From Spirochaetia bacterium (lineage in GTDB: Bacteria > Spirochaetota > Spirochaetia > SZUA-6 > Bin103), in contig OZ241863.1 of the NCBI GenBank assembly GCA_965203055.1, positions 2,752,001-2,816,000 on the forward strand: 64,000 nt of DNA, read 5' to 3'. The position numbers and the translations under genes were made by a program. Positions 1 to 64,000 of this stretch are shown here, one piece after another. The first letter of the stretch is position 1; the number at the start of each line of letters is the position of its first letter. The notes beneath the pieces were generated by a model. That model was not told where the DNA came from. It saw nothing but the letters and a program-made list of their open reading frames with translations, and did not search any database.

Positions 1-1783
1 GGCGCAGCTCCGCGGACTCGGCCAGCAACTCGTCCAACGCGCCAACCGCGGCTACGCGGCCGCGGCTCAGCAGCACGACCCGGTCGGCGTGGCGCAACAC
101 GCGCCGGCGATGCGACACCACCAGGCAGGTGGGGCGAACGGCGCGCACCCGGCCCAGCACCCGATCCCACAGCAGCCGCTCGGTCTTCACGTCCAGCGCG
201 CTCGACAGGTCGTCGATCACCAGGAGCTCTGCCCCCTGCGCCAGCATGCGCGCGGCCGCCACCCGCTGCGCCTGACCGCCGGAGAGGCGCAGCCCGCGCG
301 CGCCGACCCGGGTCCGCAGCCCCTCCGCCATGGCCGCCAGATCCGGCTCCAGCACCGCGTCGCGCACCGCCGCGGCCAGCGCCGCGTCAGCCAGCGGGGC
401 GCCCAGCGAGATGTTGTCTTCCACCGTGGTGCTGAACAGCTTGGGCGTCTGCGGGGTATAGGATGCGCGCGGCGGCACCATGAACCGGTCGGGATGGGCG
501 ACCGCGGCGCCGTTCCAGCGCAACTCTCCGGCCTGGCGCGGCAGCAACCCCAGCAGCACCTTGAGCAGCGTGGTCTTGCCGGCGCCGATGCGGCCCGTGA
601 TCACGGTGAACGACCCGCGCTCCACGGTCAGATCGATATCCCTGATGCCGGCGCCGCCGGCCGGATGCAGATAGGTGACCCCGCGCAGCTCCAGGCGTTG
701 CAACGGGCCGGCGCGGCCCGCCTCGCTCTCCCGCTCGGCGGCCGCTACGGCGTCGCGGCAGGTCAGCTCGGCGGCGGCGCCGCCGCCGGCGGCGGCCGGC
801 ATGGCGTCGCGCAGGCGGGCGAGCGACACTTTGGCGCGCCGGACGTTGACCAGCATGCCCATCATCCACTGCGCGTAGTCCGCCACCTGGTCCAGGTAGG
901 TCACGAACAGCACGAACTCGCCCACCGTGAAGCCGCGGTCTCCCGTGAAGCTCAGGTAGAACAGCAGCAGCGAGGTGCACGCCACCGCGGTGCCGTCGGA
1001 CACTCCTTCCAACACCTGCGCCAGCACCTTCTCGCGCAGCGCCGCGCGCCGGCGCCGCCGATTCAACCGCTCCAGCCGGCGCGCGGCGCCGTCGATGCTC
1101 GGCGCCAGCTTGAAGGTCGCGAACGCGCCGAACACCTCGCCGATGAATTCCGCCACCTCGGCGCCGGCGTTGCGCGCGGCGCGGCGCAGCGCGGTGACGC
1201 GCGTCTTGACCGCCTGCGCCGCCAGCGCCGACAGGACGATCGGCACGGTCACGATGCAGGTGAGCAACCAGTCGATGGCCGCCATGATGGCTATCGCGCC
1301 AACCGCGAAGCCGACCACGCCCACGCCGTCGATCGCCTCTTCCAGCGGGAGGCAACCCTCCTCCACGTCGTCGCGCACCCGGCTGACCGTCTCGCTGGAG
1401 CTGCGCGGCGTCGCCAGCGCGGCCGGGCCGGCGGCGATCAGGCGCAGCAGATTGAGCCGCACCAGCCCGGTCGCGCGCGTCCAGAGGCCGCCCCACAACC
1501 ACTCCGCGCCCACCCCGACCAGCGCCCGCGTGACGCCGATCGCGGCCAGCAGCGCCAGGATCGACCACGGCGTGATCGCCAGCGGCGCGTCGCCGGCCAG
1601 TCCGTCGTAGTACACCTTGGTCACGTAGCCGGGCAGCAGCGGCGCCATGTGGGACAGGCTCCACAGGCACAGGTTGGCCAGGAACAGGCCGGGCCGATAG
1701 CTCACCAGTCCGCGCGTAAACCGCCCCATGCCGCCGCGCTTCCGGGCCGTTCCGGTCGCACGTGGTTGCCGAAGTTGCGTCAC
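1..1783 (-). CDS. ABC exporter, fused permease/ATP-binding protein (3' end runs off the window)
   Basis: Not in the ORF track; translated by hand. GTG at 1783 (alternative ATG 1729), TM domain, Walker A GRIGAGKTT, signature LSGGQ, Walker B LLVIDD, H-loop SHR. Confidence 0.9.
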   Translation of the reverse strand, partial: MTQLRQPRATGTARKRGGMGRFTRGLVSYRPGLFLANLCLWSLSHMAPLLPGYVTKVYYDGLAGDAPLAITPWSILALLAAIGVTRALVGVGAEWLWGGLWTRATGLVRLNLLRLIAAGPAALATPRSSSETVSRVRDDVEEGCLPLEEAIDGVGVVGFAVGAIAIMAAIDWLLTCIVTVPIVLSALAAQAVKTRVTALRRAARNAGAEVAEFIGEVFGAFATFKLAPSIDGAARRLERLNRRRRRAALREKVLAQVLEGVSDGTAVACTSLLLFYLSFTGDRGFTVGEFVLFVTYLDQVADYAQWMMGMLVNVRRAKVSLARLRDAMPAAAGGGAAAELTCRDAVAAAERESEAGRAGPLQRLELRGVTYLHPAGGAGIRDIDLTVERGSFTVITGRIGAGKTTLLKVLLGLLPRQAGELRWNGAAVAHPDRFMVPPRASYTPQTPKLFSTTVEDNISLGAPLADAALAAAVRDAVLEPDLAAMAEGLRTRVGARGLRLSGGQAQRVAAARMLAQGAELLVIDDLSSALDVKTERLLWDRVLGRVRAVRPTCLVVSHRRRVLRHADRVVLLSRGRVAAVGALDELLAESAELR

Positions 1784-1954
1784 GTCGATTGCTCAGCCCG
1801 CCGGGGAGGGGCGGCAAAGCGGCCAAGCCGCCGGGCGCGCCGCCCACCCCGCCGGGCGAAAGCGGAAGCTATAGCACGCGCACCTTGCCTTGCATACCCC
1901 TGTTGGCGCGGGCAATTGACAACCGGGCGCGGCGGCGCCACCCTCGCGTTCGGG

Positions 1955-3817
1955 ATGACGATGGCACGACACGGGGGCCGCGCCGGCGCGGCGCGGCGCT
2001 GGCTGCGGCGGGCGGCGGCCGGCGGCCTGCTGGCCGTTGCGGCCGCGGGCGCCAGCGCGGAGCCTCACTCGGTGGCGCGGCGCTGGAACGAGGCGCTGCT
2101 GGAGGCGACCCGCAACGACTTTGCGCGGCCTCCGATTCACGCGCGCAACCTGTTCCACGTGTCCGCGGCGATGTGGGACGCGTGGGCGGTCTACGACGAC
2201 ACCGCCGAGCCGCTCTTCCTCGACGAGCGCCTGCAGGCCGATGACGTGCAGGCGGCGCGCCGTGAGGCGATCAGCTACGCCGCCTACCGCGTGCTCTACC
2301 GCCGCTACCAGATCTCGCCCGGCGCCTACGTCTCGCTGCCGAGCTTCGACGACCTCCTGACCGAGCTCGGCTACGACTACCGGGTCACCGAGCGGGAGGG
2401 GAACAGTCCGGCGGCGGTCGGCAACCGCATCGCCAAGCTGATCCTCGACCGCGGCTACGACGACGGCGCCGACGAGCTGGGTTCCTACGCCTTCGAGTTC
2501 GACTACCGGGCGGCCAACCCGCCGCTGGTGGTGGCCCACTCCGGCGCCGGCGAGCTGGCCGACCCCAACCGCTGGCAGCCGCTGTCGCTGCGCCTGTTCG
2601 TGGACCAGGCGGGGCGGGTGCAGCCGGGCCGCGTGCAACGCTTCATCGGCTCCCACTGGGGATCGGTAACGTCGTTCGCCCTGCCCGGCAGCGGCATGGC
2701 GGCCGGCGACGGCGTGTTCCACGATCCCGGGCCGCCGCCCTTCCTCGGCGGGGAACGCGCCGCGGAATACCGCACCGGCTTCGCCGAAGTGCTGCGCTAC
2801 GCCGCCGTCCTGGATCCCGACGACGGGGTGTCGATCGACATTTCGCCGCGCTCGCGCGGCGGCAACAGCCTGGGCGCCAACGACGGCCGCGGCTACGCCG
2901 TGAACCCCGTTACCGGGCAGCCCTACGAGCCCAACGTCGTGAAGCGCGGCGACTGGGCGCGGGTGATCGCGGAGTTCTGGGCCGACGGCCCCGACTCGGA
3001 GACGCCGCCGGGCCACTGGAACAGCCTGGCCAACTACGTGACCGACCACCCGCTGCTGGAGCGGCGCCTGCTCGGCGAGGGGCCGCTGCTCGATCCGCTG
3101 GAGTGGGACGTCAAGCTCTACCTGGCGCTCAACGGCGCCGTGCATGACGCCGCGGTCTGCGCCTGGGGTCTGAAGGGACACTACGACTACGTGCGGCCGA
3201 TCACCGCCATCCGCCACATGGCGGGACTGGGACAATCTTCCGACCCGGAGCTGCCCTCCTGGCATCCCGACGGCCTGCCGCTGGAACCGGGGTTGGCGGA
3301 ACTGATCACCGCGGCCAGCGCCGCGCCCGGCGCGCGCCACGCCCATCTGGCCGAGCACGTGGGACAGATCGCCGTCTACTCCTGGCTGGGCAAGCCGGAG
3401 GAACTCACCGACTACAGCGGCGTCGGCTGGCTGCTGGGCGTCGACTGGGTGCCCTATCAGCGCGACACCTTCGTCACCCCGCCATTCGCCGGCTACGTCT
3501 CCGGCCACAGCACCTTCAGCCGCGCCGCGGCGGAGGTGCTGGCGCTGTTCACCGGCAGCGAGTACTTTCCCGGCGGCCTGGGGGAGTTCGCGGCCCCGGC
3601 GCACGACTTCCTGGCGTTCGAGTCCGGGCCCAGCGAGACCCTCACGCTGCAGTGGGCGACCTACTACGACGCCTCCGACGAGGCCGGCATCTCGCGCCTC
3701 TACGGCGGCATCCACCCGCGCATGGACGACCTGCCGGGCCGCCGCATCGGCTCCCGGATCGGGCGCGACGCGTTCGCGCGCGCGCTCACCTACTTCGACG
3801 GCAGCGCCGGAAGCTGA
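1955..3817 (+). CDS. Secreted vanadium-dependent haloperoxidase-like (PAP2 superfamily) protein
   Basis: C-terminal half of ORF 89..3817. Signal-like N-terminus. Vanadate-binding motifs K-x6-RP (KGHYDYVRP), YVSGHS and SRLYGGIH. TTGACA-N17-CACCCT at 1916-1944. Confidence 0.85.
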   Translation: MTMARHGGRAGAARRWLRRAAAGGLLAVAAAGASAEPHSVARRWNEALLEATRNDFARPPIHARNLFHVSAAMWDAWAVYDDTAEPLFLDERLQADDVQAARREAISYAAYRVLYRRYQISPGAYVSLPSFDDLLTELGYDYRVTEREGNSPAAVGNRIAKLILDRGYDDGADELGSYAFEFDYRAANPPLVVAHSGAGELADPNRWQPLSLRLFVDQAGRVQPGRVQRFIGSHWGSVTSFALPGSGMAAGDGVFHDPGPPPFLGGERAAEYRTGFAEVLRYAAVLDPDDGVSIDISPRSRGGNSLGANDGRGYAVNPVTGQPYEPNVVKRGDWARVIAEFWADGPDSETPPGHWNSLANYVTDHPLLERRLLGEGPLLDPLEWDVKLYLALNGAVHDAAVCAWGLKGHYDYVRPITAIRHMAGLGQSSDPELPSWHPDGLPLEPGLAELITAASAAPGARHAHLAEHVGQIAVYSWLGKPEELTDYSGVGWLLGVDWVPYQRDTFVTPPFAGYVSGHSTFSRAAAEVLALFTGSEYFPGGLGEFAAPAHDFLAFESGPSETLTLQWATYYDASDEAGISRLYGGIHPRMDDLPGRRIGSRIGRDAFARALTYFDGSAGS

Positions 3818-3858
3818 CCCCCGCGCCGGCCGCTGCCGGCCTGCCTGACTACTCCTGA

Positions 3859-4686
3859 CTACTCCGGATGAACCTTGAACTCGGTGTAGTCCCGCTCCAA
3901 CTGTTCGGCGTTGGGATCGATGACCGGACCGGCGTCGTCCTGCGGCTCGTAGCCCAGCACCGCGCGCGCCTTGTCGAGCGAGAAGATCTTCCAGTAGTTG
4001 TCCGAGGTGGCGAATACCACCGTGTAGCCCACCGCCGCGGGAGCGTCGATGGCGCGGAGATGGATCTGGGCGGTGTCGCGGTGGCTCAGCCACAGGGCCA
4101 GCGCGGAGCCGCCGAAGGCGGGCCGGTCGTTGGACAGGGTGAACCCGATCCGCACCGCTATCGTCGAGAGGCCGCGGGTGTCGTAGTAGTAGCGGCCCAT
4201 CGCTTCGCCGTAGGCCTTCGACATGCCGTAGTAGCCGGACGGGCGGATCGGCGCGGTCTCGTCCAGCAGCGGATAGGGGCGCCGCACGCGCTCGAACTCG
4301 CCGGCGAAGATGTGGCAGTAGGGCGGATCGCGGTAGAAACCGCCCACGGTGTGCTGCGAGCTGCCGAATACGATGCGCCGCACGCCGCAGCGCAACGCCG
4401 CCTGATACACGTGGTAGAGGCCCCGGATGTTGTAGCTGACGGTGGAGTCGAACGGCGCCTTCATGCTGCGGTCGGCGGCCAGGTGCACCACCACGTCCTG
4501 ATTCGCGAACGCCGGCAGCAGCGAATCGAAGTCGGCGATGTTGCCGCGAAAGTCGTGCGCCGCGTCGAGTCCCGGCGTGCCGTAGCGCGACAACGCCGAC
4601 AACTCGTAGCGCTCCGCCAGTTGGCGCTGCATCGCCTGCCCCACCACCCCGCTCAGTCCGGTTACCAATACCCGCGTCTTCGCCAC
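3859..4686 (-). CDS. NAD-dependent epimerase/dehydratase (uronate dehydrogenase-like SDR)
   Basis: GTG start after AGGAGG; VLVTGLSGVVG Rossmann motif; YGMSK catalytic YxxxK. Confidence 0.85.
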   Translation of the reverse strand: MAKTRVLVTGLSGVVGQAMQRQLAERYELSALSRYGTPGLDAAHDFRGNIADFDSLLPAFANQDVVVHLAADRSMKAPFDSTVSYNIRGLYHVYQAALRCGVRRIVFGSSQHTVGGFYRDPPYCHIFAGEFERVRRPYPLLDETAPIRPSGYYGMSKAYGEAMGRYYYDTRGLSTIAVRIGFTLSNDRPAFGGSALALWLSHRDTAQIHLRAIDAPAAVGYTVVFATSDNYWKIFSLDKARAVLGYEPQDDAGPVIDPNAEQLERDYTEFKVHPE

Positions 4687-4825
4687 CGCCGCCTCCTGAA
4701 CCACGCTATATTTCAGGTCCATACCAAGTATTGCCTGCCAACCAGTCCACCTGCTCGGCCTCTGACCGCTCGGTATCGGTCGCAAACAAGGACAAGTAGA
4801 GATTAGCACCCAACCCCAGTTAGCG

Positions 4826-5671
4826 TCAGTCGGACTTGCGGCGCAGCAAGGCCTCGAGTTCGGCCAGACGCGCTTCTGCGGCTTGGCGGGCGGCCGCCTC
4901 CCGGCGGCGGGCGGCGGCTTCCCGTTGGGCGCGGGTTTCGGCGGCCTGGCGGGCGGCGGCCTCCTGTTGGACGCGGGTCTCTGCGGCCTGGCGGGCGGCC
5001 GCTTCCCGGCGGCGGGCGACCGCTTCCTGCTCTGCGCGAGACTCCGCCTCCCGGCGTTGTTCGTCGGTCTCCGCCAAGTCCGGCAGCTCCTTCCCCGTCT
5101 GCGGATCGTAGAACCTCAGCCGGCGCCCTGCCACCCGCAACTCCAGTCCCAGCACCTCGCTCCGCGCCGCCAACGTCCCGTCCGCCAACCTCCACCCCGA
5201 CAGCGGCTCGTACTCTCCCTCCACCAACTCCAACCCCTGCAGCGGCGGCTCCAGGTAGTTCCGCGTCGGATCGTACTGCCAGTACTCCCCCACCCCCAGC
5301 CGGCGATACAACTCCCGCTTCCTGTCCCGATCGTCCCGCCACGTCGCCGGCGACGTGATCTCCAGCACGAAGTCCGGCGCCTTCTCCTCCTCCCACAGCC
5401 GGTACGACGCGCGTTCTTCTTTGCGATTGCGCGCCCCGAACACCACGAACACGTCCGGCGCCACCCTTGCCCGCGTCCCTTCCTCGTAGTAGATCAGCAG
5501 GTTGCCGGAGGCGAACGCCTCCGGGCGGTTGCGGAAGTAGTGCCGGAGGCAGCTCACGGCGTACGTGAGAGGTATCAGTTGCGACTCGCTTTCCGCCATC
5601 GGCTTGCCGTCCGAGCTGGGGTAGTCTATCGCTGCCGCCGGCGCCGGCGGAGCGCTGAGTGAACTTGCCAT
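4826..5671 (-). CDS. Uma2 family PD-(D/E)XK endonuclease with repetitive coiled-coil tail
   Basis: YPSSDGKPMAES start, APDVFVV, PDFVLEITS, EYWQYDP motifs; EAAARQAAE repeats at the C-terminus. Confidence 0.9.
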   Translation of the reverse strand: MASSLSAPPAPAAAIDYPSSDGKPMAESESQLIPLTYAVSCLRHYFRNRPEAFASGNLLIYYEEGTRARVAPDVFVVFGARNRKEERASYRLWEEEKAPDFVLEITSPATWRDDRDRKRELYRRLGVGEYWQYDPTRNYLEPPLQGLELVEGEYEPLSGWRLADGTLAARSEVLGLELRVAGRRLRFYDPQTGKELPDLAETDEQRREAESRAEQEAVARRREAAARQAAETRVQQEAAARQAAETRAQREAAARRREAAARQAAEARLAELEALLRRKSD

Positions 5672-5696
5672 ACGACCACGCCTCCAGACGCCGGCC

Positions 5697-5726
5697 AGCT
5701 TAGCACGCCGCGCGCCGGCTCGACAG
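5697..5726 (-). promoter_or_regulatory. Putative sigma70 promoter of the Uma2 gene (CTGTCG-N18-TAAGCT with TGn extension)
   Basis: GGAGG RBS downstream; near-identical motif recurs at 39715-39743. Confidence 0.5.
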
Positions 5727-5742
5727 CCTCGCAGTCGTTCAG

Positions 5743-5769
5743 GGGCGCACTTCCAATGTGTTGGTACCG
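5743..5769 (+). mobile_element. Isolated ISKra4-type terminal inverted repeat, followed by an internally deleted HNH gene remnant (to ~5900)
   Basis: GGGCGCACTTCCAATGTGTTGGTACCG matches the reverse complement of 41306-41332 at 26/27 and resembles the IS ends at 55101 and 56623. Confidence 0.75.
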
Positions 5770-5992
5770 GTCCCGCGCGTCGGCGCCGAAGCCGGCGACC
5801 GACACCGCCATCACCGCTACCGCCACGCCGGCGCCGGATTCGGCCGCCCGGCGAGGATCGTCAGGCGCCGAGCGGGCGCCTCATCCCCCCTACGCCATGA
5901 ACGTGACCGATAGTTGCGCAGCGCCCGAAATCTCCGGCAAGCAACGCAGACGCCGCGCCGTTGCATGGGGGCAGAGGAGAGAATGACACCGA

Positions 5993-6955
5993 ATGTCACC
6001 GCCCCTGCATCAGCCGCACGATCACCTGTTCCGCCTGGTGTTCGCCGACCCACGGGAGACCGCTGCCTTCCTCCGCGCGCGCCTGCCGGAGTCCCACCAG
6101 CGCGGCTTGCTCTGGTCCTCCCTGCGCCGCGCCCCAGGCTCCTTCATCGACCAGGAACTGCGCGACTCCGTCTCCGATCTGCTGTTCGAAGTGCGCACCG
6201 CCGCCGCCGCGCCGCGGCAGTGGCTCTACCTGCTGTTCGAACATCAGTCCCGCCCCGACCGCTGGATCACGCTCCGCCTGCTGCGCTACTGCTGCCGCAT
6301 CTGGGAGAACGACCGCCGCGCCCGCCCCAAAGCGCGGTACCTGCGCCCCGTGCTGCCGCTGGTGTTCTACCAGGGCAAGCGCCACTGGACCTACGCCATC
6401 GAACTGGCCGAGTCCTTCCCCCCGGCGCTACGCGGCCAGCCATGGGTGCCCCGCTTCCACCCCCTGCTGCTCGATCAGACCCGGATGGCGCCAGCGGCCG
6501 TGGCCGGGGAACTGCTCGGACAGTTGCTGCAACTCGCGATGATGCACACCTTCAAGCAGGCCCTGGAGGAAGCGCGGGAGCGGATCGCACCGCTGCTGGA
6601 GGCATTGCAGCGGGAGCCGGTGCGCGGCGGGGTGGATTACTACCAGGCGTTCATGTCGTATATTCTGAAGACCGGGCCGGCGGACACGCTGCAAGCGCTG
6701 GGTGAGGTGCTGCGGCGCCGGGCGCCGAAACTGAGAGGTGATCTGATGACCTGTGGCGAGATTCTGCGCCGGGAAGGCGAGTTGAAAGGCCGGCAGGAGG
6801 GCCGCCAGGAAGGCCGTCTGGAGACCATCGACGGGCTCCTGCGGGCCGGGGTCAAGTGGCCGGTGATTCAATCCGCCACCGGCATCGACGAGCACACCTA
6901 CCGCACCCTCAAACGCGACGCCGCCAACGGCACCGAGCAGACCACGCCGCGTTAA
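5993..6955 (+). CDS. Rpn family recombination-promoting nuclease/putative transposase (copy 1)
   Basis: PHDHLFR, SDLLF, YLLFEHQS, PVLPLVFYQG motifs and EGRQEG tail. Confidence 0.92.
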   Translation: MSPPLHQPHDHLFRLVFADPRETAAFLRARLPESHQRGLLWSSLRRAPGSFIDQELRDSVSDLLFEVRTAAAAPRQWLYLLFEHQSRPDRWITLRLLRYCCRIWENDRRARPKARYLRPVLPLVFYQGKRHWTYAIELAESFPPALRGQPWVPRFHPLLLDQTRMAPAAVAGELLGQLLQLAMMHTFKQALEEARERIAPLLEALQREPVRGGVDYYQAFMSYILKTGPADTLQALGEVLRRRAPKLRGDLMTCGEILRREGELKGRQEGRQEGRLETIDGLLRAGVKWPVIQSATGIDEHTYRTLKRDAANGTEQTTPR

Positions 6956-6970
6956 CCTTCCGCCGCATGC

Positions 6971-7557
6971 GCGTCAGTCGGACATGCGGCGCAGCAACGC
7001 CTCGAGTTCGGCCAGACGCGCTTCTGCGGCTTGGCGGGCGGCGGCCCGCGCCGGCTAAGCTAAAGGCGCCGAGCAAACTTCAGCGGCGAGGGTATCGGCG
7101 CAGGCGCCGGCGCAGCCGGGAGACGAAGCCGCTGACCGCCCGGACACTTCGGCGGCGAAGCCGGCGACCGACACCACTTCGGAGCTGAAGACGCGGCGCC
7201 TCGGCCGGCAGGCTGCGGCGGGCGCAGCCGGCTGCGCCGCCGCGGACCCGGACTTCGGCAGCGAAGACGGGCGTGACCGGCCGCGCCATCCCGGCGGCGG
7301 TCAAGCGCGAGGTGTGGCGGCGTGACCGCGGCCGCTGCCGCTACGTGGACGGCGCCAGTGGGCGCCGCTGCGGCTCGCAACACCTGCTGCAGATCGATCA
7401 CGTCGTGCCGTATGCCTGCGGCGGCGCCGCCGAGCCGAACAATCTCCGCCTGCTGTGCGCCGCCCATCACCGCTACCGCCACGCCGGCGCCGGATTCGGG
7501 CGCCCCGGCGAGGATCGTCAGGCGCCGAGCGGGCGCCTCACCCCCCCTACGCCATGA
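6971..7557. pseudogene. Fused remnants: Uma2 3' end (6971-7042, minus) and HNH gene C-terminal part (~7050-7557, plus)
   Basis: 6971-7042 is near-identical to 4823-4893. 7273-7557 encodes the same HNH domain as 39779-41122 but lacks the N-terminal domain. Confidence 0.8.
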
Positions 7558-7648
7558 AACATGACCGATAGTTGCGCAGCGCCCGAAATCTCCGGCAAGC
7601 AACGCGGACGCCGCGCCGTTGTAGGGGCAGAGGAGAGAATGACACCGA

Positions 7649-8623
7649 ATGACACCGCCCCTGCATCAGCCCCACGATCACCTGTTCCGCCTGGTGTTCG
7701 CCGACCCACGGGAGACCGCCGCCTTCCTCCGCGCGCGCCTGCCGGAGTCCCACCAGCGCGGCTTGCTCTGGTCCTCCCTGCGCCGCGCCCCAGGCTCCTT
7801 CATCGACCAGGAACTGCGCGACTCCGTCTCCGATCTGCTGTTCGAAGTGCGCACCGCCGCCGCCGCGCCGCGGCAGTGGCTCTACCTGCTGTTCGAACAT
7901 CAGTCCCGCCCCGACCGCTGGATCACGCTCCGCCTGCTGCGCTACTGCTGCCGCATCTGGGAGAACGACCGCCGCGCCCGCCCCAAAGCGCGGTACCTGC
8001 GCCCCGTGCTGCCGCTGGTGTTCTACCAAGGCAAGCGCCACTGGACCTACGCCATCGAACTGGCCGAGTCCTTCCCCCCGGCGCTACGCGGCCAGCCATG
8101 GGTGCCCCGCTTCCACCCCCTGCTGCTCGATCAGACCCGGATGGCGCCAGCGGCCGTGGCCGGGGAACTGCTCGGGCAGTTGCTGCAACTCGCGATGATG
8201 CACACCTTCAAGCAGGCCCTGGAGGAAGCGCGGGAGCGGATCGCACCGCTGCTGGAGGCGTTGCAGCGAGAGCCGGTGCGCGGCGGGGTAGATTACTACC
8301 AGGCGTTCATGTCGTATATTCTGAAGACCGGGCCGGCGGACACGCTGCAAGCGCTGGGTGAGGTGCTGCGGCGCCGGGCGCCGAAACTGAGAGGTGATCT
8401 GATGACCTGTGGCGAGATTCTGCGCCGGGAAGGCCGGCAGGAAGGTGAGTTGAAGGGCCGGCGTGAAGGCCGGCAGGAAGGCCGGCTGGAGACCATCGAC
8501 GGGCTCCTGCGGGCCGGGGTCAAGTGGCCGGTGATCCGGTCCGCCACCGGCATCGACGAGCACACCTACCGCTCCCTCAAACGCGACGCCGCCAACGGCA
8601 CCGAGCAGACCACGCCGCGCTAA
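7649..8623 (+). CDS. Rpn family nuclease (copy 2, near-identical to copy 1)
   Basis: Protein differs from copy 1 almost only in the tail (4 extra residues plus a few substitutions). Confidence 0.92.
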   Translation: MTPPLHQPHDHLFRLVFADPRETAAFLRARLPESHQRGLLWSSLRRAPGSFIDQELRDSVSDLLFEVRTAAAAPRQWLYLLFEHQSRPDRWITLRLLRYCCRIWENDRRARPKARYLRPVLPLVFYQGKRHWTYAIELAESFPPALRGQPWVPRFHPLLLDQTRMAPAAVAGELLGQLLQLAMMHTFKQALEEARERIAPLLEALQREPVRGGVDYYQAFMSYILKTGPADTLQALGEVLRRRAPKLRGDLMTCGEILRREGRQEGELKGRREGRQEGRLETIDGLLRAGVKWPVIRSATGIDEHTYRSLKRDAANGTEQTTPR

Positions 8624-8735
8624 CCTGTCGGTCTTCGGCTTCCCGGCGGTGCGCGGGTGCGCGGCGCGGGTGCGCCCGGCGGCGCGATTCGCTACGGTAG
8701 GGGGAGCATCGCACCGCTAGGGAGGAGCCGCAATC

Positions 8736-9806
8736 GTGGGAGAATCGAAGATCGACGCGCGGGCGCTGGAGGCGTTCTGCATCGCCGCCATGACGCAGGC
8801 CGGAATCAGCCGCGAGGACGCCGAACTGTCGGCGCGGGTGTTCGTGACCACCGACACCTGGGGGACGTTCACCCACGGCACCCGGCAGCTCCGCGGGCTG
8901 ATGAAGAATGCGCGCCGCGGGCGGCTGGCGGCCGGCGCCCGCGAGGAGGTGGCCGCCGAAGGGCCGTCCTGGGCCATGATCGACGCCCGCCACGGCATGC
9001 CGCCGGCCATCTCCTGCCGCGCCGCGCTGCTGGCGGTGGCCAAGGCGCGGGGCACCGGCATGGCCTACGTCGGCGTGCGCGGCAGCAGCCACTTCGGCGC
9101 CGCCGGCTACTACGCCAATCTGATCGCCGAACAGGGCCTGTTCGGGATGGCGATGTGCAACGTGGAGCCGTGCATGACGGTGCCGGGGGCCCGCAGCCGC
9201 ATCCTGGGAACCAACCCGATCGCCTACGCGGCGCCGACCGGAACTGCCCGCACCATCATGCTCGACATCGCCACCAGCGCGGTCGCCGCCACCAAGATCT
9301 TCGCCGCCAAGACCGAGGGCCGCAGCATCCCCGACACCTGGCTGGTGGACGACGCCGGCGTTCCCACCACCGATCCCGCCATCTACCCTGAGCGCGGCGC
9401 GCAGTTGCCGATGGCCGGCCACAAGGGCTACGGCCTGGCGGTGCTGGTGGAGATCCTGACCGCGGTGCTGACCGGCTCGGCGATGATGGGCGAGGTGCGC
9501 AGTTGGGTGGCGGACGATCCGCAGCCGCCGGACCAGGGGCACGCCTTCCTGGCGCTGGACGTCGGCGCGATGCTGCCGGCGGCCCGCTTCTACGAACGCA
9601 TGGCCGCCCTGAGCGGCGCCATCAAGGGCGCGGAACCCGCGCAGGGAGCGACCATCTACCTGCCGGGTGAGATGGAGTGGGAACGCCGCGAACAGGCGCT
9701 GGCGGAGGGGATTCCGCTGCCGGAAGACGTGCTGGTGAGCCTGCGCGGCCTGGCTGCCGACAGCGGGCTCGCGCCGGCGCGTTACGGCCTCGACCTCGGC
9801 GGATGA
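8736..9806 (+). CDS. Ldh_2 family oxidoreductase (malate/L-lactate/ureidoglycolate dehydrogenase type)
   Basis: THG, SSHFGAAGYY, GTNPIAYAAP, LDIATS, GHKGYGL and YLPGE motifs; GGAGG RBS. Confidence 0.9.
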   Translation: MGESKIDARALEAFCIAAMTQAGISREDAELSARVFVTTDTWGTFTHGTRQLRGLMKNARRGRLAAGAREEVAAEGPSWAMIDARHGMPPAISCRAALLAVAKARGTGMAYVGVRGSSHFGAAGYYANLIAEQGLFGMAMCNVEPCMTVPGARSRILGTNPIAYAAPTGTARTIMLDIATSAVAATKIFAAKTEGRSIPDTWLVDDAGVPTTDPAIYPERGAQLPMAGHKGYGLAVLVEILTAVLTGSAMMGEVRSWVADDPQPPDQGHAFLALDVGAMLPAARFYERMAALSGAIKGAEPAQGATIYLPGEMEWERREQALAEGIPLPEDVLVSLRGLAADSGLAPARYGLDLGG

Positions 9807-9867
9807 GGAGCGCCGCGGCGCGCCGCGGCAGGCGGCCTTTGGCTGACGGCCGAACCGGGGTTCGCTG

Positions 9868-12800
9868 ATGCCGATCGACCGGCGGGAGCTGCTGAGCGAT
9901 CTGCGGAGGCAGCTCCGGCTGCTGGAACGGGACTTGGCCGCACGCGCCGACAGCGTGCCGGAGATGGCCGCGGCGCTGCAGGCGGAGTATCAGGCGGCGC
10001 GCGCCGCCGAGCGCACCGCCGCGACCTTCCGCGTCTGGCGCGCCGGCGAACTCACCCAGGCCGCAGTCGCGTGGCTGCTCGGCGCCGTGTTCGTGCGCTT
10101 CATCGAGGACAACGGGCTGATCGACGAGCCGCTGATCGGCGGCCCGAACCGCGCCATCGATCGGGCGGAGGAGCGCCAGCTACGCTACTTTCGCTCCCAT
10201 CCCACCGCGACCGACCGCGACTACCTGCTACACGGGTTCGCCGCCGTCGCCCGTCTGCCGGCGCTGGCCATGCTCTACGACCGCGCCCGCAACCCGGTGT
10301 GGCGCCTCGGCATCTCCGGCGACGCGGCGCGCGATCTGCTGGAGTTCTGGCGCACCGTGAACCCGGACACCGGGGTGCTGCGCCACGACTTCACCGACCC
10401 CGAATGGGACACCCGCTTCCTGGGCGACCTGTACCAGGACCTGTCCGACGACGCCAAGAAGCGCTACGCCCTGTTGCAGACGCCGGAGTTCGTCGAGGAG
10501 TTCATCCTGGAGCGCACGCTGACGCCGGCGCTGGAACAGTTCGGGCTGGCCGCAGTGCGCCTGATCGACCCGGCCTGCGGCTCCGGTCACTTCCTGCTCG
10601 GCGCGTTCCAGCGGCTGCTGCGCCGGTGGCGCGCCTGCGAGCCCGAAGCGCCGAAACAGGAACTGGCGCAGCGCGCGCTGACCGCCGTGCACGGCGTGGA
10701 CGTCAACCCGTTCGCCGCGGCGATCGCGCGCTTCCGGCTGCTGGTGGCGGCGCTGCGGGCGAGCGGCATCAGGCGCCTGCAAGAGGCGCCGGCGTTCCCG
10801 CTCAACGTGGCCGCCGGCGACAGCCTGCTCCACGGACGCCGCTTCGGGGAGCTGGACCTGGGCAGCGGCGCGGAACAGCACGCGCTCACCGGCCAGGCCG
10901 AGTTCGCGCACGCCTTCCAGTCCGAAGACATCGGCGCCCTGAACCGCATCCTCGGCCGGCAGTATCACGTAGTGGTCGGGAATCCTCCCTACATCACGGT
11001 GAAGGACAAGGCGGTCAACCAGTTGTACCGCGCGCGCTACACGACCTGCCACCGGCAGTATTCGCTCGCGGTGCCGTTCACCGAACGCCTCTTCGATCTC
11101 GCGGTACGGGACGACTCGCGCCGCGCCGGTTACGTGGGGATGATCACGGCGAATTCCTTCATGAAGCGCGAGTTCGGAAAGAAGCTGATCGAATCGTTCC
11201 TGCCGGGCGTTGACCTGACTCACGTACTCGATACCTCCGGCGCGTACATCCCCGGCCACGGAACACCCACGGTGATCCTGCTTGGCCGCCATCGTCCGCC
11301 GCATTGCGACGTAGTTCGAGCCGTCATCGGCATTCGCGGCGAGCCGAAGACACCTGATGATGCCGCATTGGGGCATGTCTGGTCAGACATCGTTGCTCAA
11401 GTAGACGACCGACTGACGAGCAGCGATTGGGTGACCTCCGAAGACCTGCCGCGAACGAAGCTTTCGGTGTACCCATGGAGCATCAGCGGCGGCGGCGCCG
11501 GCCACATTCTCGAACGTATCGACAAGGCGGGTGTGACTACACTCGGCAAAATTGCCATGGCAGCAGGTCGAATGACCCACACCGGCGAGGATAGCGCATT
11601 CTACTTCCCGGCAGACAACGGAACCGCGATAGATAGTAATAGTAGTTTCTCGATTTCCGTCGTCACCGGCGAAGACGTCAGAAACTGGATGCTCGCGCCA
11701 TCGGTCGTTTCACTATTTCCCTATGAAGACGACGGAGAGTCGGTATCCTGGGACAGACTTCCTCAGGCGATCCAACGACATTTCTGGCGCTTGCGAACGA
11801 CCTTGCGGTCGCGGCAGGACTACGGCGAGTTCATCGAACGACGCGGACTGAGATGGTATGAACACTCGATGTTCTTCAAGCGCCGTTACCGTGTTCCGCT
11901 ATCAATAGTATTTGCCTTCGTCGCTACTCACAATCATTTCGTACTCGACCGAGGCGGCAAGGTGTTCAACCGTTCCGCTCCGGTCATCAAGCTGCCGGAT
12001 AACGCTACAGAGACAGACCACTTGGAGCTTGTTGGTTTGCTCAACAGTTCTACGGCGTGTTTCTGGCTGAAACAGGTGCTCCATAACAAGGGAGGCGGGG
12101 GGATTGGTGGCGGATTAGCAAGCGAAGAGTGGGAACAGTTCTACGAGTACACTGCAACAGGACTAAAACTGTTTCCGCTTGCTACAGAGCGGCCTCTTGA
12201 TCTCGCGGTAGCGCTTGATCGTCTTGCTGCGGAGCGACAGTCCCATCTGCCGGCGCAACTGACCGACCGCTTTCCCTTGACGCCGGAGGAACTGGATGCT
12301 CACTGCGACGCCGCGGCGTCTCTGCAGGCGCGCATGATCGCCCTGCAGGAGGAACTCGACTGGGAATGCTACCGCCTCTACGGCCTCATCCACGAAGATT
12401 GCCGGTATTCCGGCGGCAACGGCACCGGCGCCCGCTCCGAACCCCCGCCGCTGGCGCTGGGCGAGCGCGCCTTCGAGATCGTCATGGCGCGGCGGATGGC
12501 GGCCGGCGAACTGCAAACCCGGTGGTTCGAGCGCCACGGTTCCACGCCGATCACCGAGGCGCCGGCCCACTGGCCGGAGGACTACCGCGCCCTGGTCGCG
12601 CGGCGCATCAAGCTGATCGGGTCCGACCGCTTCGTCGGCCTGCTGGAAAAGCCGGAGTACAAGCGCCGCTGGAACACCGAACCGTGGGAGGATCAGGAAC
12701 GGCGCGCCCTCCGCGCCTGGCTGCTCGACCGGCTGGAGTCGCCCGCCTACTGGCCGGAGCCCCGGCTCACCACCGTCGGCGAGCTCGCCGCGCGGGCGGC

Positions 12801-13578
12801 CGCGGATGCCGACTTTCAGGAGGCCGCCGTCCGCTTCTCCTATCGCGCCTACGGCTACCTCGACGCGCTAGTCGCCGAGCTGGTGGAGGCCGAAAGCGTG
12901 CCGGCGCTGCCGGCGCTGCGCTACAAGCCCTCCGGCCTGGCCAAGCGCGCCGACTGGGAGGCGGTCTGGGCCGCGCAGCGGCGCGAAGACGAAATCGACG
13001 CCGAGGCTGCCGCGGCGACGCCGCCCCTGCCTGACGAGACCGAAGATCAGCATGCCGCCCGCCTCAAGGCTGAACAGGACCGCCGCAAGCGGGACGAGCT
13101 CGGCGACCTGGCGCCGCCGCCCAAGTACCGCGCGGCCGACTTTCTGAAAGCCGGCTACTGGCGCCTGCGCGGAGCCCTCGACGTGCCCAAGGAGCGCTTC
13201 TTCAGCTTGCCGGGCGTGAGCGGCGACGACGATCCCACGCTCCTGGTGGGCTGCGCCGGGTGGGATCACTTGACTCTCTGCCAGGCGCTGGCCGCCTACT
13301 ACAACGAGGCCGACGAGCGCGACGGCTGGAACGCGGCCCGGGCCGCCCCGCTGCTGGCGGCGATCCGGGAGCACGTGCCGTGGCTCAAGCAGTGGCACAA
13401 CGACCTCGACGAGGAATACCAGGAGCGCCTGGGCGACGTCTACGACAGCTTCGTTCGCTCGCAACTCGCGCGGTTCCGTCTGACCGAACACGATCTGCGG
13501 CAACAGGCGCCGCATGGAAGCGCGGCCCGCCCGCCCCGCCCGCGGCGAACAGTTGCGCCTGGTTGGCGGCTCCCTTAG
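9868..13578 (+). CDS. pglX: BREX-2/Pgl-type adenine DNA methyltransferase PglX
   Basis: [69 protein letters not shown] and [11 protein letters not shown] are characteristic of BREX-2 PglX. Confidence 0.88.
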
Positions 13579-13619
13579 GATGGCCGTTGACCGCATACCA
13601 TCCACAGGAGCACGCCGCC

Positions 13620-14612
13620 ATGAGCGCCCTCAGTCAGCAGCAGGTCGATCAGTTTCGGGAGCAGGGCTTCCTGAAGGTCGACGCCGTGTTGGACCCGGCC
13701 ACCTGCCTCGATCCGGTGATCGAAGAGTACGAGGGAGTGCTGGACGCGCTGGCCCGCGAACTGTTCGCCGGCGGCGACATTTCCTCGACCTGGGAGGAGC
13801 TGCCGTTCGGCGACCGGGTGACCCGCATCTACGCCGAAAGCGGCCGCGCGCACGCGCAGTACTTCGATTTTTCGCTGCCGTTCTCGGACGTGCGCGAAGA
13901 CACGCCGTTCTGGTGCGGGCCGGCGGTGCTGAACGCCTTTACCGCGGAACCATTGCTGGACGTCGTCGAGTCGCTCATCGGCCCCGAGATCTACTCCAAC
14001 CCGGTGCAGCACGTGCGCATCAAGCCCCCCGAGCACAAGCTGCCGAAGGACCGCAACGGCAAGCCGGTAATCGGCGCCACCCAGTGGCATCAGGACCATG
14101 GCGTGGTCACGCCGGAGGCCGACGCCACCGACATGCTGACGGTGTGGTTTTCGCTGTACGACACCCCGGTCGCGGCGGGACCGTTGAAGGTCGTCCCCGG
14201 CAGCCACCGGGACGGCTTGCGCACCCATTGCGACAACTACCGCGGCCACGGCGGCCGGGAGATTCCCGAGCGGCTGTTCGCCGCCGCCGCCGCCACGCCG
14301 CTCCCCACCGCGCGCGGCGACGTGGTGTGCCTGCACCGTCAGACCGTGCACGGCTCGCTGCCCAACGTCAGCGACGCGATCCGCTGGAGCTTCGACCTGC
14401 GCTACAACCCCATCGGCCAGCATACCGGGCGCGAGGCGTTCCCCGGCTTCGTGGCCCGCAGCCGCCGGGCGCCGCACCTGGAGTTGCGCGACGCCGGCGC
14501 GTGGCGCCGGAGCTGGGAGGAAACCCGCAGCCGGATGGCGCGCCTCAACCAGGGCGGACAGACCGACGTGCCGTTCGGGCGCTGGGCGGACGGCCACCCC
14601 GACTGCGCCTGA
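13620..14612 (+). CDS. Phytanoyl-CoA dioxygenase family (2OG-Fe(II)) protein
   Basis: ATG after AGGAG; WHQD, VVPGSH, HGSLPN and RWSFDLRY motifs. Confidence 0.88.
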   Translation: MSALSQQQVDQFREQGFLKVDAVLDPATCLDPVIEEYEGVLDALARELFAGGDISSTWEELPFGDRVTRIYAESGRAHAQYFDFSLPFSDVREDTPFWCGPAVLNAFTAEPLLDVVESLIGPEIYSNPVQHVRIKPPEHKLPKDRNGKPVIGATQWHQDHGVVTPEADATDMLTVWFSLYDTPVAAGPLKVVPGSHRDGLRTHCDNYRGHGGREIPERLFAAAAATPLPTARGDVVCLHRQTVHGSLPNVSDAIRWSFDLRYNPIGQHTGREAFPGFVARSRRAPHLELRDAGAWRRSWEETRSRMARLNQGGQTDVPFGRWADGHPDCA

Positions 14613-14758
14613 CGCCGCCCGCCGGCGCGCGCCGCGCCGGCCGCGCCGTTGACAGGGGGCAACCGGCCTGCGATGATTCGAGGCTGCCGCCGGGCGCGCA
14701 GCCGCCCGGCCGCTCCCGGCCGCGGCCCGCGAGCTCCGGCATCCGGTGAGGAGAGAGG

Positions 14759-15718
14759 TTGGCATCATCCGCAGACGCCGCGCAGCGCGAGTTGAAGCTG
14801 GCGCTGCGCCGCAAGGCGTGGAAGGAATACACGATCAACTGGGAGCTGTACCTGATGGGGCTGCTGCCGGTGGTGTGGCTGATCGTGTTCATGTACCTCC
14901 CGATGTACGGCAACGTGATCGCGTTCAAGCGGTTCGTGGCTTCCCAAGGCATCTGGGGCAGTCCCTGGGTCGGGTTCGACAACTTCGAACGCTTCTTCAG
15001 TTCGTTCAAGTTCGGGAACATCATGTGGAACACGTTCTTCCTGAACGCGTACGACCTGGTTCTCGGCTTTCCGATTCCGATCGTCCTCGCCCTGCTGCTC
15101 CACTACGCGCCGTTTCGGGGCTACAAGAAGACGGTGCAGATGGTCACCTACGCCCCCCACTTCATTTCCACCGTGGTGATGGTGGGCATCATCTTCAAGC
15201 TGTTCTCGCAGCGCATCGGCATCGTCAACGTCGCGCTCACCGCGCTGGGGATGCCGGAGCAAAACTTCCTCGGCAGTCCGGCCTGGTTCCCGCACATCTA
15301 CGTGTGGACCAACGTGTGGCAGAACATGGGCTACGCCACGATCATCTTCCTGGCGGCGCTGTCGGCGGTCGATCCCGAGTTGCACGAAGCGGCGCGCGTC
15401 GACGGCGCCACCATCTGGCAGCGCATCTGGCACATCGATCTGCCCGGCATCGCCGCGGTGGTGATCATCCTGCTGATCTTGCGGCTCGGCCAGATTCTCA
15501 ACATCGGCTTCGAAAAGGTGTTCCTGATGCAGAACACGGTCAACATCGCCGCCTCCGAGGTGGTGGACACCTACGTCTACAAGATCGGGCTCGCCTCCCG
15601 CAACCCCAACTTCTCCTACGCCTCCGCCATCGGCCTGTTCAAGAACGTGATCGCGTTCGTGCTGCTGATCGCGGTGAACCGCCTCGCGCGGCGCACCAGC
15701 GGAACCAGCCTGTGGTAG
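14759..15718 (+). CDS. Carbohydrate ABC transporter permease (LplB-like)
   Basis: YLPMYG, SPWVGFDNF, EAARVDGA loop. TTGACA-N17-GATGAT at 14649-14677. Confidence 0.92.
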   Translation: MASSADAAQRELKLALRRKAWKEYTINWELYLMGLLPVVWLIVFMYLPMYGNVIAFKRFVASQGIWGSPWVGFDNFERFFSSFKFGNIMWNTFFLNAYDLVLGFPIPIVLALLLHYAPFRGYKKTVQMVTYAPHFISTVVMVGIIFKLFSQRIGIVNVALTALGMPEQNFLGSPAWFPHIYVWTNVWQNMGYATIIFLAALSAVDPELHEAARVDGATIWQRIWHIDLPGIAAVVIILLILRLGQILNIGFEKVFLMQNTVNIAASEVVDTYVYKIGLASRNPNFSYASAIGLFKNVIAFVLLIAVNRLARRTSGTSLW

Positions 15719-15737
15719 GCGTGGCAGGCGGGCGCTG

Positions 15738-16721
15738 ATGGCGGCGGTACGGGCGGCGGGCGCGGCCGGCGCCGGCGCCGCGGCGCTGCCGGGCGGCGGC
15801 CGGCGCCGCGCCTCCGGCATCCGCCACGCGCGGGAGGATCGGCTGTTCTACGTGCTCGACGTGGGACTGCTCGGCCTCACCTTCCTGCTGGTCGTCTATC
15901 CGTTGATCTACGTGGTCAGCTCGTCGTTCAGCGACGCCCTGGAAGTGGTGGCCGGAAGGGTCTGGCTGCTGCCGGTGAAACCCTCGCTGGAAGGCTACAA
16001 GGCGGTATTCGAGTACAGCGAGCTGTGGCTCGGCTACGGCAACACCATCTTCTATACCGTGTTCGGCACCATCTACAACGTGGTGATGACCATGCTGATC
16101 GCCTACCCGTTGTCGCGGCGCGACTTCCGGGGCCGCGGCGTGCTGATGTTCCTGTTCACCTTCACGCTGTTCTTTCAGGGCGGCCTCATCCCCACCTACC
16201 TGTTGATTCGCAGCGTCGGCATCATCGACACGCGCGCGGTGATGATCATCCCGTTCGCCATCGGGGTGTGGAACGTGATCATTACCCGCACCTTCCTGCA
16301 ATCCAACATTCCCGCCGAGCTGTACGAGGCGGCGCGCGTCGACGGCGCGACCAACTCGCGCATGCTGTGGAGCGTGGTGCTGCCGCTGTCCGGGCCGATC
16401 ATCGCGGTGATCACCCTGTTCTACGCGGTAAATCACTGGAACCAGTTCTTCAACGCGCTGGTCTACCTGCGGCGCCAGGAGCTGCGCCCGCTGCAGATCA
16501 TTCTGCGCGAAATCCTGGTGCTCAACTCGCCGGGCGTGATCGATCAGTTGATGGCCTCGGCCTCGCCGGAGCAGGTGGAGGCGCTGCAATCGCGGATGTA
16601 TCTGCAGGGATTGATCCAGTTCGCGCTGATCGTGATCGCCACCGCGCCGATCCTGGCGGTGTATCCGTTCGTGCAGAAATACTTCGTGCGCGGGGTGATG
16701 ATCGGCGCCCTCAAGGGATGA
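15738..16721 (+). CDS. Carbohydrate ABC transporter permease (LplC-like)
   Basis: GGLIPTY, EAARVDGA and YPFVQKYFVRGVMIGALKG motifs. Confidence 0.92.
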   Translation: MAAVRAAGAAGAGAAALPGGGRRRASGIRHAREDRLFYVLDVGLLGLTFLLVVYPLIYVVSSSFSDALEVVAGRVWLLPVKPSLEGYKAVFEYSELWLGYGNTIFYTVFGTIYNVVMTMLIAYPLSRRDFRGRGVLMFLFTFTLFFQGGLIPTYLLIRSVGIIDTRAVMIIPFAIGVWNVIITRTFLQSNIPAELYEAARVDGATNSRMLWSVVLPLSGPIIAVITLFYAVNHWNQFFNALVYLRRQELRPLQIILREILVLNSPGVIDQLMASASPEQVEALQSRMYLQGLIQFALIVIATAPILAVYPFVQKYFVRGVMIGALKG

Positions 16722-16827
16722 CGGGGATGACGGCGCGCGCACTTGACTGATGAATTGCGGAGTCCGGGTGTTACCCGGAACTGAAAGGAGACCGCGGCGC
16801 CAAGCCGCGACAACAGGAGCAGCATAC

Positions 16828-18552
16828 ATGCTCAGAATCACGGGCCTCGCCTTGGCGGCGCTGCTGGCGTTCGGCGGAGCCGCCTTCGCCGCCGGCGCCG
16901 AAGACACCGCGGCGAGCGCGTATCAACTGAACCCGCCGGGAACCTACCCGGTGGTGGACGAGAAGGTGACGATCAGCGCGATTGCCTACTACTCGTCGAG
17001 CACCTCGTCAGGCACCCCCGGAGACGCGGCGTTCGCCACCTATCTGGAGGACCTCACCAACGTGCGCGTCGACTTCGTCGAGATGATCGAGTCGAACGGC
17101 GCGCAGGAGAAGTTCAACCTGATCCTGGCCTCCGGCGATCTGCCGGACATTCTCATTCCGCACGGCTCGATAACCGCGCAGCAGGTGTTTCTGCACGGCA
17201 GCAACGGCACCTTCCTGCCGCTCAACGACCTGATCGAGCAGCGCATGCCGTCGCTCAAGCAGCGCCTCGGCGAGGCGCCGGAGATCAGGGCGCGGCTGAC
17301 GATGCCGGACGGCAACATCTACGCCTTCCCCGACGTCGAAGCCAACTGCTTTCACTGCCAGTTCTCGGCCAAGCTGTGGGTATACCAGCCGTGGGTGGAG
17401 AAGCTGGGGCTGAAGTGGCCGCCGGAGACCACCGAGGAGCTGTACCAGACCTTCAAGGCGTTCAAGACCCAGGACCCGAACGGCAACGGCCAGGCGGACG
17501 AGATTCCGATTCTGGGCGCCGTGGACGGCTGGCGGCAGGACCCGTTCACCTTCCTGATGAACCCGTTCATCTTCACCAGCCACCCGTACGGCGCCAACTA
17601 CGGCGCGTTCCTGGAGCGCAGCCCCTCCGACGTGCGCTTCGTGGCCAACACGCCGGAGTGGCGCGAGGGTCTGAAGTTCATGCGCCGGCTGTACGCCGAA
17701 GGGCTGCTCGGCGACGAGAGCTTCGTGTGGAAGCGGCAGGAAGGGATGGCGGCGGTCGAGAACCCGGACAAGGAGCTGGTGGGGTCGTTCCCCGCCGGCT
17801 GGTTCGGAATGATGACGCTGAACGGCGCCGGCACCGGGCGCTTCGCGCACTTCCAGCCGATCGCCCCGGTGTCGGGGCCGACCGGCCTGCGCCAGACCAC
17901 CTTCTTCCCGCCCACCATGCGCTATCAGACGCAGATCACGCCGAGCGGCGCCGACCGCCAGGAGGTGATCGCGCAGTGGGCGGACTGGTTCTTCGAAGAT
18001 CCGATCGTGCACGGCAATCTGGCCTGGGGCTGGCGCCGCGAGGGCATCGACTGGCGCTGGCTCACCGACGAGGAGAAGGCCAAGGGCTGGGTGGCGCGCG
18101 ACGGCAACCCGGCGCAGACGCTGAGCATCAACGTCCACGCCTACTCCCGCGACCTGTACGACGACGGCTGGCCGCGCACCGCGCCGGGGCGGTTCGACAT
18201 GATCGCCCACGGCGCGCTGCCGCCGGAGTGGGCCGAGGATCCCTCCAAGCAGGAGTACCGGCTGATGGTGGCGACGCGCGACCTGTACGCGCCCTACAAG
18301 ACCGAAAGCTACATCCCGCCCGACCTGGTGTTCGACGAGACCACGCAGGATGAACTGATCGACCTGGCGGAGACCCTGACCAGCAGCACCGGCCTGGTGC
18401 TGCAGCGGGCCACCGAGTTCATCAACGGCACCCGCGACATCAGCAGCGACGCGGCGTGGAACGACTACGTGCAGGAGCTCGAGCGGGCGGGCATCGACCG
18501 CTACGTCGAGCTGTGGCGCGACACCCTCGCCAACGGAGGCTACTTCAGCTAG
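16828..18552 (+). CDS. Extracellular solute-binding protein (carbohydrate ABC, LplA-like)
   Basis: ATG after AGGAG; signal peptide; LASGDLPD and DPNGNGQADEIP motifs. Confidence 0.9.
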   Translation: MLRITGLALAALLAFGGAAFAAGAEDTAASAYQLNPPGTYPVVDEKVTISAIAYYSSSTSSGTPGDAAFATYLEDLTNVRVDFVEMIESNGAQEKFNLILASGDLPDILIPHGSITAQQVFLHGSNGTFLPLNDLIEQRMPSLKQRLGEAPEIRARLTMPDGNIYAFPDVEANCFHCQFSAKLWVYQPWVEKLGLKWPPETTEELYQTFKAFKTQDPNGNGQADEIPILGAVDGWRQDPFTFLMNPFIFTSHPYGANYGAFLERSPSDVRFVANTPEWREGLKFMRRLYAEGLLGDESFVWKRQEGMAAVENPDKELVGSFPAGWFGMMTLNGAGTGRFAHFQPIAPVSGPTGLRQTTFFPPTMRYQTQITPSGADRQEVIAQWADWFFEDPIVHGNLAWGWRREGIDWRWLTDEEKAKGWVARDGNPAQTLSINVHAYSRDLYDDGWPRTAPGRFDMIAHGALPPEWAEDPSKQEYRLMVATRDLYAPYKTESYIPPDLVFDETTQDELIDLAETLTSSTGLVLQRATEFINGTRDISSDAAWNDYVQELERAGIDRYVELWRDTLANGGYFS

Positions 18553-18587
18553 CTAAGCTAGACCCCGCTCAGGCGCGGAGTTTCACG

Positions 18588-18620
18588 GCGGCCGGCTCGC
18601 TCCCCGAGCCGGCCGCTTTT
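18588..18620 (+). terminator. Rho-independent terminator
   Basis: 12-bp stem GCGGCCGGCTCG/CGAGCCGGCCGC, 5-nt loop, then TTTT, between convergent genes. Confidence 0.8.
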
Positions 18621-18627
18621 CATTGAT

Positions 18628-19737
18628 TCATTGATAGGGATCGGCGGCGTCGCGCAGCCCGTCGCCGACGAAGTTGAACGCCAGCACGCTGGCCACCACG
18701 AACCCGCCAGGAATCAGCAGCCACGGGTGCAGCGCCACCGACTGCACGTTCTGCGCCTCGTGCAACAGCACGCCCCAGCTCACTACCGGCGGGCGCAGCC
18801 CCAGGCCGAGGAAGCTCAGCGCGGTCTCGCCGAGGATCATGTAGGGAATCGCGAGCGTCAGATCGACGATCAGGTAGCTCATGAACGAGGGCAGCAGGTG
18901 GCGGGTGATGATCGCCAGATCGCGGGCGCCGGCCAGCCGCGCCGCCATGGTGAAGTCCTGCTCGCGCAACTCCAGCAGCTTGCCGCGCACCACCCTCGCC
19001 AACCGCGTCCAGCCGACGGTGGAGAGGATGATGGTGATGAAGAAATAGACCCGCAGCGCCGGCCAATCCAGCGGCAGCGCCGCACTCAGCCCCATCCACA
19101 GCGGGATGGTGGGCAGGGCGATGAGGAACTCGATGACGCGCTGGATGGCGGTGTCGACCGCTCCCCCGTAGTAACCCGACAGGCCGCCCAACAGGCAGCC
19201 GAGCGCGAAGCTGAACGCCACGCCGAGCAGCCCCACGGTCAGCGACACGCGGATGGCGTGCAGGTTGCGCGAAAACAGGTCGCGGCCGAGCTTGTCGGTG
19301 CCGAACAGGAACACCCGCCCCGGTTCGGCAACGCCGAACAAGTGGCGCCGGGTCTCGAACAGGCCCCAGAAGCGATAGCCGTCGCCGCGCACGAAGAACT
19401 GCAGGTCGAACTTCCGGGCCGGATCCGGCTGATAATCCCACTCCCAGGCGGCGTCGTCGAAGTGGCGCGCGTAGCCGTATACGAACGGGCGCAGCTGGAA
19501 GCGGCCCTCGTGCACGAAGCGCAGCCGCTGCGGCGGGGCGTAGGCGAATTCGGCCGCCACGGTGCGGGTGCCGTAGGGGGCCAGGAACCCGGCGCCCAGC
19601 CCGCCGAGATAGATTACCGCGAGCGCCGCCAGGGCCGCCCGCGCCAGCCGGTGGCGGCCGAACCGGGCGCGCACCAGCCGCCAGTGGCCGGCCGTGTAGT
19701 AGCGCTCGCGCTCCGCCGCGGCCGCGCCGGCGCTCAC
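18628..19737 (-). CDS. Peptide/nickel ABC transporter permease (DppC/OppC-like)
   Basis: LFGTDKLGRDLFSR, ETALSFLGLG and FNFVGDGLRDAADP motifs. Confidence 0.92.
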   Translation of the reverse strand: MSAGAAAAERERYYTAGHWRLVRARFGRHRLARAALAALAVIYLGGLGAGFLAPYGTRTVAAEFAYAPPQRLRFVHEGRFQLRPFVYGYARHFDDAAWEWDYQPDPARKFDLQFFVRGDGYRFWGLFETRRHLFGVAEPGRVFLFGTDKLGRDLFSRNLHAIRVSLTVGLLGVAFSFALGCLLGGLSGYYGGAVDTAIQRVIEFLIALPTIPLWMGLSAALPLDWPALRVYFFITIILSTVGWTRLARVVRGKLLELREQDFTMAARLAGARDLAIITRHLLPSFMSYLIVDLTLAIPYMILGETALSFLGLGLRPPVVSWGVLLHEAQNVQSVALHPWLLIPGGFVVASVLAFNFVGDGLRDAADPYQ

Positions 19738-20729
19738 CGGTTGCTGCGCTCCATGCGAATGCGCGGGTCGACTCCGGCCAGCACCAGATCGGAGATCAGC
19801 GTCCCCACCACGGTGAGCGCGCCGATGATCATCACCACGCTGCCGGCCAGGCTCATGTCCTGGGTGAGCAGCGCGCTGAAGAAGATCTGCCCGGTCGTGG
19901 GCAGGGACAACACGATTGCGGTCACCGTCTCACCGGAGAAGATTGCCGGCAGGACCCAGGCCGCCGAGCTGATCACCGGATTCAACGCCACCCGCACCGG
20001 ATACTTGAACAGCAGCCGCGCTTCCTCCATGCCCTTGGCGCGGGCGGTGATCACGTACTGCTTGCGCAGCTCGTCCAGCAGGCTGGCGCGCACGATGCGG
20101 ATCAGTTCCGCGGTACCGGCGGTGCCGATTACGACAATCGGAATCGGCAGGTGCGTGAGCAGATCCCAGACCCGGGCGAGGCTCCACGGCGCCGCCACGT
20201 AGGCGGCGGAGAACAGCCCCGTGAGGCTGACCCCGAACCCCTTCAGAAACAGCCACATCAGCACCAGCGCCAACAGGAAGTTGGGCGTCGCCAGGCCGAA
20301 GAAGCCCGACACCGTGAACAGGTAGTCGGCGGCCGAGTACTGGCGGGTAGCGGATACGATGCCGATCGGAATCGAGACCGCGTAGATGAACAGCATGGTG
20401 GCGGCGGACAGCAGCAGGGTGGCCGGCAGGCGCTCGGCGATCAGGTCCAGCACCGCGCGGTTGTGCTGGAACGAGAGGCCCATGTTGCCGCGCGCGAACT
20501 TGCCGATCCACTTGAAGTAGCGTACGACGACCGGCGCATCGAGATCGTACAGGCGCAGCAGCCGGTCCACTTCCGCCTGGTCGACGCGCACCCCGGTGTT
20601 GCGCAGGCGCGCGAGGTGGACGTCCAGATAGGTGCCGGGCGGCAGCTCGATGATGAGGAATCCCACCAGCGAGAGGGCGAACAGAAACAGCACCATGTAG
20701 CACGCGCGCCGCGCGAGGAACGGGAGCAC
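19734..20729 (-). CDS. Peptide/nickel ABC transporter permease (DppB/OppB-like)
   Basis: C-terminal part of ORF 19734..22163; likely GTG start at 20729; ELPPG, YVITARAKG and DPRIR motifs. Confidence 0.9.
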   Translation of the reverse strand: MLPFLARRACYMVLFLFALSLVGFLIIELPPGTYLDVHLARLRNTGVRVDQAEVDRLLRLYDLDAPVVVRYFKWIGKFARGNMGLSFQHNRAVLDLIAERLPATLLLSAATMLFIYAVSIPIGIVSATRQYSAADYLFTVSGFFGLATPNFLLALVLMWLFLKGFGVSLTGLFSAAYVAAPWSLARVWDLLTHLPIPIVVIGTAGTAELIRIVRASLLDELRKQYVITARAKGMEEARLLFKYPVRVALNPVISSAAWVLPAIFSGETVTAIVLSLPTTGQIFFSALLTQDMSLAGSVVMIIGALTVVGTLISDLVLAGVDPRIRMERSNR

Positions 20730-20888
20730 TTCTTCGGGCCTGCGGAACCGGATCGTAGCACACCTCCGACCCGGCGGTGGCGGCGGGCGCAATACGCCGC
20801 TACACTGCCCGCGGCAGTGGCTGGCCGTGCCGGGAAACGCGGAAACCGTACTTGAGCTTGACTGCCGGCGCCGGGATCGCGCCGGCGC

Positions 20889-22382
20889 GTGCGCAGCACC
20901 CCGACCGCGGTGGCCGCGCAGCGCCTCGGCGTCGTCGTGATCGACATGTGGAACGGGTACCCGTGCTGCACCGGACGCGGACTGTTCGCGGCGCTGGTGC
21001 CGCGTATGAACCGCGCGCTGGCCGCAATGCGCGCGTTGGGCGCCGCGGTCATCCACGCCCCCAGCGACGTCAGCGACCAGTACGTCGGCTGGCCGCAGGC
21101 GGAACGGGTGGCCGCCCTGCCCCGTTACGAGTTGCCGGCCACGCGCGAAGTCGCCGCGCCGCGGTTTCCGTTCGCCGGGCAGACCTGCCTGTGCGGACCG
21201 GGCATCGCCTGCCCTTACATGCACCACTGGCACGCCATCCATCCCGATCTCGCGATCGCCGAGCAGGACTACCTGCTGGTGGGACCGGTCTACGGCAGCG
21301 CCGGCACCCAGCGGCTGCATGCCGTGTGCCGGCAGCGCGGCCTGACGCACCTGCTCTACCTGGGCATCGCCGCCAACAACTGCGTGGTGAGCAAGGCGGC
21401 CGGCATGCTGTATCTGGCCCGCGCCGGCCTGGAGGTGATCCTGGCCCGCGATCTGACGGCGGCCTACGACCGGTACGATCCGGCCGCCGGCTACACCAAC
21501 GACGACGCTACCAGGCGGGCGGTGGAGGTTCTGGAACAACAGTTCTGCGCCACCGTGGATCTCGGCGCCGAGCTGGCCGGGATCGGGCGCTGGCCCGCCG
21601 CGCCGCCGGTGGACGCGGTCCGCATCATGCCCTGGGGTCACCGCGATCAGCCCTACCTGTTCGAGGAGCGGTTCGCGGCCACCCTCACCTTCCCCGTCGC
21701 TCCTCCCGGCGGACCGCGGCCCGGCACCGCCATCCACTACACCCTGGACGGCAGCGCCCCGTCTCCGGCCGCGGCGCGCTACACCGCGCCGCTGGCGATC
21801 CGCGCCTCCGGCGTGCTGCGCGCGCAGCCCTTCGCCGCCGGGCGCGCGCAGGGCATTGAGAGCGCCAGCCACTTCTTTCGCCTGGCCGCCGCGCCGCCGC
21901 CGCCCGAGGCGCATCTCGCCGACCTGCGCCCGCGGCGCGCCACCTCGCCGCGGCTGCTGGACGGCCACACCTACGACGCGGTGGCCCCCGACGTCGGCTT
22001 CGACGGCGCGGCCGGCGGCGGGCCGCTGCGCCTCGGCGGGCGCTGCCATCCGCGCGGCGTCGGCACCCTGACGCCGGCGCAACTGGTGTATGACCTGGAA
22101 CCGCGCTGGCGCCGCTTCGTGGCGTTGGCGGGCCTGGACGACGCGCTGCTCGACGAGGACCACGGCATGCTGCAGGCGAGCCGCGCCGCGGCGCGCTTTC
22201 TGGTGTACCTGGACGGCGCCCGGGCGGCCGCCAGCCCGACGCTGCGGGCGGGACAGGTGTGGCGCTTCGACCTGCCGCTCCGGCCCGGCGCCGAGGTGAT
22301 CAGTCTGGTGGCGATGAACGCCCTGGCCGGCGGGCGCCCGGCCGCGGCCGACTGGGCCGCGGCCGGGTTCCTGGCGGCGTGA
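20889..22382 (+). CDS. Isochorismatase-like hydrolase fused to an FN3/chitobiase-like domain and an NPCBM/NEW2 carbohydrate-binding domain
   Basis: VVVIDMWN (cysteine-hydrolase fold); IHYTLDGSAP; GGPLRLGG..RGVG..LVYDL...FVALAGLDD. Confidence 0.65.
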   Translation: MRSTPTAVAAQRLGVVVIDMWNGYPCCTGRGLFAALVPRMNRALAAMRALGAAVIHAPSDVSDQYVGWPQAERVAALPRYELPATREVAAPRFPFAGQTCLCGPGIACPYMHHWHAIHPDLAIAEQDYLLVGPVYGSAGTQRLHAVCRQRGLTHLLYLGIAANNCVVSKAAGMLYLARAGLEVILARDLTAAYDRYDPAAGYTNDDATRRAVEVLEQQFCATVDLGAELAGIGRWPAAPPVDAVRIMPWGHRDQPYLFEERFAATLTFPVAPPGGPRPGTAIHYTLDGSAPSPAAARYTAPLAIRASGVLRAQPFAAGRAQGIESASHFFRLAAAPPPPEAHLADLRPRRATSPRLLDGHTYDAVAPDVGFDGAAGGGPLRLGGRCHPRGVGTLTPAQLVYDLEPRWRRFVALAGLDDALLDEDHGMLQASRAAARFLVYLDGARAAASPTLRAGQVWRFDLPLRPGAEVISLVAMNALAGGRPAAADWAAAGFLAA

Positions 22383-25300
22383 GGGCGCGCGCGGCGTTCC
22401 GCCACGGCGCGCAGCGCCCGCGCGACGCGCCGCGGCTGCCGGGACTCAACGTCGGGCGCAGCTACTACGACCATGACAGCTACGGGGGCGCCGCCAAACG
22501 CTACCGCAGCGCCGGACCCGACAGCATTGCCATCAGCGCGGGGCCCGACCTGTTCAACCAGGTGCTGATGGGTGACGGCGTCTGGTACCTGCACGCCGGC
22601 GACCGCCCGGCGCTGCGCCTGGCGCACCGCCCCTACTGGCCCAACTCCTACATCAAGCCCGACCTGATTCCGGGGTTGGGGGTCTCCGGCGAGCTGTACT
22701 TCACGGCGCTTGCCGGCGGCGCGAACCTGCCGCTGCACCGCCACGCCGCGGTGGAGGCGCGCTTCAGCCCGGGTGAGGCGGAGTGGCGCTGCAGCGTGCC
22801 GCGCCCGGCTGCCGCCGGCGGCGCGGGCGGCGCCGAGCTGCGGCTGCGCGCGCGCCCGCTGGTGTCCACCAACGGCTGCGTCATTCTTCTGGAAGGCGAT
22901 TGCGCGCTGGCGGTGCGCCTCGACCTGGCGGGCGGTTCCCTGGACCCGCCGCCGCGGCGCGCGCCGCCCCCGCCCCGGCTGGAAGCCGGATACGTAGTGC
23001 TGGACCATCCCGGCTTCCCTTGCACCAGGCTGGTGGCCGGCACCAGCGACGGCGCCGCGGCCGCCATCGAGGTGGGGAGCAACACCTGTGTGGAGTTGAC
23101 CCTGCGGCCCGGCGCCGGCCTGCTGCTGGTCTGGGGCTACTCCGACTACGACCGCGCCGGGGTCGCCGCGGCCGACCGCCGGCTGCGGGAGCGGCCGTTC
23201 GCCGCGCCCGAGTGGGCGGCGCGGATGCGCGAGCGTTGGTTCAAGCACTGGGTGGGACGCTGCCTGCAGCCCGAGCGCCGCTTCCGGGGCCTCATGGAGC
23301 GGTTTTCGGAGACCGCCGCGCAGGCGCCCGCCTTCTGGCATCCGGCGCGGCGCCTGCGCGTCACCACGCCGGAAGCGGAGTTCGACACCGTGGTCAACCG
23401 CGCGGCGGTCGATCATCGCTGCCAGTTCGAGTACCCGGCGTTCATGCACGGCATCCTGGGCTGGAACAAGTACGGCAAGATCAACTTCGGCTACTACGCC
23501 GCGGACGACGCCGGCCTGCACCGCGAGGTGGCGGACTCGCTGCACTTCATCTCCGGCAGCCAGGACGCGGGCGGCCGCCAGCGCTACCTCTCGGCGGCGT
23601 TTCACACCATCGATTGGGCCGAGGAGGTGGACTTCTACTTCGTCGAACAGGTCTGGCATCACTACCGATGGACCGCGGACCGCGCGTTCCTGGAGGCGCT
23701 GTACCCCGCCGCCCGGCGTTCCCTGGAGCACGCGCTGGCGGCCGGCGACCCGCACGGCACCGGTATCATGACCGGCTACTACGAGTTCTGGCAGAACGAC
23801 GCCCACTCGCGCGGCGGCAAGTGCGTGGTCCACGGCGCGCTGGCCTGGGGCGCGCTGACCGCGGCCGCGGGCATGGCGCAGGCGCTCGACCGGACAGACG
23901 ACGCCGTTCGCTACCGCGCGTATGCCGCGCTGGTGCGGCAGCGGCTGGAGCGCGAGCTGTGGCACGAAGCGAGCGGCGCCTTCGGTTCGGCCGAGTGGAA
24001 CGGCGACGTGCGCCCGCGGCCGGAGACGCAGGAGCAGTTCCTGCCGGCGCTGCGCGGCCTGGGCTCGGCGCGGCAGCGGCGGCGCGCGACCCGCTATCTG
24101 CGCGACCAGTTCCTGTTGCACCCGCGCCCGGGCGTCACGCTGGAGTTGATCAACGACTGGTGGCCGATCTTCTGGAGCCACCACTACGTCGCCAACGGCG
24201 ACGCCCTGCTGAGCGTGCTGGCCGCGGCGCGCAACGGCGACGTCGACCGCTACTGGCCGCTGGTGCGCTCCATCGTGCAGGGCGCGCTGACCAGCAGTGA
24301 CGGCAGCCTGCGCTCCACCCAGGACAACGCCGGGCGCGGCTCCGGCCTGCGCCACACCGCGGAGGTGCAGGCGCCGCTGCTGCAGATGGTGGTGGAGGGG
24401 TTGTTCGGGATCCACCCGGCGGCGCCGGAGAACCGCTTCCTGATCCGCCCCAATTTCCCCCGCCACTGGCGCCGCGCGCGCCTGCAGCGCCCCGGCCTGA
24501 CGCTCCGTTACCGGCGCGACGACTCGCCTGCTCCCGCCATTACGCTGGAGGTACGGTGCGATCCGGCGCGGCGGGTCACCGTCGAGCTGCCGGTGCGCGG
24601 CGCGGTACGGTCGGCCGCGGTGAACGGCGCCGGGGTTGCGCCGCGCTGCACCGCGGCCGCGGGCGCAGCGCGCCTGGTGCTGGACAGCGCGCCGGCCGGC
24701 GGCGCGCGGCGTCACACCTTCGTGGTGCGGACCGCTCCCGAGGCGCAGGTCAGCGCACCGCACCGGGTGGTGGTCGGCGCTGCGGCGCAGTGCCGGGTGC
24801 GCGGCGCGCGAATACTGGGCTGGGATGACGCCTGCGGCCGCTTCGCCGCCACTGCCGGTCAGCCGGGCGCGGTGACCCTGCGAGCGGCCGCGGCGGGGCC
24901 GGCCACCGGCTTTCTGCGGCTGCGCGCGGGGGAAGCGGAATGGGACGAGCCGGTCGATCTGGAGGCCGTGCCGCCCTGGGAAGTGGTGGAGCGGCTGGCC
25001 CCGGCCCTGGTCAACGAGCGGGCGCAGGTGGTCAGTCCGCGGCTGGATCTGCCCTCGCGCAGCCTGCTGCTGGAGGTGCGCAACAACACGCCGCGCCGGC
25101 TGCGCGGCGAAGCGCTGGCGCTCGGCCGCCGCGTTGCCGTGGAGGTTGGGCCGAGCGCCACCGAGCAGGTACGCCTGGACCTGAGCCCGGTCTGGCACGC
25201 GCTGTCACCGGGCACGCTGCCGGTCAACGTCACCCTGGACGGCGCCGCCGCCCGCTGCGACGCGGTGACCTGGCTCCTCTCCGACCCGCCGCAGCGCTGG

Positions 25301-26131
25301 AGCGGAGCCGAGCGGATCGTGCCGGTCGATCTGGCCGCCGCCTGCAACGCCGACGCCGGCCACCTCTACGGTCCCGGCTTTCGCTGGCGGCTGGACTACA
25401 CCGGCTGCGCCGTCGGCGTGGACCGGCGCCGGCCGGCGCCCGCCCGCGACGGGCGTGGTTACGTGCTGTTGCACTCCCCCATGGGACAACTCGCCTGGGG
25501 GTGCCTGCCGGAGCACGCCTACGGCCTGGACCAGGAAATTCTTCCCGAGTTCGACCTGCAATGGGACCTGCCGCCGCTGCCGAGCGACTACGAGCCCTTG
25601 CCCGGGTTGCCGTTCCGCACCCGCGGCCGCCGCCTGCTGGCGCTGGCCGCCACGGAGCCCTACGATCAGTTGCCGAGCAGCGCGCGCCTCGACCTGACCG
25701 CCGGCGCCGCGCCCCGCCGCCTGGAGAAACTCTACCTGCTGACCGCCAACCTGACCAAGACGGTCAAGAGCTACTACCCGGCGGGCGAAATCACCATCCA
25801 CTACGCGGCCGGCGACCCGCAGCACTTCTCGCTGGTGCCGCCCCACACCATCAGTTGCATGGCGCAGCCGTTCTGCCCGCGCGCCTATCACGTCCCCTAC
25901 GGGCGCTTGCGCGGCGCAGTATCCGGCTACGGTCCGGTCGAAGCGGAGAAGATCCCCAACCTCGCCGTGCAGGACGTGGTGGTGGACTCGAACCGGGCCG
26001 TTACCGCCGTCGAGCTGCGGTGCGTGGCCAGCGAGACGCTGCTCGGCCTGCTCGCGCTCAGCGTGCTTCCGGCGGCGGCGCCCGCCGCGGGTCAGGTGAG
26101 CAGCGCCTGCTCGGCCAGCGCCGCCTCCTGA
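22379..26131 (+). CDS. Large six-hairpin glycosidase-like protein (DUF4450-like, uncertain)
   Basis: GTG overlaps the upstream TGA. Central WHHYRWTADRAFLEALYP segment is typical of (alpha/alpha)6 glycoside hydrolases; EGLFGIHP...IRPNFPRHW follows. Confidence 0.6.
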   Translation: MRARAAFRHGAQRPRDAPRLPGLNVGRSYYDHDSYGGAAKRYRSAGPDSIAISAGPDLFNQVLMGDGVWYLHAGDRPALRLAHRPYWPNSYIKPDLIPGLGVSGELYFTALAGGANLPLHRHAAVEARFSPGEAEWRCSVPRPAAAGGAGGAELRLRARPLVSTNGCVILLEGDCALAVRLDLAGGSLDPPPRRAPPPPRLEAGYVVLDHPGFPCTRLVAGTSDGAAAAIEVGSNTCVELTLRPGAGLLLVWGYSDYDRAGVAAADRRLRERPFAAPEWAARMRERWFKHWVGRCLQPERRFRGLMERFSETAAQAPAFWHPARRLRVTTPEAEFDTVVNRAAVDHRCQFEYPAFMHGILGWNKYGKINFGYYAADDAGLHREVADSLHFISGSQDAGGRQRYLSAAFHTIDWAEEVDFYFVEQVWHHYRWTADRAFLEALYPAARRSLEHALAAGDPHGTGIMTGYYEFWQNDAHSRGGKCVVHGALAWGALTAAAGMAQALDRTDDAVRYRAYAALVRQRLERELWHEASGAFGSAEWNGDVRPRPETQEQFLPALRGLGSARQRRRATRYLRDQFLLHPRPGVTLELINDWWPIFWSHHYVANGDALLSVLAAARNGDVDRYWPLVRSIVQGALTSSDGSLRSTQDNAGRGSGLRHTAEVQAPLLQMVVEGLFGIHPAAPENRFLIRPNFPRHWRRARLQRPGLTLRYRRDDSPAPAITLEVRCDPARRVTVELPVRGAVRSAAVNGAGVAPRCTAAAGAARLVLDSAPAGGARRHTFVVRTAPEAQVSAPHRVVVGAAAQCRVRGARILGWDDACGRFAATAGQPGAVTLRAAAAGPATGFLRLRAGEAEWDEPVDLEAVPPWEVVERLAPALVNERAQVVSPRLDLPSRSLLLEVRNNTPRRLRGEALALGRRVAVEVGPSATEQVRLDLSPVWHALSPGTLPVNVTLDGAAARCDAVTWLLSDPPQRWSGAERIVPVDLAAACNADAGHLYGPGFRWRLDYTGCAVGVDRRRPAPARDGRGYVLLHSPMGQLAWGCLPEHAYGLDQEILPEFDLQWDLPPLPSDYEPLPGLPFRTRGRRLLALAATEPYDQLPSSARLDLTAGAAPRRLEKLYLLTANLTKTVKSYYPAGEITIHYAAGDPQHFSLVPPHTISCMAQPFCPRAYHVPYGRLRGAVSGYGPVEAEKIPNLAVQDVVVDSNRAVTAVELRCVASETLLGLLALSVLPAAAPAAGQVSSACSASAAS

Positions 26132-27141
26132 TCCGCGCACTTGGCGCGCGCGGCCTGCACCAGGTCGCGGGCCAGCTCCGGCTGGTCGGTAGCGGTGAGG
26201 CGCTGCGCCTTCTCCACCCAGTCGCCGCGGATGCCGTCCACCCCCTGCAGCGCCCCGGCCAGCGCCCCGCACATCGAGGCGATGGTATCGGCGTCACGGC
26301 CGAAGTTGGCGCCGTAGGTGACGCAGCGTTCGACGTCGCCGCCGGCCAGCTCGAACAGGGCCACGGTGACCGGCACCGTTTCCCGCGAGTCGCAGCCGAT
26401 GCGCCGGAACAGCGTGGCCGCGTCGGCGTAGGCCTGGGCGCGGAACTTCTCGTAGCTGCCGGCCGCCCGCGCCAGCTCCAGGAAGCGGCGGATCAACTCC
26501 CGCATCTCGGCGCCGCTGGTGGCGATGACGTGGGCCTGCGCCGCCTCCACCACCGACTCGACGGTGGCGCTGACCCGAAACGCTTCCGCCACCCCGGCCG
26601 CCATGGCCACCGCGCCATCCTGGCAGAAGCCGACGTCATGGCCGTGGATCAGGGCCGCCAGGTTGTAGCCCTGCAGCGCGGCGCCGCGCGGGTTGCCGGC
26701 GTTGACGATGCCCACCGGCGAAAAGCACATCGCGGTGCTGGAGCTGGGCATGTTGCCCAACGCGGCCATGCGCGGCACCGAGTGGCGGCGCAGCTTGTGG
26801 GCGGTGTGGGTCACCGACGGAAAGAACTTGTTCAGCTTGGCGCCGAAGATGTCCTCCCAGCGGTCCAGCCAGACCTCCGCCCAGTCGTCGATGGTGGCGT
26901 GGCCGCCGGTGCGGATCAGGGCGTCGGCCAGGAGATGCTTCATCACCGTGTCGTCGGTGCCGTCGGCGTCGAAGTCGTCGATCCAGCCGGATGCCTTCAG
27001 CACCTCATACGACTTGCCCTCCGCCGGGGTGCCGATGGCGTCCCCGATGAGGCCGCCCAGCAGACACCCCAAAGTCTTTCGATACAGCGTACCGGCCTCC
27101 GCCGCAGTCGCGGCGCCGGTTGCCATTGCAGTTGCCATCAT
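26092..27141 (-). CDS. ADP-ribosylglycohydrolase family protein
   Basis: GGLIGDAIG, GTDDT and NFGRDADTIASMCGALAGA motifs. Confidence 0.9.
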   Translation of the reverse strand: MMATAMATGAATAAEAGTLYRKTLGCLLGGLIGDAIGTPAEGKSYEVLKASGWIDDFDADGTDDTVMKHLLADALIRTGGHATIDDWAEVWLDRWEDIFGAKLNKFFPSVTHTAHKLRRHSVPRMAALGNMPSSSTAMCFSPVGIVNAGNPRGAALQGYNLAALIHGHDVGFCQDGAVAMAAGVAEAFRVSATVESVVEAAQAHVIATSGAEMRELIRRFLELARAAGSYEKFRAQAYADAATLFRRIGCDSRETVPVTVALFELAGGDVERCVTYGANFGRDADTIASMCGALAGALQGVDGIRGDWVEKAQRLTATDQPELARDLVQAARAKCADQEAALAEQALLT

Positions 27142-27159
27142 TGTCCTCCTTACAAGGTA

Positions 27160-29244
27160 CTATTGCCGGCGGAAGTACTGCGCGGGAAGGTGCGGGATCT
27201 GGTAGAAGGTGAAGTAGGTGGCGAAGCCCTTGGCAGCGACGTTGCCCATGTCCTTCCTGACCAGCGCCGGGTGCGGCAGGTCGCCGCCCACCGTACCCGC
27301 CATCCACAGATTGTCGGCCCATAGTTCGCCGATCCGGTTGGCGATGGCCACCTTCTCGGCGTCGCCGGCGGTCTGCGCGAACTGCTCCGACAGCTCGAAG
27401 TAGCGCAGCAGATCGGGCTCCATGCCGGCGGCGCGCAGTCCGTCGATCCCTTCGGCGAAGTAGATGTTGGCCAGCTCCTCGCTCCACCAGCCGAACGACG
27501 GCGGGCTCCACAGCGAACCCTCGTAGATGCTGTCGGGCAGCATGTCGATCACGTGACTGGCGATCATCACCTCGTCGGCCGAGCGGCGGCCGTCGAACGA
27601 GTTGTCCTCGCGGAAGTCGAAGTCGGTCTTTACGCCGACCGCTTCCCAGTAGTCCTTGACCAGCTCGGCGGTCGAGGTGATCGGCGTCTCCTGCTCGTGG
27701 TAGCCCTCGATCTTGACGAACAGTTCCTTGCCGTCGGGGCGGCGGCGGATGCCGTCCGCGCCCAGCTTCAGACCCAGCTCGTCGAGCAGGCGGTTCGCCG
27801 TCTCCGGATCGTAGGCGGCGTCGCGCTGGAAGTGTTCCGGCACGTGATAGACCGACCCCGGCGGCACCGCCGCCTGCGACGGAGTGCCCCTGCCGAAGTA
27901 GAGCAGATCGTTGATCTCCGCGCGGTTGATGGCCAGCGACAGGGCGCGGCGGAACCGTTTGTCGCGCAGCAACTCCTGCATCACCGGATCGGGCTTGTAG
28001 GTCTGGCGGAAGAAGTAGTTGACCCCGGCGCCGGCGCGCTTCTGCCACAGCCGCACCTCGTAGCCGCCGGCCTCCGCATTCTGCGTCAGCACCGGAAAGT
28101 CCTCGATGGTCAGGATCGACGACACGAAGTCCACCTCACCGCCGAGGGCGGCGATCATGAACGCTTCCTTGGTGGCCGCCGAGCGGTTCTGCACACGGTC
28201 GAAGTAGGGCAACTGATTGCCGGCGACGTCGACCTTCCAGTAGAACGGATTGCGCTCCCACAGCGCGTAGTCGGTGGCGGCCTCCTGCAGCACCCACGCC
28301 TCCAGCACCGGCCGGCCGAGATCGTCGGCGCTCTTGCCGTAGGGTCCCTGGCGGGCGTTGAACAACTGCGTCCAGTCGTCGAACCCGCCCTCCTTGGCGA
28401 GCTCGTTGGCCTGCGGGTTGTAGCTCAGGTGGAACTGCGCCAGGTAATGCTTGGGCTCGGCGATGAATCCCATCGACCACATGTACTGCGGCAGGGTGAG
28501 TTGGCGCAGGGCGAAGTTGGGCCGCGGCGCGGCGAAGCTCAGCTCGAAGGTATGGTCGTCGATACGGCGGCCCCGGGCCGGCGCGCCGCCGACGTTGAGG
28601 CTGGTGGGCACCGACGGGCGCAGCTCCCGGTTCATGTTCATGTCATCGAACCAGAACGCCACGTCGTCGGCGGTGAACGGCGCGCCGTCGGACCACTTCA
28701 TGCCGGGCCGCAGGCGCAGGGTGATGGTGCGGTCGTCGGCCGACTGCTCCACGCCCAGCAGCCAGTTGGGATACCACGTCTTGGCATCGGGGCGCAGCTG
28801 CACCGGCGGCTCCTCCAGCCAGTAGGCGGGGAACCACCAAGTGACCGGGCCGTCCATGACCGTGGTATTCATCTGCCCGCCGTAGCTGCCGATCTCCTCG
28901 ATCGGCACTACGATCAGCGGCTCGTCGGGGACCCTCTCGGCTACCGGCGGCAGGTCGCCGCCGCTCACCTGCTGCGCCAGCATCGGCGCCTCGCCGAGGG
29001 CCGGCAGCGCGCGCCCGGCGGCGGCTCGGAACTCGGCGCGGGAACCGTAGGTCCACGGCCGTTGCGGGGTATCCGGCAATTCGGCGCCGGCCATGTCCGC
29101 GGCGCCGGCCATGTCCGCGGCGCCGGTTGCGGCCGGCTGGCTGCCGTCCGCCTCCTCCTGGCCCCCGGCGGACACCAGCGCCGGCGCCAACCAGATGACC
29201 GCGCAGACCAGCGCGCACGAACGAATACCTGCGGTGCAGTCCAT
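27160..29244 (-). CDS. ABC substrate-binding protein, family 5
   Basis: EAPML..LPPVAERVP, LRPGMKWSDGAPFTADDV and RNPFYWKVDVAGNQLPY motifs. Confidence 0.92.
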   Translation of the reverse strand: MDCTAGIRSCALVCAVIWLAPALVSAGGQEEADGSQPAATGAADMAGAADMAGAELPDTPQRPWTYGSRAEFRAAAGRALPALGEAPMLAQQVSGGDLPPVAERVPDEPLIVVPIEEIGSYGGQMNTTVMDGPVTWWFPAYWLEEPPVQLRPDAKTWYPNWLLGVEQSADDRTITLRLRPGMKWSDGAPFTADDVAFWFDDMNMNRELRPSVPTSLNVGGAPARGRRIDDHTFELSFAAPRPNFALRQLTLPQYMWSMGFIAEPKHYLAQFHLSYNPQANELAKEGGFDDWTQLFNARQGPYGKSADDLGRPVLEAWVLQEAATDYALWERNPFYWKVDVAGNQLPYFDRVQNRSAATKEAFMIAALGGEVDFVSSILTIEDFPVLTQNAEAGGYEVRLWQKRAGAGVNYFFRQTYKPDPVMQELLRDKRFRRALSLAINRAEINDLLYFGRGTPSQAAVPPGSVYHVPEHFQRDAAYDPETANRLLDELGLKLGADGIRRRPDGKELFVKIEGYHEQETPITSTAELVKDYWEAVGVKTDFDFREDNSFDGRRSADEVMIASHVIDMLPDSIYEGSLWSPPSFGWWSEELANIYFAEGIDGLRAAGMEPDLLRYFELSEQFAQTAGDAEKVAIANRIGELWADNLWMAGTVGGDLPHPALVRKDMGNVAAKGFATYFTFYQIPHLPAQYFRRQ

Positions 29245-29364
29245 TGGGTGCCTCCTTCTCGGAAGTGGCAGGCGTCAGACTACCACGCCCCGGCAACCGC
29301 CGCAACGTTGCGCATTGGTATGGGTGCGCTTGACGCCGGGGGAACGTGGGGCTACGGTCCGCCC

Positions 29365-30392
29365 ATGCCCCGCGAACTGATAGCGCCCGCACGCGAGCAG
29401 GTTGCGTTTCGCGACTACCCGAGTGAACCGCTTGCGCCCGACCAGATTCGGGTGCGCAGCCAGTTCGGGGCCGCCAAGCACGGCACCGAGATGGCGCTGT
29501 ACAAGGGTTACGGCCTGCCGCGCGGGCGCTACGACCGGGAACTTGGCATCTTCACCGGCGGGGCGGAGCCCCAGCAGGAGTTCCCGCGGTCCTCGGAAAC
29601 ATGTGCGTCGGCGAGGTGATCGAGACCGGCAGCGCCGTGACCGGGCCGCGCCGCGGCGACCGGGTGTTCGCGCACGGCGGATTCCGCCAGGAACAGGTGT
29701 GGCCGGCCGACCGGGTGCGGGTGCTGCCGGAGGGCGTGTCGTGGCAGGCGGCCACCTGCCTCGACCCTGCCGACTTCGCGCTCGGCGCCGTGCGCGACGG
29801 CCACGTGCGCATCGGGGACGCGGTGGCGGTATTTGGCATGGGCGCCATCGGTCTGATGGCGCTGCAGCTCGCGCGGCTGGCGGGGGCGCGCCCGGTCATC
29901 GCCGTGGATCCCATTCCGCTGCGCCGCGCGGTGGCGCGCGAGCTCGGCGCCGACCTCACGCTCGACCCGGGCGCCGGCGACGCCGGCAAGGAGATCCGCC
30001 TGGCGACGGCGCGGCGCGGCGCCGACGTGTGCATCGAATACAGCGGCCACTACCGGGGGCTGCAGGCGGCGCTGCGCGGCGTATGCTATCTGGGCACGGT
30101 GGTGGCCGGCGCCTTTCCCGGCGCCTATCCCGCCGGTCTGGACCTGGGTGCCGAGGCGCACTTCAACCGCCCCAACATCGTGTTCTCGCGCGCCTGTTCC
30201 GAACCCAACCCCGATTACCCCAACTGGGACGAGGCGCGGCTGTTCGAAATCTCCTGGCGCCTGCTCTGCGACGGCAGTCTGAATTGCGATCCGGTGGTGC
30301 AGCCGGTGGTCGCCTTCGACGACCTGGTCGCCGAATACCCCAAGATCGCGGCCGCGCCGGAACGGAACGTCAAGCTCGGCGTGCGCTTCTAA
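29365..30392 (+). CDS. Zinc-binding alcohol dehydrogenase-like protein, with a frameshift at ~29590
   Basis: MPRELIA...KHGTE frame joins the LGNMCVGEV...GMGAIG frame (ORF 29601..30392) if one base is added near 29590. Confidence 0.8.
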
Positions 30393-30503
30393 GAAAGGCG
30401 GATCTCCTCGCATGCGCAGCAACGCCGGCGGCGGGGGCGCGGCGTAGTGGGCCGGAGTCCGCGCGACGCGCCGTTCGCGGCCAGCGGCGGCGGCGCGGGG
30501 GTG

Positions 30504-32888
30504 ATGAGCAAGCCGCGTTGGCGGCCGGCGGCCGATTTCCTGGCCGCGCGCGGCGCGGCGCTCGCGCTCATCGCGTTCGTGGCGGTGGGCGCCGTGATCC
30601 TCGACGACTACGGCGTGTCATGGGATGAGCAGTGGTTCCGCATCATCGGCCGGGCGGTGGTCGACTACGTGCTGGGAGACGGCGAACTGCGGACCGATCA
30701 CAACCGCTACTACGGAGTCGCGCTCGAAGCGCCGCTGATCCTGCTCGAACGGCTGCTGATCGACAGCCGCGCCATCTACCTCAGCCGCCACGTGGCGTCG
30801 CATCTGTTCTTCCTGACCGGCGGCTTCTTCTGCTGGCTGCTGGCGCGCCGCCTGTTCGGCGACCGCCGGCTGGCGCTGTTCGCCCTGCTGCTGTTCCTGC
30901 TCCATCCCCGCCTGTACGCGCACTCCTTCTTCAACAGCCGCGACATCCCCTTCCTGGCCCTGTTCATGGTCGCGCTCTACCTGCTGCAGCGCGCCTTCCG
31001 CCGCGACACCGCGGGCGCGTTCGCGCTCTGCGGGCTGAGCGTCGGCCTGCTGGTCAGCCTGCGCATCATGGGGGTCATGCTGTTCGCCGCGGCGGCGGCG
31101 CTGCGGGCGCTCGACCTGCTGCAGGCGCGCGCGCCGGCGGAGCGGCGGCGCGCGCTGGCCACCGCCGGCGCGTTCGCGCTGGCCGCCGCGGCCACCCTGT
31201 ACGCGGTCTCCCCCTATCTCTGGCGCGACCCGTTGGCCATCGCCGACGCGGTCGCCACGCTGGTCCGGCATCCGTCCCACATCATCACCCTCTTTCAGGG
31301 AGAACCGGTCCGCTGGCCGTGGATACCGCCCCACTACCTGCCCACCTGGATGGCGATCACCACCCCGCCGGCCACGCTGCTGCTGTGCCTGATCGGAGCC
31401 GCGGCCGTGATCGCTCACGGCGCCGCGCGCCCCGGTGACCTGATCCGCAATACCGAGGCGCGCTTCCTGTTCCTGCTGCTCGCCTGCCTGCTGCTCCCGA
31501 TCGCGGCCGTCATGGCGCTGCGCTCCAACCTCTACAACGGTTGGCGCCACATGTACTTCCTGTACGCCCCGCTGTGCCTGCTGGCCGTCTTCGGCCTGCG
31601 CCGGCTGCTGGCCGCCGCTCCCCGTCCTTGGCTGCGGCGCGGCCTCTACGCACTCGCCGCGGCGGCGCTGGCCGGCATGGCGGTCGACATCGCGCGCCTC
31701 CATCCCCATCAACAGGCCTACTTCAACTTCCTGGTCGACCGCCGCACCCCGGAACGCCTGAACACCCGCTATCAGGTGATGTATTGGGGCACCGAGTACC
31801 GGGAAGGGCTGGAGTATCTGCTCGATCGCTATCCCGATGAGCCGCTCTACGTCGACCGGACCTTCGTCTGGAGCCGCAACGTGCACCGCAATGCCTCGAT
31901 CCTGCCCGCCGCCGAGCGGCGCCGGATCGTCATCGCCGACGAAGCGGGACGGGCGGCCGACTTCTTCTTCGCCACCAATTACCGCCACTTCGGACGCGCC
32001 GAACCGCCGTTCGGGCCGGTCCTCTACGCGCGCCGCATCTACCACAACACCGTGCTCGCGGTCACCGCGGTCGATCTGTCCCGGGTCGATGAGGCGACCG
32101 CCGACCGCTATCGCCAGGCGTACCGCGCGACGGTGGCCGGGGAGCCGCTCTTCCGGTCGGAGTTCGACCTCTACCTCGACGGCCGCACGCTGACCTACGT
32201 CAAGGAGACGTGCCGCCCGGGGGATACCGTGCATCCGTTCCGGCTGCTGGCCGCGCCCGTCGCGGTCGATGACCTTCCCCGCATCCGCCGGGAGGGCGGC
32301 TGGGACCCGCTCACCTTCCGGTTCGGCCACTACGGGGTGCGCTTCGACGACCGGTGTATGATACGCCGCATCTTGCCGGACTACCCGATCCGGGCGCTCG
32401 AAGTCGGCCGGCTGGTCCCCGGCGCAGGCGCCCTGATAGAAGCGACCATCGACCTTGCCGCCGCGGAACCGTCCGTGAGCCGGCATTGGCAGGCGCATGA
32501 GGAGATCGTCGCCGGGGACCGGGGCGAGCCGGCCGCCCGCGCCGCCTTCGACCTCTATCTCGACGGCGGCGTGCTGACCTACCACAAGGAGCCGTGCGCA
32601 GCGGCGGACGTGTGGGCGCGGTTCTTCCTGCACGTGTTTCCGTCGGACGCGGCGGAGATGTCCCCGCAGGGCAGCGCGCACGGCTTCGACAACCTGGACT
32701 TCGCCTACGCCGAGCACGGCGTGCTGCTGGGGGGAGCATGCGTGGCGCAGGCGCCGTTGCCGGACTACGCGATCGCCCGCGTCCGCACCGGCCAGTTCAT
32801 CAGCGGGCAGGGCCAGCTCTGGAGGGCGGAGTTCCCGGTGCCGGCGCCGGGGCCGGGGTCAGGGCCGGGAGCCGTGAGCCGGCGGTGA
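30504..32888 (+). CDS. GT-C fold (family 39/PMT-like) membrane glycosyltransferase with two C-terminal FDLYLDG domains
   Basis: DDYGVSWDE after TM1; HPRLYAHSFFNSRDIPF; many TM helices. Confidence 0.75.
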   Translation: MSKPRWRPAADFLAARGAALALIAFVAVGAVILDDYGVSWDEQWFRIIGRAVVDYVLGDGELRTDHNRYYGVALEAPLILLERLLIDSRAIYLSRHVASHLFFLTGGFFCWLLARRLFGDRRLALFALLLFLLHPRLYAHSFFNSRDIPFLALFMVALYLLQRAFRRDTAGAFALCGLSVGLLVSLRIMGVMLFAAAAALRALDLLQARAPAERRRALATAGAFALAAAATLYAVSPYLWRDPLAIADAVATLVRHPSHIITLFQGEPVRWPWIPPHYLPTWMAITTPPATLLLCLIGAAAVIAHGAARPGDLIRNTEARFLFLLLACLLLPIAAVMALRSNLYNGWRHMYFLYAPLCLLAVFGLRRLLAAAPRPWLRRGLYALAAAALAGMAVDIARLHPHQQAYFNFLVDRRTPERLNTRYQVMYWGTEYREGLEYLLDRYPDEPLYVDRTFVWSRNVHRNASILPAAERRRIVIADEAGRAADFFFATNYRHFGRAEPPFGPVLYARRIYHNTVLAVTAVDLSRVDEATADRYRQAYRATVAGEPLFRSEFDLYLDGRTLTYVKETCRPGDTVHPFRLLAAPVAVDDLPRIRREGGWDPLTFRFGHYGVRFDDRCMIRRILPDYPIRALEVGRLVPGAGALIEATIDLAAAEPSVSRHWQAHEEIVAGDRGEPAARAAFDLYLDGGVLTYHKEPCAAADVWARFFLHVFPSDAAEMSPQGSAHGFDNLDFAYAEHGVLLGGACVAQAPLPDYAIARVRTGQFISGQGQLWRAEFPVPAPGPGSGPGAVSRR

Positions 32889-34435
32889 AGCGACGGTCAT
32901 CCCCCAAGCCGGCGCAGGTCCGCTATAACGACTGGCGGCAGGTGGCGCTGCCGCCGCCGGAAGAGTTCACCCCCGCGCTGCCGGTCAGCGTGATCATGCC
33001 CTGCTATCAGACGCCCCCGGCGGTGCTGGCGCGCACCCTGGCGGCGCTGGCGGGGCAGACCTGGCCGCGCGACCTGTTCGAGGTGGTGATCGTCGACGAC
33101 GGCTCCGAGCCGCCGCTGGCCCCGCCCCCGGGAGCGCCGCCGAACGTCCGGGTGGTGCGCCAGGAGCGCCGCGGGTTCGGAATCGCGCGCGCGCGCAACA
33201 CCGGCGTGCGGGCGGCCGCGCACAGCATCATCCTGTTCCTGGACGGCGATTCGCTGCCGGAAGCGGGTTGGCTGGCGGCGCACGCCCGCTGGCATCACGC
33301 CGTGTCCGACGTGGTGACCGTGGGCTTCCGCGCCAGCGTCGCGATGGAGGACCTGGAGGCGGCGGCGATCCGGCGCCGGCCCGGCACCCTGCGCGAGCTG
33401 TTCGCGGACCGCCCGGTCGACGCCCCCTGGATCGACGGCCACCTGCTGCGGATGGCCGACATGACGACGCGCGCGGCCGATCTGTTCCACGTGGTGGTCG
33501 GGGGGAACTTCGGGATCGGCCGGGAGTTCTACCGGGAGACAGGCGGCAGCGACGAGTCGTTCATGCGCTGGGGCATCGAGGATACCGAACTCGCCTACCG
33601 GGCCTACACCCGCGGCGGGCTGTTCGTGCCGGTCCGGTCCGCGCTGGTCTGGCATCAGGGGCGCGAGGCCGAAGGCAGGGAGGCGAAGGAGCGCAGCCTG
33701 CGACTGCAAATGGGCAAGGCGGCCAACCTGATCCCCCACCCCCGCTACCGCAGCGCGGCGCGCGGGCGCATCTACGCGGTGCCGCGCTACGTGGCGACCG
33801 TCGAGGCCGGCCACAGTACGGCCGAACAGGTGGCCGAGGCGGCCGTGAACCTGCTGACCGACCGAGCGCATGATCTGGTGGTGCGCATCGAAATCGACGG
33901 GAAGCGCGACGCCGCGGGACTGGCATGGCTCCGGGAAGTATTCGGCCCTGACCCGCGGGTGCATATCGCGCCGGCCCGCTCCGCCCTGGACCAATTCCCG
34001 GCGGCGCCGTTCCACGTCCGGCTGCCGGCCACGGCGGCGGCGAAGAACTTGGTGCACGCTCTGCATTACCACCTGCGGGGCGCGGTCCTCGCCATCTCAT
34101 TGCTGCCGGACGGAACGAGCGTGTCGATCGCCCGCACGTGGGCGCTGCAGCGGGCGCGGCGCGCGGGCGGGAACCTCGCGGACTTCGGCGACGTACGGGA
34201 GCTGGCGCCCGCGAAGCTGAAGCTGAAGACGGCGCCGGGACCGGGAACGGCGCGCGCGGCGGCGCGGAACGCCGCGGGACTGCTCGCCGGATGGCGTTCC
34301 CTGCGCGCCCGAGCGCGGGACGTCTACGATCTCCGGGAGGCGTGGTGGTTCGTCCGCTGGGTGGCGTGGTCGTGCCGGCGGCGGCTGCTGCGCAGAACCG
34401 GCTCCTCATCCACCTCCCGGACCGGCGACTCTTGA
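32885..34435 (+). CDS. GT2 family glycosyltransferase
   Basis: GTG overlaps the upstream TGA; VSVIMPCY, VVIVDDGS, ARARNTG, FLDGD and WGIEDTE motifs. Confidence 0.88.
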   Translation: MKRRSSPKPAQVRYNDWRQVALPPPEEFTPALPVSVIMPCYQTPPAVLARTLAALAGQTWPRDLFEVVIVDDGSEPPLAPPPGAPPNVRVVRQERRGFGIARARNTGVRAAAHSIILFLDGDSLPEAGWLAAHARWHHAVSDVVTVGFRASVAMEDLEAAAIRRRPGTLRELFADRPVDAPWIDGHLLRMADMTTRAADLFHVVVGGNFGIGREFYRETGGSDESFMRWGIEDTELAYRAYTRGGLFVPVRSALVWHQGREAEGREAKERSLRLQMGKAANLIPHPRYRSAARGRIYAVPRYVATVEAGHSTAEQVAEAAVNLLTDRAHDLVVRIEIDGKRDAAGLAWLREVFGPDPRVHIAPARSALDQFPAAPFHVRLPATAAAKNLVHALHYHLRGAVLAISLLPDGTSVSIARTWALQRARRAGGNLADFGDVRELAPAKLKLKTAPGPGTARAAARNAAGLLAGWRSLRARARDVYDLREAWWFVRWVAWSCRRRLLRRTGSSSTSRTGDS

Positions 34436-34460
34436 GCGGGCTCGCCGCCAAACACGACGC

Positions 34461-35297
34461 ATGACCGCGCCGCCGATACTGCGCCGCTGCCGGCAGGCGC
34501 TCACGATCGCCGCGAAGCCGGACCTGGTTCGGGAGCTGGCCGGCGCCGCGCTGCGCGGGCGGCTCGCTGCGGCGGCGCGCATGGCGGTTACCGCGGCCCG
34601 TTCTCCCGACCTGGGGGCCGAAAAGATCATCTCCCGAAAATATCGCTATATCTGGCTGTGCGTGCCCAAGGCCGCGTCGCGCAGCATCATGGCGGCGCTG
34701 CAAGGCATCACCCCGGACGACGAGATATTCACCGGAACGAGCGCGGCCGAGCTGTTCGCGCAACGGCCCGAAGCGCGCGACTATTACAGCTTCGCCTTCG
34801 TCAGAAATCCGTACACCCGGGCGCTCTCCTTCTACGCCGACCTGCACTTCGCGCACCTCCGCTATTCCGGCGCCGCGGCGCGCCGGCGCAAGAAGGAGCG
34901 CAGCGCCCGCTTCTTCAAGCGCTTCTACGGGCTGGCCGAGACCGGCGATTTCGACGACTTCTGCCGCTGGCTGAACACGCCCTGGGCTTCGGACGCGGTC
35001 GCCGACCGCCACTTTCTGTCGCAATACCTGCAGATTCGCCTCGACGGCGGGCGCCGGCCCGACTTCGTCGGCCGCTTCGAGAACCTCGACGCCGACTTCC
35101 GCCGCGTCGCCGAGCGGCTCGGCCTGCCGGCGCCGGCGCTGCCCCTGCTGCACACCATGGCCGGCTGGCGCACCACGCCGGCGGCCCTGCAGGCGGCCAG
35201 AGCCGCCATGAGCGCTCAGCTTACCGAGCGCAACAAGGCGTTGCTCCGCGCACGGTACGCGCGCGACTTCGAGCTCGAAGACCATGCTTCGGCATGA
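34461..35297 (+). CDS. PAPS-dependent sulfotransferase (Sulfotransfer_2 family)
   Basis: VPKAASRS (5'-PSB), FVRNPYTRALSFY (3'-PB), HFLSQ and DFVGRFENL motifs. Confidence 0.88.
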   Translation: MTAPPILRRCRQALTIAAKPDLVRELAGAALRGRLAAAARMAVTAARSPDLGAEKIISRKYRYIWLCVPKAASRSIMAALQGITPDDEIFTGTSAAELFAQRPEARDYYSFAFVRNPYTRALSFYADLHFAHLRYSGAAARRRKKERSARFFKRFYGLAETGDFDDFCRWLNTPWASDAVADRHFLSQYLQIRLDGGRRPDFVGRFENLDADFRRVAERLGLPAPALPLLHTMAGWRTTPAALQAARAAMSAQLTERNKALLRARYARDFELEDHASA

Positions 35298-35336
35298 CCG
35301 GCCGGCCGCCTGCCGGCCTGCCGGCCGGCTGTCCGG

Positions 35337-36263
35337 TCACAGCGCGGCGGCGAACGCGCCGGCGATCCCCGCCGCGGTGAGCCAGCTCGCGCGGTCGCGC
35401 AGCGCGAACACCACCGGATCGTCGTGCACGGCCCCGCGGTTGGCGAGCAGCGTCAGGCGTCCCAGCCAGTAGACCAACAGCAGGCAGATCAGCCACAGGA
35501 ACTCCGGCCGGCCGTACCGCATGCTCACCTCCGGACTCTGGATGTACAGGGCCAGGATGATCACCGCGGCGAAGCCGGCGGCGCCGGCGAGCGCCGCCAC
35601 CACCGGCGCGTCGCCGATCAACCAGGCGCGCCCGTCGGCCGCGAGCCGGCCCGACTCGCGCAGGGCATGCAGCTCGCTCACGCGCTTGACGGCGGCCAGA
35701 GCGATGAACGCGAACAGGAAGAAGGCCAGGAACCACGGGGTCAGCGGGACCGATGCCGCCACCCCGCCGGCGAGTACGCGCACCAGGTGAAGCAGCGACA
35801 GCGTCATGATGTCTACGAACAACCCGCGCTTCAACGCCAGCGAATAGGCTGCGGCCACCAACAGGTAGAGCAGCACCGTCCCGCCGGCGGCGGGCGATAG
35901 CCGGAAGGCGGCGGCGAGTCCGCCGGCCGCCAGCAGCGCGGCCAACCCGATCATCGGCGGCAACCGCACCCGGCCGGCCGCCAGCGGGCGGTGGCGCTTG
36001 CTCGGGTGACGGCGGTCGTGGGGAAGATCGAGCAGGTCGTTGAGGACGTAGGCTCCCGACGCGCACGCCGACAGCGCCGCGAACATCGCCGCCGCCCGCA
36101 GGTACAGCTCGACCTCGGTCGCGTGCGCGGTGATCAGCGGGAGGAACACCAGCGCGTTCTTGACCCATTGGTGCGGGCGCAGAGCGCGGAGATAATCGGC
36201 CGGACCGCCGCCGATTCCGGGCCGCGGGGCGGCGCTGCGGGTGGCTTCCGTTTCGCTCAGCAT
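35337..36263 (-). CDS. UbiA family prenyltransferase, decaprenyl-phosphate phosphoribosyltransferase type
   Basis: LRPHQWVKN, YVLNDLLDL..DRRHPSKRHRPLAAG and HDDPVVFALRD motifs. Confidence 0.88.
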   Translation of the reverse strand: MLSETEATRSAAPRPGIGGGPADYLRALRPHQWVKNALVFLPLITAHATEVELYLRAAAMFAALSACASGAYVLNDLLDLPHDRRHPSKRHRPLAAGRVRLPPMIGLAALLAAGGLAAAFRLSPAAGGTVLLYLLVAAAYSLALKRGLFVDIMTLSLLHLVRVLAGGVAASVPLTPWFLAFFLFAFIALAAVKRVSELHALRESGRLAADGRAWLIGDAPVVAALAGAAGFAAVIILALYIQSPEVSMRYGRPEFLWLICLLLVYWLGRLTLLANRGAVHDDPVVFALRDRASWLTAAGIAGAFAAAL

Positions 36264-36357
36264 GCGCGGCGGCGCGGGCGGGTCCGATGGAAGACGCGCA
36301 TGACCGGATGATATACTACCCCGCCGGTCGGCGGCCGGATGGCATGGAAAGAACAGC

Positions 36358-38313
36358 GTGAGGATCAGCTCCCCCGGCGCACGTTCACGTTCCGGCTTCA
36401 CCCTGTTCCTGGCCGCGCTGGCGGTAGCGGGCGCCGGGCTGGTGCTGGCGCGGGAAGTCACCTACGGGCCGGGACTGAGGGGTGACGCCCTCGGCCTGAT
36501 AGCGATGGCCCGCAACCTGCTGGCCGGCGAGGGCCTTACCTATATCAGCGGCCGCGCCCAGACCAACTGGCCGCCGTTCTACCCGCTGCTGCTGGCCGCC
36601 GGCGGCCTGGTGGGGTTCGACCCGCTTCACGTCGCCGGTCCGCTCAACGCGGCCCTCTTCGGGCTGACCGTCTTCATCGCCGGGCGCCACCTGCGCCGGC
36701 GCCTCCGGTCGCGCTTCCTGGCGGTGTGGGCCGCGCTTGCGGTCGTCCTGTCGGTGCCGCTGGCGACGCGGGCGTGGACGGCGATGTCCGAACCGACCTT
36801 CATCCTGCTGGCGGCCGCAGCGCTGATGCAGACCGACCGGTTCCTCACCGAAGGGCGCACTCCGGCCCTGGCGTGGGCCGCGGTCTGCGGCTCGCTGGCG
36901 TTCCTGACCCGCTACGCGGGCGTGGCCGTGCCGTTGGCCGTGGGGCTGGCGCTGCTCTGCCAACCGCGCGCGTCGTTCCGGCAGCGGGCGGGGCGGATCG
37001 CCGCGGTGGCGCTGACCGCCGCCGTTCCCATGGCGCTGTGGCTGCTCCGCAACTACCTGGTCACCGGGCAGCTCATCAAGCAGGTGGCCGACCTGCGGCC
37101 TCCCATCCTGTCCGTGCCGGCGGCGCTCGACGGGGTGCGCGCCACGCTGTGGGAATGGTCGTACCTCGACTTCCTGCCGCCCGCGGTCACCTGGGCGCTG
37201 CTGGCGCTGGCCGCCGCGGCGCTGCTGCCGATCGGCCTGGCGGCGGTCGGAGGGCGGCGCGAGCGGCCGCCGTTCGCGTGGCACGCCGTGCTGGTGTTCG
37301 GCGGTTTCACGCTGCTCTATCTCGTCGTGCTCATCGCTTCGATCACCACCCTCCCGCATCCCTGGCAGTCCCGGTTCCTGGCTCCGGTCTACGTCCCGCT
37401 GCTGGCGATCGCGGCGTTCGCCCTCGATTGGTTGCTGGCCGCGCCGCGGCGGCGGAACGCGGCGGCGGCGCGTCTGCCCGGCGCGGTCCTGATGGTGGCG
37501 CTCTCCCTCTGGACGGCGGCGCAGGTGGTGCGCGGCGGCTTCGAGATCCGCCGCCTCAACTCCGACCAGCCGTACCTCAGCTTCCTGTCGCAACCGTGGG
37601 CCGATTCGGCGACCGTGCGGCATCTCCGGGAGAACCCCGGCGGCGGCACGGTCTACAGCAACGTGCGCAACGCGGCGTACCTGTACGGCGACGGAACCGG
37701 GACCTATCACCGGCTTCCGGTGCGCTGGACGGAGCTGCAGGAGCAGGTGGCGGCGGCGCCGGACGGCGCGCGCCTGATCTGGTTCGACGCCTACCGGGTC
37801 GACCTGGTGTGGGGCCTGGTCCCGTACGACTACGGCGTTGCGCAACTGCGCGCGACCCGGGGCCTGGAACCGGTGGCGGAGTTGGCCGACGGCGCCGTCT
37901 TCACGGTAAACGCGGACTACGCGCCGCCCGCCAACGCGCATCTGGCGGCGTATGCGGCGATCGATGCGGGCGCTCTGGGCGAGCCGGCCGCCCGCGCCGC
38001 CTTCGACCTCTATCTCGACGGTAGGGAGCTGGTCTACCTGAAGAAGCCGTGCAGCCCCGACGACGCCGGCGAGCGGTTCTTCCTGCATCTGTTCCCGGCC
38101 GATGCCGCGGACCTGTCCGACCGCGGCCGGCAGCACGGCTTCGACAACCTGGACTTCGACTTCGCGGACCGCGGCGTGTTCCCGGCCGCCGATACGTGCC
38201 TGGCGCTGGTGCCGCTGCCGGACTACGACCGGGGCATCGACCGCATCCGTACCGGCCAGTGGATTCGCGGCGCAGGCCAGCTCTGGAGCGTGGAGTTCCG
38301 GACCTCCGAGTAG
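36358..38313 (+). CDS. GT-C fold membrane glycosyltransferase with one C-terminal FDLYLDG domain
   Basis: ARNLLAGEG, WPPFYPLLLA, MSEP and LTRYAG motifs; multiple TM helices. Confidence 0.75.
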   Translation: MRISSPGARSRSGFTLFLAALAVAGAGLVLAREVTYGPGLRGDALGLIAMARNLLAGEGLTYISGRAQTNWPPFYPLLLAAGGLVGFDPLHVAGPLNAALFGLTVFIAGRHLRRRLRSRFLAVWAALAVVLSVPLATRAWTAMSEPTFILLAAAALMQTDRFLTEGRTPALAWAAVCGSLAFLTRYAGVAVPLAVGLALLCQPRASFRQRAGRIAAVALTAAVPMALWLLRNYLVTGQLIKQVADLRPPILSVPAALDGVRATLWEWSYLDFLPPAVTWALLALAAAALLPIGLAAVGGRRERPPFAWHAVLVFGGFTLLYLVVLIASITTLPHPWQSRFLAPVYVPLLAIAAFALDWLLAAPRRRNAAAARLPGAVLMVALSLWTAAQVVRGGFEIRRLNSDQPYLSFLSQPWADSATVRHLRENPGGGTVYSNVRNAAYLYGDGTGTYHRLPVRWTELQEQVAAAPDGARLIWFDAYRVDLVWGLVPYDYGVAQLRATRGLEPVAELADGAVFTVNADYAPPANAHLAAYAAIDAGALGEPAARAAFDLYLDGRELVYLKKPCSPDDAGERFFLHLFPADAADLSDRGRQHGFDNLDFDFADRGVFPAADTCLALVPLPDYDRGIDRIRTGQWIRGAGQLWSVEFRTSE

Positions 38314-38377
38314 CCCGCCGCGCGAGGCTGGATGGCTGGAAGGAGTTGCTCAACCAAGTGAGCGAGAAGCGAGGTGG

Positions 38378-38782
38378 TCATACGGACCGGATCAGTGAGA
38401 GGTTCGGGATAGCAACGAAATCACGGTCGTGAGTAGCCAGCGGGCACTGCAACAGGATAGCGGTCGCGGCGATCCACGCATCGGCCAACTTCAGCTCCCG
38501 ACCGGCCGATCTACGTTCGCTACGCAAGCGGGCGCAGATCCGGACCAATTCGTCACTTGCCCACACGATCTCGTATTGATCGAGGTGTTCAGCGAGCGTG
38601 GCTTGGCGCCGTCTCTCCCAATTGCTCTTGTATGCCCCGTACCACAGTTCCTCCAAGGTCTGAAACGAGATGAGACTGCGACAGCCCGCCAGTTTTCCCT
38701 CATAGTATGGTGCCCGGCCATCCTGATTGTAGATGATCGAAACGACACTGGTGTCAACGACTACCAGCGGAGCGCTCATCAA
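38378..38782 (-). CDS. PIN domain protein (VapC-like toxin)
   Basis: VVDTSV, EEL, ADAWIAATA and THDRDF acidic PIN motifs. Confidence 0.9.
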   Translation of the reverse strand: MMSAPLVVVDTSVVSIIYNQDGRAPYYEGKLAGCRSLISFQTLEELWYGAYKSNWERRRQATLAEHLDQYEIVWASDELVRICARLRSERRSAGRELKLADAWIAATAILLQCPLATHDRDFVAIPNLSLIRSV

Positions 38783-39627
38783 GCGTCGCGACCTTCTCGG
38801 ATGATGCGCATGAACTCGTCGACATCGAACGGCTCGCTCGTCCTGACCACCTTCTCAGGGTCGAAGACCTTTGGGTCAGGGGCGTTCAACAGCTCGTCGA
38901 GATCATATGGCTGCAGCGACGATCTGGTCCCTTTGAGCTGCCCGACGTGAAAGTCTACCAAGCTGCCATCCGCGGCGAAGGTGCCGCGACCTCTAACCTC
39001 GACATACTGAGTCGCGTGACGCTGCATATCCTTATCCAGTGCGGCATCGAATCGGAGCCGAACCACGGGTTGGCCGTAGTTGTGCAGATGGGCAGTCCTT
39101 CGCTTCCAGTCGACCATCATCAGACGTCCCTGCAAGGTTGCATCGATTTCCTCGGCCGTACTCGGCTCATGGACTTGGCTCATTCTGGTCAGGGTCAACG
39201 AGCTTTCCGTGCCGGGGGAGCTGAGCCGTACTAAATATATTTCCTCCGACAATTCATTCCGCACGGCATTCAGCTCCTTGACGACTCCTTGAGGCAACGA
39301 CGGGTCTTGATCGCCTTTCCACCTCAGAAGGCGGTTCACGGCCCGAGGGCCGTAGTTCCATAGGTCGGGTTGCGCACCAACCGGAGGGGACAGTTCCAGC
39401 ACTGCGACAAGGGAACCCGGAGCCGTGCGCACCAGCCGCAGGGCGCTCTGGTCTCGCGCGAGCTTCGGCGGTCGGCCTCGGCGGGAAGGATCGGCGCCCA
39501 TCAGATGGACCACCATGAGTCGTACCGCCCGCTGCATATGCTCCAAGGTCTTAAGGAGATCCTTGACCGGCAGCCCGGCTTCGCTGACGCGTGGCCCCTT
39601 GAACGCGACATGTAGCTGGTTCTTCAG
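38779..39627 (-). CDS. Hypothetical protein translationally coupled to the PIN gene; C-terminus resembles an antitoxin
   Basis: ORF 38779..39546 stays open upstream to a CTG at 39627, 5 nt after GAGGAGG. ATGA-type overlap with the PIN gene. Visibly lower GC than the flanks. Confidence 0.65.
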   Translation of the reverse strand: MKNQLHVAFKGPRVSEAGLPVKDLLKTLEHMQRAVRLMVVHLMGADPSRRGRPPKLARDQSALRLVRTAPGSLVAVLELSPPVGAQPDLWNYGPRAVNRLLRWKGDQDPSLPQGVVKELNAVRNELSEEIYLVRLSSPGTESSLTLTRMSQVHEPSTAEEIDATLQGRLMMVDWKRRTAHLHNYGQPVVRLRFDAALDKDMQRHATQYVEVRGRGTFAADGSLVDFHVGQLKGTRSSLQPYDLDELLNAPDPKVFDPEKVVRTSEPFDVDEFMRIIREGRDA

Positions 39628-39778
39628 GGGAACCTCCTCGGTGGATAGGAGTGGACTTTGAGATTGGTCCCGATTCTATGGCCACCCAACGGTCAGCCTC
39701 CAGACGCTGGCCGCAGCATAGCACGCCGCGCACGGCTCGACAGACCACGCTCCGCGTGGGGCGCATCGGCGATCTTGA

Positions 39779-41122
39779 TCACCGGTCTACCGGAGCCTGA
39801 TCCTCGCCGGGGCGCCCGTATCCGGCACCGACGTGGCGGTAACGGTGATGGGCGGCGCACAGCAGGCGGAGATTGTTCGGCTCGGCGCCGCCGCCGCGGG
39901 CATACGGCACGACGTGATCGATCTGCAGCAGGTGCTGCGAGCCGCAGCGGCGCCCGCTGGTGCGGTCCACGTAGCGGCAGCGGCCCCGGTCGCGCCGCCA
40001 GACCTCGCGCTTGACCGCCGCCGGGATGGCGCGGCCGGTCACGCCCGGCTTCGCTGCCGAAGTCCGGGTCCGCGGCGGCGCAGCCGGCTGCGCGCACGCC
40101 GCAGCCTGCCGGTCGAGGCGCCGCGTCTTCGGCGCCGAAGTGGCGTCGCCCGCCGGCTTCGCTGCCGAAGTGTCCGGGCGGTCAGCGGCTTCGTCTCCCG
40201 GCTGCGCCGCCGCCTGAGTCGATACCTTCGCCGCCGAAGGATCGGCGCTGTCCGCGCTCGCCTCCTGCTTCGCTGCTGGGGCAGCGAAGCGAGCCGAGGC
40301 CGCCTGCGTCTTCGGCGCCGAAGTCTGCTCGGCTCCTTTGGCCGGCGCGGCGCGCCGCCCGCGCGGCGGCCGGGCCGGGTCGTGGCGGTCGAGCCCTTCC
40401 CGCACCAGCCCCAGGAGCTGCCCCATCGTCAGGTGCGGGTCGACGTGGGACAGGAGGCCCTGGAGCCGCTCCAAGCCCCGCCGGCACTCATCGTCGATCA
40501 CCGCCTTGAGCTCCCAGCGCCCGCTGCCCAGCGGCCGCACCCGATCCGCCGGCGCCGCCAGCTCCGGGTCCACCTCGGCCAGCAACTGCATCACCTCCCG
40601 GCTGCTCTTGCCGGACGCCTGCTCCACCAGCTCCCGCCGAGCCTCGGAGTCCAGCACCGGCGCCGGCTTCCGCTCCGCCGGCCGCGGCGGCGCCGAGCCC
40701 TCCTGCGATTGCGCGGCTGCCCCGAACCCGGTCCCGCCCGGCGCGCGCCGCGCCGCGCGTTCCTTCTTGCGCTCCTGCCGGTCGAAGGCATGCTGCAACT
40801 GCGCGGCCGCGTTCAGCGTCATCGAGCCATTCTGCAGGCGCTCCCGCACGCCCTCGACGTCCGCGCAGAGCCGCATCGCCTTGATACGCCGCCACGCTGC
40901 GGCGTCGCTGTAGCCCAGCTCGCGCACCGCGTAATCGAACAGGCTGGAGAACCCGCGGCGCAGGTACAGACGGCGCTTATGAATCTCGCGCAGGTGGTCG
41001 ATCACGACGACTTCGAGATGGTGTTCGATGCCGGAAAGTTCCTTGGTCCGCTCCAGCAAGCGGTCGTCTGAGAGGGCGGACACGGTAGTCGTGACGGCCC
41101 CGACGGAAGCATGTTTGCTCAT
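39779..41122 (-). CDS. HNH endonuclease with helical N-terminal (DUF222-like) domain and repetitive linker
   Basis: RAIPAAVKREVWRRDRGRC..C..LQIDHVVP..GG...NNLRLLCAAHH; N-terminal LYLRRGFSSLFDY motif. Confidence 0.9.
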   Translation of the reverse strand: MSKHASVGAVTTTVSALSDDRLLERTKELSGIEHHLEVVVIDHLREIHKRRLYLRRGFSSLFDYAVRELGYSDAAAWRRIKAMRLCADVEGVRERLQNGSMTLNAAAQLQHAFDRQERKKERAARRAPGGTGFGAAAQSQEGSAPPRPAERKPAPVLDSEARRELVEQASGKSSREVMQLLAEVDPELAAPADRVRPLGSGRWELKAVIDDECRRGLERLQGLLSHVDPHLTMGQLLGLVREGLDRHDPARPPRGRRAAPAKGAEQTSAPKTQAASARFAAPAAKQEASADSADPSAAKVSTQAAAQPGDEAADRPDTSAAKPAGDATSAPKTRRLDRQAAACAQPAAPPRTRTSAAKPGVTGRAIPAAVKREVWRRDRGRCRYVDRTSGRRCGSQHLLQIDHVVPYARGGGAEPNNLRLLCAAHHRYRHVGAGYGRPGEDQAPVDR

Positions 41123-41128
41123 GGCATA

Positions 41129-41157
41129 AGTATAATCATGGAAACTACTTGAGTCAA
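41129..41157 (-). promoter_or_regulatory. Near-consensus sigma70 promoter of the HNH gene (TTGACT-N17-TATACT), leaderless geometry
   Basis: -10 box ends 6 nt before the ATG; no Shine-Dalgarno sequence. Confidence 0.75.
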
Positions 41158-41514
41158 GTTATTCAGCCCGGAAGATGCCACCTGCGGGCGTGATTCGGCG
41201 GCGCATTTCCAAGCGGCTGGACGTTCCGTCATATGCTACTGCCGAGAACGTCGCCGGCGTCGAGCGGCAGGATTTCTTCTTACGGCCCCAGGCGGCCTCG
41301 TCGATCGGTACCAACAAATTGGAAGTGCGCCCTCCGCGTGACGTGGATTCGCGGCGTGGGCCAGCTCTGGAGCCGAGTTCCGGGCCGCCGAGTAGCCGGC
41401 GGCGACAGCCCCCGTTGCCCGGCGCGCAACCGCGCGCGTAGAATCCGGCAACGATGAAATCGATCTTGGCGGCGCTCGGCGTGACGCGCGTGACGCGACG
41501 GACGCGGACGTTGG

Positions 41515-41543
41515 TTGACACGCCAAGCAGTTCCGTGTACAAA
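41515..41543 (+). promoter_or_regulatory. Putative promoter TTGACA-N17-TACAAA
   Basis: Perfect -35 and 17-bp spacer; identical copy at 46772-46800. Confidence 0.6.
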
Positions 41544-41626
41544 CCGCCGACCGCCGACCGCCGACCGCCGACCGCCGACCGCCGACCGCCGACCGCCGAC
41601 CGCCGACCGCCGACCGCCGACCGCCG
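41543..41626 (+). repeat. Simple sequence repeat (ACCGCCG)12
   Basis: 84 bp of perfect heptamer, counted from the sequence. Confidence 0.95.
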
Positions 41627-43717
41627 TATGGTCGGTCTGGCTCTAGCCTATCGATAGCGGCTGCGTTTATCGCGCTCGGCGCGGCGCTGGCGTCCGCGGA
41701 CGAGACCGCGGTCCTGCGTCACGGCGCGTCGGTCAGCGAGCGCAACGCGCTGATCGTCTACGTGCGGGTAACGCTGGCGCGCGCGGCGCGGGTGTACGTG
41801 GAGTACGACCACCCGCAGGCCGGGCGCTACCGCACGCCGCTGAGCGAGCCGGGCGCGGCGCATGCCATCCCCCTCGTCAGGCTGCGCCCGGAGACGACCT
41901 ACGACTACACCATCTTCGTGGTGAACGGCTCCGTGGCCGACGGCGCAACGCTGGAAGGCGCGGATGCGGATGCGGCCGCCGGGCCGGGCGGCCGGTTCAC
42001 CACCGGATCGCTGCCGGCGCCCCTCGCCGTCATACCGATGAAGGCGCGCGGCAGGAGCTCGCAGCCGCTCATCTTGTCCGATTACCCGCGCGGGTACTAC
42101 GTCTTCTGGGACGAAGTGGGCGGAATAGTCTGGTACCAGGAAGGGTCCGGCGGCCCCATCACGCAGCTGCCGGCCGGCAACCTGATCTTCTTAGATCGGG
42201 GTCTGGTCGAGATCACCCCCCTTGGAGCAGTGGTCAACCGGTTTGAGCGGCACGGCGCCGCGGGGAATCCCCACCATGAGGTCACCCTGCTCGCCGATGG
42301 CCGCGTGATCTACCCGAGCCGGGAGTTCGTCGTCATCGACGACTCGGCGAACGGCGGGCCGGCGGAGGTCACGTTCAAGACCGACCATCTGCGCGTCTGG
42401 GACCGGGAGAGCGGACGCATCGAGCAGGTCTGGGACTCGAAGGACGCCTGGGACCTGATGGACCCGGCACTGCGCGTGAGGAGACCCGGACCCGGGGAAA
42501 TCTTTGATTGGACGCACCTCAACTCGGTGAGCATCGGTCCGCACGGCAACGTCGTCCTGTCGTTCCGCTGGCGCGATCAGGTGGTCTCACTCAGCGCCGA
42601 CTTGCGGGCGATCGAATGGCAACTGAACGGGCCGGACAGCGATTACCGGTTCCCCAACCCGAACGACCGGTTCTACGGGCAGCACACCGCGGCGCAGCTC
42701 GGCAACGGCAACGTTCTGCTGTTCGACAACGGCTGGGGGCGGCCCGCGGCGGAGGGCGGCGCCTACTCGCGCGCGCTGGAGCTGCGGCTGGACAAGGCGG
42801 CCGGCACCGCGGTGAAAGTGTGGGAATATCGGCCGACGCCGGACATCTACACGAGGGGCAAGGGCAGCGCGTACCGGCTGCGCAGCGGCAATACCCTGAT
42901 CAGCTTCCATGACACGATCGTGGAGGTGGACGCTGCCGGCAACGAAGTGTTCCGGGTCGATAACCTGCCATTGCATGCGGATTGGCCCTTGCCGGCGCGC
43001 TATCGAGCCTACGCCGGCAGCGGGGCGATCATGGGCGAAACCATGCTGCGGCCGCCGGCGGCGGCGCCCGCGCACGCGCGCGCCGCGACGTTCGATAAGG
43101 ACTACTACCTGGCCAAGGAGCGGGCGCGGTTCGAGGAGCTGGCGGCGGCCCTGGACGGCCGGCAGCGCGCCGCCGGCGGGGCGTTCGACATGTATCTGGC
43201 AGGGGACCGGCTGGTATACGCGAAGGCGCCTTGCGCTCCGCAGGATGTCCGGGCGCGCTTCTTTCTGCACGTCTTTCCGGCCGCCGAAGACGATCTGGCC
43301 GCAGACAGCCGCGAGCAGGGTTTCGACAACCTCGACTTCGATTTCTGGACGCGCGGCGTGTTCTGGGACGGCGCCTGCCTGGTGGCCGCGACCCTCCCGG
43401 ACTATGAGATCGCCCGCGTCCGTACCGGTCAGTTCATCCGCAGCGTGCGGCAGCTCTGGAGCGTGGAGTCCGCGGTCGGACCGACCGCGCGGCGCTATCG
43501 GGAAGCGCGCGCCGCGATCGTCTCCGGCGCCTGGAGAGCGCCGGTCGCGCGCGCGGCCTTCGACCTCTACCTCGACGGCCGGGTGCTGGCGTACCACAAG
43601 GAGCCGTGCGCGGCGGAGGACCTGCGAGAGCGGTTCTTCCTGCATGTGGTGCCGGCGGCCGTGGAGGACCTTGCCGCGCACTGTCCAGCGACAATCAAGA
43701 TGAGAATGCGCGGGTAG
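41627..43717 (+). CDS. Arylsulfate sulfotransferase (ASST)-like secreted protein; one full and one truncated FDLYLDG domain; true start uncertain
   Basis: PHHE, THLNSV, FYGQHTA and LLFDNG motifs. The frame is open upstream of GTG 41762 through a hydrophobic signal-like stretch into the repeat. The second domain breaks off at ~43675. Confidence 0.75.
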   Translation, partial: YGRSGSSLSIAAAFIALGAALASADETAVLRHGASVSERNALIVYVRVTLARAARVYVEYDHPQAGRYRTPLSEPGAAHAIPLVRLRPETTYDYTIFVVNGSVADGATLEGADADAAAGPGGRFTTGSLPAPLAVIPMKARGRSSQPLILSDYPRGYYVFWDEVGGIVWYQEGSGGPITQLPAGNLIFLDRGLVEITPLGAVVNRFERHGAAGNPHHEVTLLADGRVIYPSREFVVIDDSANGGPAEVTFKTDHLRVWDRESGRIEQVWDSKDAWDLMDPALRVRRPGPGEIFDWTHLNSVSIGPHGNVVLSFRWRDQVVSLSADLRAIEWQLNGPDSDYRFPNPNDRFYGQHTAAQLGNGNVLLFDNGWGRPAAEGGAYSRALELRLDKAAGTAVKVWEYRPTPDIYTRGKGSAYRLRSGNTLISFHDTIVEVDAAGNEVFRVDNLPLHADWPLPARYRAYAGSGAIMGETMLRPPAAAPAHARAATFDKDYYLAKERARFEELAAALDGRQRAAGGAFDMYLAGDRLVYAKAPCAPQDVRARFFLHVFPAAEDDLAADSREQGFDNLDFDFWTRGVFWDGACLVAATLPDYEIARVRTGQFIRSVRQLWSVESAVGPTARRYREARAAIVSGAWRAPVARAAFDLYLDGRVLAYHKEPCAAEDLRERFFLHVVPAAVEDLAAHCPATIKMRMRG

Positions 43718-43842
43718 GGCGGCTGCCTCCGACAGAGGAGGATGGAGGGGCCGCCGGCGGCGGCTAGCCCGTGGCGATGATTCGGCGGCCGTCTACCGCC
43801 GTGCGTTGAAGCGCCGCAGACGGCCGGCCCGTAGTAGGGGAC

Positions 43843-44835
43843 ATGGCCATCCATCAGCCCCACGACCATCTGTTCAAGCGCGTGTTCGGCGTCCCGGCGG
43901 ACGCCGCCTCATTCCTGCAAGCCCGGCTGCCCGCGCGGCTCAGCCGCGCCCTGCACTGGCCCACGCTCAAGCGGCGCGCCGCCTCCTTCGTTGCCCCGGA
44001 CCTCCGCGGCACCGCTTCCGACCTGCTGTTCGAGATCGGTTACGCCGCACCCGGCGCCGCGCACGCCCCGCTCTGGCTCTACCTGCTGTTCGAGCACCAG
44101 TCCACCCCGGACTACTGGCTGCGCCTGCGCCTGCTGGCCTACTGCTGCCGCATCTGGGAGCACGACCGCCAAGTCCACAAGGATGCCGACTACCTGCGCC
44201 CGATCCTGCCGCTGGTGTTCTACCAGGGTCCCACCGGCTGGCAGCACTCCCCGCAGTTCGCCGACCTGTTCCCGGCCGCAACGCGGGACTGGCCGTGGCT
44301 GCCCCGGTTCGAGCACGTGCTGTTCGATCAGACTCAGATGTCGCCGGCGCAGGCGGCCGGCAGCGTCCGGGCGCGGTTGCTGCAACTGACGATGATGCAC
44401 GCCTTCAACCGCGCGGTGCGGGAGGCGCGGCAGCGGATGCGGCCGCTGCTGGACGACTTGGGGCGGGAAGGGAGCGGCGGTCAGGACGACATGGAGATGT
44501 TTATGGGGTATATCATGGAGACGGGACCTGAGGACACGCCCGAGGCGATGGGCGAGCTACTGAGCCGCACGGCGGCGGGAGGCGAGTTGATGACGAGCGG
44601 CGAGCGGCTGCGCCAGGAAGGGCGCGACGAGATGCGCGCGATTGCCGAACAGCGGCACCGCGAAGGCCGGCTCGAGGGCCAGCGCGAGGGCCGGTTGAAG
44701 ACGATCGACGGTCTCCTGCGGACCGGCGTCGACTGGTCGTTGATCGAGCGGGCGACCGGGATCGGCGAGCAGGAGTACCGCCAGCTCAGGAGCCAACCCG
44801 ACGGCGCGGCGGCGGCAGGCGGCGACCGGACCTGA
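43843..44835 (+). CDS. Rpn family nuclease (copy 3, diverged)
   Basis: PHDHLFK, SDLLF, YLLFEHQS and PILPLVFYQG motifs; REGRLEG tail. Confidence 0.92.
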   Translation: MAIHQPHDHLFKRVFGVPADAASFLQARLPARLSRALHWPTLKRRAASFVAPDLRGTASDLLFEIGYAAPGAAHAPLWLYLLFEHQSTPDYWLRLRLLAYCCRIWEHDRQVHKDADYLRPILPLVFYQGPTGWQHSPQFADLFPAATRDWPWLPRFEHVLFDQTQMSPAQAAGSVRARLLQLTMMHAFNRAVREARQRMRPLLDDLGREGSGGQDDMEMFMGYIMETGPEDTPEAMGELLSRTAAGGELMTSGERLRQEGRDEMRAIAEQRHREGRLEGQREGRLKTIDGLLRTGVDWSLIERATGIGEQEYRQLRSQPDGAAAAGGDRT

Positions 44836-45048
44836 CGACACCTTCGAGGAGCTCGGTCGCGCGGCACGGGTGTACAAGGAACCTTGCGCTCCGCAGGATG
44901 TCCGGGCGAGATTCTTCCTGGAGCGCGGAGATTGCGGCGCCCCGCCGCAGCGCGGGAGAGCCGTAAAGGCCGGCGATGAGCGGATGATAGCCGAGCGTCG
45001 TTCGGCTATCATGGCCGGACCGTGACCGCGCCGCACCGAGACGCGCCC

Positions 45049-46599
45049 GTGACGCGCAGGAAGCTGCCGATCGGCATCCAGACCTTCCGCGAGATCCGCG
45101 AGGACGACTGCTATTACGTCGACAAGACCGCCTTCATCCTCCGCTTGACGCGGGAGGGCAAGCACTACTTCCTGTCGCGCCCGCGGCGCTTCGGCAAGAG
45201 CCTGCTGCTGGACACCATCAAGGAACTGTTCGAGGGCAGCGAGGAACTGTTCCGCGGCCTGCACGTGCACGACCATTGGGAGTGGTCCAAGCGCCGCCCG
45301 GTGGTGCGCCTCGACTTCGGCGCCAGCGATTACCGCGAGCCGGCCCTGCTGGAAGCCAGCGTCATGGAGCAGCTCGCCGCCATCGAGCGGCGCGCGGGTA
45401 TCGCCGCCGAGTACCGCACCGCGCCAGGCCGGCTGGCCTACCTGCTGGAAGCGCTGCACGCCCAATCCGGGCAGCGGGCGGCGATGCTGGTCGACGAGTA
45501 CGACAAGCCGATCCTGGACGTGCTGGAACACAAGGAGGCGGCGCGCGCCAACCGCCGCTACCTGCGCGGGCTGTACGCGACCATCAAGACCTGCGACGCG
45601 CACGTCGAGTTCACGCTGCTGACCGGGGTGAGCAAGTTCTCCATGGCCAGCGCGTTATCCGGCGGCCTCAACAATCTGATCGACATCACCCTGGAACCGG
45701 TGTTCTCGGCGATCTGCGGCTACACCGAGGCCGACCTGGACACGGTGTTCGCGCCGGAGTTGCCGGGCCTGGACCGGGACGAGATCCGTGACTGGTACAA
45801 CGGCTATAGCTGGCTGGGCGAGGAGCGGGTCTACAACCCGTTCGACATTCTGCTGCTGTTCGACGAGCGGACGTTCGCGGCGCACTGGTTCGAGACCGGC
45901 ACGCCGGCGTTTCTTATCGACACGCTGATCGAACGCGGCGTCACCGCGCCGGAGCTGGACGGGATGCTGGCCGGCGGCGAGCTGCTGTCCGCGTTCGACG
46001 TGGACGAGATGGAGCCGGAGGCGCTGCTGTTCCAGACCGGCTACCTGACCATCCACAGCGCCGAGCACTCGGCGCGCGGACCGCGCTACCGGCTCGGCTA
46101 TCCCAACCGCGAAGTGCGGCTCGCTCTGAACGAACGCCTGCTGCGGGCGCTGGCGCCCGCCGCGGCCCGCCGGCTGACACAGGACACGGCATTGGAGCGG
46201 CTGCTGGCGGCGAACGACTTCGCCGGGTTGGAGCGGCTGTTCCGCGCGTTCTTCGCCGGCATCCCCTACGAGTGGCACACGCGCAACGACATCGCGCGCT
46301 ACGAGGGCTACTACGCAAGCGTCTGCTACTCCTGGTTCGCGGCGGTGGGACTGGACGTCACGGTGGAGGATTCGAGCAGCCGCGGGCGAGTCGACTTGGC
46401 GGTGCGGTACCGGGGCAACGTCTATCTGTTCGAGTTCAAGGTGGTCGAGTTGGAGCGCGAGGGCGCGGCGCTGGCGCAGTTGCAGGCGCGCGGCTACGCG
46501 GAGAAGTACCGCGCCCTGGGCGAACCGATCCACCTGCTCGGAGTGGAGTTCAGCCGCGCGACGCGCACCATCGCCGCCTTCGAGGTGGCCCGCGCCTGA
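45049..46599 (+). CDS. AAA-ATPase-like plus C-terminal PD-(D/E)XK nuclease protein (copy 1)
   Basis: KLPIGIQTF, YYVDKT, SRPRRFGKS (Walker A), VDEYDKP, GRVDL...FEFK. Alternative GTG start at 45022. Confidence 0.9.
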   Translation: MTRRKLPIGIQTFREIREDDCYYVDKTAFILRLTREGKHYFLSRPRRFGKSLLLDTIKELFEGSEELFRGLHVHDHWEWSKRRPVVRLDFGASDYREPALLEASVMEQLAAIERRAGIAAEYRTAPGRLAYLLEALHAQSGQRAAMLVDEYDKPILDVLEHKEAARANRRYLRGLYATIKTCDAHVEFTLLTGVSKFSMASALSGGLNNLIDITLEPVFSAICGYTEADLDTVFAPELPGLDRDEIRDWYNGYSWLGEERVYNPFDILLLFDERTFAAHWFETGTPAFLIDTLIERGVTAPELDGMLAGGELLSAFDVDEMEPEALLFQTGYLTIHSAEHSARGPRYRLGYPNREVRLALNERLLRALAPAAARRLTQDTALERLLAANDFAGLERLFRAFFAGIPYEWHTRNDIARYEGYYASVCYSWFAAVGLDVTVEDSSSRGRVDLAVRYRGNVYLFEFKVVELEREGAALAQLQARGYAEKYRALGEPIHLLGVEFSRATRTIAAFEVARA

Positions 46600-46798
46600 C
46601 GCCCCGCCCCAGCGTCGGCGTGCCGTTTCGACGGCGCCTGCGCGGCGGTCAGGAAACCATGAGGCTGGCGTGGCGGTTGTCCGGCGCGCAACCGCGCGCG
46701 TAGAATCCGGCAACGATGAAATCGATCTCGACGGCGCTCGGCGCGACGCGCGTGACGGACGCGGACGTTGGTTGACACGCCAAGCAGTTCCGTGTACA

Positions 46799-46822
46799 AA
46801 CCGCCGAACCGCCGAACCGCCG
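46799..46822 (+). repeat. Simple sequence repeat (AACCGCCG)3 after promoter TTGACA-N17-TACAAA (46772-46800)
   Basis: Same position as the heptamer tract in the paralogous locus at 41543. Confidence 0.85.
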
Positions 46823-46825
46823 CCG

Positions 46826-48718
46826 TATGGTCGGTCTGGCTCTAGCCTATCGCTAGCGGCTGCGTTGATCGTGTTCGGCGCGGCGCTGGCGTACGCGGAC
46901 GTGCCCGCCGTCCTGCGCCACGACGCGTCGGTCAGCGAGCGCAACGCGCTGATCGTCTACGTGCGGGTAACCCTGGCGCGCGCGGCGCGGGTGTACGTGG
47001 AGTACGACCACCCGCAGGCCGGCCGCTACCGCACGCCGCTGAGCGAGCCGGGCGCGGCGCACGCCATCCCGCTCGTCCGGCTGCGCCCGGAAACGACCTA
47101 CGACTACACCATCTTCGTAGTGGATGGCGCCGCGGTGGACGGCGCGGATGCGACCGCCGGGCCGCGCGGCCGGTTCACCACCGGACCGCTGCCGTTGCGT
47201 CTCGCCGCCATTCCGATGAAGGTGCGCGGCAGAAGCTCGCAACCGCTCATCCTGTCCGATTACCGGCGCGGGTACTACGTCTTCTGGGACGAGGTGGGCG
47301 CAGTCGTCTGGTACTACGATGCGCCCGGCGCCTGGTCGTTTCAGCCCGGCCCCATCACTCAGTTGCCCTCCGGCACCTTCCTCTTCATGAACCGCGGCAG
47401 GGGTTTGATCGAGATCACCCCATTGGGAGAGGTGGTCAACCGGTTGGAGCCGGACGGCGCAACGGGGAATCCCCACCATGAGGTGACCCTGCTCGACGAT
47501 CGGCGCGTGATCTACCCGAGCCGGGAGATCGTCGTCTTCGACGACTCGGCGAACGGCGGTCCGGCGGAGGTTGAGATCAGGGCCGACAACCTGCGCGTCT
47601 GGGACCGCGCGAGCGGACAGGTCGAGCAGGTCTGGGACTCCAAGGCAGCATGGGACCTGCCGGACCCGGCCCAGCGCGTGACAGGCCCCCGAGGCCCCTT
47701 CGGCGGGACACACCTCAACTCGGTGAGCAGCGGTCCGCGCGGCAACGTCGTCCTGTCGTTCCGCCTGCGCAATCAGGTGGTCTCGCTCAGCGCCGACTTG
47801 CGGACGATCGAATGGCAACTGAACGGGCCGGACAGCGATTACGAGTTCCCGAACCCGAACGACCGGTTCTACGGGCAGCACACGGCGGCGCAGCTCGACA
47901 ACGGCAACGTTCTGCTGTTCGACAACGGCTGGGGCCGGCCCGCGGCGGAGGGCGGCCGCTACTCGCGCGTGCTGGAGCTGCGGCTGGACGAGGCGGCCGG
48001 CACCGCGGTGAAGGTGTGGGAATATCGGCCGACGCCGGACGTCTACACGATGGGCAGAGGCAGCGCGTACCGGCTGCGCAACGACAATACCTTGATCAAC
48101 TTCAACAACAACGGTATTCATTTCGTCGTTGAGGTGGACGCCGCCGGCAACGAAGTGTTCCGGAGCGATGACCTGCCATTGCATGCGGATTGGCGCTTGC
48201 CGGCGCGCTATCGAGCTTACGGCGGCATCGGGGCGATCATGGGCGAAACCATGCTGCGGCCGCCGGCGGCGGCGCCCGCATACGCGCGCGCCGCGACGTT
48301 CGAGAAGGATTACTACCTGGCCAAGGAGCGGGCGCGGTTCGAGGAGCTGGCGGCGGCCCTGGACGGGCGGCAGCGCGCCGCCGGCGGGGCGTTCGACGTG
48401 TATCCGGCAGGCGACCGGCTGCTATACGCGAAGCAGCCCTGCGCTCCGCAGGATGTCCGGCGGACGCGCTTCTTTCTGCACGTCTTTCCGGCCGCCGAAG
48501 ACGATCTGGCCTCCGGGAGCAGGGAGCAGGGATTCGACAACCTCGACTTCGATTTCTGGACGCGCGGCGTGTTCTGGGACGGCGCCTGCCTGGTGGCCGC
48601 GACGCTCCCGGAGTATGAGATCGCCGGCCTTCGGACCGGCCAGTTCGGCGGGGATTGGAGCGTGGAGTTCCCGGTCGGACCGACCGCGCAGCGCTATCGG
48701 CAAAGCGCGCGCCCATGA
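46826..48718 (+). CDS. Arylsulfate sulfotransferase (ASST)-like protein, copy 2, one FDLYLDG-type domain; start uncertain
   Basis: Paralogue of 41627-43717 with the same motifs (ORF track 46670..48718); possible TTG start near 46865. Confidence 0.78.
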   Translation, partial: YGRSGSSLSLAAALIVFGAALAYADVPAVLRHDASVSERNALIVYVRVTLARAARVYVEYDHPQAGRYRTPLSEPGAAHAIPLVRLRPETTYDYTIFVVDGAAVDGADATAGPRGRFTTGPLPLRLAAIPMKVRGRSSQPLILSDYRRGYYVFWDEVGAVVWYYDAPGAWSFQPGPITQLPSGTFLFMNRGRGLIEITPLGEVVNRLEPDGATGNPHHEVTLLDDRRVIYPSREIVVFDDSANGGPAEVEIRADNLRVWDRASGQVEQVWDSKAAWDLPDPAQRVTGPRGPFGGTHLNSVSSGPRGNVVLSFRLRNQVVSLSADLRTIEWQLNGPDSDYEFPNPNDRFYGQHTAAQLDNGNVLLFDNGWGRPAAEGGRYSRVLELRLDEAAGTAVKVWEYRPTPDVYTMGRGSAYRLRNDNTLINFNNNGIHFVVEVDAAGNEVFRSDDLPLHADWRLPARYRAYGGIGAIMGETMLRPPAAAPAYARAATFEKDYYLAKERARFEELAAALDGRQRAAGGAFDVYPAGDRLLYAKQPCAPQDVRRTRFFLHVFPAAEDDLASGSREQGFDNLDFDFWTRGVFWDGACLVAATLPEYEIAGLRTGQFGGDWSVEFPVGPTAQRYRQSARP

Positions 48719-50258
48719 CGCGCAGGAAGCTGCCGATCGGCATCCAGACCTTCCGCAAGCTCCGCGAGGACGACTGCTACTACGTCGACAAGACCGCCTT
48801 CATCCTCCGCTTGACGCGCGCCGGCACCCACTACTTCCTGTCGCGCCCGCGCCGCTTCGGCAAGAGCCTGCTGCTCGACACCATCAAGGAACTGTTCGAG
48901 GGCAGCGAGGAACTGTTCCGCGGCCTGTACGTGCACGACCACTGGGAGTGGTCCAAGCGCCGCCCGGTGGTGCGGCTCGACTTCGGCGCCGGCGACTACC
49001 GCGACCCGGCCCTGCTGGAAGCCAGCGTCATGGAGCAGCTCGCCGCCATCGAGCGGCGCGCCGGTATCACCCCCGAGTACCGCACGGCCCCGGGTCGGCT
49101 GGCCTACCTGCTGGAAGTGCTGCACGACCGATCCGGGCAACGGGTGGCGTTCCTGGTCGACGAGTACGACAAGCCGATCCTGGACGTGCTGGAGCACAAG
49201 GAGACGGCGCGCGCCAACCGCGGCTACCTGCGCGGGCTGTACGCGACCATCAAGACCTGCGACGCGCACGTCGAGTTTACGCTGCTGACCGGGGTGAGCA
49301 AGTTCTCCATGGCTAGCGTGTTATCCGGCGGCCTCAACAATCTGATCGACATCACGCTGGATCGGCGCTACTCGGCGATCTGCGGCTATACCGAAGCGGA
49401 TCTCGACACGGTGTTCGCGCCGGAGTTGGCCGGGCTGGACCGCAACCGGATCCGCGATTGGTACAACGGCTATAACTGGCTGGGCGAGGAGCGGGTCTAC
49501 AACCCGTTCGACATTCTGCTGCTGTTCGACGAGCGGACGTTCGCGGCGCACTGGTTCGAGACCGGCACGCCGGCGTTTCTTATCGACACGCTGATCGAAC
49601 GCGGGGTCGCGGCCCCGGCGCTGGACGGGATGCTGGCCGGAGCGGACCTGCTGTCCGCGTTCGACGTGGACGAGATGGAGCCGGCCGCGCTGCTGTTCCA
49701 GACCGGCTACCTGACCATCCGGGACGTCGAAGATGACGACGACGAGCCGCTCTACCGGCTCGGCTATCCCAACCGCGAGGTGCGGCAGAGCCTGAACCGC
49801 CACCTGCTGCGCGCGCTCGGCGCGGCGGATCAGGCCGCAGACCGGGCCGCCTGCGCCGGCTGCTGGCGACGCGCGACTTCGCGGGGTTGGAGGCGCTGTT
49901 CCGGGCGTTCTTCGCCGGCATCCCGTACGAGTGGCACACGCGCAACGACATCGCACGCTACGAGGGCTACTACGCGACCGTGTTCTACGCCTGGTTCGCG
50001 GCGGCGGGACTGGAGCCGGCAGCCGAAGAGTCGAGCAGCCGCGGGCGGGTCGACTTGGCGGTCCGGTACCGGGGCGCCGTCTATCTGTTCGAATTCAAGG
50101 TGGTGGAGCTGGAGCCCGAAGGCGCGGCGCTGGCGCAGTTGCGGGCGCGCGGCTACGCCGACAAGTACCGAGCTTCCGGGGAGCCGATCCACCTGATCGG
50201 GGTGGAGTTCAGCCGCGAGGCGCGCACCATCGCCGCCTTCGAGGTGGCCCGCGCCTGA
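48715..50258 (+). CDS. AAA-ATPase/PD-(D/E)XK protein, copy 2, 1-nt frameshift at ~49844
   Basis: ATG overlaps the ASST stop (ATGA). GACCGGGCCG here versus GACCGCGGCCG in copy 4. Confidence 0.85.
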
Positions 50259-50594
50259 CGCCCCGCCCGAGCACCGTGGTTCGACTTCGAGCCGCCGGCG
50301 CCGGCAGCCGCGAGTCTGCCACGGAGATACCGGATAAGCTGTTTTGTAGGACCTTTGCGTTGACGAGCCGCCTGCGACCCGGGAACGCTGTGGGAAGGCA
50401 CGTGTCTGGCGCCGTGACGCTGCCGGAACAGGAGATCGCCCGTCTCCGCACGGCCAGTTCATCGCGGAGATTGCGGTGCCGGCCCGCACGGAGCCGAACG
50501 GGCGGTCAGCCTCCACCGGGTGACGTGCCGGTGTTCAGGGGAGGTTTACGTGAAGCAATGCCGGCAGCAAAATACAGCAAAGCGATGAAAAGCG

Positions 50595-53252
50595 ATGCCG
50601 AGATGGTTGACACACATGGCAACACAAGGCATCCTGTCGCCGAACCGCCGAACCGCCGAACCGCCGAACCGCCCGCCGAACCGCCGAACCGCCGAACCGC
50701 CGAACCGCCGAACCGCCGAACCGCCGAACCGCCGAACCGCCGAACCGCCGAACCGCCGAACCGCCGAACCGCCGAACCGCCGAACCGCCGAACCGCCGAA
50801 CCGCCGAACCGCCGAACCGCCGAACCGCCGAACCGCCGAACCGCCGAACCGCCGAACCGCCGAACCGCCGAACCGCCGAACCGCCGAACCGCCGAACCGC
50901 CGACGGCGGTTGCCGTGGCGTGACGCGCTCGTCGCGCTGACGGCCTTCGCGGCGCTGGGCGCCGCCCTCCTCGACGACTACGGCGTGGCGTGGGACGAGG
51001 CCGTGCAGCGCAGCACCGGCTTGGCGGTAATCGCCTACGCGCTGGGTGACGGCGCCCTGCCGACAGACGACGACCGATACTACGGAGCCGCGTTCGAAGC
51101 GCCGCTGATCCTGGTCGAGCGGCTGCTCGGCCTCACCGACAGCCGCGCCGTCTACCTCAGCCGCCATCTGCTGACCCACCTGTTCTTCCTCACCGGCGGC
51201 TTCTTCTGCTGGCTGCTCGCCTTCCGCCTGTTCCGCGACCGCCGGCTGGCGCTGTTCGCCCTGCTGCTGTTCCTGCTGCAGCCCCGCCTGTACGCCCACT
51301 CCTTCTTCAACACCAAGGACATCCCCTTCCTGGTCATGTTCATGATCGCGCTCTATCTGACGCAGCGCGCCTTCCGCCGCGACACCGCCGCGGCGTTCGC
51401 GCTCTGCGGGCTGGGCGTGGGCGTGCTGGTCAACCTGCGCGTCATGGGCCTGCTGCTGTGCGCCGCGGTGCCGGCGCTGCGGGCGCTCGACCTGCTGCAG
51501 GCGCACGGGCCGGCGGAGCGGAGGCGCGCGCTGGCGACCGCCGGGGCGTTCCTGCTGGCCGCGGCGGCGGCCCTGTACGCGGTCTCGCCCCATCTCTGGC
51601 GCAACCCGCTTGAGCTGATCGACGCGGTCGTCACGCTTCCGCGCCATCGGGCCTACCTTCCGACGCTGTTTCAGGGCGAGCTGGTGCGCTGGCCTGAGAT
51701 TCCTCCGCACTACCTGCCGACCTGGATGGCGATCACCACGCCGCCGGCGGCGCTGCTGCTGAGCGTGGCCGGGATGGTCACCGTGCTCGCACGCGGCCTG
51801 ACCCGCCCGCGCGAGGTCCTCCGCAACACCCCGGTCACGCGCTTCGGGGCGCTGCTGGCCGCCTGTCCGGCGCTGTCGGTCGCGGCCGTCATCGCGGTAA
51901 ACGCCAACCTCTACGACGGCTGGCGGCACATGTATTTTCTGGCCGCCCCACTGTGCCTGCTGGCGGTCTACGGCCTGCGCCGGCTGCTGGCCGCCGCGCG
52001 CCGGCCGTGGCTGCGGCGCGGCGTCTACGCGCTGGCCGCGGCGGGCGTGGCCGCGGCCGCGGCCGAGATGGCGCTGATCCACCCGCATCAGATGGTGTAC
52101 TTCAACTTCCTGGTCGACCGCCGCACCCCCGAATACCTGCGCACCCGCTACGAGATGGAGTACTGGGGGCCGGCCTACCGCGAGGGGCTGGAGTATCTCC
52201 TCCGCCGCGCTCCGCAGGCCACCATCCACATTGTTGCGGCGAAGAACTGGAGGCGCGCTCTGCACGTTCTCGCCGCAGCCGAGCGCCGTCGAATTGTCAT
52301 CACCGACCGCGTGCACGACCCGCCGGACCATCACTACGTCATCACCAACCACAACACCGTCACCAATCATACTCGCGGCTATGAGCGCCGCAGCTTCCCG
52401 GTCTCGCCCGCGCTATATGCGCGCCGCGTCTACCACAACACCATCCTCACGGTGACCGCCCTCGACCCGGCGCAGCTCGACGCTGCGACCGTTGCGGACT
52501 TCCGGGAAGCGTACCGCGCCGCACGGTCGCGGGAGCCGGTCGCGGCGGAATCGGACTTCGACCTGTATCTCGACGGCACCACGCTGACCTACGTCAAGGA
52601 TGCCTGCCCGGTGGAAGACCTGGAGAGGAAGTTGTTCCTGCACGTCTTCCCGGCGGACGCCGCCGACCTGCCCGCCCACCAGCGGGAGTCGGGATTCGAC
52701 AATCTGGACTTCTACCTCTGGGAGGGCGGCATGCGGCTCGACGGCGCCTGCGTGGCGGTCGTGGCACTGCCCGACTACGAGTTCACCCGCATCCGTACCG
52801 GGCAACTCGCTGCGCGGGGCCGGCCCCAACTGTGGAGCGTGGAGTTCGCGGCCGGACCGACCGCGCAGCGCTATCGGGAGGCGCGCGCCGCTATCCGCTC
52901 CGGCGCCTGGGGAGCGCCGGCCGCCCGCGGAGCCTTCGACCTCTATCTCGACGAAACGGTGCTGGCGTATCACAAGGATCGGTGCGTGGCGGAGGACCTG
53001 CGGGCGCGGTTCTTCCTGCACGTGATTCCGGCGGACGCCGGCGACCTCTCCCCGCAAGACCGGCCGCACGGCTTCGAGAACCGGGACTTCGACTACCGGG
53101 AACACGGGGCGCGGCTCGGCGCGGCGTGCGTGGCGCTGGCGCCGTTGCCGGAGTATGGGATCGCCCGCCTCCGCACCGGCCAGTTCATCAGCGGCCAAGG
53201 CCAGCTCTGGAGCGCGGAGCTTGCGGCGCCGGCCGCGGCGCAGGGGCCATGA
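50595..53252 (+). CDS. GT-C fold glycosyltransferase with two FDLYLDG domains (paralogue of 30504-32888); start lies either before or just after the SSR
   Basis: DDYGVAWDE and PRLYAHSFFNTKDIPF motifs. The frame is open through the repeat from ATG 50595; an alternative TTG lies at ~50910. Confidence 0.78.
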   Translation: MPRWLTHMATQGILSPNRRTAEPPNRPPNRRTAEPPNRRTAEPPNRRTAEPPNRRTAEPPNRRTAEPPNRRTAEPPNRRTAEPPNRRTAEPPNRRTAEPPNRRRRLPWRDALVALTAFAALGAALLDDYGVAWDEAVQRSTGLAVIAYALGDGALPTDDDRYYGAAFEAPLILVERLLGLTDSRAVYLSRHLLTHLFFLTGGFFCWLLAFRLFRDRRLALFALLLFLLQPRLYAHSFFNTKDIPFLVMFMIALYLTQRAFRRDTAAAFALCGLGVGVLVNLRVMGLLLCAAVPALRALDLLQAHGPAERRRALATAGAFLLAAAAALYAVSPHLWRNPLELIDAVVTLPRHRAYLPTLFQGELVRWPEIPPHYLPTWMAITTPPAALLLSVAGMVTVLARGLTRPREVLRNTPVTRFGALLAACPALSVAAVIAVNANLYDGWRHMYFLAAPLCLLAVYGLRRLLAAARRPWLRRGVYALAAAGVAAAAAEMALIHPHQMVYFNFLVDRRTPEYLRTRYEMEYWGPAYREGLEYLLRRAPQATIHIVAAKNWRRALHVLAAAERRRIVITDRVHDPPDHHYVITNHNTVTNHTRGYERRSFPVSPALYARRVYHNTILTVTALDPAQLDAATVADFREAYRAARSREPVAAESDFDLYLDGTTLTYVKDACPVEDLERKLFLHVFPADAADLPAHQRESGFDNLDFYLWEGGMRLDGACVAVVALPDYEFTRIRTGQLAARGRPQLWSVEFAAGPTAQRYREARAAIRSGAWGAPAARGAFDLYLDETVLAYHKDRCVAEDLRARFFLHVIPADAGDLSPQDRPHGFENRDFDYREHGARLGAACVALAPLPEYGIARLRTGQFISGQGQLWSAELAAPAAAQGP
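50643..50902 (+). repeat. Simple sequence repeat, AACCGCCG x ~32 (3 copies, one interrupted copy, then 28)
   Basis: Counted from the sequence; follows TTGACA-N17-CATCCT at 50607-50635. Confidence 0.95.
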
Positions 53253-53337
53253 AAGCCGGGCGGATGAGCGGATGATAGCCGCGCGGCGTTCAGTCTATCA
53301 TGGCCGGGCCGTGACCGCGCCGCACCAAGACGCGCCC

Positions 53338-54885
53338 ATGATGAGGAGGAAGCTGCCGACCGGCATCCAGACCTTCCGCAAGCTCCGCAAGGATGACTGC
53401 TACTACGTCGACAAGACCGCCTTCATCCTCAGCCTGGTACGGGGAGGCACGCACTACTTCCTGTCGCGCCCGCGCCGCTTCGGCAAGAGCCTGCTGGTCG
53501 ACACCATCAAGGAACTGTTCGAGGGCAGCGAGGAGCTGTTCCGCGGCCTGCACGTGCACGACCACTGGGAGTGGTCGAAACGCCGCCCGGTGGTGCGCCT
53601 CGACTTCGGCGGCGGCGACTACGCGGCGCCGGACGGCCTGCAAGAAGACCTGGCCGACCGGTTGACGGCGCTCGAAACGGCCGCCGGCGCGAGTGCGCGC
53701 AACGACTCCGCGCCGATTCGCTTCCGGCGCCTGCTGGAGGAGTTGCACCGGAGCGCCGGCAGGCGGGTAGCGGTGCTGATCGACGAGTACGACAAGCCGA
53801 TCCTGGACGCGCTGGGGACGCCGGCGATCGCGGCCGCCAACCGCCGCCTGCTGCGCAGCCTGTACTCGAACGTGAAGTTCGCCGACGCGCACATCCACTT
53901 CACGCTGCTCACCGGAGTGAGCAAGTTCTCCAAGGTCAGCGTCTTCTCCGGCCTCAACAACCTGATCGACCTCACCCTGGAACCGAAATTCTCGGCGATC
54001 TGCGGCTATACCGAGGCCGACCTCGACACGGTGTTCGCGGCGGAGTTGCCGGGCCTGGACCGGGAGGAGATCCGCGATTGGTACAACGGCTACAACTGGC
54101 GCGGTGACGATCGGGTCTACAACCCGTTCGACATTCTGCTGCTGTTCGACCGCCGGGAATTCGCCGCCCATTGGTTCGAGACCGGTACGCCGTCGTTTCT
54201 GATCGACATCCTGATCAAGCGCGGCGTCGCATCGCCCGAGCTGGACGGCATGTTGGCCGGCGGCGAGCTGCTGTCCGCGTTCGACGTGGAGGAGATGGAG
54301 CCTGAGGCGCTGCTGTTCCAGACCGGCTATCTGACCATCCGCAGCGTCGAGCACTCGGCGCGCGGACCGCGCTACCGGCTCGGCTACCCCAACCGCGAAG
54401 TGCGGCTCGCTCTGAACGAACGCCTGCTGCGGGCGCTGGCGCCCGCAGCAGCGCGCCGGCTGGCGCAGGACACGGCGTTGGAGCGGCTGCTGGCGGCGAA
54501 CGACTTCGCCGGGTTGGAGCGGCTGTTCCGGGCGTTCTTCGCCGGCATCCCGTACGAGTGGCACACGCGCAACGACATCGCGCGCTACGAGGGCTACTAC
54601 GCGAGTGTCTGCTACTCCTGGTTCGCGGCCGTGGGGCTGGACGTCACGGTGGAAGATTCGAGCAGCCGCGGGCGGGTCGATCTGGCGATGCGGTACCGAG
54701 GCAACGTCTATCTGTTCGAGTTCAAGGTGGTGGAGCTGGAGCCCGACGGGGCGGCGCTGGCGCAGTTGCGGGCGCGCGGCTACGCGGAGAAGTACCGCGG
54801 CCTGGGCGAACCGATCCACCTGATCGGCGTGGAGTTCAGCCGCACGACGCGCACCCTCGCCGCCTTTGAGGTGGCCCGCGCCTGA
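53338..54885 (+). CDS. AAA-ATPase/PD-(D/E)XK protein, copy 3 (intact)
   Basis: Same motifs as copy 1, with a distinct central segment (APDGLQEDLADRL...). Confidence 0.9.
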   Translation: MMRRKLPTGIQTFRKLRKDDCYYVDKTAFILSLVRGGTHYFLSRPRRFGKSLLVDTIKELFEGSEELFRGLHVHDHWEWSKRRPVVRLDFGGGDYAAPDGLQEDLADRLTALETAAGASARNDSAPIRFRRLLEELHRSAGRRVAVLIDEYDKPILDALGTPAIAAANRRLLRSLYSNVKFADAHIHFTLLTGVSKFSKVSVFSGLNNLIDLTLEPKFSAICGYTEADLDTVFAAELPGLDREEIRDWYNGYNWRGDDRVYNPFDILLLFDRREFAAHWFETGTPSFLIDILIKRGVASPELDGMLAGGELLSAFDVEEMEPEALLFQTGYLTIRSVEHSARGPRYRLGYPNREVRLALNERLLRALAPAAARRLAQDTALERLLAANDFAGLERLFRAFFAGIPYEWHTRNDIARYEGYYASVCYSWFAAVGLDVTVEDSSSRGRVDLAMRYRGNVYLFEFKVVELEPDGAALAQLRARGYAEKYRGLGEPIHLIGVEFSRTTRTLAAFEVARA

Positions 54886-55100
54886 CGCCCCGCCCCCGCG
54901 CCGACATGCCGATCGCCGGCCTCCGTACCGGCCAGTTCGTCAGCGGGCAGGGCCAGATCTGGAGCGCGGAGATTGCGGCGCCGGCCGCGGCGCAGGGGCC
55001 GTGAGGCCGGCGGATGATAGCGGCGCGCCGTTCGGCTATGATGGCCGGACCGTGACCGCGCCGCACCCAGACGCGCCATGACGCGCAGGAAGCCAGGAAG

Positions 55101-56623
55101 GGGCGCACTTCCAAAACGTAGGTAGCGTCAGGCGGCCTGTGGCTGGGCCTCCTGCGGCACCGAGGCGGACAGCAGGCTCGCGTAGTCCCTTTTGAACCGC
55201 CCGCTCTTCACCGAGGTGCAGAGCTGCAGCATCCCCTGCGCCCCTCCCAACGACCAGATCATCCCGCTCCCCTTCAGCCGCGCCCCCACCATGTTCTTGC
55301 ACGTACTCTCCACCGCCCCACTGCCGATCGGCAGCCCCTCCCGCCGGTACCGCCGGTAGTCCATCCGTCCCTGGTTGCTCTTCAAGTAGTTGATCTCCCC
55401 CTGCACCTCGTGCCGCTGCCGGGCACTCAACCCCCCGCCGTCGCGCAACTCCTCCAGCTCCTCTATCACTTCCCCCGCCCGACTGCCGCGCAGCATCGTC
55501 CGCCACCTCCGAAAGCATTCCTCTGCCTGCTTGCTCCTCTCCCCGTAGACGCTCCGACTCGCCTCCGCGAGATGCTCGCAGGCGTGCCAGAAATCCAGGA
55601 TGTACCACACCCGCAGCCCCCCTGCCGCCCAGGTCTCCGCCCGATCCCAAATCCATCCCGCCCCGTCGGCCAGCACTACCAGTTGCCGCGCCGCCCCCTC
55701 GCCGCAGCGCCGTTTCAGCTCCACTTCGATGCGCGGGAAGAACTGGTCGGCATGCTCGCTCGCCGCCACGTAGCTCGGCTTGCTGCTGCACTGCGCCTCC
55801 TGCTCCTCAGCGTCCCACTCCACCGCCGCCACCACCGCCACCTTGGCGTCCCGGTACTCCCGCTCGTAGCGCTTCTTCCCGGCATCATCTACCCGCTCCT
55901 TGCCGCGCACCGGCACCTTCCCCGCGTCGATGCATACCGCCACCGTCCCGCCAATCGGCTCGTGCAGCTCCGGCCCCGCCGCAGTCTGCTGGTAGTTGTC
56001 CACCTCCTGCTGGCGCTGCCGTTCCAACCCCTCCGTTACCTCCTGCACCATCGTGAACGCCTTCTTCTCCGACACCAGCTCCCCGCCGTCGGCGCGGAAC
56101 ACCTCGTGAAACTGCCGCAGACTCTCTGCGTGCGCCTGGCGCGCTACGAACTGACTCAGAAAGTACTGGCAGCCCGGCGTATGGCCGCGCTTGATGCCGA
56201 GCCGCTCATCCAACGGCGCCCAGCCCTGGCCGCTACCGCTGGCGTAGTAGGCCCGTTCGTAGGGTACCGTCCCGAACAGTCCGTGCAGGGTCTTGGAGCG
56301 GTGGCCGACAAACCGATACGACACCCCGTTGCGCTGGACCGTGGCGCCGCGGTAATCGCGGCCCAGTTCCTTGAACCACTCCACCATGGCGGCGCGGCAC
56401 AGGCGCACCAAGCACTTGAGGAGACTCAGTTCTGCCCGCAACAGGTCGTGGGGACCGCTAGCGCGGCCCAGTTCGAGACCACAGGTGGCCTTGCAGTAGT
56501 TGAGAATCTCGGTTACCAATGAATCACACATATGTTGCCCTCCCAGTGACGGCCTGATGTTACATCACCTGTCGCTGGGAGGGCTTCTCTATTTGGGCCT
56601 ACCTACAAATTGGAAGTGCGCCC
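55101..56623. mobile_element. ISKra4-family (Mutator-like) insertion sequence
   Basis: 25-bp IRs GGGCGCACTTCCAAAACGTAGGTAG and GGGCGCACTTCCAATTTGTAGGTAG (22/25); CAGGAAG repeated on both flanks. Confidence 0.9.
55128..56531 (-). CDS. ISKra4/UPF0236-type DDE transposase
   Basis: CIDAG, LADGAGWIW, LDFWHACEHL and MDY..YR..GLPIGSGAVESTCK motifs. Confidence 0.9.
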   Translation of the reverse strand: MCDSLVTEILNYCKATCGLELGRASGPHDLLRAELSLLKCLVRLCRAAMVEWFKELGRDYRGATVQRNGVSYRFVGHRSKTLHGLFGTVPYERAYYASGSGQGWAPLDERLGIKRGHTPGCQYFLSQFVARQAHAESLRQFHEVFRADGGELVSEKKAFTMVQEVTEGLERQRQQEVDNYQQTAAGPELHEPIGGTVAVCIDAGKVPVRGKERVDDAGKKRYEREYRDAKVAVVAAVEWDAEEQEAQCSSKPSYVAASEHADQFFPRIEVELKRRCGEGAARQLVVLADGAGWIWDRAETWAAGGLRVWYILDFWHACEHLAEASRSVYGERSKQAEECFRRWRTMLRGSRAGEVIEELEELRDGGGLSARQRHEVQGEINYLKSNQGRMDYRRYRREGLPIGSGAVESTCKNMVGARLKGSGMIWSLGGAQGMLQLCTSVKSGRFKRDYASLLSASVPQEAQPQAA

Positions 56624-58729
56624 GGCAGGAAGCTGCCGATCGGCATCCAGACCTTCCGCAGGCTTCGCGAGGACGACTGCTACTACGTCGACAAGACCGC
56701 CTTCATCCTCCGCTTGACGCGCGCCGGCACCCACTACTTCCTGTCGCGCCCGCGCCGCTTCGGCAAGAGCCTGCTGCTCGACACCATCAAGGAACTGTTC
56801 GAGGGCAGCGAGGAACTGTTCCGCGGCCTGTACGTGCACGACCACTGGGAGTGGTCCAAGCGCCGCCCGGTGGTGCGCCTCGACTTCGGCGCCGGCGACT
56901 ACCGCGACCCGGCCCTGCTGGAAGCCAGCGTCATGGAGCAGCTCGCTGCCATCGAGCGGCGCGCCGGTATCACCCCCGAGTACCGCACGGCCCCGGGTCG
57001 GCTGGCCTACCTGCTGGAAGCGCTGCACGCGCAGTCCGGGCAGCGGGCGGCGGTGCTGGTCGACGAGTACGACAAGCCGATCCTGGACGTGCTGGAACAC
57101 AAGGAGACGGCGCGCGCCAACCGCCACTACCTGCGCGGGCTGTACGCGACCATCAAGACCTGCGACGCGTACATCGAGTTCACGCTGCTGACCGGGGTGA
57201 GCAAGTTCTCCAAGGTCAGCGTCTTCTCCGGCCTCAACAATCTCAAGGACATCACCCTGTCGCCGCGCTACTCGGCGATCTGCGGCTACACCGAGGCCGA
57301 CCTGGACACGGTGTTCGCGCCGGAGTTGGCCGGGCTGGACCGCAACCGGATCCGCGATTGGTACAACGGCTATAACTGGCTGGGCGAGGAGCGGGTCTAC
57401 AACCCGTTCGACATTCTGCTGCTGTTCGACGAGCGGACGTTCGCGGCGCACTGGTTCGAGACCGGCACGCCGGCGTTTCTTATCGACACGCTGATCGAAC
57501 GCGGGGTCGCGGCCCCGGCGCTGGACGGGATGCTGGCCGGCGGCGATCTGCTGTCCGCGTTCGACGTGGAAGAGATGGAGCCGGCGGCGCTGCTGTTCCA
57601 GACCGGCTACCTGACGATCCGGGACGTCGAAGATGACGACGGCGAGCCTCTACCGGCTCGGCTATCCCAACCGCGAGGTGCGGCAGAGCCTGAACCGTCA
57701 CCTGCTGCGCGCGCTCGGCGCGGCGGGTCAGGCCGCAGACCGCGGCCGCCTGCGCCGGCTGCTGGCGGCGCGCGACTTCGCGGGGTTGGAGGCGCTGTTC
57801 CGGGCGTTCTTCGCCGGCATCCCGTACGAGTGGCACACGCGCAACGACATCGCGCGCTACGAGGGCTACTACGCGACCGTGTTCTACGCCTGGTTCGCGG
57901 CGGCGGGACTGGAGCCGGCGGCCGAAGAGTCGAGCAGCCGCGGGCGGGTCGATCTGGCGGTGCGGTACCGGGGCAACGTCTATCTGTTCGAGTTCAAGGT
58001 GGTGGAGCTGGAGCCGGAGGGCGCCGCGCTGGCGCAGTTGCGGGCGCGCGGCTACGCCGACAAGTACCGAGCTTCCGGGGAGCCGATCCACCTGATCGGC
58101 GTGGAGTTCAGCCGCGAGGCGCGCACCATCGCCGCCTTCGAGGTGGCCCGCGCCTGACGCCCCGCCCCGGCGCCGGCGTGCCGTTCGACAGGCCCTGCGG
58201 GCGGTCGCGCAGGGCCAGATCCGAAGCGGGGAGCCGGCGGTGCCGGCCGCGGCGCCGCGGCCGGCGAATCCTTCCTCGTCTCCGGTCCCGAGCACCGGCG
58301 TGGTTCGACTTGAGCCGCCACGCCGGCAGCCGCGAGTCTGCCACGGAGATACCGGATAAGCCTATTTTGTAGGACCGTGCGTTGACGAGCCGCCTGCGAC
58401 CGGGGAACGCTGTGGGAAGGCACGTGTCTGGCGGCCGTGACGCGACCGCGGAGATTGCGGTGCCGGCCCGCGCGGAGCCGAACGGGTGTTGGATCCCACA
58501 TTAAGTCGTTGGAAAGGCAAGCTATCTGCTCAGATTGATCCGTTGACGGATCGCCTGGGATAGGGGACGAATGCGGTCAGGATTAGCTGGCCGCAGGGCC
58601 GAGAGTCGGAGGGGCGGTGGGGGCGCCACGCCGGGTGCCTTGAGGTCCGTGGGTCGGGTATCCTTGGCCGAGACCCACCCGTAAAGAGAAAGAGGCCCGC
58701 GCGGGAAGCACCCCGCCGGGCCGTGACCG

Positions 58730-59356
58730 GTGCAACTTCGCTACCAAACGGGCCTCACCGGTGAGCAATACGTTAGCACCGCAGCGTGGCGCGACGCAAG
58801 GCTCGACCGGTGCCCCCTTCATCCCCGCCGCGGCAGCTGCTCGCTGGCGCGCCACGGCACCTACCGGCGCAAGAAGCCGGCCGGCGCGCTGATCGCCCGC
58901 TGGTACTGTCCGCAGAGTCACACCACCTTCAGCCTGCTGCCCGACTGCCTGGCGGCGCGGCTGCCCGGAACGCTCCAGGAGCTGGAAGCGGTGGTCGCGC
59001 ACGCCGAGCAGGCGGCGAGTCTGATGCAGGCCGCCGACCAGGTGCGCGGCGACGGCATCGAACTGCCCGGCGCCATGCGCTGGCTGCGCCGCCGCGTGCG
59101 CCTGGTCCGGCAGGTGCTGCGGGTGGTGATCGGCTTGCTGCCGCAGCATCTCGCCGGCTGCCGCCCCGAACTGACCGCCTGCCGCCCGCGGCTCGCCAGC
59201 AACGCGGCGCTGGTAGCGCTGCGCTCGCTGGCCGCCCCGTGGCTGCCGGCGCTGCCGGCGCCGCTCGGATTCCGCCCCCAGCGCAGCGCTGCCGACCATC
59301 CCAATTGCGCCGCCCAACACCATCCGGGGCCTGTTCCTCGGGCTCCGCCGCCGTAG
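58730..59356 (+). CDS. Transposon accessory protein with Zn-ribbon-like N-terminus (DUF6431-like)
   Basis: CPLH...C..RHGTY.R...RWYCPQSHTTFSLLPD; first gene of the element. Confidence 0.65.
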   Translation: MQLRYQTGLTGEQYVSTAAWRDARLDRCPLHPRRGSCSLARHGTYRRKKPAGALIARWYCPQSHTTFSLLPDCLAARLPGTLQELEAVVAHAEQAASLMQAADQVRGDGIELPGAMRWLRRRVRLVRQVLRVVIGLLPQHLAGCRPELTACRPRLASNAALVALRSLAAPWLPALPAPLGFRPQRSAADHPNCAAQHHPGPVPRAPPP

Positions 59357-59407
59357 CTTGTGCCCCATCACCGGGTCACCTGACCCGTACCTCAAGGAGA
59401 CCGACCC

Positions 59408-60751
59408 ATGCCTGATGCCGATCCCGACCTGCGCCACGAGATAGCGCTGTTCCGCTACGGCCTGATCTTCGAAGTGGCCCAACTGCCGCTCGGCTCTCCC
59501 GGCATCGGCGCGCAGTTGCGCGCCAAGGCCGAGCAGAACCACTCCATCCCCGGCTCGCACCGTACCCGCGTGGCCGCAGAGACCCTGCGCGATTGGCTGC
59601 ACCGCTATCGCCTTGGCGGCTTCGATGCCCTGTACCCCAAGCCGCGCGCCGACCGCGGCCTGCCGCGGCGGCTGCCGCCCGAAGCCGCCGAGTTGCTGCT
59701 GGCGATCAAGACCGAGCATCCCGCCTGGTCAGTGCGCCAGGTCATCAAGCACGCCACCGCCAGCGGCCAGCTCCCCGCCGGCGTGCGGCTCGCGCGCTCC
59801 ACCGTGCACCGCCTGCTGCACGCCGAGGGGCTGATGCACCCGCCCGGCGCCGCCGCAGACGCCGCCGACCGCCGCCGCTTCAGCTTCCGCTACGCCGGCC
59901 AGTTGTGGATGAGCGACGTCATGCACGGCCCCTCCGTCGCCGACGGACGCCGCCGCCGCAAGAGCTACCTCATCGCCTTTCTCGACGACGCCACCCGCCT
60001 GTGTCCCTTCGCCGCCTTCGCCCATGGCGAGAACACCGCCTCCTTCCTGCCGGTGTTCAAGCAGGCGCTGATCCGCCGCGGCCTGCCGCAACGCCTGTAC
60101 GTCGACAACGGCGCCAACTATCGCTCCCAACAACTGGCCCTGGTCTGCGCCAAGCTCGGCATCGCCCTGCTCCACGCACGCCCCTATCAGCCGCAGGGCA
60201 AAGGCAAGATCGAACGCTTCTTCCGCACCCTGCGCGCCCAGTTGCTTGCCTCCCTCGCTCCGCCCGACACCGCCACTCTCGAGACTCTCAACCGCCGCCT
60301 GTGGGCCTACCTTGAAGGCGAATACCACCACTCCCCCCATCGCGGCCTGGACGGCAACACCCCCCTCGAACAGTGGGCGCTGAGCGCCGCTGAGGTCCGC
60401 TACCCCGAAACCGCCCTCGACCTGGATGATCTGTTCCTGTTCGAGGCCAAGCGCCGCGTCATGAACGACCGCACCGTCAGCCTCCATGGCCGCGTCTACG
60501 AAGTCGATCCGCTGCTGGTCGGCCGCACCGTCACCTTGCGCTACGATCCCGCCGCGCCGCCCAGCCGACCGCTGCAGGTGCTCCACGCCGGCGCCGCCGC
60601 CGGGCACGCCACCATCCTCAACGCCTACGCCAACGCCTTCGTCAAGCGCGCCCGCCCCTCCCGCCACCTCGAACCCGACGCTCCCGCGCCCCGGCCGCCG
60701 CCCTCGCCGCTGGCCCTGCGCCACCTCCACCGCAACCAGGAGAACGACTGA
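59408..60751 (+). CDS. DDE integrase/transposase (Mu/TnsB/IS481-like)
   Basis: WMSD, YVDNG and GKIERFF catalytic triad; N-terminal HTH; Mu-type C-terminal barrel. Confidence 0.92.
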   Translation: MPDADPDLRHEIALFRYGLIFEVAQLPLGSPGIGAQLRAKAEQNHSIPGSHRTRVAAETLRDWLHRYRLGGFDALYPKPRADRGLPRRLPPEAAELLLAIKTEHPAWSVRQVIKHATASGQLPAGVRLARSTVHRLLHAEGLMHPPGAAADAADRRRFSFRYAGQLWMSDVMHGPSVADGRRRRKSYLIAFLDDATRLCPFAAFAHGENTASFLPVFKQALIRRGLPQRLYVDNGANYRSQQLALVCAKLGIALLHARPYQPQGKGKIERFFRTLRAQLLASLAPPDTATLETLNRRLWAYLEGEYHHSPHRGLDGNTPLEQWALSAAEVRYPETALDLDDLFLFEAKRRVMNDRTVSLHGRVYEVDPLLVGRTVTLRYDPAAPPSRPLQVLHAGAAAGHATILNAYANAFVKRARPSRHLEPDAPAPRPPPSPLALRHLHRNQEND

Positions 60752-61551
60752 TGTATCTGCGCCATTTCGCCTTCACCCGCTGGCCCTTCGCCGCCAACCT
60801 TGAATCCGACCAACTGTTCGCTTCCGCCTCCCGCCAGGAAGCCGAGGCCCGCCTGCAGCATCTGCTCCACCTCCGCGGCATCGGCCTGCTCACCGGCGAG
60901 GTCGGCTGCGGCAAGACCACCGTCTGCCGCGCCGTGACCGCCTCCCTCCATCCCGGCCTGTTCCGCGTCCTCTACGTCTCGCTCACCACCGGCAACGTCA
61001 TGGACATGTACAAGTCGATCGCCTGGGAACTCGGCTTGCCGGCCGAACGCTCCCGCGCCACTGCCTACCGCGCCATCCGCTCCGAGATCACCCGCCAAGT
61101 CCAGGAAGCCCGGCTCCTGCCGGTGCTCGTCGTCGACGAGGCGCAGTTCCTGCGCACCGAGGTGCTCACCGATCTGCGCCTGTTGACCAACTACACCATG
61201 GACTCCGAACACCGCCTGTGCCTGCTGCTGGTCGGCCTCACCGAGTTGCGCCGCCGACTCTCGATGGCGGTCCACGAATCGCTCAGCCAGCGCCTGGTCG
61301 TGCGCCATCATCTCGGCGGCCTGCAACGCCCCGAACTCGATGCCTACCTCGCCCACCGCCTGCGCTTGGCCGGCTGCGAACTGCCGCTGTTCGAGGCGCC
61401 CGCCGCAGAGGCCTTGTTCCACGCCTCCCGCGGGCTGCCGCGGCAGATCAACCGCATCGCCCATTACGCCCTGTCGGCCACCGCCCTCGCCAACTCCCAC
61501 CGCGTCACCGCCGAGCACCTGCAGCACGCCCTCGACGAACTGCGCCCCTGA
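60751..61551 (+). CDS. ExeA-family AAA ATPase (TnsC/MuB-like transposition helper)
   Basis: Walker A GEVGCGKT, Walker B VVDEAQ, GLPRQIN motif; start overlaps the transposase stop. Confidence 0.9.
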   Translation: MYLRHFAFTRWPFAANLESDQLFASASRQEAEARLQHLLHLRGIGLLTGEVGCGKTTVCRAVTASLHPGLFRVLYVSLTTGNVMDMYKSIAWELGLPAERSRATAYRAIRSEITRQVQEARLLPVLVVDEAQFLRTEVLTDLRLLTNYTMDSEHRLCLLLVGLTELRRRLSMAVHESLSQRLVVRHHLGGLQRPELDAYLAHRLRLAGCELPLFEAPAAEALFHASRGLPRQINRIAHYALSATALANSHRVTAEHLQHALDELRP

Positions 61552-61930
61552 CCGCTGCAACCGGGGACTGCCGCCACCATTACCCAGACCTGGTCGCAGT
61601 CCCCGGCGCCGGCGCCCGGACACTGCGCACCGGCGCCAACTCCGCACCGTTCGCTACGCCAGCGCCGGCCAGCTCAAACCTGCGTTACCATGCTGCGCGT
61701 CTTGATCCTGGCTGGCCCGTCGGCCCGCCGGTGACAGCACGTCACTTCGGTGACCGCGATCACCGCCGGGCTGACCCTCACTGTCCCCATTATTTCACCT
61801 GACCGAATTATCCGGGAAATCCCGAGTCTCTCGGCGCGATTTATTCTGGGATTCCAGCGGCGAGATTATGTGAGATACAACAACGGGCGGTCAGCCTCCA
61901 CCGGGTGACGTGCCGGTGTTCAGGGGGAGG

Positions 61931-63102
61931 TACTACGGAGCGGCGTTCGAAGCGCCGCTGATCCTGGTCGAACGGCTGCTCGGCCTCACCGACCGCCGCG
62001 CCGTCTATCTCAGCCGCCATCTGCTGACTCACCTGTTCTTCCTCACCGGCGGCTTCTTCTGCTGGCTGCTCGCCTTCCGCCTGTTCCGCGACCGCCGGCT
62101 GGCGCTGTTCGCCCTGCTGCTGTTCCTGCTGCAGCCCCGCCTGTACGCCCACTCCTTCTTCAACACCAAGGACATCCCCTTCCTGGTCATGTTCACGATC
62201 GCGCTCTATCTGACGCAGCGCGCCTTCCGCCGCGACACCGCCGGGGCGTTCGCGCTCTGCGGGCTGGGCGTGGGCGTGCTGGTCAACCTGCGCGTCATGG
62301 GCCTGCTGCTGTGCGCCGCGGTGCCGGCGCTGCGGGCGCTCGACCTGCTGCAGGCGCACGGGCCGGCGGAGCGGAGGCGCGCGCTGGCGACCGCCGGGGC
62401 GTTCCTGCTGGCCGCGGCGGCGGCCCTGTACGCGGTCTCGCCCCATCTCTGGCGCAACCCGCTTGAGCTGATCGACGCGGTCGTCACGCTTCCGCGCCAT
62501 CGGGCCTACCTTCCGACGCTGTTTCAGGGCGAGCTGGTGCGCTGGCCGGCGATCCCGCCGCACTACCTGCCGACCTGGATGGCGATCACCACGCCGCCGG
62601 CGGCGCTGCTGTTGAGCGTGGCCGGGGTGATTTCCGTGCTGGGACGCGGCCTGACCCGCCCGCGCGCCGCTCTACGCAACACCCCCGTCACCCGCTTCGG
62701 GGCGCTGCTGGTCGCCTGTCCGGCGCTGTCGGTCGCGGTCGTCATCGCGGTCAACGCCAACCACTACGACGGCTGGCGGCACATGTATTTCTGGCCGCCC
62801 CCCTGTGCCTGCTGGCGGCCTACGGCCTGCGCCGGCTGCTGGCCGCCGCGCGCCGGCCGCGGCTGCGGCGCGGCGTCTACGCGCTGGCCGCGGCGGGCGT
62901 GGCCGCGGCCGCGGTCGAGATGGCGCTGATCCACCCGCATCAGATGGTGTACTTCAACTTCCTGGTGGACCGCCGCACCCCCGAATACCTGTCCACGCGG
63001 TACGAGATGGAATACTGGGGACCGGCCTACCGCGAGGGGCTGGAGTATCTGCTCCGGCGCGATCCGCAGGCAACCATCCACCTCGTCGCGGCGCAGAACT
63101 GG
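61931..63102 (+). pseudogene. Truncated copy of the GT-C gene 50595-53252
   Basis: Promoter, SSR and first TM are deleted (sequence equivalent to ~50546 joins ~51078). T4-to-T3 frameshift at ~62790. Homology ends abruptly at ~63102. Confidence 0.85.
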
Positions 63103-64000
63103 GGAGCGCGAGCGCCAAGCCGGTCTTCGCGTCCGATATCTCCGGCGCGGAGTGGACGGTCGACGCCGAGGTCCGGGCGGGCGCAGTGGTGCTGGTGCTC
63201 ACCGCCCCCGATCAGTCGGGCGCCGGCGACACGGTTGAGTCGGTGACGATCACGAATCAGGGGAGCGGCTACACCGCGGACCCAACCGTGACCTTTTCCG
63301 CGCCGCCGTCCGGCGGCGCCACCGCGACACGTCTGCCCCAACCGTCACCTTTGGCGCTCCGCCGGCCGGTGGCACTCGGGCAACCGGAACAGCGACGCGA
63401 TATGGCGATGGAGTGACAGGTGTAACCATCACGAACGGGGGGAGCGGTTACACCGCTGCCCCTGCCGTGACGTTTTCGGGCGGAGGGGGCAGCGGCGCGG
63501 TCGCCACCGCAAGGCTTGGAAACAATAGACTACAGGCAGTGACGATCACTAACTCTGGGAGCGGCTACACCGCTGGCCCTGCCGTGACGTTTTCGGGCGG
63601 AGGGGGCAGCGGTGCGGTCGCCACCGCGGTGCTGCAAAGCGGCGTCGCGTCGGTGACGGTCACCAACGGGGGGAGCAGCTACACATCGGCCCCTTCCGTG
63701 ACCTTTGGTGCAGCGCCGAGTGGCGGCGTCACGGCCGCGGGCACCGCGGTGCTACGCTACAGCGTAGCGTCAGTGACGGTCACGGACGGGGGGAGCGGCT
63801 ACACCTCCGCCCCAACCGTGATCTTTGCGGCGGCGCCGAGCGGCGGCACCACGGCCGCCGGCACCGCGGCTCTAAGCCTCAGCAACGTAGCGTCGGTGAC
63901 GGTCACCAACGGAGGGAGCGGTTACCCCGCTGCCCCGACCGTGACGTTTTCGGCGCCGGCCAGCGGTACCCGCGCGACCGGCACGGCCACGCTGGCAGAG
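63103..64000 (+). CDS. Fragment of a repeat-rich surface or structural protein (VTxTNGGSGYTxAPxVTF repeats); no start seen, frame break at ~63330, runs off the window
   Basis: Translated by hand: about seven 36-40 aa repeats, e.g. VTITNGGSGYTAAPAVTFSGGGGSGAVATA. Confidence 0.7.

Follow-up and report, generated by a model that had tools for sequence, protein, structure and literature searches.

The element at 39759–41332 of the window (the whole stretch of 64,000 nucleotides analyzed) is best explained as an old, non-autonomous copy of an ISKra4-type transposon, a "mobile insertion cassette," in which an HNH nuclease gene has been kept by selection; we put the probability of this reading at roughly 75%. 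The element spans 1574 bp between the termini GGGCGCA (39759–39765) and TGCGCCC (41326–41332), and is bordered by exact 8-bp repeats, TCCGCGTG, at 39751–39758 and again at 41333–41340, all of these letters being read directly. Its gene is an ORF on the minus strand at 39779–41122, and the stop codon therefore begins 20 bp from the left end of the element. The parts of the element and the related features of the window are as follows:

39751–39758, no strand: left copy of the target-site duplication (TCCGCGTG), read directly; the same 8 bp stand at 41333–41340
39759–39765, plus strand: outermost 7 nt of the left terminal inverted repeat, a remnant; most other copies run to ~77 nt
39779–41122, minus strand: HNH nuclease gene, 447 aa (ORF list, Pfam)
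41129–41157, minus strand: sigma-70-like promoter TTGACT-17-TATACT, its last base 6 nt ahead of the ATG
41199–41214, plus strand: "INT," an internal copy of the IS-end core in the orientation of the left end, present in 25 of 33 copies
41215–41306, minus strand: deletion-shortened 3′ remnant (last codons, stop, trailer) of a DrmMI/type-IIG-like DNA methyltransferase gene, collinear with long-form copies L069–L071
41303–41332, minus strand: right terminal inverted repeat, a 30-nt block conserved at the right edge of other copies
41333–41340, no strand: right copy of the target-site duplication, read directly
55101–56623, minus strand: autonomous ISKra4-family IS, 1523 bp, with its transposase ORF at 55128–56531
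5743–5870, plus strand: degenerate mini-copy, comprising the right-end repeat and the last ~60 nt of the HNH 3′ region (sequence match)

The boundaries, the duplication, the 447-aa gene and the position of its stop codon agree with the first-pass annotation, which had also credited the gene with a strong leaderless promoter. The promoter is consensus-like and ends so close to the ATG that a leaderless HNH mRNA is predicted; two promoter-like sites were observed in the region against 0.1 expected from shuffles, and the promoter is recognizable upstream in the 33 copies aligned. The ORF list contains no transposase within the element, only the HNH gene, and Pfam and NCBIfam searches of the element returned no domain besides HNH. 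The transposase of the IS at 55101–56623 matches the NF033572 model (216.8 bits against a cut-off of 205, model positions 28–421 of 422), and the last 24 nt of the element (41309–41332) are 95.8% identical to the end of this IS, which sustains the earlier description of a transposase-less element with ISKra4-type ends. The same right-end repeat precedes an HNH remnant elsewhere in the window, again as annotated: the copy at 5743–5795 abuts an HNH 3′ fragment at 5808–5870, and another such fragment lies at 7034–7527. The nuclease had been described as the only cargo; it is the only intact one, but the right arm of the element is a remnant of a methyltransferase gene.

The window element belongs to a multi-copy transposon family with IS-homologous ends and target duplications. 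The 4.56-Mb genome (G000) contains 61 matches to it, 32 of them longer than 1.3 kb at 86%–100% identity, and with so many copies the window arrangement cannot be put down to chance. Read by eye, the left and right ends of the element are homologous to the two IS ends over roughly 36 of 40 nt and 23 of 24 nt, respectively, and the IS ends themselves share a 14-nt core. A recognizable right end is kept by only 16 of 33 copies. Among the 12 copies with both ends, four have flanks that agree at no fewer than 7 of 9 positions when compared in the 9-bp register (two of the four at 9/9), a level reached by only 1 of 132 non-cognate pairings of flanks. For the window copy (8/8 in the 8-bp register) and the copies at 1940692 and 2169524, a match appears only at a register of 8 or 7 bp, and in three of the 12 a duplication is unrecognizable (at most 4/9 in the 9-bp register, nothing at 8 or 7 bp). 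This mixture of lengths is also found for the IS, with duplications of 9 bp in five of nine copies and of exactly 8 bp in four. In the loci of this genome and of a second species (G003), HNH invariably has a direct copy of the IS "A" end on either side. Our reading of 109 end matches, which is not a count, is that HNH-bearing derivatives are the only abundant non-autonomous derivatives with these ends in G000.

The window copy itself is atypical at its left end. In most other copies this end is ~77 nt long; here ~70 nt are missing and 7 nt remain, which explains why the inverted repeat is so short. With this remnant the copy is probably immobile, and we regard it as an old, end-damaged element. 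Four copies in G000 join just 7–17 nt of the end to the HNH tail. The canonical left end contains a GGCCGC-TTG-GCGGCC palindrome, and the copy at genome positions 968884–970597 is an example in which both ends are canonical.

A related genome, G011, carries the window element at the same site and with the same junctions, including the one at the shortened left end. Contigs from four public sponge or marine metagenome runs also span both junctions in the filled form; no joint that skips the element occurs among the joints listed, and contigs drop rare variants. No empty site for the window copy was found in G011, in 24 genomes of the family or among the metagenome joints listed, and its left flank matches those 24 genomes only as a toxin-antitoxin-like cassette located elsewhere. 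Another copy, at genome positions 3324926–3326624, is polymorphic: the genes that flank it are ∼1.83 kb apart here and 94–189 bp apart in G004, G003, G008, and G007, so that empty sites exist in four related species. The search for empty sites proposed with the annotation thus succeeds for this copy and fails for the one in the window. Within G000, no paralogous empty site was found for 13 elements. When the flanks of 16 G011 copies were mapped to G000, they gave two clear orthologous filled sites and one divergent paralogue, with no empty site; the other flanks were scattered or repeated.

The pairing of HNH with such ends, which the annotation had seen twice in the window, recurs in the other copies of this genome and beyond it. 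In G003, HNH units are bounded by ISKra4-type ends that are that species' own and differ from those here, and they contain transposase remnants; of seven loci examined, the three elements with both ends have duplications of 9/9, 8/9, and 7/9. Aligned flanks of the HNH copies thus show inverted repeats and duplications again, and the outcome in which other copies lacked both and no empty site existed did not occur. The pattern is different elsewhere. A second HNH subfamily in G011 (nine loci) has as its repeat unit the promoter, the ORF, and a tail of ~70 nt, starting at the −35 box, and carries no ISKra4-type ends at any of the nine loci. Its 3′ breakpoint recurs at the left junction of the window copy. 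On the 5′ side, the loci share a few kinds of flank among them, a pattern that points to copies recombining with one another and not to new insertions. In G017 (10 loci), no complete IS-type ends could be defined, only an end-like word after the stop codon. HNH genes are present in G011, G017, G007, and G015, yet none of these genomes has a match to the IS transposase at E ≤ 0.001.

The resident IS contains no HNH gene. Eight full copies are present in the genome, fewer than the 32 near-full HNH elements; six, the one in the window among them, have one and the same sequence, from which the other two depart at 2 and 27 positions. HNH copies, by comparison, reach at most 95.8% identity, with a median of 91.8% over 488 pairs. 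Judged by this divergence, the IS burst is recent and the HNH burst old. Since six of the eight IS copies have the same sequence and no pair of HNH copies exceeds 95.8%, the IS now resident makes a poor candidate for having mobilized the HNH copies recently. The age gap argues against recent mobilization by the IS at 55101–56623, the transposase source suggested in the annotation; this IS is a relative of the likely past source.

Three copies, L069–L071, have a long form, with a DrmMI/type-IIG-like methyltransferase gene, damaged in all three, immediately upstream of HNH. A full-length methyltransferase of this kind scores 1280.6 bits on the PADLOC DrmMI model, matches type IIG models too, and carries matches to the Pfam Eco57I and MmeI domains; four further full-length paralogues are found in the genome. 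The right end of the long form resembles the IS end across ~45 nt, and "INT" follows the stop codon of the methyltransferase gene and precedes the HNH promoter. The right arm of the short form aligns collinearly with the 3′ end of the methyltransferase gene in the long-form copies. The short form thus evidently arose from the long form by deletion, and the HNH family evidently derives from a ~5.9-kb transposon with both genes. A methyltransferase remnant was found upstream of HNH at none of 11 loci in other genomes.

The history that we favor would begin with a ~5.9-kb unit with ISKra4-type ends, carrying the DrmMI/type-IIG-like methyltransferase gene followed by the HNH gene. An internal deletion would have removed most of the methyltransferase to leave an element of 1.6–1.8 kb, which an ISKra4-family DDE transposase, acting in trans, would then have copied to at least 30 sites with duplications of 8–9 bp. 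We infer the mobilization in trans. The burst would predate the split from G011, and a later deletion in the window copy would have reduced its left end to 7 nt. After insertion, selection would have kept HNH functional independently of ongoing transposition.

The selection component of this model comes from codon comparisons, by which the HNH gene is clearly under purifying selection. About 15–20 HNH genes are intact in G000. A comparison of 15 intact copies gives dN/dS values of 0.16 for the N-terminal domain, 0.33 for the HNH domain, and 0.95 for the linker, with no fewer than 19 gap blocks, all in frame, distinguishing the copies; for orthologous copies in G000 and G011 the values are 0.36 and 0.32. 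HNH genes stay intact also in genomes where the IS transposase was not found. That purifying selection should still act on about half of roughly 30 nuclease genes that are old and redundant poses a sharp question, the answer to which would distinguish nuclease partners of DDE transposons, analogous to TnpB/IscB, from hitch-hiking defense genes or selfish cassettes. Our best guess for the role of the protein, at a little under even odds, is the selfish, copy-preserving activity of a sequence-specific nuclease; a defense or restriction-type host function comes next, as a tentative possibility.

The HNH protein comprises N-terminal helical domains of DNA-binding-like character, a disordered low-complexity linker, and a C-terminal HNH domain (PF01844, residues 392–429, 29.2 bits against a cut-off of 21.4). 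Across 50 homologs, the catalytic-type residues D402, H403, N417, and H425 are nearly invariant, as are cysteines 382, 393, and 422. An AlphaFold2 model built from the 50-sequence alignment has a mean pLDDT of 76; the single-sequence model, at 42, was unusable. In the former, the HNH domain is predicted to share the fold of the IscB HNH domain, McrA, and Cap5 (Z 6.5–7.4), with the IscB HNH domain as best match (Z 7.4). ParB-family chains (KorB, ParB, Spo0J, VirB, and SopB) match the modeled N-terminal part over ~98 residues at Z 4.9–6.5, below the level that the tool calls clear, and the assignments of the N-terminal DNA-binding folds are middling overall (Z 5–6.5 and 4.4–4.7). The best explanation of the model is a nuclease with putative ParB/KorB-like and ribbon-helix-helix-like DNA-binding domains. 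A Foldseek search of the PDB with this model returned nothing at E ≤ 0.001, and a profile search of solved structures with the protein found HNH domains only. No RuvC domain was detected: the guided_IscB model reaches 23.6 bits where its cut-off is 175, and the alignment is confined to residues 369–430, the HNH part. Nor is there a described guide RNA family, as Rfam gives no match at gathering score over the window and two weak, unrelated matches at E ≤ 1 in 39500–41600.

These features bear on the proposal of the first-pass annotation that the nuclease is a functional partner of the transposon, which we take as a protein-guided counterpart of TnpB/IscB. Such a protein would bind and cut at the element's ends or at the emptied site, and repair would then restore the element or spread it, which would explain the expansion. 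We consider this unlikely. HNH-bearing elements are indeed the only abundant non-autonomous derivatives with these ends in G000 (on the same uncounted reading), the association recurs in G003 with co-varying ends, each copy is under purifying selection, the predicted N-terminal domains resemble sequence-specific DNA binders, and HNH always lies between two direct "A" ends. Against this stand an autonomous IS without HNH, HNH genes that are intact where the transposase was not found, the lack of a RuvC domain and a known guide RNA, a recent IS burst without an HNH burst, and insertion sites that differ in sequence, such that a protein-only nuclease could not recognize each vacated site. With an old HNH burst, a recent IS burst, and intact HNH genes without a detected transposase, a TnpB-like partnership gains no direct support. 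A related version, equally improbable, has the nuclease as a protein-guided counterpart of TnpB/IscB or a hyper-parasite of the IS, with the ParB-like domain reading ISKra4-type ends, HNH cutting there, and repair copying or preserving the element. If true, such cutting would account for HNH lying between duplicated ends in two species whose ends differ, for HNH outnumbering the IS, and for each copy staying functional.

The long form raises a different prospect, that HNH is host-beneficial defense or restriction cargo, once paired with the methyltransferase, spread passively, and maintained by host-level selection. Its position directly downstream of a gene matching DISARM DrmMI (1280.6 bits), the four further full-length methyltransferases that might protect the genome, a weak PADLOC match of the HNH protein to a type II restriction enzyme (E 1.2e-4), the persistence of HNH without a transposase, and the transposase-less restriction-modification units with inverted repeats and 8-bp duplications described in PMC2853133 all fit this account. 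However, the element-borne methyltransferases are damaged in three of three cases while about 15–20 HNH genes are intact, no remnant occurs at the 11 loci of other genomes, and host-level selection should not keep about half of 32 redundant copies open; we judge it somewhat unlikely. It is very doubtful that the mobile unit is the HNH cassette alone (promoter, ORF, and short tail), as a homing-type selfish gene at ISKra4 ends for which IS-bounded elements are secondary vehicles. The nine G011 units running from the −35 box to ~70 nt past the stop without IS-type ends would suit such a gene, as would their 3′ breakpoint at the left junction of the window copy, the four G000 copies with 7–17 nt of end on the HNH tail, and the direct "A" ends around HNH in two species. 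Nonetheless, no target, duplication, or empty site was identified for the bare cassette, the few shared 5′ flank types suggest recombination between copies, and whole IS-bounded units have classical target duplications. Finally, a 7-nt inverted repeat and an 8-bp direct repeat might fall around an ordinary gene in a G+C-rich genome, the brevity of the repeat being the point in favor; we rejected this, as a vanishingly small chance, on the 32 near-full copies, the longer ends that they share, the duplications elsewhere, and the G011 copy with identical site and junctions.

The old, non-autonomous transposon that we favor most resembles the mobile insertion cassettes, of which MIC231 with IS231 is the classic case. 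Shared features are IS-type ends, a passenger gene in place of a transposase, a target duplication of the length made by the parent, and a related autonomous IS in the genome. In contrast to these cassettes, the cargo here is a nuclease under purifying selection in many copies, the elements (32 near-full) outnumber the IS (8), the pairing of HNH with the ends recurs in another species with co-varying ends, and the family derives from a larger methyltransferase and HNH unit. The REP13E12/DUF222-HNH genes of actinobacteria are also multi-copy, with ~450 aa, a helical N-terminal region, and a C-terminal HNH domain. They are similar to the present genes in size, layout, and copy state, but the DUF222 model finds no match here, either on the HNH protein (PF02720, E ≤ 0.01) or in the six-frame translated genome (E ≤ 1). 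In a language-model search the N-terminal half did fall beside a cluster (score 0.94) with DUF222 in 12% of its members. We know of no IS-type ends described for REP13E12, and a literature search for it together with HNH returned unrelated work only.

Cargo has precedent in this transposase family: for the ISKra4 group of Mutator-like prokaryotic transposons (p-MULT 4), Guerillot et al. (2014; PMC3942029) report four elements in which genes of unknown function accompany the transposase. The cargo-bearing elements here belong with the same transposase family but have lost the transposase. Furuta, Abe and Kobayashi (2010; PMC2853133) describe transposase-less units of nuclease or methyltransferase genes, a type IIG gene among them, that are enclosed by inverted repeats and an 8-bp duplication, and raise their possible mobilization in trans. 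Those units are presented there as single-copy, with repeats matching no known IS, whereas here the ends match a resident IS family and a nuclease-only derivative has multiplied. The IS200/IS605 elements with TnpB/IscB (10.1101/2023.03.14.532601) likewise hold a nuclease gene inside a transposon, and the IscB HNH domain is the closest match of our modeled domain (Z 7.4). The HNH element differs from them in having no RuvC domain or known guide RNA and in that the transposase, of DDE type, lies outside the element, and its insertion sites lack any common sequence by which a protein might locate one that has been vacated. Among the papers searched, none mentions both ISKra4 and HNH, and none names an HNH endonuclease and an insertion sequence along with a passenger gene.

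Bacteria of several phyla commonly have multi-copy genes that combine a helical domain with HNH. In the present case the vehicle of spread can be read from ends of IS type, from target duplications and an empty site, and from a series of deletions that starts with a larger methyltransferase and HNH transposon. A search for related loci with the single HNH protein gave 13 loci, 12 from two related genomes, most of them overlapping stretches already analyzed, and one a weak match, and 813 cluster representatives match the protein at E ≤ 1e-30.

The HNH element of the window is a 1574-bp unit lacking a transposase, and direct reading of the sequence places all of its parts where the first-pass annotation had put them:

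39751-39758 and 41333-41340: 8-bp direct repeat TCCGCGTG (sequence reading)
39759-39765 and 41326-41332: outer inverted repeats, GGGCGCA and TGCGCCC (sequence reading)
39779-41122, minus strand: HNH gene, 447 aa, the sole long ORF with a family match
ending 6 nt upstream of the ATG: promoter-like site TTGACT-17-TATACT (promoter scan)

The HNH domain lies at aa 392-429 of the protein (Pfam; 29.2 bits versus a cut-off of 21.4). Given the 6-nt spacing to the ATG, and two promoter-like sites in the element region where shuffles predict 0.1, a leaderless HNH transcript is a fair prediction. The final 24 nt are 95.8% identical to the end of the 1523-bp autonomous insertion sequence (IS) at 55101-56623, a resemblance the annotation had noted, and the transposase of this IS scores 216.8 bits on the curated ISKra4 model, above the cut-off of 205. 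A further copy of the right end, at 5743, adjoins HNH 3′ fragments, and this pairing with a remnant was likewise verified by sequence match. At the left, alignment of the copies shows that the window element has kept the outermost 7 nt and lost about 70 nt, so it is probably no longer a transposase substrate. This loss is old, since G011, a related genome, carries a copy at this site with identical junctions and 8-bp repeats. Three further copies have been cut back in a similar way, to 7-17 nt of the end.

The element belongs to a family and is not a one-off. The genome of the window (G000; 4.56 Mb in one contig) holds 61 matches, 32 of them longer than 1.3 kb at 86-100% identity, and a scan with the end core returns 109 matches. 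In most copies the left end spans ∼77 nt and comprises a terminal GGGCGCA(T/C)TTCCAAAA core, a short palindrome and a CCCAGT-type microsatellite. The microsatellite varies in length, with a maximum, at genome 2557439-2557542, of six full units plus a partial unit; the palindrome beside it, GGCCGC-TTG-GCGGCC, is missing from the IS end. The two IS ends can be told apart: one is similar to the left end of the HNH element across about 40 nt, the other to its right end across 24 nt.

We compared the flanks of the 12 HNH elements having both ends, with 132 non-cognate pairings as control. In a 9-bp register, at least seven of nine positions match in 4/12 elements (two at 9/9), against 1/132 control pairings reaching 7/9. 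In an 8-bp register, the window copy matches at 8/8; as read from the flank strings, a second copy matches at 7/8 and a third, over 7 bp, at 7/7. In 3/12 no target duplication was found. The same signature is given by nine copies of the IS: the duplication is 9 bp in five of them (9/9 in four, 8/9 in one) and an exact 8 bp in the other four. One autonomous IS copy sits inside an HNH element (G000:C1:623623-625292), with about 9 nt of the element on both sides.

One of the 9/9 copies, at genome 3324926-3326624, lies between two genes conserved across the family. These genes are about 1.83 kb apart in G000 and 94-189 bp apart, with no element, in four related genomes (G004, G003, G008 and G007); a fifth, G010, has an unrelated 1.2-kb insert in the same place. 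Because the spacers are too diverged to show a single 9-bp word, we read this site as an insertion polymorphism and not as an empty site exact to the base. Ends, duplications and insertion polymorphism together support the earlier description of a transposase-less mobile element with ISKra4-type ends.

The stretch between the HNH promoter and the right end varies in length among copies and, on the gene strand, encodes the C terminus of a large gene product; the gene runs on upstream in three long copies. One of these is open for 1305+ aa but 5′-truncated, another is split by an IS21-type insertion, and the third carries a frameshift. The large-gene protein matches PADLOC DrmMI over nearly the whole model (1280.6 bits; type IIG models, 595 bits) and, in Pfam, the Eco57I, MmeI methyltransferase and MmeI target-recognition domains. 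In two long copies the first ∼24 nt of the right repeat are the short-form right end, and the likeness to the IS end extends over about 45 nt. The right arm of the short, HNH-only form is a collinear series of long-form pieces, and the short form is therefore a deletion derivative of a ∼5.9-kb unit ordered end, methyltransferase, internal end-like word, HNH, end. This word, which matches the end core at 13/14 positions, is found in 25/33 copies, after the methyltransferase stop and ahead of the HNH promoter. The HNH gene had been proposed as the only cargo; this holds insofar as no other long ORF has a family match, but the right arm is made of methyltransferase gene pieces. Related loci elsewhere in the genome are:

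G000:C1:1399591-1402022 (locus L070): IS21-type pair in the split methyltransferase gene, 514-aa IstA-like and 346-aa AAA ATPase IstB-like ORFs, assigned by eye from translations
G000:C1:980339-984244, 2067164-2070967, 2594787-2598716 and 4384019-4387831: four more full-length methyltransferase paralogues, outside the window

These four paralogues (84-90% aa identity, ∼1300 aa, DrmMI/type-IIG-like) have neither IS-type ends nor HNH, and bring the methyltransferase copies in G000, damaged ones included, to about eight.

Thirty-two HNH copies are pairwise 85-95.8% identical (median 91.8% over 488 pairs), whereas six of eight IS copies are identical. The HNH burst is old; the IS burst is recent and left no young HNH copies. 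At least two insertions are orthologous between G000 and G011. Of 25 full-length candidates, 20 are open for at least 430 codons, and the gap blocks that separate intact copies, at least 19, all preserve the reading frame. The dN/dS ratio was computed across 15 copies, leaving out four with altered C termini, one divergent paralogue and one copy that at 425 codons falls below the 430 threshold. By region, the ratio is lowest in the N-terminal domain (0.16), followed by the HNH domain (0.33), the middle region (0.48) and the low-complexity linker (0.95); over the whole gene it is 0.42. Orthologous G000/G011 copies give 0.36 and 0.32, with synonymous and non-synonymous differences numbering about 20 and about 21, respectively, in each pair, so selection acted on HNH after insertion.

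The AlphaFold2 model of the protein (50-sequence alignment; mean pLDDT 76) is confident at residues 10-125, 155-250 and 365-430 and disordered at 255-360; a Foldseek search with it gave no match at E ≤ 0.001. The predicted HNH fold matches the HNH domains of IscB, McrA and Cap5 (Z 6.5-7.4), and the catalytic-type residues are nearly invariant among 50 homologues. Middling matches link residues 32-187 of the model to ParB-family DNA-binding domains (KorB, ParB, Spo0J, VirB and SopB; Z 4.9-6.5, ∼98 residues) and residues 200-250 to ribbon-helix-helix proteins (Z 4.4-4.7). The family numbers 813 cluster representatives at E ≤ 1e-30, and 0/12 distant members scanned matched a Pfam model in the N-terminal part. 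A language-model search placed the protein next to a cluster partly labeled DUF222, a lead only; DUF222 has no match to the protein or in G000.

Beyond G000, HNH matches occur in 15 of the 18 other genomes searched from the same family, up to 98 per genome, and 12 genomes from other families of the order yield one weak match; the stricter filters used make these counts lower bounds. Close transposase homologs occur in G001, G003, G004, G005, G010 and G018. In G003 the HNH shares about 55% and the transposase 54% identity with its G000 counterpart. HNH units within that genome are 93-99% alike, hold two remnants of the transposase gene and are bounded by GGGTGCATTC..., the end sequence of that genome's own IS; among seven loci examined, the three elements with both ends have duplications of 9/9, 8/9 and 7/9. 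Ends co-vary with the resident IS, and the pairing of HNH with ISKra4-type ends is thus either ancient or recurrent.

The vehicle is well supported as a non-autonomous ISKra4-type transposon, or mobile insertion cassette, that arose from a methyltransferase + HNH transposon through deletion. Its family multiplied long ago and is now mostly fossil, the window copy having a crippled left end. The first-pass annotation went further, proposing that nuclease and transposon form a TnpB-like partnership. Nuclease help is established for IS200/IS605 elements (preprint 10.1101/2023.03.14.532601). Redundant HNH copies are each under purifying selection, even where the transposase was not found, which is not what passive cargo would predict; the pattern fits either a selfish activity that preserves copies or a host function that depends on dosage. 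The proposed partnership found no direct support, and several points make it unlikely. A second HNH subfamily in G011 (nine loci), whose repeat unit is bounded by the −35 box and a point about 70 nt beyond the stop codon, has no ISKra4-type ends, which counts against a necessary link between HNH and such ends, and no complete element ends could be defined in G017. At E ≤ 0.001 no homolog of this transposase was found in G011, G017, G007 or G015, which hold 36, 54, 44 and 2 HNH matches. Our searches found no literature link between HNH genes and ISKra4. ISKra4 elements with extra genes (PMC3942029) and restriction-modification units with inverted repeats, 8-bp duplications and no transposase (PMC2853133) are on record. 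The present analysis contributes the methyltransferase origin, a second species, empty sites and selection tests.

Two features lie to the left of the window element:

38378-39546, minus strand: two overlapping ORFs, of 134 and 255 aa, next to the element
39696-39746: ∼47-nt word immediately before the insertion site; further copies in G000 and G011, 82-92% identical

The ORF pair recurs in G017, G006, G031 and G032 at 74-79% identity in differing surroundings and looks like a mobile toxin-antitoxin-type pair (PIN-like by eye); the word is a small dispersed repeat next to which the element inserted. About 80 bp to the right, on the + strand, is a promoter-like site, TTGCCC-18-TAGAAT (41415-41444); some ISKra4-group elements are reported to insert upstream of sigma-A promoters (PMC3942029). 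Across window 36782-43681 the G011 locus L043 is a mosaic, with 99.5% identity over 3 kb left of the element, 96% in the element and 90.8% in the right flank. For the other G011 copies, most flanks match G000 at dispersed or repeated positions, and together these patterns suggest heavy recombination or exchange between the two lineages. In public runs X14, X16, X1 and X5 (sponge and marine metagenomes, four studies), summed contig depth over window 39788-41230 is tens to hundreds of times that of the flanks; depth, which is not a copy number, agrees here with many copies in the community.
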